7,332 nt of DNA from a virus. Taxonomy: Duplodnaviria > Heunggongvirae > Uroviricota > Caudoviricetes. The notes beneath the pieces were generated by a model. The model ran no database searches. It was not told the origin of the DNA and worked only from the letters and a program-made list of their open reading frames with translations. The stretch lies in IMG/VR virus record IMGVR_UViG_2695420564_000011; one strand, 5' to 3'. The translations under genes were made by a program, and so were the position numbers. The first letter of the stretch is position 1, and each line of letters starts with the position of its first letter. Below, piece after piece: positions 1 to 7,332 of the stretch.

Positions 1-648
1 ATGAAAATCGCCGATCTCGCTGAAGCAATAGGAGTGGATGCGGCGAATATCTCACGCCTGGAAACAGGTAAGCAGAAACAATTCACTGAACAAGCCCTGA
101 GTAATATTGCCAGGAGCTTAGGTGTTGATATTGCAGATCTCTTTACCTCAGACTTCAAAAGTAATACTGTATGTAAAAACAGTGCTTGTGAGGATGTTGC
201 GCAGGTGAAGGATGTATTCCGTATTGAAATGCTGGATGTCAGTGCCAGTGCGGGAAATGGCCTTATCCAGGGCGGTGATGTCATTGATGTGATTCATGCC
301 ATTGAATACAGAACTGATAATGCTGTATCGATGTTTGGCGGACGGCCAGCCAATCACATTAAAGTTATCAACGTTCGTGGGGACAGTATGTGTCCAACCA
401 TTGAGCCAGGAGATCTCATCTTCGTTGATGTCAGTATCAATCAGTTTGATGGAGATGGTATCTATGTATTTGGTTTTGATGATAAAATTTATGTCAAACG
501 ACTGCAAATGATACCTGACAAACTACTGGTGATTTCTGATAACCAGATTTACCGTGAATGGGGAATTACCAGCGAAAATGAACACCGGTTTATGGTCTTT
601 GGAAAGGTCTTAATCAGCCAGTCACAAACCCTTAAGCGACACAATTAA
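1..648 (+). CDS. CI-like prophage repressor (HTH_XRE DNA-binding domain + S24 LexA-type autopeptidase domain); probably 5'-truncated by the window edge
   Basis: HTH recognition segment KIADLAEAIGVDAANISRLETGK sits at the extreme N-terminus with no room for helix 1, so the gene likely starts upstream of the window. C-terminal domain has a candidate Ala-Gly cleavage site (SASAGNG), a GDSM serine motif (VRGDSMCPTIEPGDLIFVD) and a VKRL lysine motif (IYVKRLQM), matching the LexA/lambda CI Ser-Lys dyad. Stop TAA at 646-648. Confidence 0.85.
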   Translation: MKIADLAEAIGVDAANISRLETGKQKQFTEQALSNIARSLGVDIADLFTSDFKSNTVCKNSACEDVAQVKDVFRIEMLDVSASAGNGLIQGGDVIDVIHAIEYRTDNAVSMFGGRPANHIKVINVRGDSMCPTIEPGDLIFVDVSINQFDGDGIYVFGFDDKIYVKRLQMIPDKLLVISDNQIYREWGITSENEHRFMVFGKVLISQSQTLKRHN

Positions 649-668
649 CCCTTACCTCCTCATCAATT

Positions 669-690
669 AGCCACCCGAAGGTGGCTTTTC
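669..690 (+). terminator. Intrinsic terminator downstream of the repressor gene
   Basis: GCCACC (670-675) pairs with GGTGGC (680-685) around a CGAA loop, followed by TTTTC. Lies 22 nt after the repressor stop codon. Confidence 0.6.
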
Positions 691-703
691 ATTACCCATT
701 AAA

Positions 704-742
704 TTGCATATCTCGCAACAAAAACACTTGCATAATGCGCAA
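704..742. promoter_or_regulatory. Two related 15-bp dyad-symmetric operator-like sites (TTGCATATCTCGCAA at 704-718; TTGCATAATGCGCAA at 728-742)
   Basis: Both sites have the form TTGC-N7-GCAA with inverted outer arms. Centres are 24 bp apart, similar to lambdoid operator spacing. They sit between the repressor gene and the downstream operon, and the second overlaps a candidate -35. Confidence 0.5.
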
Positions 743-756
743 CTTCATTTTATCTT
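728..756 (+). promoter_or_regulatory. Candidate sigma70 promoter (pL-like) driving the rightward accessory operon
   Basis: -35 TTGCAT (728-733), 17-bp spacer, -10 TATCTT (751-756). The -35 overlaps operator-like site 2. No experimental support; the -10 matches consensus at 4 of 6 positions. Confidence 0.35.
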
Positions 757-1168
757 TCTTTCCAGACAAACAAACAAGGTACTAACAAAATTTGGTTGTA
801 ACACGGCGTATGGCACATGCGTCGTTAGCGGTCTGGGGACGTTAAAGGGGACAATCCACTCCTTGCTCGGGCAAACAAACCAGGTAGCCGGAATGTGCAA
901 GTCAATGATGATGCTGATAAGACGCCTAACCAGCGTCGCGATTCGGTTTGACGCCTGGGAAGAGACCAGGGTGCAACGATGAGGGCATTTATGGAACCGC
1001 GACAAAGTGTGGTGCCGTAACTGGCTAAGTGCTCTCAGCGTTGTGGTAATCCGCGAAATGGCGCGGCGGTAAGTATGGCGGGGTTATTCCTTCCCCGTTG
1101 AGGACACCGGGTTGTCAGGTTGACCATACGCTTAAGTGACAAGCCCACCACAACAGCCACTGCTTTGG

Positions 1169-1213
1169 CGGTACCAGTTTGTACACTTGCTTCCGGCTGG
1201 TACCGCTCTTTTT
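1169..1213 (+). terminator. Terminator-like hairpin inside the leader (CGGTACCAG ... CTGGTACCG followed by CTCTTTTT)
   Basis: 9-bp perfect stem (1169-1177 / 1197-1205) with a 19-nt loop, followed by a T-rich tract at 1206-1213. The large loop is atypical for a strong intrinsic terminator, so this may be an attenuator or pause site. Confidence 0.4.
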
Positions 1214-1302
1214 ACAAAACAGAGAAGAGCATCACCGGACGACGGGCTCATAACCCAATCCACCCGGGCGGCTGCCACCGCAGGTGCTCTTCTCTGTTTT
1301 GT
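1214..1302. repeat. 18-bp perfect inverted repeat (ACAAAACAGAGAAGAGCA at 1214-1231; reverse complement TGCTCTTCTCTGTTTTGT at 1285-1302) flanking a 53-bp spacer
   Basis: Read directly from the sequence; arms are exact reverse complements. Located about 50 nt upstream of the yfdP-like start codon. Would form a long RNA hairpin or a DNA cruciform/binding site. Confidence 0.9.
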
Positions 1303-1350
1303 GGAGAAACCAACCGACCTTGCAGGGTCGATATGATGAGGAGCAGCAAA

Positions 1351-1713
1351 ATGGCTAGCGAACGCAGTACTGATGTGCAGGCATTTATCGGGGAGCTGGA
1401 CGGCGGCGTATTTGAAACCAAAATCGGCGCTGTTCTCAGTGAAGTCGCTTCAGGTGTGATGAACACGAAAACCAAAGGGAAGGTCTCGCTCAACCTGGAA
1501 ATCGAACCGTTTGATGAGAACCGTGTGAAAATAAAACACAAACTCTCATATGTTCGTCCGACTAACCGCGGGAAAATTTCCGAAGAAGACACCACCGAAA
1601 CGCCGATGTATGTCAATCGCGGTGGTCGCCTGACTATTCTGCAGGAAGACCAAGGACAATTACTGACTCTTGCCGGTGAACCTGACGGAAAACTCCGCGC
1701 AGCAGGTCATTAA
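1351..1713 (+). CDS. yfdP: YfdP-like prophage protein, 120 aa, function unknown
   Basis: ATG at 1351 is preceded by GAGGA (1338-1342) at 8-nt spacing. Upstream in-frame sequence is non-protein-like and overlaps the leader hairpins. Alternative start at 1333 (MMRSSKM...). Length of 120 aa matches my recollection of E. coli CPS-53 YfdP; not verified by search. Confidence 0.7.
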   Translation: MASERSTDVQAFIGELDGGVFETKIGAVLSEVASGVMNTKTKGKVSLNLEIEPFDENRVKIKHKLSYVRPTNRGKISEEDTTETPMYVNRGGRLTILQEDQGQLLTLAGEPDGKLRAAGH

Positions 1714-1778
1714 TATCGTTCTTAATTAACTGATTATTTATCTCATCACTGAATATCCTTATATAGTGAGGACTTATT

Positions 1779-2603
1779 ATGTCTCAGAACTTAGACGCAA
1801 CCGCAATTAATCAAATCCATGCCCTTATTTCTGCTCAGGGTGTTAATGAAATTATTAGTAAGATTGGTGCCGATGCTGTGGCATTGCCTGAGAATTTCCG
1901 CATTCATGATCTGGAAAAATTTAATTTAAATCGCTTCCGTTTCCGTGGTGCGCTTTCCACTGCCAGCATCGATGACTTTACCCGTTATTCTAAAGATCTT
2001 GCAGATGAAGGCACCCGCTGCTTTATCGATGCCGATAATATGCGTGCCGTCAGTGTGCTTAACCTGGGTACTATTGATGAACCAGGTCACGCAGATAACA
2101 CCGCCACTCTCAAACTGAAAAAGACAGCACCGTTCTCTGCTCTGTTGTCTGTTAATGGCGAGCGTAACTCCCAAAAGTCACTGGCAGAATGGATTGAAGA
2201 CTGGGCCGACTACCTTGTGGGCTTTGATGCTAATGGTGACGCCATTCAGGCAACCAAAGCGGCTGCGGCGATCCGTAAAATCACAATTGAAGCGAACCAG
2301 ACCGCTGATTTTGAAGACAATGACTTCAGCGGCAAACGCTCCCTGATGGAGTCTGTCGAAGCGAAGACCAAAGACATTATGCCAGTGGCATTTGAATTTA
2401 AATGCGTTCCGTTTGAAGGCCTGAAAGAACGTCCGTTTAAATTACGCCTCAGCATTATCACTGGCGATCGTCCTGTACTGGTTCTGCGCATTATTCAGCT
2501 GGAAGCGGTGCAGGAAGAAATGGCTAACGAATTTCGTGATCTGCTTGTTGAGAAATTTAAAGACAGCAAAGTAGAAACCTTTATTGGTACTTTCACCGCC
2601 TGA
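1779..2603 (+). CDS. yfdQ: YfdQ-like prophage protein (DUF2303 family), 274 aa
   Basis: ATG at 1779 with TGAGGA RBS 8 nt upstream. N-terminus [12 protein letters not shown] and the 274-aa length match my recollection of CPS-53 YfdQ; not verified. Confidence 0.8.
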
Positions 2604-2615
2604 TTTCATTACTGC

Positions 2616-2637
2616 AAATGCCCCTGCGGGGGCATTT
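2616..2637. other. Hairpin in the yfdQ-yfdR intergenic region (AAATGCCCC-TGCG-GGGGCATTT)
   Basis: 9-bp inverted repeat with a 4-nt loop, 13 nt after the yfdQ stop. Only a short T-run follows, so it is at best a weak terminator or an RNA processing/stability element. Confidence 0.35.
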
Positions 2638-2730
2638 ATGGAAACATAATTTACTCAATAATCGCCGGATGGTGAGGGCTTCCTTTTACCAGAATTCAGC
2701 GCGGTGCAGCGCATATACGTGGAGAACAAA

Positions 2731-3267
2731 ATGTCATTTATTAAAACTTTTTCCGGGAAGCATTTTTATTATGACAAGATAAATAAAGACGACATCGTTA
2801 TTAACGATATCGCGGTTTCCCTTTCAAATATCTGTCGCTTTGCAGGACATCTTTCACACTTCTACAGCGTCGCCCAACATGCGGTGCTTTGCAGCCAGCT
2901 GGTACCGCAGGAATTTGCTTTTGAAGCGTTAATGCATGATGCAACAGAAGCATATTGCCAGGACATCCCCGCACCACTGAAACGCCTTCTTCCTGACTAT
3001 AAACGGATGGAAGAAAAAATAGACGCCGTAATCCGTGAGAAATACGGGTTACCTCCTGTTATGAGCACGCCAGTGAAATATGCCGATCTCATTATGCTGG
3101 CAACCGAACGCCGCGATCTCGGGCTTGATGATGGTTCTTTCTGGCCTGTACTGGAAGGTATCCCGGCGACAGAGATGTTCAAAGTTATTCCACTGTCACC
3201 AGGCCATGCCTACGGGATGTTTATGGAACGTTTTAACGAGTTATCGGGGTTACGCAAATGCGCATGA
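2731..3267 (+). CDS. yfdR: YfdR-like HD-domain phosphohydrolase (5'-deoxynucleotidase family), 178 aa
   Basis: ATG at 2731 with GGAGA RBS (2721-2725) at 5-nt spacing; the track's upstream GTG start at 2704 is less likely. HD signature present (H..H ... LMHDATEAY). MSFIKTFSGKHFYYDKI N-terminus and 178-aa length match my recollection of CPS-53 YfdR. Confidence 0.85.
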   Translation: MSFIKTFSGKHFYYDKINKDDIVINDIAVSLSNICRFAGHLSHFYSVAQHAVLCSQLVPQEFAFEALMHDATEAYCQDIPAPLKRLLPDYKRMEEKIDAVIREKYGLPPVMSTPVKYADLIMLATERRDLGLDDGSFWPVLEGIPATEMFKVIPLSPGHAYGMFMERFNELSGLRKCA

Positions 3268-3845
3268 ATGTTTTCGAAATGGAAGGGTTTCTTCGCGGGA
3301 AATGTGTACCGCGAGATCTGAAAGTGAACGAAACAAACGCTGAGTACCTAGTGCGTAAATTTGCTGAAGCTGAGGCCAAGTGCGCGGCGCTGGCTGAACG
3401 TATCGAAGAGTTACAGACAAAACCTACGCCAGATTCGTTTGGCATCATCGGTGAAAATATTCGAACACAGGATAATCGAATAACGTCAGACCCTATGTTT
3501 TGTGTGTATCAAAAGCGCGAAATTGTTGTTGATGCTGATTATGACTATGACCGGATTGTCTGGGTTGATGAAGATGGCAATGAAGCCAATAAACTCCAAA
3601 GTCGTCGTCTCGAACCACTTCATGAAAACTTTCGGGAACCACCAGAAAAATGGCGGCGCGTTGCTGTGAAAGATATTGATGAATTCGTTACCTGCTGTTT
3701 CACCGAACAGGGTTGTAAAGACTACCTGGCAGCCAATGGTCACAATCTTCGCTTGCCATTTATATATGTAAAAAGCGGTTTCAGGAACGCTGAATATATC
3801 GGCATAAGAACCTGGCTTGCTGGCATTCGCATCAAAGGAGAGTGA
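3258..3845 (+). CDS. YfdS-like prophage protein, 195 aa (longer than the 120-aa K-12 YfdS as I remember it)
   Basis: Start ATG at 3258 overlaps the yfdR 3' end; alternative ATG at 3264 overlaps the yfdR stop as ATGA, suggesting translational coupling. Stop TGA at 3843-3845. N-terminal ~75 aa look coiled-coil-like (AEAEAKCAALAERIEELQ). Confidence 0.65.
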   Translation: MRMNVFEMEGFLRGKCVPRDLKVNETNAEYLVRKFAEAEAKCAALAERIEELQTKPTPDSFGIIGENIRTQDNRITSDPMFCVYQKREIVVDADYDYDRIVWVDEDGNEANKLQSRRLEPLHENFREPPEKWRRVAVKDIDEFVTCCFTEQGCKDYLAANGHNLRLPFIYVKSGFRNAEYIGIRTWLAGIRIKGE

Positions 3846-3846
3846 G

Positions 3847-4038
3847 ATGAACGGACAAATATCAATTGTTCGACCAGGAGCATGTGACGATCGCGAAATA
3901 CGAATGATTATTCGTCTGGCGATGGGGAAAACAATAACTGCTCTCATTACTCCAGAAAATCTCGCATTAGCATTAACAGGAAAGTCAGACCTGCCAGTAG
4001 AGCTAAAGCTGCGAAATGTTGAGATTAAGGTGAAATAG
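3847..4038 (+). CDS. Small prophage protein, 63 aa, unknown function
   Basis: ATG at 3847 sits 2 nt after the preceding stop, with AAGGAGAG RBS at 3835-3842. The track's longer start at 3817 would overlap the previous gene and is less likely. Confidence 0.55.
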   Translation: MNGQISIVRPGACDDREIRMIIRLAMGKTITALITPENLALALTGKSDLPVELKLRNVEIKVK

Positions 4039-4040
4039 CT

Positions 4041-4631
4041 ATGACCACTTTTACCAATAGCAAACTAACAGACGAATACGTTTCAAATGCAACGTTGATT
4101 CGGCTCATTCTGTGGGCTGACCAGCACAATAGCCATTATGTTGTAGCGGCTCTGCGCGAGCTACAGGAGCGCCGCAAGGCTGATAGTGCAGAACCTGTAA
4201 GCCAAACTTACAAGTTGCCAGTTAATACACCTTGCCAAGATGCGCCAGCCCATATCTGGCTGCAAACGGCTGGAGTATGGCCAGAAGATGGCGAGTTAAG
4301 CGAATTAACGTGGTGCAGCCACAATCAACACCATGATGACACGCTATATGTTCGAGCTGACCTTGTGAATGGCAACTATCCGGCAACTCCGGATGGTTGG
4401 ATAAGCTGTAGTGAGCGAATGCCTGAAATGGGAGAGCGACAATGCTATGTGTTAGCAGCTGACTTTAAAAACAACTACCCACCAAACATCCCCAACACTC
4501 AGGTCGGCGTATATGGCGACTGGTTTAATGATGGCAAGCCCACTTGGGATGACGGTGATGGCGAAGACCTGTATCTCAAAGAGGTAACCCACTGGATGCA
4601 GCTACCAGAACCGCCGCAGGAGGTGAAATGA
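4041..4631 (+). CDS. DUF551-family prophage protein, 196 aa
   Basis: C-terminal region (GWISCSERMPEMGERQCYVLAAD ... VTHWMQLPEPP) is characteristic of DUF551 proteins common in lambdoid early-left ea regions. Starts 3 nt after the previous stop. Confidence 0.75.
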   Translation: MTTFTNSKLTDEYVSNATLIRLILWADQHNSHYVVAALRELQERRKADSAEPVSQTYKLPVNTPCQDAPAHIWLQTAGVWPEDGELSELTWCSHNQHHDDTLYVRADLVNGNYPATPDGWISCSERMPEMGERQCYVLAADFKNNYPPNIPNTQVGVYGDWFNDGKPTWDDGDGEDLYLKEVTHWMQLPEPPQEVK

Positions 4632-4714
4632 TGAATTGGCCTGAAGCATTCACCGCAGTTGGAGTTGCAATAGCGGTGGCATTTATTCTGTATTCGCTTT
4701 TCCGCTGGGGATAA
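4628..4714 (+). CDS. 28-aa hydrophobic micropeptide (MMNWPEAFTAVGVAIAVAFILYSLFRWG), probable single-pass membrane peptide
   Basis: ATG at 4628 overlaps the DUF551 stop TGA (4629-4631) as ATGA. Single hydrophobic helix-length core, aromatic/basic C-terminus, stop TAA at 4712-4714. Below the ORF-track size cutoff; hand-translated. Confidence 0.4.
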   Translation: MMNWPEAFTAVGVAIAVAFILYSLFRWG

Positions 4715-4718
4715 AGGA

Positions 4719-4961
4719 ATGTTCGCTCTGATTCAACGTGGTCAGATATACACGGACAGAGCCGGATACCCTGTGGTGATTACTCGCAGTACTCAGCACT
4801 CAGTGTTCTTTCGACGCATGGACGGGCGCTCCGGACGGGTACGCATTGGTGAGTTCAACAACCTGTTCGAACATATTGACCAACAGGAGTACCGCAAAAT
4901 TCTGGCGGGCACTGAGCAGGAAATGCGCCTGAAAAAATTACGCGCAATGCAACGGAGGTGA
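4719..4961 (+). CDS. Small prophage protein, 80 aa, unknown function (possibly DUF4222-like; family assignment uncertain)
   Basis: ATG at 4719 is 5 nt after the micropeptide stop. Basic C-terminus (EQEMRLKKLRAMQRR). Stop TGA at 4959-4961. Confidence 0.65.
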   Translation: MFALIQRGQIYTDRAGYPVVITRSTQHSVFFRRMDGRSGRVRIGEFNNLFEHIDQQEYRKILAGTEQEMRLKKLRAMQRR

Positions 4962-4964
4962 TAC

Positions 4965-5099
4965 ATGCATACGGCTTTTGAGTTCTGGGTTCGCAAGACA
5001 TTCGGCAATCGCTACGACCTGACCCGTGATGTCGACGGCTTCTACTGCCGTGAAGTTGTGAAACGAATGTTTGACGTGTGGTGCCACTGCCGTGGATGA
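4965..5099 (+). CDS. 44-aa Cys-rich small protein (MHTAFEFWVRKTFGNRYDLTRDVDGFYCREVVKRMFDVWCHCRG)
   Basis: ATG at 4965 with GGAGG RBS (4954-4958) at 6-nt spacing, 4 nt after the previous stop. Stop TGA at 5097-5099. Hand-translated; not in the ORF track because of size. Confidence 0.45.
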   Translation: MHTAFEFWVRKTFGNRYDLTRDVDGFYCREVVKRMFDVWCHCRG

Positions 5100-5117
5100 A
5101 AGTTTTATGAGGTTGGC

Positions 5118-5236
5118 ATGCAGACAATCATCTATCAGATAACCCCCAGCAAATGGTGTACGGAGAGAGTCCTTATTGCATCAACAGGGCTAAAGCCCGG
5201 CACCATCGAGCGGGCCAGAAGAAAGTCATGGATGCA
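5118..5236 (+). CDS. N-terminal fragment (39 codons) of an excisionase/AlpA-like DNA-binding protein, truncated at the junction at 5237
   Basis: ATG at 5118 with GAGG RBS (5109-5112). Sequence MQTIIYQITPSKWCTERVLIASTGLKPGTIERARRKSWM resembles the W...T..ARR pattern of phage Xis-like winged-helix proteins. The reading frame then runs into antisense groEL sequence, which is not meaningful. Confidence 0.35.
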
Positions 5237-5237
5237 N

Positions 5238-6399
<1,162 letters not shown>

Positions 6400-6407
6400 N
6401 NGNNNNN

Positions 6408-6437
6408 ATAGCCGGTACCGGAAATGGTAATTTTCAT
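6408..6437 (-). pseudogene. ugd: First 10 codons of ugd (UDP-glucose 6-dehydrogenase; MKITISGTGY), joined through an N-block to the groEL fragment
   Basis: Reverse complement of 6408-6437 is ATGAAAATTACCATTTCCGGTACCGGCTAT, matching the Ugd N-terminus MKITISGTGYVGLSNG as I recall it. Expected position immediately downstream of gnd. Confidence 0.6.
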
Positions 6438-6510
6438 TTCATGCTCTCAGAATTAACTTAGCTGTGAATCATGATGTTTTAGCATCCTGATAGAAGTTAA
6501 AATTTTTAGC

Positions 6511-6538
6511 GCTACGCTGATCCCAGCATCAGCGTAGC
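6511..6538. repeat. 11-bp perfect inverted repeat (GCTACGCTGAT / ATCAGCGTAGC) with 6-nt loop in the gnd-ugd intergenic region
   Basis: Read directly from sequence. No T-run follows on either strand, so it is not a canonical terminator; it could be a regulator binding site or RNA stem in the ugd promoter/leader region. Confidence 0.8.
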
Positions 6539-6624
6539 AACAAAATCAGACTTTACTTATAAGTATAGCTGATATTTATTAAGTTAATATTAAGCAATGA
6601 AATTTAATCTATAGGATTATTGGC

Positions 6625-6655
6625 AAAAAAAACCCGGCAATATATGCCGGGCCTC
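6625..6655 (-). terminator. Intrinsic terminator of gnd
   Basis: On the minus strand: GAGG-CCCGGCA-TATAT-TGCCGGG followed by eight T (plus-strand A-run 6625-6632). Lies about 24 nt downstream of the gnd stop codon. Confidence 0.85.
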
Positions 6656-6678
6656 AATTTATTGCTGATTAAATTAGA

Positions 6679-7332
6679 TTAATCCAGCCATTCAGTATGG
6701 AACACACCTTCTTTATCAATGCGCTTATAAGTATGCGCACCGAAATAGTCACGCTGAGCCTGGATCAGGTTCGCAGGCAGCACCGCGGCACGGTAGCTAT
6801 CGTAATAAGCAACCGCCGCAGAGAAGGTTGGAACTGGGATACCGTTTTGCACTGCATAAGCGACGACATCACGCAGTGCCTGCTGGTAGTCATCGGCGAT
6901 TTTCTTGAAATACGGAGCTAACAGCAGGTTAGCGATTTTTGGATTTTCGGCATAGGCATCGGTGATTTTCTGCAGGAACTGCGCACGGATGATGCAGCCA
7001 GCACGGAAAATCTTCGCGATTTCACCGTAGTTCAGATCCCAGTTGTATTCTTCAGACGCAGCACGCAGCTGAGAGAAGCCCTGAGCGTAAGAAACGATTT
7101 TTCCCAGATACAGCGCACGACGAACTTTCTCGATAAACTCAGCCTTATCGCCTGCTGGCTGCGCTTGCGGACCAGAAAGTACTTTAGATGCGGCAACACG
7201 CTGATCTTTCAGAGAAGAGATATAACGTGCAAACACAGACTCGGTAATCAGCGACAGCGGTTCGCCGAGATCCAGCGCACTCTGACTGGTCCATTTACCG
7301 GTGCCTTTATTAGCCGCTTCATCCAGGATCAC
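6679..7332 (-). CDS. gnd: 6-phosphogluconate dehydrogenase (decarboxylating), C-terminal 217 aa; 5' part lies beyond the window
   Basis: Translation ...[51 protein letters not shown] ... [24 protein letters not shown] matches the enterobacterial Gnd C-terminal domain. Stop TAA at 6679-6681 on the minus strand; ORF open to the window edge. Confidence 0.95.

Follow-up and report, generated by a model that had tools for sequence, protein, structure and literature searches.

Two dyad-symmetric sites downstream of a lambdoid cI gene as probable OL operators on a predicted early-left promoter ahead of a structured RNA leader

Introduction

The DNA that follows a prophage repressor gene raises the question of whether the repressor acts upon it and, if so, which transcript is thereby controlled. 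In the stretch of 7332 bp analysed here, referred to below as the window, a cI-type repressor gene and its terminator are followed by two 15 bp sites of the form TTGC-N7-GCAA, which an initial annotation made from the sequence alone had read as an OL-type operator/promoter controlling an accessory operon. Positions 704–756 are considered here, with a probability of about 0.85, to be the OL operators of the window CI on the early-left promoter PL of a lambdoid prophage of the SfII/mEp460/ST64B type. This assignment is based on a rare motif that occurs again at OR, is conserved and co-varies with the repressor, and on conserved promoter hexamers. Literature searches covering SfV/SfII/ST64B, mEp460 and also the CI clades of Stx phages gave no description of the operators of this immunity group, and the operators of this immunity type appear never to have been described before.

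Materials and methods

The first 1400 bases of the window are 96–99% identical to lambdoid phages and prophages (mEp460, PhiR47_1 and several Stx2a-converting phages) and ~90% identical to SfII, and the matching open reading frame in those relatives is annotated as cI or as an 'XRE family transcriptional regulator'. Two full-prophage loci, from mEp460 (L001) and from E. coli AZ 187 (L002), were used to recover the surroundings of the repressor gene; in both, the order is rha, ymfL and cro on one side and, diverging from cro, cI, a noncoding stretch, yfdP, yfdQ and yfdR on the other. Diverged homologues were chosen by tblastn of CI against phage genomes, and five were fetched: SfII (90% DNA identity over the region and 97% identity of the CI protein), Salmonella 118970_sal3 (sal3; CI identity 84%), Klebsiella phage 1 LV-2017 (Kp1LV; 71%), Escherichia phage Flotzy (68%) and Cronobacter ENT47670 (50%).

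Positions 5118–7332 of the window are not contiguous genome. They hold an internal groEL fragment at about 5235–6399 (minus strand), bounded by N at 5237 and at 6400–6407, and fused to this fragment are the first ~10 codons of what we take to be ugd (MKITISGTGY), followed by the gnd–ugd intergenic region and the 3' end of gnd (6679–7332, minus strand). This arrangement was absent from all complete E. coli genomes searched, which suggests that the segment is a chimera produced by scaffolding or assembly. The positions of all features discussed below are collected in Table 1.

Table 1. Features of the window and OR sites of the E. coli AZ 187 prophage locus (L002)
Feature	Position	Strand	Basis or remark
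cI-type prophage repressor gene	1–648	+	HTH_3 and Peptidase_S24 (Pfam); 5' end cut by window edge
Intrinsic terminator of the cI transcript	669–690	+	Hairpin 669–686 and T-run; terminator scan
Probable OL operator, promoter-distal, TTGCATATCTCGCAA	704–718	Strandless dyad	Exact motif, conservation, PWM 16.0 bits (rank 2)
Probable OL operator, promoter-proximal, TTGCATAATGCGCAA	728–742	Strandless dyad	Exact motif, conservation, PWM 18.9 bits (rank 1)
Predicted PL −35, TTGCAT	728–733	+	Left half-site of proximal operator; TTGC invariant in five phages
Predicted PL −10, TATCTT	751–756	+	17 bp after −35; TA..TT invariant across SfII, sal3, Kp1LV and Flotzy
Module A, structured leader RNA, predicted first PL product	799–1040	+	Covariation; fold model covers ~180 nt core 799–978
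sRNA-17 variant homologue	1040–1213	+	Closed by GUUGUGG...CCACAAC; ends at t1; fold z-score −5.3
Terminator t1	Stem 1168–1177 with 1197–1206, T-run 1207–1213	+	10 bp hairpin
Long hairpin, ACAAAACAGAGAAGAGCA with TGCTCTTCTCTGTTTTGT	1214–1302	+	18–25 bp; SfV-type module, immediately before yfdP
yfdP, first ORF of the early-left operon	1351–1713	+	RefSeq annotation of homologous prophage
yfdQ	1779–2603	+	Downstream of yfdP; RefSeq
yfdR	2731–3267	+	Downstream of yfdQ; RefSeq
OR site, exact, TTGCTTAACGCGCAA	L002 3921–3935		−35 from cI ATG
OR site, one mismatch, TTGCGTGATGAGCAT	L002 3873–3887		−83 from cI ATG
OR middle site, degenerate, AAATATTTTGCGCAA	L002 3900–3914		−56 from cI ATG

Results

The repressor gene and its terminator

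The repressor domains of the window protein are matched in Pfam with E-values of 1e-10 (HTH_3) and 6e-19 (Peptidase_S24). The initial annotation was right in placing a repressor reading frame at 1–648, but the gene is 5'-truncated: the cI start given in RefSeq lies outside the window, 45 nt further upstream, the full protein comprises 230 amino acids, its first 15 codons are missing here, and positions 1–3 are an internal ATG of cI and not the true start. The residues MNIGNRVRQLRQAKN, which are encoded upstream of the window, complete helix 1 of the CI helix–turn–helix, which establishes that the window truncates cI. The GenBank annotation of mEp460 gives cI in a short form of 215 amino acids without helix 1 of this motif. 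In the 230-residue numbering, Ala99-Gly100 (nucleotides 250–255), Ser144 (385–387) and Lys181 (496–498) are invariant in the CI alignment, and this Ala-Gly and Ser/Lys set is the predicted autocleavage apparatus of LexA and lambda CI. Among solved structures no close homologue of the repressor was found, the matches being to generic HTH proteins and to UmuD. The terminator of the cI transcript stands between cI and the two operator-like sites, and a hairpin and T-run of differing sequence occur at the same place in every homologue, where in SfII they are annotated as a terminator.

The paired sites and the predicted promoter

The two 15 bp sites, which had originally been described as lying 24 bp apart, are exact matches to TTGC-N7-GCAA at 704–718 (TTGCATATCTCGCAA) and 728–742 (TTGCATAATGCGCAA), and are the only exact matches in the 7332 bp of the window. 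They are separated by a gap of 9 bp (24 bp from start to start) and begin 56 and 80 nt past the cI stop codon, the first of them 14 bp past the T-run of the cI terminator. By chance 0.28 exact matches would be expected per window, compared with the two that were found, and two matches anywhere in the sequence, adjacency not being required, were obtained in only one of 200 dinucleotide shuffles. A search of the window allowing one mismatch gave four additional matches against 5.8 expected, which is background. No third OL site was found at ±24 bp or among these one-mismatch matches, and both here and in each of the four homologues with this motif (SfII, sal3, Kp1LV and Flotzy) OL comprises two sites only, which lie between the terminator T-run and the −10 hexamer, as the original count of two sites would have it.

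The proximal site spans the −35 hexamer and the spacer of the predicted PL, its left half-site being the hexamer TTGCAT itself and TATCTT following after 17 bp; the overlap with a candidate −35 noted in the initial annotation is thus confirmed. Transcription would start near A764. The predicted PL is a weak match to the sigma-70 consensus (7 of 12 positions), and a generic promoter scan of positions 500–1500 with a threshold of 9/12 called no promoter, PL included, so that PL rests on phylogenetic footprinting.

Recurrence of the motif at OR

The same motif is found upstream of the repressor gene, where a search for further TTGC-N7-GCAA sites had been suggested at the outset. The cI–cro intergenic region of L002, of 97 bp, contains an exact site, a site with one mismatch and, between them, a degenerate one (Table 1); as had been anticipated for the promoter of the repressor itself, this control region lies outside the window. 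The candidate PRM, TTGCTT-17-TGTAAT, would end 7 nt before the cI ATG and give a near-leaderless message as in lambda, and the candidate PR on the opposite strand would be TTGCGC-17-TAATAT. When read by eye, the −35 hexamer is the TTGC half-site in all three candidate promoters, PL, PR and PRM.

The middle OR site of E. coli and Shigella keeps only the GCGCAA half intact, within an invariant TTGCGCAAGTTG block, and the site is near-consensus in Kp1LV and Flotzy. Its form suggests either that its occupancy may depend on cooperativity or that it may have a dual role as the −35 of PR. Further dyads occur within genes of the region: GTGCGCCTTACGCAC lies inside cro (L002 3823–3837), 50 bp beyond OR1, and at this same place (−133) there is an exact TTGCGATTTTCGCAA in Flotzy and a site with one mismatch in sal3 and Kp1LV; an exact TTGCGGCCTGTGCAA lies inside rha (L002 2252–2266). 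These extra dyads could be auxiliary CI sites or a coincidence of coding sequence.

Conservation and co-variation with the repressor

In SfII, sal3, Kp1LV and Flotzy two sites with 0–1 mismatch are present at +53 to +56 and +76 to +80 after the cI stop codon, and OR sites likewise precede the start of cI, at −83, −56 and −35. In the OL alignment the invariant columns comprise the two arms of each site, TTGC and (C)GCA(A), and the TA..TT of the −10 hexamer, which is located exactly 17 bp after the second TTGC, whereas the terminator, the N7 cores, the spacer between the sites and the downstream sequence vary. Conservation in homologous prophages, which the initial annotation had proposed as a check, is therefore borne out, with the same offsets, invariant half-sites and variable spacers. 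The refined consensus of the operator is TTGCG-N5-CGCAA. In ENT47670 the sequence ATGCG-N5-CGCAT is found at both OR and OL and the recognition helix of CI differs (DVGNLSRLERGMQ versus DAANISRLETGKQ), the protein and its site having apparently changed in coordination.

A similar pattern is seen at short distance. Among 80 viral contigs with CI at least 99% identical, counted as loci and not as independent events, 39 OL haplotypes were found, in which the minor alleles number 0–1 in each of the eight half-site columns per operator, up to 10 in the N7 cores and up to 41 in the flanks; the spacing of the sites is 24 bp in 59 of these loci and 23 bp in the other 21. A position weight matrix (PWM) trained only on the operators of sal3, Kp1LV and Flotzy ranked the two window sites first and second (Table 1), the next best score being 6.1 bits, and its top four matches in the 9.4 kb L002 prophage locus were OL2, OR3, OL1 and OR1. 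As scores of 16–19 bits barely exceed 15.3 bits, the 95th percentile of the best scores in shuffled sequence of 9.4 kb, the weight of the argument lies in joint position and conservation and not in single scores.

Heteroimmune phages, which have the same downstream leader and another repressor, are similar to the window only downstream of a boundary at ~784, just past the predicted PL start. Two of them (L129 and L179) carry different dyads (ATGTA..TACAT; ATGTACCCTCGAGATACAT and AGATACATAATGTATCT) right after the terminator of their own repressor gene, and these dyads sit on a TTGACA-17-CATAAT promoter in the position equivalent to PL. The predicted OL/PL architecture is thus kept and the specificity swapped, as expected of an immunity cassette.

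The leader RNA downstream of PL

The predicted PL would feed a noncoding leader of ~590 nt, which is a mosaic of conserved noncoding modules. No credible open reading frame, for an N-like gene or any other, was found in 757–1350, where RefSeq annotates nothing, and yfdP is without a Pfam match; SfII, SfV and SfIV have been stated to lack N, cII and cIII (SfIV paper). ARAGORN found no tRNA or tmRNA in the window, and Rfam searches at two sensitivities, with the C4/CI-type immunity RNAs included, gave no plus-strand match to the leader, the best matches being chance matches on the minus strand far below the gathering threshold.

The first module, module A, begins ~35 nt downstream of the start site predicted for PL. 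In an alignment of 20 diverse sequences, a six-helix model of the ~180 nt core has 98% of cells paired, and double-sided changes occur in 10 of 28 pairs, compared with 4.9 ± 1.1 in shuffles (0/500) and 1–4 in slid controls. The almost invariant core reads …TATGGCACATG…GGTAGCCGGAATGTGCAAG…GGCGATTCGGTGTGAC…GGAAGAGA…, and the loop GCACAT could form a pseudoknot with an invariant ATGTGC, neither of the two varying among module A sequences. In P1, the gap that follows tRNA-Ile2 directly in the ban operon (L088 2501–2685) matches module A at 78% identity, and an unannotated gap of phiV10 that is immediately followed by tRNA-Arg (L089 2501–2745) does so at 82%. A 19 nt core of the module was found in Kosakonia, Phytobacter, Citrobacter, Kluyvera, Klebsiella, Erwinia, Buttiauxella, Enterobacter and others, and the module is also present in loci L211–L234. 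Besides the P1 ban operon, its contexts are lambdoid PL leaders, epsilon15-like phages, where it stands before tRNA-Arg, and prophages of many Enterobacteriaceae genera. A small stable RNA always follows module A at the fixed junction CGTTGTGG, this being a tRNA in phiV10 and an RNA of the sRNA-17 type in the window.

The published sRNA-17 of E. coli K1 RS218 is 193 nt in length (PMC7719688), and it was placed via mEp460 by coordinate arithmetic together with the supplement alignment of that paper. The intergenic interval given there, 1152 bp, is the same as that which separates the stop of cI and the start of yfdQ in mEp460, and the RACE ends of sRNA-17 (PMC7719688) correspond to L001 5041–5233, in sense orientation to PL and extending from the GTTGTGG junction to the T-run of t1. 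The window homologue agrees with the RS218 RNA in position, in the GTTGTGG at the 5' end and the CCACAAC that closes it, and in the 3' end GGTACCAG...CTGGTACC with its T-run, whereas the internal ~100 nt are different and place it in the class called 'degenerative' by the authors (PMC7719688). Deletion of sRNA-17 raises yfdP ~96-fold (PMC7719688); we infer that this rise reflects the loss of a terminator and not regulation in trans, which is not the authors' own reading. The context of the PL leader, in which this RNA is a sense product ending at an intrinsic terminator, is not discussed in that paper (PMC7719688).

Between t1 and yfdP lies a long hairpin, and a small hairpin at 1315–1331 stands just ahead of the yfdP Shine–Dalgarno sequence; the module of 1214–1350 is common to SfV, SfIV, SfII, ST64B and Citrobacter phiNP. 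Transcription-termination-mediated immunity in SfV was reportedly described by Roberts, Allison and Verma in 2007, in a study that may concern this hairpin module. The Pfam matches in the yfdP–yfdQ–yfdR operon are to DUF2303 and YfbR-like.

Discussion

Proposed mechanism

CI dimers would recognize the 15 bp dyad TTGCG-N5-CGCAA, and one dimer bound at 728–742 would cover the −35 hexamer and the spacer of PL, with a second dimer at 704–718, 24 bp away, where cooperative binding is probable. With both dimers in place RNA polymerase would be shut out, and the lysogen would not express the leftward early transcript, this transcript consisting of the structured leader followed by yfdP, yfdQ, yfdR and the genes beyond. 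Upon DNA damage, RecA-stimulated self-cleavage of CI would lift the repression. CI would also bind the three related OR sites, which lie ~0.8 kb from OL, and an OL–OR loop is therefore possible. The recognition helix of Cro is similar to that of CI (both A-x-I/L-S-R-L/I-E), and Cro probably shares the operator sites. We infer the binding of CI, its cooperativity, the activity of PL and the start site from sequence.

The original proposal that the sites control the accessory operon has to be divided. Operators on the promoter of this operon are favoured by the sequence evidence (the motif at OR, the conserved offsets and the co-variation with the repressor), as is the OL-type reading itself, but CI would not be the sole control, since a leader of ~590 nt with an intrinsic terminator precedes yfdP, the first open reading frame. 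sRNA-17, which lies in this leader, is detectable in the RS218 lysogen (PMC7719688). This detection, together with the derepression of yfdP upon deletion of sRNA-17, indicates some transcription of the leader despite repression, which may originate from a leaky PL, from read-through of the cI terminator or from an internal promoter. As transcription reaches the leader under repression, terminator t1 would share the control.

Alternative explanations

The sites could bind CI and yet be mainly architectural, either as the anchor of an OL–OR loop or in termination or roadblocking of the cI transcript, with the real PL elsewhere, for example downstream or inside the leader. The weak PL hexamers, the mere 14 bp between the cI terminator T-run and the sites, and the separate ArcA-bound 'promoter' reported for the RNA starting at about window position 1040 (PMC7719688) would fit such a role. 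However, five diverged phages all have the TA..TT of the −10 at exactly 17 bp from the TTGC of the −35, the promoter of the heteroimmune phages at the same position is strong, and the shared leader starts ~25–35 nt past that point in all lambdoid contexts; furthermore, no other conserved promoter was seen in 757–1350, and the scan of 500–1500 found none. A mainly architectural role is hence unlikely.

That the sites serve a regulator other than CI, whether Cro by itself or a host protein such as ArcA, is very unlikely, even though the recognition helix of Cro is similar, Cro shares the operators in lambda, and phosphorylated ArcA has been reported to bind somewhere in this intergenic region (PMC7719688). 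The motif follows the cI/cro immunity cassette and not the host, being kept with CI in phages of E. coli, Salmonella and Klebsiella; it shifts with the diverged CI of ENT47670, is replaced in heteroimmune phages and is unlike the GTTA-type ArcA repeat used in PMC7719688, and binding of Cro would be additional to that of CI rather than an alternative to it. That the sites are functionless chance palindromes in an AT-rich intergenic spacer is extremely improbable: the half-sites are just 4 bp long, and one exact match also lies inside rha of the full prophage, but two matches anywhere in the window are as rare in shuffled sequence as stated above, the position and the half-sites are conserved while their surroundings drift, and both sites are recovered by an independent PWM. 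The conservation data effectively refute this last reading.

Comparison with known systems

The predicted OL/PL resembles that of lambda in that the sites lie downstream of and co-directional with cI, one dyad overlaps the −35 hexamer and the spacer, and the motif is found again at OR between cI and cro. The spacing between OL1 and OL2 of lambda is 24 bp, equal to that observed here, and the repressors share the HTH and S24 domains, the Ala-Gly site and the Ser/Lys dyad. The differences are that the sites are 15 bp in length (TTGCG-N5-CGCAA) here and 17 bp in lambda, that OL has two sites instead of three, that rexAB is not present between cI and OL, the distance between OL and OR being ~0.8 kb compared with 2.4 kb in lambda, and that neither an N gene nor a recognizable nutL follows PL. 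The two-site OL is no anomaly, since OL3 has also been reported to be absent from the Stx phage 933W (PMC3317979), the repressor and operator sequences of which are unrelated to those described here; the 933W repressor has been reported not to be cooperative on adjacent sites.

As in HK022, with its PL–putL arrangement, a phage without N carries a structured RNA very close to the PL start. The put element has two stems in ~70 nt; module A is far longer, with six or more helices in ~240 nt, and also occurs in non-lambdoid contexts (the P1 ban operon and phiV10). Comparison by blastn (word size 7) of window positions 741–1360 with HK022 positions 22000–30000, the region expected to hold put, gave chance matches of 10–14 nt only, and an identity of the leader with put was rejected for lack of sequence similarity by this method.

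Significance of the operators and of the leader

Relatives of this repressor were found in 446 viral contigs. Positions 1–1400 as a query gave matches in 4785 of 5426 complete E. coli genomes, a figure much of which reflects the shared leader; at least 80% of the query is present in only 669 genomes. The immunity group is very common, and among its members are Stx2a-converting phages and SfII, which converts the serotype of Shigella. The operator and the predicted PL/PR/PRM layout would make superinfection immunity and induction behaviour predictable from sequence, and TTGCG-N5-CGCAA with its CI would constitute an orthogonal repressor/operator pair for engineering. The OL/PL is otherwise a textbook element of the lambda type, and its greater value may be that of an anchor for the unannotated RNA leader, by which the published sRNA-17 is recast as an RNA that arises from the early-left transcript of the phage by termination.

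For module A, a role in cis may tentatively be considered, in which the RNA, as a platform for processing or as an RNA antitermination/anti-Rho element, governs passage past t1 into yfdPQR and replaces N/nut, although we regard this role as doubtful. If it were true, module A would replace N/nut in a large group of N-less lambdoid phages, and the CI operators would be just the first gate of a two-gate control.

In several genomes (L212, L215, L220 and L222) module A comes after the 3' portion of a unit resembling sRNA-17 (…CCACCACAAC or …GGCGGAGTGCGCTYCC…GTGTGA), and tRNA-like T-arm sequences (GGTTCGATTCC), which ARAGORN does not call, follow it. These sequences hint at tandem arrays of leader-plus-small-RNA units.

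Follow-up and report, generated by a model that had tools for sequence, protein, structure and literature searches.

DicF is among the oldest known bacterial sRNAs and has been studied almost only as its K-12 allele. The sRNA and its operon, dicBF of the Qin prophage, were reportedly described by Faubladier et al. in 1990. The Qin unit lies in a lambdoid prophage, within an early-left operon under repressor control, where an upstream structured domain is followed by the DicF hairpin and by a long duplex before the next ORF, and RNase III sites flank the unit. Canonical DicF is a proven trans-acting sRNA, and an RNase III cut just 3' of it gives a 72-nt form (PMC5069750); the 5' end of the 190-nt DicF species is also made by RNase III (PMC10448788).

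In this study, we analysed a phage sequence of 7,332 nt (the window, meaning the whole stretch) and compared the interval 757-1350 with Qin and other systems. Like the Qin unit, the interval belongs to a repressor-controlled early-left operon and contains an upstream structured domain of ~115-135 nt that is 93% identical to that of Qin, a UUUGGCGG...CCGC(C/U)CUUUUU hairpin that also acts as an intrinsic terminator (predicted in the window), and a long duplex directly 3' of it, before the next ORF. The two units differ in the loop (seed) sequence of the hairpin and in the 5' single-stranded arm and mapped RNase E region of DicF, both of which the window hairpin lacks. They also differ in their surroundings, since the Qin unit comes after the translated ydfABC and is followed by dicB, whereas the window unit comes directly after a promoter and a further RNA module, termed module A, and is followed by yfdP. 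Our preferred reading, to which we give a probability of roughly 0.55, is that 757-1350 is a noncoding RNA unit heading the PL operon in a lambdoid prophage that lacks N and is of the SfV / mEp460 / cdtI / e14 / ST64B kind; the unit would yield a DicF-type sRNA and attenuate readthrough into yfdP.

The leader measures ~590 nt from the putative promoter to the first ORF, yfdP, whose start codon is at 1351, and its features are listed in Table 1. Transcription is expected to start near 763-766. The promoter scanner made no call at the putative PL, and other module A loci carry clear TTGACA/TAnnnT promoters or operator palindromes just 5' of module A. The GC content was 0.47-0.57 over 750-1350, compared with 0.37-0.43 just upstream, over the promoter region and the 3' half of cI. 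These prophages have their C4/isrK pair in the PR operon.

Table 1. Features of the early-left leader and its flanks (positions in the window)
Feature	Position	Strand	Details and basis
cI-like S24 repressor gene	end at 648		
Intrinsic terminator of the cI-like repressor gene	669-692 (hairpin 669-686)	+	Terminator scan; the SfII counterpart is an annotated terminator
Putative OL operator TTGCATATCTCGCAA	704-718	+	Operator-like palindrome, read by eye from the sequence
Putative OL operator TTGCATAATGCGCAA	728-742	+	Operator-like palindrome, read by eye from the sequence
Putative OL/PL region	704-757	+	PL -35 TTGCAT 728-733, -10 TATCTT 751-756; inference from sequence
Module A, new conserved structured RNA, ~175 nt	800-973	+	Covariance model R1, 148 bits here
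Module A H1	804-811/817-824		
Module A P2	833-836/880-883		With distal extension
Module A invariant 19-mer GGUAGCCGGAAUGUGCAAG	883-901		
Module A variable hairpin	about 902-920		
Module A H5	921-925/933-937		
Module A pseudoknot	928-931/945-948		H5 loop with downstream sequence
Module A P5	954-958/966-970		
Connector	974-1046	+	Long-range helix 974-987 with 1030-1043 around a variable hairpin; alignments, lightly tested
Module B, cloverleaf-like four-way junction	1040-1154	+	Closing stem 1040-1047/1147-1154; central hairpin loop UCCUUCC
Candidate ORF, 48 aa	1132-1278	-	
Candidate ORF, 66 aa	1136-1336	+	
DicF-position cassette	1167-1213	+	Hairpin GCGGUACCAG / CUGGUACCGC, 19-nt loop UUUGUACACUUGCUUCCGG, then UCUUUUU; z = -4.1
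Module C	1214-1302	+	25-nt inverted repeat 1214-1238/1278-1302; long stem closing a three-way junction; z = -6.8
Spacer before yfdP	1303-1350	+	Conserved GGAGAAAC(C/U)AAC; small hairpin 1313-1332; RBS GAGGAG 1338-1343

An earlier note on this DNA had described the leader as hairpin-dense, with one terminator-like hairpin, and the results agreed: 757-1350 is structured, and the terminator-like hairpin is real. The fold of the whole interval gave z = -3.9 on the sense strand and z = -3.7 on the antisense strand, and because these values are nearly equal, the whole-interval z alone gives no indication of the strand. Two elements were individually strong, the hairpins at 1160-1215 (z = -4.1) and 1205-1345 (z = -6.8). 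Inverted repeats were found at 1168-1177/1197-1206 (100% complementary) and in the 25-nt arms of module C (88%). The terminator-like hairpin was missed by a consensus scanner, solely owing to its 19-nt loop. Rfam was searched with the whole window (E<=1), with sub-windows (E<=10) and with more than 30 related loci (gathering thresholds). The leader modules matched no Rfam family in this covariance-model search, a check that the note had proposed, and the families found (DicF, tRNA, C4, isrK and sok) all lay elsewhere. Alignment of homologs, also proposed there, revealed compensatory changes in module A, in module B and, to some extent, in module C. This covariation, together with conservation across many phages, strongly supports the note's view that an RNA-based device, and no overlooked gene, occupies the interval. 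The leader is a mosaic of four RNA modules, namely A, B, the hairpin with its T-run, and C. This mosaic, the DicF relationship and the widespread new RNA family in the 5' third go beyond the earlier note.

That family is represented by module A, whose proposed structure paired 95.5% of alignment cells, compared with 27-47% in slid controls, and included 12 pairs with changes on both sides. H1, P2 and P5 were recovered by mutual information and RNAalifold (94-100 sequences), and the 19-mer was exact in 110 of 118 loci that had not been selected on it. No matching family was found in Rfam 15. On these alignments, we regard module A as a strongly supported structured RNA with an invariant core, so far uncatalogued. 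At least 161 distinct loci in enterobacterial phages and prophages carry it, with one copy in each phage. Two alternative pairings were rejected: CCGGAAU-GAUUCGG was contradicted by the variants GAUACGG and GAUCAGG, and an RNAalifold hairpin that would replace H5 and the pseudoknot was contradicted by five A/U-variant sequences and by the covariation of H5. A search of the literature on ymfH, 'DicF-like' RNAs and module A sequence strings found nothing relevant. In P1, module A lies between tRNA-Ile and ban, and in the Uetakeviruses it heads a small tRNA moron. Qin has no module A; the translated ORFs ydfABC precede the cassette there.

For the connector, the fold of 900-1046 gave z = -3.4, and in other phages the connector slot holds other inserts. 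The 93% identity to Qin spans 1040-1162 of the window and 3001-3123 of the Qin locus (L006), ending 10 nt before dicF. Module B was 77% identical to the P1 'dicF-like region', and its consensus fold included 5 pairs with compensatory changes. Module B is the homolog of the 5' domain of the Qin 190-nt DicF precursor and of the P1 ban operon leader. In related phages, its slot is occupied by tRNA-Arg or tRNA-Ile; ARAGORN detected no tRNA anywhere in the window, and none of the modules was recognised by the tRNA model of Rfam.

The hairpin at 1167-1213 occupies the position of DicF, directly 3' of the precursor domain in an early-left prophage operon. It shares the synteny of DicF and its scaffold (UUUGGCGG...CCGCCCUUUUU, which reads UUUGGCGGUACCAG...CUGGUACCGCUCUUUUU in the window), and its loop is different. 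We take this segment to be an sRNA body with its intrinsic terminator, both predicted, and an independent structured sRNA, which the note had listed as one option, gains support from the DicF position and scaffold of this terminator-like hairpin. The Rfam DicF model (RF00039, gathering threshold 48 bits) had no match in the window (E<=1) or in 1100-1240 (E<=10), and it found DicF in Qin at L006 3133-3184 with 76.7 bits. The DicF position holds at least 12 alleles with conserved flanks, and the model detected 2 of 13 representatives of the cassette. Between alleles the loop varies on a conserved scaffold, a pattern that would be expected of a seed region rather than of a structural spacer. DicF pairs with the translation start of ftsZ and thereby inhibits cell division. 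Duplex prediction with ftsZ (-60 to +30) gave z = +1.6 for the window RNA and z = -1.2 for canonical DicF, which was also undistinguished, so that this test had low power. A pairing of the loop with the module A 19-mer was dropped, since its 6+6-nt complementarity was no better than 12% of shuffled loops and does not recur in other alleles. Termination at the hairpin may be weak, given its 19-nt loop. The Pas sRNAs of EPEC (bioRxiv 2026) were also considered; they come from late-region loci and are unrelated.

Across loci, module A was linked to such a hairpin. A sense-strand hairpin with a T-run was found 3' of module A in 156 of 161 distinct loci, compared with 35 of 161 on the antisense strand, although the loci are related by descent and these counts overstate the number of independent observations. 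The hairpin and T-run ended a median of 412 nt downstream of module A and lay 5' of the first ORF of at least 70 aa in 141 of 158 loci. Of these hairpins, 133 shared with the DicF scaffold a GGCGG-type 5' arm, and their loops were CU-rich; the commonest one is the same allele as the hairpin of the window. A same-strand tRNA adjoined module A in 35 of the 161 loci (tRNA-Arg(UCU), between module A and the hairpin, in 33 of them), and module B followed module A in 31 of 161. The middle cargo between module A and the hairpin thus appears to be interchangeable. The linkage is not universal, because the P1 copy, after tRNA-Ile and before ban, has no DicF-type hairpin downstream. Co-evolution of the P2 loop with the terminator loop of the same locus was also considered (mean longest common substring 5.6 vs 5.25 ± 0.13 permuted) and set aside, as the effect is small and confounded by relatedness.

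Module C lies where RNase III cuts in Qin, and its arms form a near-perfect duplex of the length (~20 bp or more) expected at an RNase III processing point. We consider it a candidate for RNase III cleavage of readthrough transcripts. The element is conserved, 5' of different first genes and with some compensatory changes, in e14, SfII, SfV and ST64B. Like the lambda N-leader hairpin and sib, it is a long near-perfect hairpin in the PL transcript, just 5' of the first ORF, and a plausible RNase III substrate parting the leader from the mRNA or tuning translation or stability. It has no sequence relationship to the lambda sites and, unlike them, closes a three-way junction and directly abuts the sRNA terminator; its cleavage is predicted only. 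The suggestion of an RNase III-processed leader is supported by homology, as the Qin 190-nt species has its counterpart in module B plus the hairpin, and the position of module C matches that of the cut giving the 72-nt form.

Other early phage operons also open with processed noncoding RNAs, as in the P1 ban operon leader (the 'dicF-like region', with tRNA genes), C4 and the P4 CI RNAs. P1 carries both module B, in the leader, and module A, in the gap between tRNA-Ile and ban, in an order different from that in the window. C4 and P4 CI, which are processed by RNase P, are antisense immunity RNAs that target the operon encoding them, and the window yielded nothing comparable. Like this kind of unit, ROOL and GOLLD are large, ornate phage-borne ncRNAs of unassigned function that often lie beside tRNA genes. 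They show no sequence or model similarity to the window unit (Rfam negative) and come from Firmicutes and other hosts, whereas the present unit belongs to Enterobacterales, is smaller and ends in an sRNA-like terminator.

The earlier note had also raised the possibility of an HK022 put-like antitermination RNA. Like module A, put is a structured RNA near PL in a lambdoid phage without N, with terminators downstream, and stem I of putL and H1 have a short string in common (ACGGCG..CAUGCGUCG..AGCG, 6+9+4 nt). However, put has two stems in ~70 nt and is found in the PR operon as well as in the PL operon, whereas module A has five helices and a pseudoknot in ~175 nt and is single-copy. The put RNAs act in cis on RNAP, through the zinc-binding domain of beta', and need no protein factors to suppress termination. 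We located putL and putR in HK022 and compared them with the leader by BLAST and covariance model. Only chance matches appeared when the leader and the module A homologs were compared with HK022 by BLAST, and model R1 found nothing there at E<=10. R1 matched once in the whole mEp460 genome and once in locus L003, and no second copy on the PR side and no same-sense repeat between the PL leader and the PR operon were found. Membership in the put class is therefore unsupported, given the missing similarity, the single copy and the lack of a PR counterpart. A put-like function of module A is possible, and one could suppose a protein-independent processive antiterminator, a functional analog of put without homology, that modifies RNAP leaving PL, allows readthrough of the hairpin-terminator and of Rho-dependent and later early-left terminators, and so replaces N. 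This would accord with the lack of an N-like gene, with the position of module A, which in several lineages lies within ~35-60 nt of an early promoter under repressor control and in the 156 loci above lies 5' of a terminator, with its absence from Qin, where translated ORFs precede the cassette, and with the 19-mer and pseudoknot, which would suit a protein- or RNAP-binding surface; specialists have already speculated on the use of put-like RNA in N-less ST64B/LLS-type lambdoid phages (PMC12315714). We nevertheless consider it doubtful, as similarity to put is confined to the short string in stem I, HK022 has both putL and putR where these phages have one copy and none on the PR side, the P1 copy lies mid-operon downstream of a terminator-like element, and the Uetakevirus copy heads a small tRNA moron in which processive antitermination has no obvious use.

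The missing N gene itself had been pointed out in the earlier note. No Pfam N-family match was found among all PL-operon ORFs of the window, no N gene is annotated in mEp460, and the leader has no lambda-type N/nut arrangement (boxA-boxB with an arginine-rich N gene). The boxA-like motif reported there did not hold up, as every ungapped comparison of boxA with the leader gave more than 3 mismatches; CGCTCTTTTTACAA, considered as boxA, is the 3' arm of the terminator plus the T-run and is altered in homologs (GCCCTTTTT, GTCCTTTTT). It is very improbable that the interval hides a small protein gene, whether the 48-aa ORF, the 66-aa ORF or an N-like gene with an unusual start. PHROG families match both ORFs, and ORFs are annotated in the interval in mEp460, SfII, F1055 and e14 (ymfH), but the annotated ORFs of relatives vary in strand and length (47, 63, 103 and 190 aa). 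Because the PHROG matches cover both strands of the same DNA, they point to annotators' ORF calls rather than real genes. Among 51 close homologs, the variable sites lacked 3-base periodicity and each ORF of 757-1350 was broken in ~40%; Pfam gave no match for the ORFs of the interval, PGAP annotated nothing within it, and the substitutions in RNA stems were compensatory. These results bear out the statement that no credible ORF precedes yfdP, and RNA has probably been mis-annotated as protein in several cases, among them the "hypothetical proteins" K-12 ymfH and PHROGs 3651 and 33599. That the interval is functionless debris of prophage recombination is hardly credible either: the region is clearly mosaic and the phage distribution differs from module to module, but the modules are conserved as units across distant phages with base-pair covariation, the module A 19-mer is near-invariant, and order and strand relative to the terminator are conserved. 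An unlikely reading, though one with more to be said for it, is that the modules are only processing or stability punctuation, that is, tRNA-like or duplex structures for RNase P, RNase III and RNase E, with neither a trans-acting sRNA nor termination control. Module B is cloverleaf-like and takes the slot of tRNA-Arg or tRNA-Ile, the Qin homolog is a documented RNase III substrate (PMC10448788), and the low-power ftsZ test found no target for the hairpin loop. Against this, trans action is proven for canonical DicF, which occupies the same slot (PMC5069750), the loop varies in a seed-like manner between conserved scaffold and flanks, the 19-mer and covarying pseudoknot of module A exceed what a cleavage signal needs, and neither ARAGORN nor the Rfam tRNA model recognises any module.

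Returning to the reading of the interval as an early noncoding RNA unit and the source of a DicF-type sRNA, we propose the following sequence of events. Upon loss of the repressor, transcription would start near 765, and RNAP would pass module A, the connector and module B in this order before reaching the DicF-type hairpin and U-run. Part of the polymerases would stop at the hairpin and release a primary RNA of ~450 nt, which would be trimmed as in Qin, with RNase III cutting at the foot of module B and RNase E also taking part, into a longer species of ~175 nt and a short hairpin sRNA whose CU-rich loop may act in trans on host mRNAs. Readthrough would produce the long module C duplex, and an RNase III cut there would part the RNA unit from the yfdP-yfdQ-yfdR mRNA. 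From these proposed termination and readthrough steps, the hairpin would therefore both encode an sRNA and attenuate the early-left operon. Module A would be its cis-linked partner, with control of termination or readthrough, or a scaffold for sRNA biogenesis or stability, as the leading candidate functions. More tentatively, and with the odds against it, module A and the DicF-type hairpin-terminator could form an unrecognised ~400-nt noncoding unit of Enterobacterales temperate phages, with module A as a put-unrelated, protein-independent termination modulator that would explain early-left expression in N-less lambdoids (SfV, ST64B, e14, mEp460 and LLS types), and with K-12 DicF as a decayed remnant whose seed loop is one allele of a hypervariable cassette.

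For the biology of these phages, the findings mean that seed sequences are swapped at the DicF slot, a cassette that comes in at least 12 alleles. Most of these escape the Rfam model. The cassette is embedded in a conserved, processed RNA framework common to lambdoid phages, P1 and the Uetakeviruses. Because of this arrangement, many prophages may deliver different host-targeting sRNAs from one scaffold. Module A, in turn, would offer a specific, testable element for how N-less lambdoid phages pass early terminators.

About 980 complete E. coli genomes contain near-identical DNA, as do phages PhiR47_1, mEp460, cdtI, Ayreon and 2H10 and the Stx2c, Stx2a and Stx2k phages. The opposite side of the locus carries a cro-like gene, ymfL, an antirepressor gene and replication genes, and these neighbours together with the gene order show that the window is the early-left (PL) arm of an SfV/ST64B/e14-type lambdoid prophage. 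None of the PL-operon ORFs in the window matched the N family, in line with the earlier note, which had described a leader without an N-like antiterminator gene; in mEp460 a Q-like late antiterminator is annotated and N is not. Prophages of this type also carry, in the operon on the PR side and a short distance ahead of the Rha/antirepressor gene, a C4 antisense RNA (Rfam, 83.6 bits) beside isrK (67 bits) (1870-2058, minus strand, in L003, the locus of the closest complete-genome relative; L001 370-558, minus strand). Regulatory RNAs thus stand at the head of, or within, each of the two early arms. The DUF4222 gene, part of the early-left operon in the window, belongs to the PR operon in that relative (L003 2090-2269), an example of one small gene family on both early arms. 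The phage sequence stops near 5236 at an N, where a groEL fragment is joined on, followed by gnd. Phage-groEL-gnd is not a natural neighbourhood (5226-7332), and the record has the look of a chimera or an artificial concatenation.

Features of the window and their coordinates
Feature	Position	Remark
cI-like S24 repressor gene	1-648	window starts inside the gene
Terminator after the cI-like gene	669-686	
Two operator-like palindromes and a weak promoter-like sequence	704-757	
Leader (interval)	757-1350	between PL and yfdP
Module A	800-973	
Module B	1040-1154	
Hairpin and T-run at the DicF position	1167-1213	arms 1168-1177/1197-1206, then TCTTTTT
Module C	1214-1302	25-nt inverted repeat, 1214-1238/1278-1302
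yfdP	1351-1713	followed by yfdQ (DUF2303), yfdR and further early-left genes
DUF4222 gene	4719-4961	early-left operon
groEL fragment	5226-6437	minus strand; further Ns
gnd fragment	6679-7332	minus strand

BLAST against E. coli genomes and phages showed that parts of the leader differ in distribution. Positions 790-1046 matched a stretch that lies between tRNA-Ile and ban in P1 and P7 and just ahead of tRNA-Arg in the Uetakeviruses phiV10 and TL-2011b; 1040-1162 matched the Qin prophage in thousands of genomes; and 1165-1340 matched e14 (annotated as ymfH), SfV, SfII and ST64B. Judged by these matches, the leader is a mosaic of modules. In e14 (L127 about 1575-1640) and ST64B (L129 about 1450-1515), a common, conserved but different first leader element, ACAGGCAGGACGCCCACGAAGUAGCC...GAUGAUUCG, occupies the position of module A, and the module A model did not match it. 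The whole interval folded better than shuffled sequences on both strands (z = -3.9 and -3.7), and it is individual elements and comparative analysis, rather than the whole-region fold, that give the convincing structural signal. The terminator-like hairpin described in the earlier note was recovered. The boxA-like motif of that note did not hold up: the leader has no ungapped boxA match at ≤3 mismatches, and the string in question is the 3' arm and T-run of the terminator, where the sequence changes among homologs.

Module A was detected, by pattern scans that covered viral contigs and a single genome per species, in prophages of E. coli, Citrobacter, Klebsiella, Kosakonia, Phytobacter, Kluyvera, Buttiauxella, Pseudescherichia, Superficieibacter, Enterobacter and Erwinia, and in phages P1, phiV10, SPN1S, PAT1, mEp390 and a Klebsiella phage. 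On an alignment of 26 sequences (A3), we propose a structure with four helices, H1, P2, H5 and P5, in which the H5 loop (CACC) pairs with GGUG further downstream as a pseudoknot. In A3, 95.5% of the cells were paired on this structure, compared with 27-47% when partners were slid by 1-3 columns; 12 of the 25 pairs showed both-sided changes, and the covariation score was 0.348 against 0.145 ± 0.012 for shuffles. The pseudoknot pair 136/156 is C-G in 21 sequences and A-U in five, the latter from at least three otherwise divergent lineages. H1, P2 and P5 were recovered by mutual information (94 distinct sequences) and, independently, by RNAalifold, with G-C, C-G and U-A variants in a distal extension of P2. 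An alternative RNAalifold hairpin replacing H5 and the pseudoknot was contradicted by the pseudoknot-supporting sequences and by H5 covariation.

The covariance model made from A3 (R1) matched the window at 800-973 with 148 bits, the whole mEp460 genome exactly once and 100 further loci once each, and gave no match in HK022, Qin, e14, ST64B or SfII. The 19-mer GGUAGCCGGAAUGUGCAAG (883-901) was exact in 110 of 118 loci fetched via a different anchor. Rfam 15 returned no family for module A in the window and 13 diverse loci, and a full-text literature search with its conserved strings found nothing relevant. Rfam/Infernal searches and a look for compensatory changes in homologous leaders had been suggested earlier; the former gave a match through our own model and no Rfam family, and the latter were present in modules A, B and C. 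The alignment and model indicate that module A is a new, pseudoknotted structured RNA family.

Among 161 distinct module A loci with enough flanking sequence, a sense-strand hairpin with a T-run was present in 156, compared with 35 in the antisense control. The median distance from the H1 start to the end of the hairpin is 412 nt (interquartile range 404-443). In 141 of 158 loci the first ORF of ≥70 aa comes after the hairpin, and in 133 of these hairpins the 5' arm is of the GGCGG type seen in the DicF scaffold. The commonest alleles are (U)UUGGCGG...CCGCCCUUUUUACA with CU-rich loops, and Kosakonia alleles (UUUCCCGUGAGGG) look like ACUCCGUGACUG of DicF. A same-strand tRNA adjoins module A in 35 of the 161 loci: tRNA-Arg(UCU) separates module A from the hairpin in 33, one has tRNA-Ile downstream, and P1 has a tRNA directly ahead of module A. 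Of the same 161 loci, 31 have module B after module A. Kosakonia and Phytobacter prophages show the same arrangement, again ahead of yfdP-yfdQ homologs. The linkage counts and the tRNA or module B in the middle slot point to a recurring unit of early promoter, module A, interchangeable structured cargo and DicF-type hairpin-terminator. P1 is the exception, with module B and the terminator at the operon start and module A later. CU-rich, anti-Shine-Dalgarno-like motifs (UCCUUG, UCCUUCC, CUUGCUUCC) occur in the P2 apical region (846-872), the module B central loop (1083-1096), the terminator loop (1178-1196) and their homologs; SPN1S-type phages have the same 13-mer, UUCCCUUGAUGCU, in the P2 and terminator loops.

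In Qin, Rfam called DicF at L006 3133-3184 (76.7 bits), and window positions 1040-1162 are 93% identical to L006 3001-3123, 123 nt ending 10 nt before dicF. RNase III makes the 5' end of the 190-nt DicF species and RNase E produces the 53-nt form; the 3' end arises by termination or, on readthrough transcripts, by an RNase III cut about 19 nt further on, giving a 72-nt form (PMC10448788, PMC5069750). A length of 190 nt measured back from the terminator of DicF reaches about L006 3000, the start of homology with the window. By this homology, module B and the hairpin correspond to the DicF precursor region. In both the window and Qin, module B is predicted to form a four-way junction resembling a cloverleaf, a fold backed by a 13-sequence alignment including P1, with compensatory change in five pairs; what is annotated in P1 as a 'dicF-like region' (ban operon leader) is module B with a plain terminator behind it.

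At the DicF position the window carries UUUGGCGGUACCAG-(19-nt loop)-CUGGUACCGCUCUUUUU, which shares the scaffold of DicF (UUUGGCGGUAUCAG...CUGCCGCCCUUUUU) but has a different loop and lacks the 5' arm; the Rfam DicF model did not match this hairpin even at E ≤ 10. Loci gathered via a conserved module B word contained at least 12 distinct hairpin alleles between conserved flanks, with U-rich and CU-rich loops (e.g. CUUCC, UCCUU, CUCCC), and only 2 of 13 representatives were called DicF by Rfam, which points to a hypervariable cassette in the DicF slot, with a non-canonical allele in the window. An alternative module B' occurs in e14 (L127 2355-2495), ST64B (L129 1795-1925) and SfII (L002 about 3340-3470); it has the same closing stem as module B, GUUGUGGUG...CACCACAAC, with five internal hairpins inside, and a start related to it, GUGGUGAAUGCGGCU.AGCGCACGCGG, lies downstream of DicF in Qin. 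tRNA-Arg(UCU) sits in the slot of module B in Uetakeviruses and a Klebsiella phage, and homology between module B and the tRNA locus (window 1040-1047 vs L005 2242-2318) extends into the tRNA acceptor stem (GUGG). Module B might be tRNA-derived; no tRNA detector recognised it. Qin-type contigs fetched via module B also carry hok/sok-type sok antitoxin RNAs (L177 9206-9381, L178 9731-9880; Rfam, 104-120 bits), unrelated to the leader finding.

Directly after the T-run, the inverted repeat of module C is predicted to form a long stem closing a three-way junction (z = -6.8). Module C is kept in e14, SfII, SfV and ST64B; the first genes after it differ (yfdP, xisE and several others), and a few compensatory changes were seen, such as A-U for G-C in ST64B and C-G for A-U in L187. 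A counterpart in Qin, the long-range duplex GAAUUUUGUGAUG...CAUCACAAAAUUC, begins about 10 nt past the T-run of DicF, where the RNase III end of 72-nt DicF maps (PMC5069750). This location and the length of the module C duplex make module C, by analogy, a good candidate RNase III site.

We give a probability of about 0.55 to the interval being an early noncoding RNA unit, for which we infer all transcript ends, cleavages and trans effects in the window phage. The primary transcript would terminate in part at 1213 and be processed like the Qin precursor to a DicF-type sRNA, and the readthrough transcript would be cut at module C, ahead of yfdP, so that the hairpin would be both sRNA gene and attenuator. 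Pairing of the window sRNA with ftsZ was examined by duplex prediction, a test of low power in which canonical DicF did not stand out either. Two options of the earlier note enter this reading: the independent structured sRNA, now taken as a DicF-type cassette with the scaffold and position of DicF and another loop, and the RNase III-processed leader, supported by the homology of module B to the 190-nt Qin precursor and by the module C duplex.

The remaining option was an HK022 put-like RNA. We located HK022 putL and putR for comparison, and the sole resemblance was ACGGCG..CAUGCGUCG..AGCG, shared by putL stem I and module A H1. BLAST and R1 revealed no link between the leader and either site, module A is single-copy whereas HK022 has both putL and putR, and the PR operon has no sequence resembling the leader; put family membership was therefore rejected. 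That module A acts as a put-like, protein-independent antitermination element has a fairly low probability, and a role of the modules purely in processing or stability is slightly less probable.

The ORFs annotated in the interval in relatives are inconsistent in strand and length, and PHROG families match ORFs on both strands of the same DNA. Across 181 variable sites in 51 homologs (84-99% identity), no interval ORF showed 3-base periodicity, and each was disrupted in about 40% of these homologs; a Pfam search of the interval gave no match and PGAP annotated no ORF there, agreeing with the initial view that the leader holds no credible ORF. The ORFs called as K-12 ymfH (L127 2363-2674, e14) and as PHROGs 3651 and 33599 overlie the RNA region of module B', hairpin and module C (window counterpart 1132-1336); they differ in strand and length between records, so they are probably not protein genes. 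GC content is 0.47-0.57 in the interval and lower in the sequence immediately before it, the promoter region and the 3' half of cI. We regard a hidden protein gene as very improbable, and likewise functionless debris, against which the covariation in module A speaks.

DicF, its processing and the P1 'dicF-like region' were already known. What appears new is a leader with a DicF-slot allele missed by the family model, the DicF slot as a multi-allelic cassette in a conserved framework, and module A as an uncatalogued RNA with a pseudoknot, widespread and linked to terminators of the DicF type.

Follow-up and report, generated by a model that had tools for sequence, protein, structure and literature searches.

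In the lambda N leader an RNase III site lies between nutL and the N ribosome-binding site, and cleavage there is reported by Court and colleagues to uncouple translation of the first gene from the leader RNA upstream of it. A second leader processed by this enzyme is that of dicBF in prophage Qin: RNase III makes a 190-nt DicF species there and read-through transcripts reach dicB and ydfD (PMC10448788), and Table S1 of PMC5371410 records reads that differ with rnc in the spacer between dicF and dicB. About 22 bp of duplex fit into RNase III, and the enzyme cuts intramolecular stems twice, in a staggered fashion (PMC6212723). The HK022 put RNA consists of two consecutive stem-loops of about 70 nt that lie upstream of the terminators they suppress and are present in both early operons (PMC9378689), and in the metY leader terminators are followed by an RNase III site (rimP-metY) before the first ORF (PMC5371410 Table S1). 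Here, we describe an RNA element in a stretch of 7,332 nucleotides from a Caudoviricetes virus (IMG/VR record IMGVR_UViG_2695420564_000011), hereafter the window. As a probable processing stem in a lambdoid early leader it would belong to an already-known kind; its unexpected feature is an arm that resembles initiator tRNA.

The window comes from a lambdoid prophage, and the genes downstream of the leader make up its early-left (pL-type) operon, like that of mEp460, SfV, ST64B, LLS and the defective e14. The features that make up its leader and surroundings are as follows.

1 to 648, plus strand: gene of a CI-type repressor, HTH plus S24 peptidase (Pfam HTH_3/HTH_26 and Peptidase_S24)
669 to 686, plus strand: terminator-like hairpin after the repressor gene, from a terminator scan
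704 to 719 and 728 to 743, plus strand: two operator-like repeats, TTGCATANNNCGCAAC, read from the sequence
1029 to 1037, plus strand: the stretch GUGCUCUCA, which we take to be boxA-like, just before D1 and loosely conserved in seven leaders
1039 to 1156, plus strand: D1, a multi-branch RNA domain closed by GUUGUGG / CCACAAC
1165 to 1213, plus strand: intrinsic terminator, with hairpin 1167-1179 / 1195-1207 and U-tract 1209-1213
1351 to 1713, plus strand: yfdP, the first early-left gene here, from the annotation of near-identical prophages and the ORF list

The repressor gene, similar in size and collinear in position to that of mEp460 gp38 (215 aa), identifies the region ahead of the early-left operon as the immunity region, and similarity to prophages of other immunity types begins at 775, just past the operator-like repeats. 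A candidate pL-type promoter may be read there (-35 TTGCAT at 728, -10 TATCTT at 751), and a promoter scan gave no consensus promoter near 704-756; by gene order alone, transcription of the element would come from such a pL-type promoter. The interval between the repressor gene and yfdP, of about 700 nt, contains no credible plus-strand gene. The yfdP start codon (ATG at 1351) is preceded by the Shine-Dalgarno sequence GAGGAG at 1337-1342, and downstream of yfdP follow yfdQ (DUF2303), then a gene that carries the yfdR (5'-deoxynucleotidase) label in near-identical prophages, and finally a DUF551 gene and a truncated excisionase.

Within this interval lies an exact 18-bp inverted repeat, ACAAAACAGAGAAGAGCA / TGCTCTTCTCTGTTTTGT, at 1214-1231 and 1285-1302 with a spacer of 53 nt, just as the original prediction had it, and it ends 49 nt before the yfdP ATG, which agrees with the predicted distance of about 50 nt. 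The assertion that such a repeat is unlikely to arise by chance in 7 kb also holds, given an expectation of about 1e-5 in 7.3 kb (about 7e5 position pairs x 4^-18). A repeat search lists the same feature as 25-nt arms, 1214-1238 / 1278-1302, that are 88% complementary and contain the exact repeat. The repeat is the closing helix, P1, of an RNA domain of about 95 nt that forms a three-way junction P1-P2-P3, and the domain and its 3' flank comprise the following parts.

1214 to 1233, plus strand: 5' arm of P1 (fold and covariation), containing the originally predicted arm 1214-1231 and possibly extending upstream to 1209
1235 to 1267, plus strand: P2, an arm of about 10 bp with internal loops and the most conserved sequence of the family
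1243 to 1256, plus strand: tip of P2, CGGGCUCAUAACCC, with three G-C pairs and the loop CUCAUAA, near-invariant
1268 to 1281, plus strand: P3, a short hairpin of variable sequence in which 4 of 4 pairs have changed on both sides
1283 to 1302, plus strand: 3' arm of P1 (fold and covariation), containing the originally predicted arm 1285-1302
1303 to 1310, plus strand: GGAGAAAC, conserved in the enterobacterial early-left clade
1313 to 1332, plus strand: P4, a hairpin with a UUGCAG loop that leaves the Shine-Dalgarno sequence uncovered (fold)

P1 comprises 20 bp (1214-1233 / 1283-1302), the extension past 18 bp being made by U.G and C-G pairs, and grows to 25 bp (1209-1233 / 1283-1307) when GGAGA is paired with the U-tract ahead of the 5' arm; since GGAGAAAC persists in a few copies that lack a T-run, this pairing accounts for its conservation only in part. 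The predicted RNA fold of 1214-1302 has an energy of -45.9 kcal/mol (z = -7.1, with 0 of 200 shuffles as good), and with flanks added the stretch folds (1207-1310) at -51.6 kcal/mol with a 25-bp closing helix (z = -7.6). The duplex had been described as perfect, which is true of the window but not of most relatives: the pair 1224/1292 (position 11 of the 5' arm) is non-standard in 28 of 34 representatives, mostly C.C or A.C. A G-C pair of the window's P1 is replaced by G.U in most E. coli copies. The unbroken helix is thus a peculiarity of the window's lineage, and a central mismatch is usual in representative relatives. Two neighbouring features had been missed in the original prediction, namely the interior of the spacer, which is the family's most conserved part, and the terminator abutting the 5' arm.

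BLAST against phages finds 1202-1314 about 86% conserved in Salmonella and Klebsiella phages with otherwise unrelated flanks, and a pattern scan of genome and viral collections returned well over 100 copies, from Escherichia, Shigella, Salmonella, Klebsiella, Citrobacter, Enterobacter, Kosakonia and Leclercia and further from Phytobacter, Pseudescherichia, Pseudocitrobacter, Buttiauxella, Mixta, Erwinia, Izhakiella and Pantoea. Some match to 1000-1360 is present in 4757 of 5426 complete E. coli genomes, and carriers of the element include the functional phages mEp460, SfV, SfIV, ST64B, cdtI, Stx2c phages and LLS. A search for related loci based on YfdP gave identical proteins only and hence no independent sample. 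The element has so far been uncatalogued and matches no Rfam 15 family (noise only for the whole window at E <= 1 and for 1000-1360 at E <= 10); in existing annotations it is either absent or covered by doubtful small ORFs, such as ymfH in e14 and gp36 in mEp460.

Across more than 10 enterobacterial genera the three-way junction is kept through compensatory changes and G.U pairs. In a covariation alignment of 34 representatives (<=95% identity), 94% of cells are paired, compared with 35-48% for slid partners, and 10 of 34 pairs have changed on both sides; at one P1 position, for instance, G-C and C-G stand at 18:16. When two divergent Pantoea copies are included, in an alignment that was fitted to the model and includes one reverse-strand row of the window, this rises to 17 of 34 pairs, a number reached by 0 of 500 shuffles. 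Compensation in P2 is seen among the representatives as CCAGG/CCTGG, and the outer P2 of Pantoea dispersa reads CGCAU/AUGCG instead of CCGGG/CCCGG; its P1 and P3 are also rewritten, and RNAfold gives the same junction. The Pantoea copies have 2x2 internal loops, and the P3 of some relatives carries an insertion of 25-40 nt.

A conserved structured RNA is almost certainly encoded on the plus strand at the element. Helices of the relatives contain 57 G.U cells against 20 A.C cells, and the structure hence belongs to plus-strand RNA, not to DNA. The covariance model agrees, with about 115 bits on the plus strand and 40-50 bits on the reverse, albeit for a model built on plus-strand sequences. The original prediction had also offered a site in DNA, a palindrome or cruciform bound by a recombinase or regulator, and the perfect 18-bp palindromic pair of the window would suit such a site. 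We now regard it as barely credible: the arms stay complementary through G.U pairs, which read as A.C in the opposite strand, most relatives have a mismatch halfway along the helix, and the inner hairpins covary.

The 5' arm of P1 abuts a predicted terminator. The hairpin at 1165-1213 is G+C-rich (-21.2 kcal/mol, z = -4.7) and followed directly by a U-tract, UCUUUUU, that ends at 1213, and the arrangement is kept in relatives; a simple terminator scanner missed it because the loop is too long. A T-run stands directly 5' of P1 in 133 of 139 distinct contexts, and 129 of the 133 also have a stable hairpin. The terminator stems of relatives are unrelated in sequence, with the hairpin and T5-7 kept. 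A promoter inside or before the element was considered and rejected, given that consensus sites are absent and the preceding region is a covarying terminator hairpin.

The same position relative to a terminator would fit a passive insulator or stabiliser that is never cleaved and that blocks Rho loading or 5'-end-dependent decay, or sequesters the U-tail of the upstream sRNA. Such an element would be expected in untranslated RNA and right after a terminator, as is almost always the case, and in the fold GGAGA at 1303-1310 is able to pair with the terminator U-tract while the ribosome-binding site is left free. However, a structure with a passive role has no need of a 22-nt tip sequence that is nearly invariant from genus to genus, and such a role does not explain this tip together with the compensatory changes. 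We consider a purely passive role improbable.

The leader in the window is homologous to that of the dicBF operon in prophage Qin, and the two are collinear. The stretch 1165-1213 aligns with the DicF 3' hairpin and terminator, with TTTGGCGGTA(C/T)CAGTT and CCGC..TTTTT common to both. The DicF 5' seed is absent from the window, and the Rfam DicF model (RF00039) gave no match at E <= 10. In the Qin-type prophage of E. coli LF82, DicF itself is found (72.5 bits with Rfam, locus L329 2133-2184), and window 1040-1146 is almost the same as the sequence immediately 5' of it; in 18 other loci the DicF model gave no match upstream of the element. The RNase III-made 5' end of the 190-nt DicF of K-12 would map approximately to the 5' base of D1, and the K-12 domain that follows the DicF U-tract has a predicted closing helix of about 21 bp in the same layout as P1.

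P1, with its 20-25 bp, is as long as the helix of about two turns (about 20-22 bp) expected of an RNase III substrate. Given the processing in Qin and the length and layout of the helix, cleavage of P1 by RNase III seems to us the likeliest mechanism, and we put the chance that the enzyme indeed cuts the element, by a double cut of P1 in read-through RNA, at about even. Under this mechanism the domain would be transcribed only by polymerases that pass the DicF-type terminator at its 5' arm, and in the read-through RNA P1 would form a duplex of 20-25 bp that includes the terminator U-tract. A double cut by host RNase III would then separate D1 and the DicF-like hairpin from the downstream mRNA, provide the mRNA with a new 5' end about 45-60 nt before the first start codon, ahead of P4 and the ribosome-binding site, and free the P2-P3 core as a small stable RNA. 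The conserved central P1 mismatch of most relatives and the 2x2 loops of Pantoea could weaken, redirect or even prevent cleavage, and P1 could be a mere clamp that holds the P2/P3 core. For the e14 copy, which is loop-mutated and lies in a repressed prophage, K-12 RNase III data contain nothing (PMC5371410). Processing alone fails to explain the conservation of P2, the strongest signal, because RNase III needs no specific P2 sequence, and the near-invariant P2 arm implies a second partner that recognises the core.

The first gene after the element varies and includes two yfdP types, rdgC (e.g. in EcN), xisE in e14 and others. Hence, the element belongs to the operon leader and not to yfdP. Of the control of yfdP and the accessory operon that had been proposed, what stands is an RNA in the early-left leader; specificity for yfdP does not, given that the element also precedes rdgC, xisE and lysis genes. 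Relatives have hairpins with similar loops at the place of P4. In two Pantoea genomes the element sits between the late antiterminator gene Q, with a DUF968 gene before Q, and the holin/lysozyme/Rz genes, directly after a tR'-type terminator. What stays constant is the order of parts: in a phage operon subject to read-through during lytic growth, the element comes first among the structured RNAs that follow the first terminator.

This placement brings to mind a cis-acting antiterminator RNA of the HK022 put kind, which would modify RNA polymerase to pass downstream terminators. Antiterminated operons of two types, the early-left and the late one, have the element at their head. The annotation of mEp460 contains no N gene, and for LLS the authors of the genome likewise found none and suggested put-like antitermination (PMC12315714). 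Several features of the element nevertheless disagree with such a role. A blastn comparison (word size 7) with the HK022 pL-nun and neighbouring regions gave chance-level matches only and thus no similarity to putL, and a long-range helix with a three-way junction takes the place of two consecutive hairpins. The mEp460 genome has a single copy and no pR-side twin in a whole-genome covariance-model search. The element lies downstream of the terminator most in need of suppression, no plus-strand intrinsic terminators are predicted in 1300-5300, and the Pantoea copies follow Q, which already supplies antitermination. A put-type function therefore seems to us quite improbable. As to a lambda-type nut site, motifs resembling boxA, at 1029-1037 and in the P1 3' arm, are variable, and no boxB was recognised.

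The most conserved part of the element, the P2 tip, shares 14 identical nt with E. coli initiator tRNA-fMet, whose anticodon stem-loop (anticodon CAU) it reproduces (16 of 17 aligned positions), and includes the three consecutive G-C pairs that mark initiator tRNAs. One of 5000 shuffles matched as highly, and a comparison with about 47 tRNA species would yield 8e-4 matches of this quality by expectation. The reference tRNA is 100% identical to a tRNA-Met gene found in all 5426 E. coli genomes (median of about 4 copies) and differs from MG1655 metY ('tRNA-initiator Met(CAU)') by one base outside the matched stretch. The pattern used to find copies fixed most tip positions, so that the unbiased test of conservation is confined to positions 32, 34 and 37, which nearly always read C, C and A. 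A dedicated scan turned up only about nine loci with a different base at position 34, several of them with other signs of decay. The tip is also kept in the Pantoea copies, despite their different P1, outer P2 and P3.

These observations would fit an initiator-tRNA mimic acting in trans, with P2 as the functional part and P1 and P3 only presenting it, a role compatible with processing. Whether released or still embedded, the RNA would bind or divert a factor that reads the tRNA-fMet anticodon arm; candidates would be IF3 together with the 30S P site, MetRS, or a nuclease from a toxin or defence system that attacks anticodon arms. The P2 arm of about 10 bp may also correspond in length to the stacked D and anticodon stems of tRNA, and lambdoid phages meet defences that cut anticodon arms, such as P2 Old (PMC12445682). 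Against this, the search pattern biased all but three tip positions, the stem below the three G-C pairs departs from tRNA with a C/AA internal loop, and the loop of the e14 copy reads UUAAUAA. ARAGORN found no tRNA or tmRNA, the Rfam tRNA model gave no match at E <= 10, and the covariance model of the element matches the metY anticodon arm only locally. The literature searched contains no description of the element or of a prophage initiator-tRNA mimic. We therefore treat a function of its own for the tRNA-like arm as a tentative proposal, and mimicry in trans as possible, with perhaps one chance in a handful in its favour. The full chain of events, in which RNase III frees an anticodon-arm mimic that is made only on lytic read-through and that acts on a host or defence factor recognising tRNA-fMet, is an unlikely one in our estimate. 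Such a freed mimic would be a decoy or a means of reprogramming initiation, and nucleases of the VapC or Old kind would be among its candidate partners.

Two other uses of the tip were considered. RNAduplex against mEp460 and the window returned only the trivial antisense site as a target of P2, the next best hit (-36 kcal/mol) being in the tail-gene region. Kissing between the loop and the Shine-Dalgarno region (CUCAU with AUGAG at 1335-1339) was rejected, since relatives keep only the generic UGAGG of ribosome-binding sites.

Lambdoid phages often have tRNA genes in the interval from Q to the lysis genes, and the Pantoea copies sit in this interval. Together with the identity to tRNA-fMet, this would fit a decayed tRNA-gene remnant without present function. 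We hold this origin to be very improbable as a full account, given that a remnant would not keep a compensated three-way junction in more than 10 genera, or a fixed position after a terminator.

Recognition of a structured RNA at this locus corrects annotations of the ymfH and gp36 type and extends the picture of the dicBF-type leader to that of a string of processed RNA modules. It also offers a handle on how lambdoid phages without N manage their early-left transcripts. Should the initiator-tRNA-like arm have a function, it would represent a compact and testable case of anticodon-arm mimicry by a temperate phage, with a bearing on tRNA-targeting defences and phage counter-measures.

Compared with the known systems, the element shares with HK022 put that it is a structured RNA encoded in cis near the start of an early operon in an N-less lambdoid phage. 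With initiator tRNA (metZWV, metY) it has 14 consecutive nucleotides in common, but neither a cloverleaf, nor an acceptor end, nor a T-loop. The leader of the metY-rimP-nusA-infB operon likewise has an initiator-tRNA sequence at the operon head; there, a real tRNA gene stands upstream of the terminators, whereas the element is an anticodon-arm look-alike downstream of a terminator, and a side-by-side reading reveals no visible similarity outside the anticodon arm. The lambda N leader differs from the element in that the two are unrelated in sequence, the window has neither an N gene nor a recognised boxB, its hairpin comes after a terminator, and the arm inside is conserved in a sequence-specific manner; what they have in common is a large long-range hairpin in a pL leader just upstream of the first ribosome-binding site. 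In the Qin dicBF leader the dependence on RNase III is known, while in the window it is predicted only, the window lacks the DicF seed, and the domain after the terminator is a different one, in the window a three-way junction with a tRNA-like arm. The order of parts is nevertheless the same in both, from a repressor-controlled early-left promoter through an sRNA/terminator and a domain closed by about 21 bp to the first gene.

Domain D1, a conserved multi-branch RNA in the early-left operon leader, is closed by GUUGUGG/CCACAAC, is directly preceded by a boxA-like GUGCUCUCA and recurs in other loci:

window 1039-1156, D1
2001-2107 of the E. coli LF82 locus with an Rfam DicF match (L329), D1
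related locus L331, D1-type domain

A second D1 type, GUGGUGAAUGCGGCU.AGCGCACGCGG ... CACCNGGCAC.ACAAC, is present in ST64B, SfV, e14, LLS and Kp4866; in prophage Qin it is located after the sRNA DicF, with a predicted closing helix of ~21 bp. D1-type modules are absent from Rfam and shuffle among leaders.

Hairpin P3 of the three-way-junction element and the hairpin 3' of the element often carry the same UUGCAG/UGGCAG motif in their loops, both in the window and among relatives in an alignment of 34 representative element copies:

window 1272-1277, motif in the P3 loop
window 1318-1323, motif in the loop of P4, the small hairpin 3' of the element

The repeated motif is a hint of one ligand shared by both loops, or of a loop-loop relation. 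Pantoea prophages have divergent element copies in the leader of the late operon, flanked by Q and the holin gene, with a tR'-like terminator directly 5' of the element:

Pantoea locus L069 2645-2745, minus strand, element copy
Pantoea locus L097 4878-4979, minus strand, element copy

A Mixta locus with an element copy (L049) also has, at a distance of ~4 kb and on the other strand of the locus (1130-1315, minus strand), Rfam matches to C4 antisense RNA and isrK, a P1/P4-type immunity RNA.

Several database ORFs overlap conserved RNA structures of the leader and are probably not genes:

window 1132-1278, minus (opposite) strand, mEp460 gp36
window 745-1005, minus (opposite) strand, mEp460 gp37
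e14 locus 2363-2674, ymfH, ymfI and ymfJ

At yfdP (window 1333-1353), in-frame ATGs at 1333 and 1336 lie upstream of the annotated start at 1351 and overlap the Shine-Dalgarno region.

Towards the 3' end of the window (5235-7332 region), the prophage breaks off abruptly within the excisionase gene, of which only ~40 residues match DUF1233, and the following pieces are found:

5235-6399, antisense, internal groEL fragment of 1165 bp
6564-6613, A+T-rich palindrome in the spacer after groEL (repeat search)
6625-6692, minus strand, terminator-like hairpin in the same spacer (weak Rfam Trp_leader match)
6682-7332, minus strand, 3' part of gnd

The window looks chimeric, whether through misassembly, rearrangement or construction, because the truncated prophage, groEL and gnd pieces are not adjacent in any complete E. 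coli genome.

Immediately 5' of the terminator hairpin, e14, SfV, ST64B, LLS and Kp4866 have UGCUGUGUG(U/A)AGUCUUG in common:

e14 locus about 2520-2550, UGCUGUGUG(U/A)AGUCUUG
L003, L005, L006 and L235 (related loci), matching stretches upstream of the element

The window has neither this stretch nor the DicF seed UUUCUGGUGACGUUU. In the five relatives it occupies the place of that seed, and these stretches may be DicF-like sRNAs with another seed.

Follow-up and report, generated by a model that had tools for sequence, protein, structure and literature searches.

The 7,332-nt stretch of viral DNA analysed here (the window; IMG/VR virus record IMGVR_UViG_2695420564_000011, Caudoviricetes) very likely carries, between a DUF551 gene and a DUF4222 gene, a real gene encoding an inner-membrane micropeptide of 27 residues that spans the membrane once, which was the best explanation overall. 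The micro-ORF is a self-contained module consisting of a Shine-Dalgarno site, an ATG, 27 codons and a stop. It belongs to the early-left accessory (exo-xis or 'ea') operon in lambdoid phages and related coliphages, and the stop codon of the preceding gene, in most cases a mosaic ead/Ea22-like gene or a DUF551 gene, invariably overlaps its start. The micro-ORF is widespread in phages of E. coli, including Shiga-toxin phages, and is almost never annotated.

In the window, the upstream gene (4041..4631, + strand) specifies a protein of 196 aa whose C-terminal domain is DUF551 (Pfam E=3.4e-20); it carries the RefSeq name DUF551 domain-containing protein and belongs to the mosaic accessory genes of the ead/Ea22-like kind. 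A first-pass annotation had proposed a 28-codon ORF, encoding MMNWPEAFTAVGVAIAVAFILYSLFRWG, at 4628..4714 on the + strand, with an ATGA overlap between its start and the end of the DUF551 gene. Inspection of the sequence confirmed both the ORF and the overlap, with the first ATG (4628..4630, + strand) overlapping the TGA stop of the DUF551 gene at 4629-4631. The length of 28 codons did not hold across the family. A second ATG, at 4631-4633, has one base in common with the DUF551 stop (TGATG), and comparison of alleles points to this second ATG as the family-conserved start, giving 27 residues rather than 28 (4631..4714, + strand; 27 codons plus TAA, encoding MNWPEAFTAVGVAIAVAFILYSLFRWG). The first ATG is allele-specific, being replaced by GTG in loci L017 and L019 and absent from loci L120 and L201, and alleles B and C carry the second ATG only. 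Upstream of the start lies the Shine-Dalgarno site AGGAGGTG (4618..4625, + strand), a perfect 8-mer complement of the anti-Shine-Dalgarno sequence, and thus fully complementary to the 3' end of 16S rRNA. The spacing is 5 nt to the ATG at 4631 and 2 nt to the ATG at 4628.

These translation signals recur throughout the family. Of 95 distinct contexts, 62 have AGGAGGTG ahead of the start and a further 27 have GGAGG (together 89), and a stop/start overlap with the preceding gene was present in all 95. Coupling to the upstream gene, as first proposed, is upheld by this overlap but is not specific to DUF551, for the micro-ORF follows several other gene ends: at least five unrelated upstream C-termini precede it, and in seven contexts the upstream ORF is a mere remnant of fewer than 25 codons. 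Ribosomes may re-initiate at the ATGA/TGATG overlap or may load at the strong Shine-Dalgarno site. A frameshift fusion to the upstream protein was also considered and was rejected, with no slippery heptamer in the last DUF551 codons, a stop in the micro-ORF frame 12 codons upstream in allele B contexts, and conservation of an independent Shine-Dalgarno site and ATG. A scan of positions 3800-5250, covering both strands for promoters, detected no promoter-like or terminator-like site. Because the micro-ORF apparently lacks both a promoter and a terminator, its expression is probably tied to transcription of the early-left operon, and the peptide would be made only during that transcription, after induction or infection.

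The micro-ORF occupies the 87-nt gap between its neighbours exactly, because its TAA (4712-4714) sits 4 nt ahead of the DUF4222 ATG at 4719. The DUF4222 gene (4719..4961, + strand; 80 aa; Pfam DUF4222 E=9.3e-16, phrog_285) is annotated in RefSeq, as is the next gene of the same operon (4965..5099, + strand), which encodes a 44-aa hypothetical protein (phrog_3871, E=1.1e-32). In intact prophages xis and int come after the 44-aa gene, and RefSeq shows xisR and int downstream; the gene order reads repressor, yfdPQR, DUF551, micro-ORF, DUF4222, xis, int. Within codons W26-G27, 7 nt 5' of the DUF4222 ATG, lies a GGGGA (4707..4711, + strand) that probably serves the DUF4222 gene as its Shine-Dalgarno site, and the arrangement of TGGGGATAA, 4 nt and ATG is common to all DUF4222-linked alleles. 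The exact fit to the gap, the 5' ATGA overlap, the 3' 4-nt spacer and the presence of the next gene's probable Shine-Dalgarno site within the last codons are consistent with a translational relay, in which the act of translation alone matters, handing ribosomes to the DUF4222 gene, and the peptide is functionless. However, 47 of the 95 contexts have no ATG within 12 nt past the micro-ORF stop, leaving about half of them with no closely following gene, and several of these have a convergent next gene or one lying over 100 nt away. A relay or leader peptide, whose sequence would be free to vary and which a regulated gene would always follow, is also at odds with the apparent purifying selection on the peptide described below, in which every substitution preserves the hydrophobic helix, and this explanation is very unlikely.

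Judged from the window alone, the micro-ORF lies within what chance would produce. Dinucleotide shuffles kept the frame open for at least 26 codons in 36 % of cases and had an ORF filling the gap in 6 %, and the 5.2-kb prophage part of the window contains 37 ATG-ORFs of at least 27 codons. The significance of the micro-ORF comes from comparison with related sequences only. Loci obtained with a DNA pattern fixing only 19 bases were pooled with earlier loci, giving 212 copies with 54 distinct 81-nt alleles (rising to 59 when six flanking bases are counted in) and 95 distinct flanks. An open 27-codon frame with a stop at codon 28 was present in all 212 copies, and the 54 bases left free by the pattern contained no in-frame stop in any of them, while the other two sense frames had stops in 54 of 54 alleles. 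The pattern forced the codons for M1, W3, A6, R25 and W26, together with the A following the ATG, and the invariance of these positions is therefore partly built in. Two further samples were free of this conditioning. The first consisted of 80 IMG/VR loci found via the DUF4222 gene alone, ignoring the ORF; these comprised three micro-ORF alleles with only 67–79 % DNA identity, and the frame was kept in 79 of the 80. In the second, sampled by similarity only, tblastn matches reached 80 % coverage of the peptide or more for 91 of 93 phage records and for all 181 plasmid records. Occasional pseudogene copies were observed (loci L082, L085 and L216).

Selection was assessed over codons 7–24, the part unconstrained by the DNA pattern. 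Tree-based counts gave 71 synonymous and 68 non-synonymous changes (omega 0.35, P=1.6e-9), with omega values of 1.0–1.5 in the other two sense frames, and the inferred mutations in the unconstrained part numbered 22, 13 and 36 at the first, second and third codon positions, respectively. The peptide MTWPEAFTTVGIAMAVALVVYSICRWG is specified by many differing DNA sequences. These patterns of substitution indicate that the micropeptide sequence is apparently under purifying selection. The micro-ORF is very probably a genuine translated gene. Conservation of the frame with synonymous-biased substitution in homologues was a check proposed in the first-pass annotation, which counted a lack of frame conservation as part of its refutation, and both features were found; they likewise support its proposal of a real small membrane peptide gene that gene callers miss.

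A chance ORF within a conserved non-coding spacer, such as an RNA structure or a 'boundary sequence' for recombination between lambdoid phages, would agree with the chance level seen in the window and with the location of the segment at a mosaic joint of differing upstream and downstream modules. This explanation is highly improbable, however, given the excess of substitutions at the third codon position, the lack of an in-frame stop in all 54 alleles and the fixed position of the stop. Furthermore, the RNA fold of 4600-4730 was no more stable than those of shuffled sequences (z=+0.98), and no Rfam family was detected at the gathering threshold in the whole window, with only a chance snoRNA match at E≤1 around the ORF.

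The omega value alone does not identify the coding strand, because the wobble-matched antisense frame gave an equally low value (0.33) that mirrors the sense value. Of the 54 alleles, 53 have no stop in that frame, and annotated antisense ORFs cover the site in some sequences (ORF C38 of phage Stx2 II, and WP_000481378.1 in locus L216), as would be expected of a selected gene on the opposite strand with the sense ORF as its mirror image. Yet 79 of 100 distinct contexts had no antisense ORF started by ATG, GTG or TTG that covers even half of the segment, and the 19 covering ORFs begin at differing places in unrelated flanks. In the window, the antisense ORF of the matched frame starts at a GTG at 4653 and overlaps the micro-ORF by only about eight codons. 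The sense strand was chosen because the Shine-Dalgarno site, start and stop are conserved on it; these signals, together with the direction of the operon, make an antisense gene extremely improbable.

The distinct alleles suggest a family consensus of M-[NST]-W-P-[ED]-A-(hydrophobic run with G11, A15 and A17)-[YF]-S-[ILV]-[CF]-R-W-[GW]. AlphaFold2 returned a single 23-residue helix (residues 6–28 of a 30-mer, equivalent to W3–R25; mean pLDDT 89), and this model and hydropathy both predict a transmembrane helix from W3 to R25 (4637..4705, + strand). A Trp lies near either helix end (W3 and W26), with E5 on the N-terminal side and R25 on the C-terminal side. The strongly hydrophobic core quoted in the first-pass annotation is present as described; the best 18-residue Kyte-Doolittle window scored at least 1.70 in 31 of 31 distinct peptides, and 30 of these 31 have exactly one acidic N-terminal and one basic C-terminal residue. 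In size and hydropathy the peptide corresponds to a small single-pass inner-membrane protein, with fewer than 50 residues and one helix of bilayer-spanning length, and its insertion into the membrane is considered very probable. On the basis of the positive-inside rule, the acidic N-end is predicted to lie outside and the Arg-Trp C-end inside. A conserved helix face was sought by the helical moment of conservation and was not significant (permutation P=0.54), for which reason no binding stripe or GxxxA motif is claimed. A lipoprotein or signal peptide (…SIC/RWG) was considered and rejected; the n-region is acidic, C24 is F in the window's allele and the residue at −1 is a bulky Ile or Leu.

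No fewer than 1740 of the 5426 complete E. coli genomes contain the family, with up to eight micro-ORF sites per genome and roughly 3,400 copies in total, and its carriers include phage 933W, the Sakai prophage Sp15, one virulent phage and phage-like plasmids. Two strict peptide patterns, applied to one genome per species, matched E. coli and Shigella only, apart from two tiny contigs labelled Segatella and Acinetobacter that are probably contaminants. Lambda itself lacks the micro-ORF, and no homologue follows ea22 there. The micro-ORF had been described as unannotated, and this was true of 11 of 11 RefSeq records inspected (six chromosome or plasmid and five phage); it was also missing from the annotation of both GenBank-only phage records inspected. 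The exact peptide does appear, under the label hypothetical protein, in a few other GenBank submissions (ETI78407.1 with 27 aa, ASL58468.1 with 28 aa and EMQ8345509.1 with 45 aa). Searches of Pfam, PHROG, NCBIfam, PADLOC and PDB with several alleles or a profile identified no significant family. The best sub-threshold matches were to phrog_4612 (E=1.1e-3, one allele only), DUF883_C (E=0.07) and KdpF (E=0.024, 14.7 bits against a cutoff of 26.85); PADLOC gave none and PDB matches had E values of at least 2.8.

A literature search with the peptide strings found no paper. Neither the peptide nor its Sakai coordinates were present in the supplement of Hücker 2017, for which the cutoff was 30 aa, and the peptide strings were not found in the supplementary files of Fesenko et al. 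2024 (PMC11188072). The ORF is also unmentioned in the hokW-sokW paper, in the exo-xis modelling paper and in the literature on the exo-xis region (PMC8614690, PMC7093339, PMC4195576). The ribosome-profiling survey of EHEC (Sakai) that was consulted had a lower ORF limit of 30 aa and used uninduced cultures, and its silence on the micro-ORF is uninformative for both reasons. Like the conserved intergenic small ORFs of Enterobacteriaceae that Fesenko et al. 2024 (PMC11188072) describe as being under purifying selection, the micro-ORF falls within 15–70 codons, is intergenic and has dN/dS <1, and its product resembles that set in being hydrophobic and probably transmembrane.

By analogy with known small proteins, the micropeptide would most likely act as a small membrane protein that is produced early in the lytic cycle and binds to a second membrane protein. 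Its helix would pack against this larger partner, of either host or phage origin, and would not wreck the membrane, a binder or modulator mode of action that is given somewhat less than even confidence. Peptides of similar size that act by binding larger membrane proteins include MgtR (30 aa), MgtS (31 aa), KdpF (29 aa) and AcrZ (49 aa) (PMC12648545). These proteins are like the micropeptide in having fewer than 50 residues, one hydrophobic helix, short polar ends and no further domain; however, they have no sequence relationship to it, and the micropeptide differs in being phage-borne and translationally coupled in an early phage operon. SidA of Caulobacter (29 aa) is a further bacterial small inner-membrane regulatory protein.

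Holins and pinholins are encoded in a late lysis cassette beside endolysin and spanin genes, typically have 60 aa or more and end in a charged C-terminal tail. A membrane-damaging peptide, whether holin-like, type I-toxin-like or acting in membrane stress, would depolarise the inner membrane or make it permeable by forming oligomers, and the micropeptide does match TisB-, Ibs-, ShoB- or Ldr-type toxins in size and hydrophobicity (PMC12648545) and is carried on phages. Type I toxins (Hok/Gef, TisB, Ldr, Ibs and ShoB) are similarly small hydrophobic membrane peptides on mobile elements, and in 933W-type phages hokW(-sokW) lies 154 nt downstream of the micro-ORF. In contrast to the type I toxins, the micro-ORF is without an antisense RNA, a promoter of its own (on either strand) or a long structured leader; it has no Rfam match, and it is instead coupled to the upstream gene and placed within an operon behind a perfect Shine-Dalgarno site. 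This arrangement would yield an early and abundant product, and early depolarisation would be harmful to phage production. In addition, the dual start 'MM' is limited to one allele, and no toxin family was matched in PADLOC, Pfam or NCBIfam. A holin is further opposed by the lack of a lysis-cassette context, the micro-ORF being part of the early-left operon, with DUF551 and DUF4222 on either side and xis and int further downstream, and by a length of 27 aa, far under holin size, with a tail of just R-W-G. Membrane damage therefore appears an unlikely function, and binding to another membrane protein was preferred.

The early-left/exo-xis region of lambda encodes the small host-modulating proteins Kil, CIII, Ea8.5, Orf60a, Orf61, Orf63, Orf73 and Ea22, the products of non-essential accessory genes of a mosaic region (PMC8614690, PMC7093339, PMC4195576). 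The micro-ORF has a common neighbourhood with these genes and presumably the same time of expression, although the lambda exo-xis proteins are soluble or amphipathic and annotated whereas the micropeptide is predicted to be transmembrane. It is conceivable, albeit doubtful, that the micropeptide is a partner (e.g. a membrane anchor or receptor) of the co-translated ead/Ea22-like or DUF551 proteins, or a transmembrane modulator of some host inner-membrane machine by which the lysis-lysogeny balance is set (e.g. FtsH/HflKC, as MgtR steers FtsH).

The exo-xis gene list has been treated as complete, and the micro-ORF is a strongly conserved extra gene there that standard annotation skips. Deletion and over-expression constructs across the exo-xis region may unknowingly have carried or removed it. 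The micro-ORF also provides a testable case of a phage-borne transmembrane micropeptide hard-wired to the preceding gene by a stop/start overlap, and even if its function proves ordinary, what is gained is a corrected annotation together with a model for a new family of small proteins. The exo-xis or 'ea' region of Shiga-toxin phages influences lysogenisation, induction and therefore toxin release. If the micropeptide were indeed a partner of the co-translated proteins or a modulator of host machinery, it would have an unrecognised part in the published effects that the exo-xis region exerts on the induction of Shiga-toxin prophages.

An ORF at 4628..4714 (+), with the product MMNWPEAFTAVGVAIAVAFILYSLFRWG, lies between the DUF551 gene (4041..4631) and the DUF4222 gene (4719..4961), at the position reported in the first-pass annotation. 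The DUF551 gene terminates with TGA at 4629-4631, and therefore the ATG at 4628 overlaps this stop codon as ATGA; a second ATG of the micro-ORF, at 4631, has one base in common with the upstream stop. The micro-ORF ends with TAA at 4712-4714, 4 nt upstream of the DUF4222 ATG, and exactly fills the 87-nt 'intergenic' gap. A perfect 8-base Shine-Dalgarno sequence, AGGAGGTG, is located at 4618-4625. In dinucleotide shuffles, the micro-ORF frame was open in 36 % and a gap-filling ORF was present in 6 %, and the prophage part of the window contains 37 ATG-ORFs of at least this size. The features of the micro-ORF in the window alone are not beyond chance. Its last two codons, TGG GGA (4707-4711), appear to double as the Shine-Dalgarno sequence of the DUF4222 gene, 7 nt before its ATG, with the same double use at the equivalent positions of loci L003-L082; the Gly codon varies (GGA, GGT or GGG) where no gene follows.

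Conservation was assessed in two IMG/VR samples. The first comprised 80 loci retrieved via the DUF4222 protein, a sampling blind to the micro-ORF, and contained 18 distinct upstream sequences and three alleles, A (the window's type; peptide (M)MNWPEAFTAVGVAIAVAFILYSLFRWG), B (MSWPDAIVTLGVVFAAAFVVFSICRWG) and C (MTWPEALTTVGIAMAVTLMVYSICRWG), with a mutual DNA identity of just 67-79 %. The second was a scan with a pattern of 19 fixed bases (ATGANNTGGCNTGANGCA, 54 free bases, CGNTGG) and, pooled with the earlier loci, yielded at least 212 copies, at least 54 distinct 81-nt alleles and at least 31 distinct peptides. The first-pass annotation had named frame conservation and synonymous-biased substitution as a check, and both were found. 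The micro-ORF frame was open in 79 of the 80 blind loci with the other two sense frames closed, and pairwise dN/dS was 0.22-0.42 in this frame versus 0.7-5.9 in the others. Among the matches listed (212 copies), the 54 free bases were stop-free and the stop fell at codon 28 in all, as TAA in 90 and TGA in 5 of 95 distinct contexts. For the free codons 7-24 of these matches, a neighbour-joining tree gave 71 synonymous and 68 non-synonymous changes (omega 0.35, P=1.6e-9), with omega values of 1.0 and 1.5 in the other sense frames, and the commonest micropeptide was encoded by many different DNA sequences. When records were selected by similarity alone (tblastn), at least 80 % of the peptide was covered in 91 of 93 phage and 181 of 181 plasmid records. 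Rare pseudogene copies were observed, with a G-run insertion (L082), a 1-nt deletion (L085) or a TGG-to-TAG change (L216). The micro-ORF is thus shown to be a coding module that is conserved and kept by purifying selection.

The selection signal could also originate from a gene on the opposite strand, where the frame with coincident wobble positions had an omega of 0.33 and was open in 53 of 54 alleles among the matches listed. A low antisense omega is, however, the expected mirror effect, so that omega alone cannot identify the strand. In 79 of 100 distinct contexts, no antisense ORF with an ATG, GTG or TTG start reached 50 % coverage of the segment, and the 19 that covered it started at differing points in unrelated flanks. 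On the sense strand the Shine-Dalgarno sequence, start and stop were kept everywhere, and the direction is that of the operon. The strand is settled as sense by these features and not by omega. Because the hydrophobic coding frame is mirrored in an open antisense frame, genes may be called there falsely. Database ORFs antisense to the micro-ORF include ORF C38 of phage Stx2 II (L219, 701-1450 (-)) and WP_000481378.1 (L216, 1519-1794 (-)), the latter with a C-terminal end that enters a micro-ORF copy carrying an inactivating nonsense change. An RNA element is unlikely, as the fold of the segment was not better than those of shuffles (z=+0.98) and Rfam gave no match.

Comparison of alleles relocated the start codon. 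Alleles B and C have the second ATG (4631) only, close relatives of allele A have GTG or nothing in place of the first, and AGGAGGTG is spaced 5 nt from the ATG at 4631 versus just 2 nt from that at 4628. The homologous start is thus ATG 4631, the family has 27 residues and the extra N-terminal Met of the window is allele-specific; the earlier proposal of a 28-codon membrane peptide gene is supported in its core interpretation but not in its start. The proposed coupling to the DUF551 gene needs to be widened, as overlap between start and upstream stop was kept in 95 of 95 distinct contexts among the matches listed (ATGA 77, TGATG or TAATG 18) but involved other upstream genes too. These are mostly mosaic ead/Ea22-like proteins, with ends including …PEPPQEV[NKR]Q (DUF551-type), …NGLISVEDILR, …NDLKNIEQEVNR and those of internally deleted DUF551 genes; in Av-05, a virulent phage, the micro-ORF follows the end of an unrelated protein, and in seven contexts the micro-ORF is intact behind a remnant of <25 codons as the sole upstream ORF. 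In L034, L044, L049 and other loci (upstream ends …GWISCSERMPDDRQEVNQ), an apparent internal deletion fuses the start of the DUF551 domain to its last residues and leaves the Shine-Dalgarno sequence and micro-ORF untouched. Downstream neighbours also vary, with DUF4222 at +4, other genes at +2, mokW/hokW-sokW at +154 (933W) and, in some contexts, convergent toxin-antitoxin or regulator genes. With differing genes on both sides, the travelling unit is the Shine-Dalgarno sequence plus 27 codons. A role purely as a relay ORF is opposed by the persistence of the micro-ORF without a close downstream gene. In Av-05 (L091, 1501-1584) it fills the gap exactly, between an upstream gene end at 1504 and a gene start at 1587. 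In 933W-type phages (933W itself, L218, 1201-1650; L093, L096 and others) 154 nt separate its end from mokW/hokW downstream, and sokW is on the opposite strand, so that two small hydrophobic peptide genes adjoin.

Positions 775-5236 of the window share 99.5 % identity with prophages of Shiga-toxin-producing E. coli, O26:H11 among them, that are integrated at mlrA (yehV). The genes run from a LexA-type repressor through yfdP, yfdQ, yfdR and two hypothetical genes to DUF551 and, after the gap, through DUF4222 and a 44-aa gene to xisR and int. No promoter-like or terminator-like sites were detected between 3800 and 5250, which places the micro-ORF inside a polycistronic unit. The gap had been described as unannotated, and this was true of 11 of 11 RefSeq records inspected (the O26 chromosome, strain 2013C-3264, prophage Sp15 of Sakai, phages YYZ-2008, ArgO145, Av-05, 933W and Stx2 II, and three more E. 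coli records, one a plasmid) and of 2 of 2 GenBank-only phage records, but a few other GenBank submissions list the exact micropeptide as 'hypothetical protein'. The window is composite. Prophage similarity ends at 5236, followed by a single N at 5237, a groEL fragment (5226..6437 (-), Ns at 6400-6407) and gnd (6679..7332 (-)); groEL and gnd are not adjacent in E. coli, and therefore 5237-7332 appears to be an artefact of scaffolding or concatenation. On the left of the window, a repressor-like ORF of 215 aa (1..648) has the length of the Sakai Sp15 repressor ECs_2990 and lies outside the best O26-type matches (start ~775), so there may be a mosaic joint or assembly join near 700-780.

Of 5426 complete E. 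coli genomes, 1740 had matches to the commonest allele (98-nt query), at 3447 places and up to eight per genome; 164 of the places were on plasmids. The family occurs in phages 933W, Stx2 II, Min27, VT1-Sakai, BP-4795, YYZ-2008 and ArgO145, in Av-05 (a virulent 121 kb Vequintavirinae phage) and in ~90-100 kb non-mobilizable, phage-like-looking plasmids of E. coli, E. albertii, E. fergusonii and Salmonella; lambda is without the gene. When one genome per species was scanned with a strict pattern, it was detected in E. coli and Shigella only, besides two tiny contigs with the coliphage module, L085 (1780 bp, in a MAG labelled Segatella copri) and L086 (369 bp, Acinetobacter idrijaensis), which are probably contamination or mis-binning. 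The stated host of 'Actinobacillus phage vB_Apl-pPE4' (L093, PP818812.1) looks doubtful, because it shares its peptide allele with E. coli lambdoid phages, its micro-ORF DNA is one synonymous base from the ArgO145 copy, its upstream gene has the same end and it carries a Hok-family gene.

Among the matches listed, an 18-residue hydropathy window reached at least 1.70 in 31 of 31 distinct peptides, and 30 of 31 had exactly one acidic residue (first six positions) and one basic residue (last four). The ends (M-x-W-P-[ED]-A and [YF]-S-[ILV]-[CF]-R-W-[GW]) and small residues G11, A15 and A17 are conserved; part of this invariance is imposed by the search pattern, although unconditioned samples agree. 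No significant conserved helix face was detected (P=0.54), and a binding stripe is therefore not claimed. Single-sequence AlphaFold2 predicted one helix, W3-R25 (mean pLDDT 89). By the positive-inside rule, the basic C-end is expected to be cytoplasmic, and the micropeptide would insert as a single helix, N-out and C-in.

The product is thus hydrophobic and helical, and its gene lies in the early-left operon, where it is coupled to the gene before it. Having no promoter of its own, it would be made only on induction or infection. The micropeptide may act on another membrane protein, by analogy with MgtR, MgtS, KdpF and AcrZ, which do so (PMC12648545). In our judgement, the micropeptide is less likely to be a membrane-damaging toxin or to have a holin-like role: there is no antisense RNA or own promoter, the gene is outside any lysis cassette, and production is expected to be early and efficient, when host depolarisation would harm the phage. 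No family in Pfam, PHROG, NCBIfam, PADLOC or PDB matched the micropeptide, its strings were in no paper of the literature searched and the exo-xis literature mentions no membrane peptide. The family is thus new, but it falls within a kind already known, that of hydrophobic small membrane proteins and of small intergenic ORFs that are conserved (PMC11188072), and does not constitute a new kind of system. The micropeptide belongs to an expected class, yet its gene, very common and located in a much-studied phage region of medical relevance, has been overlooked.
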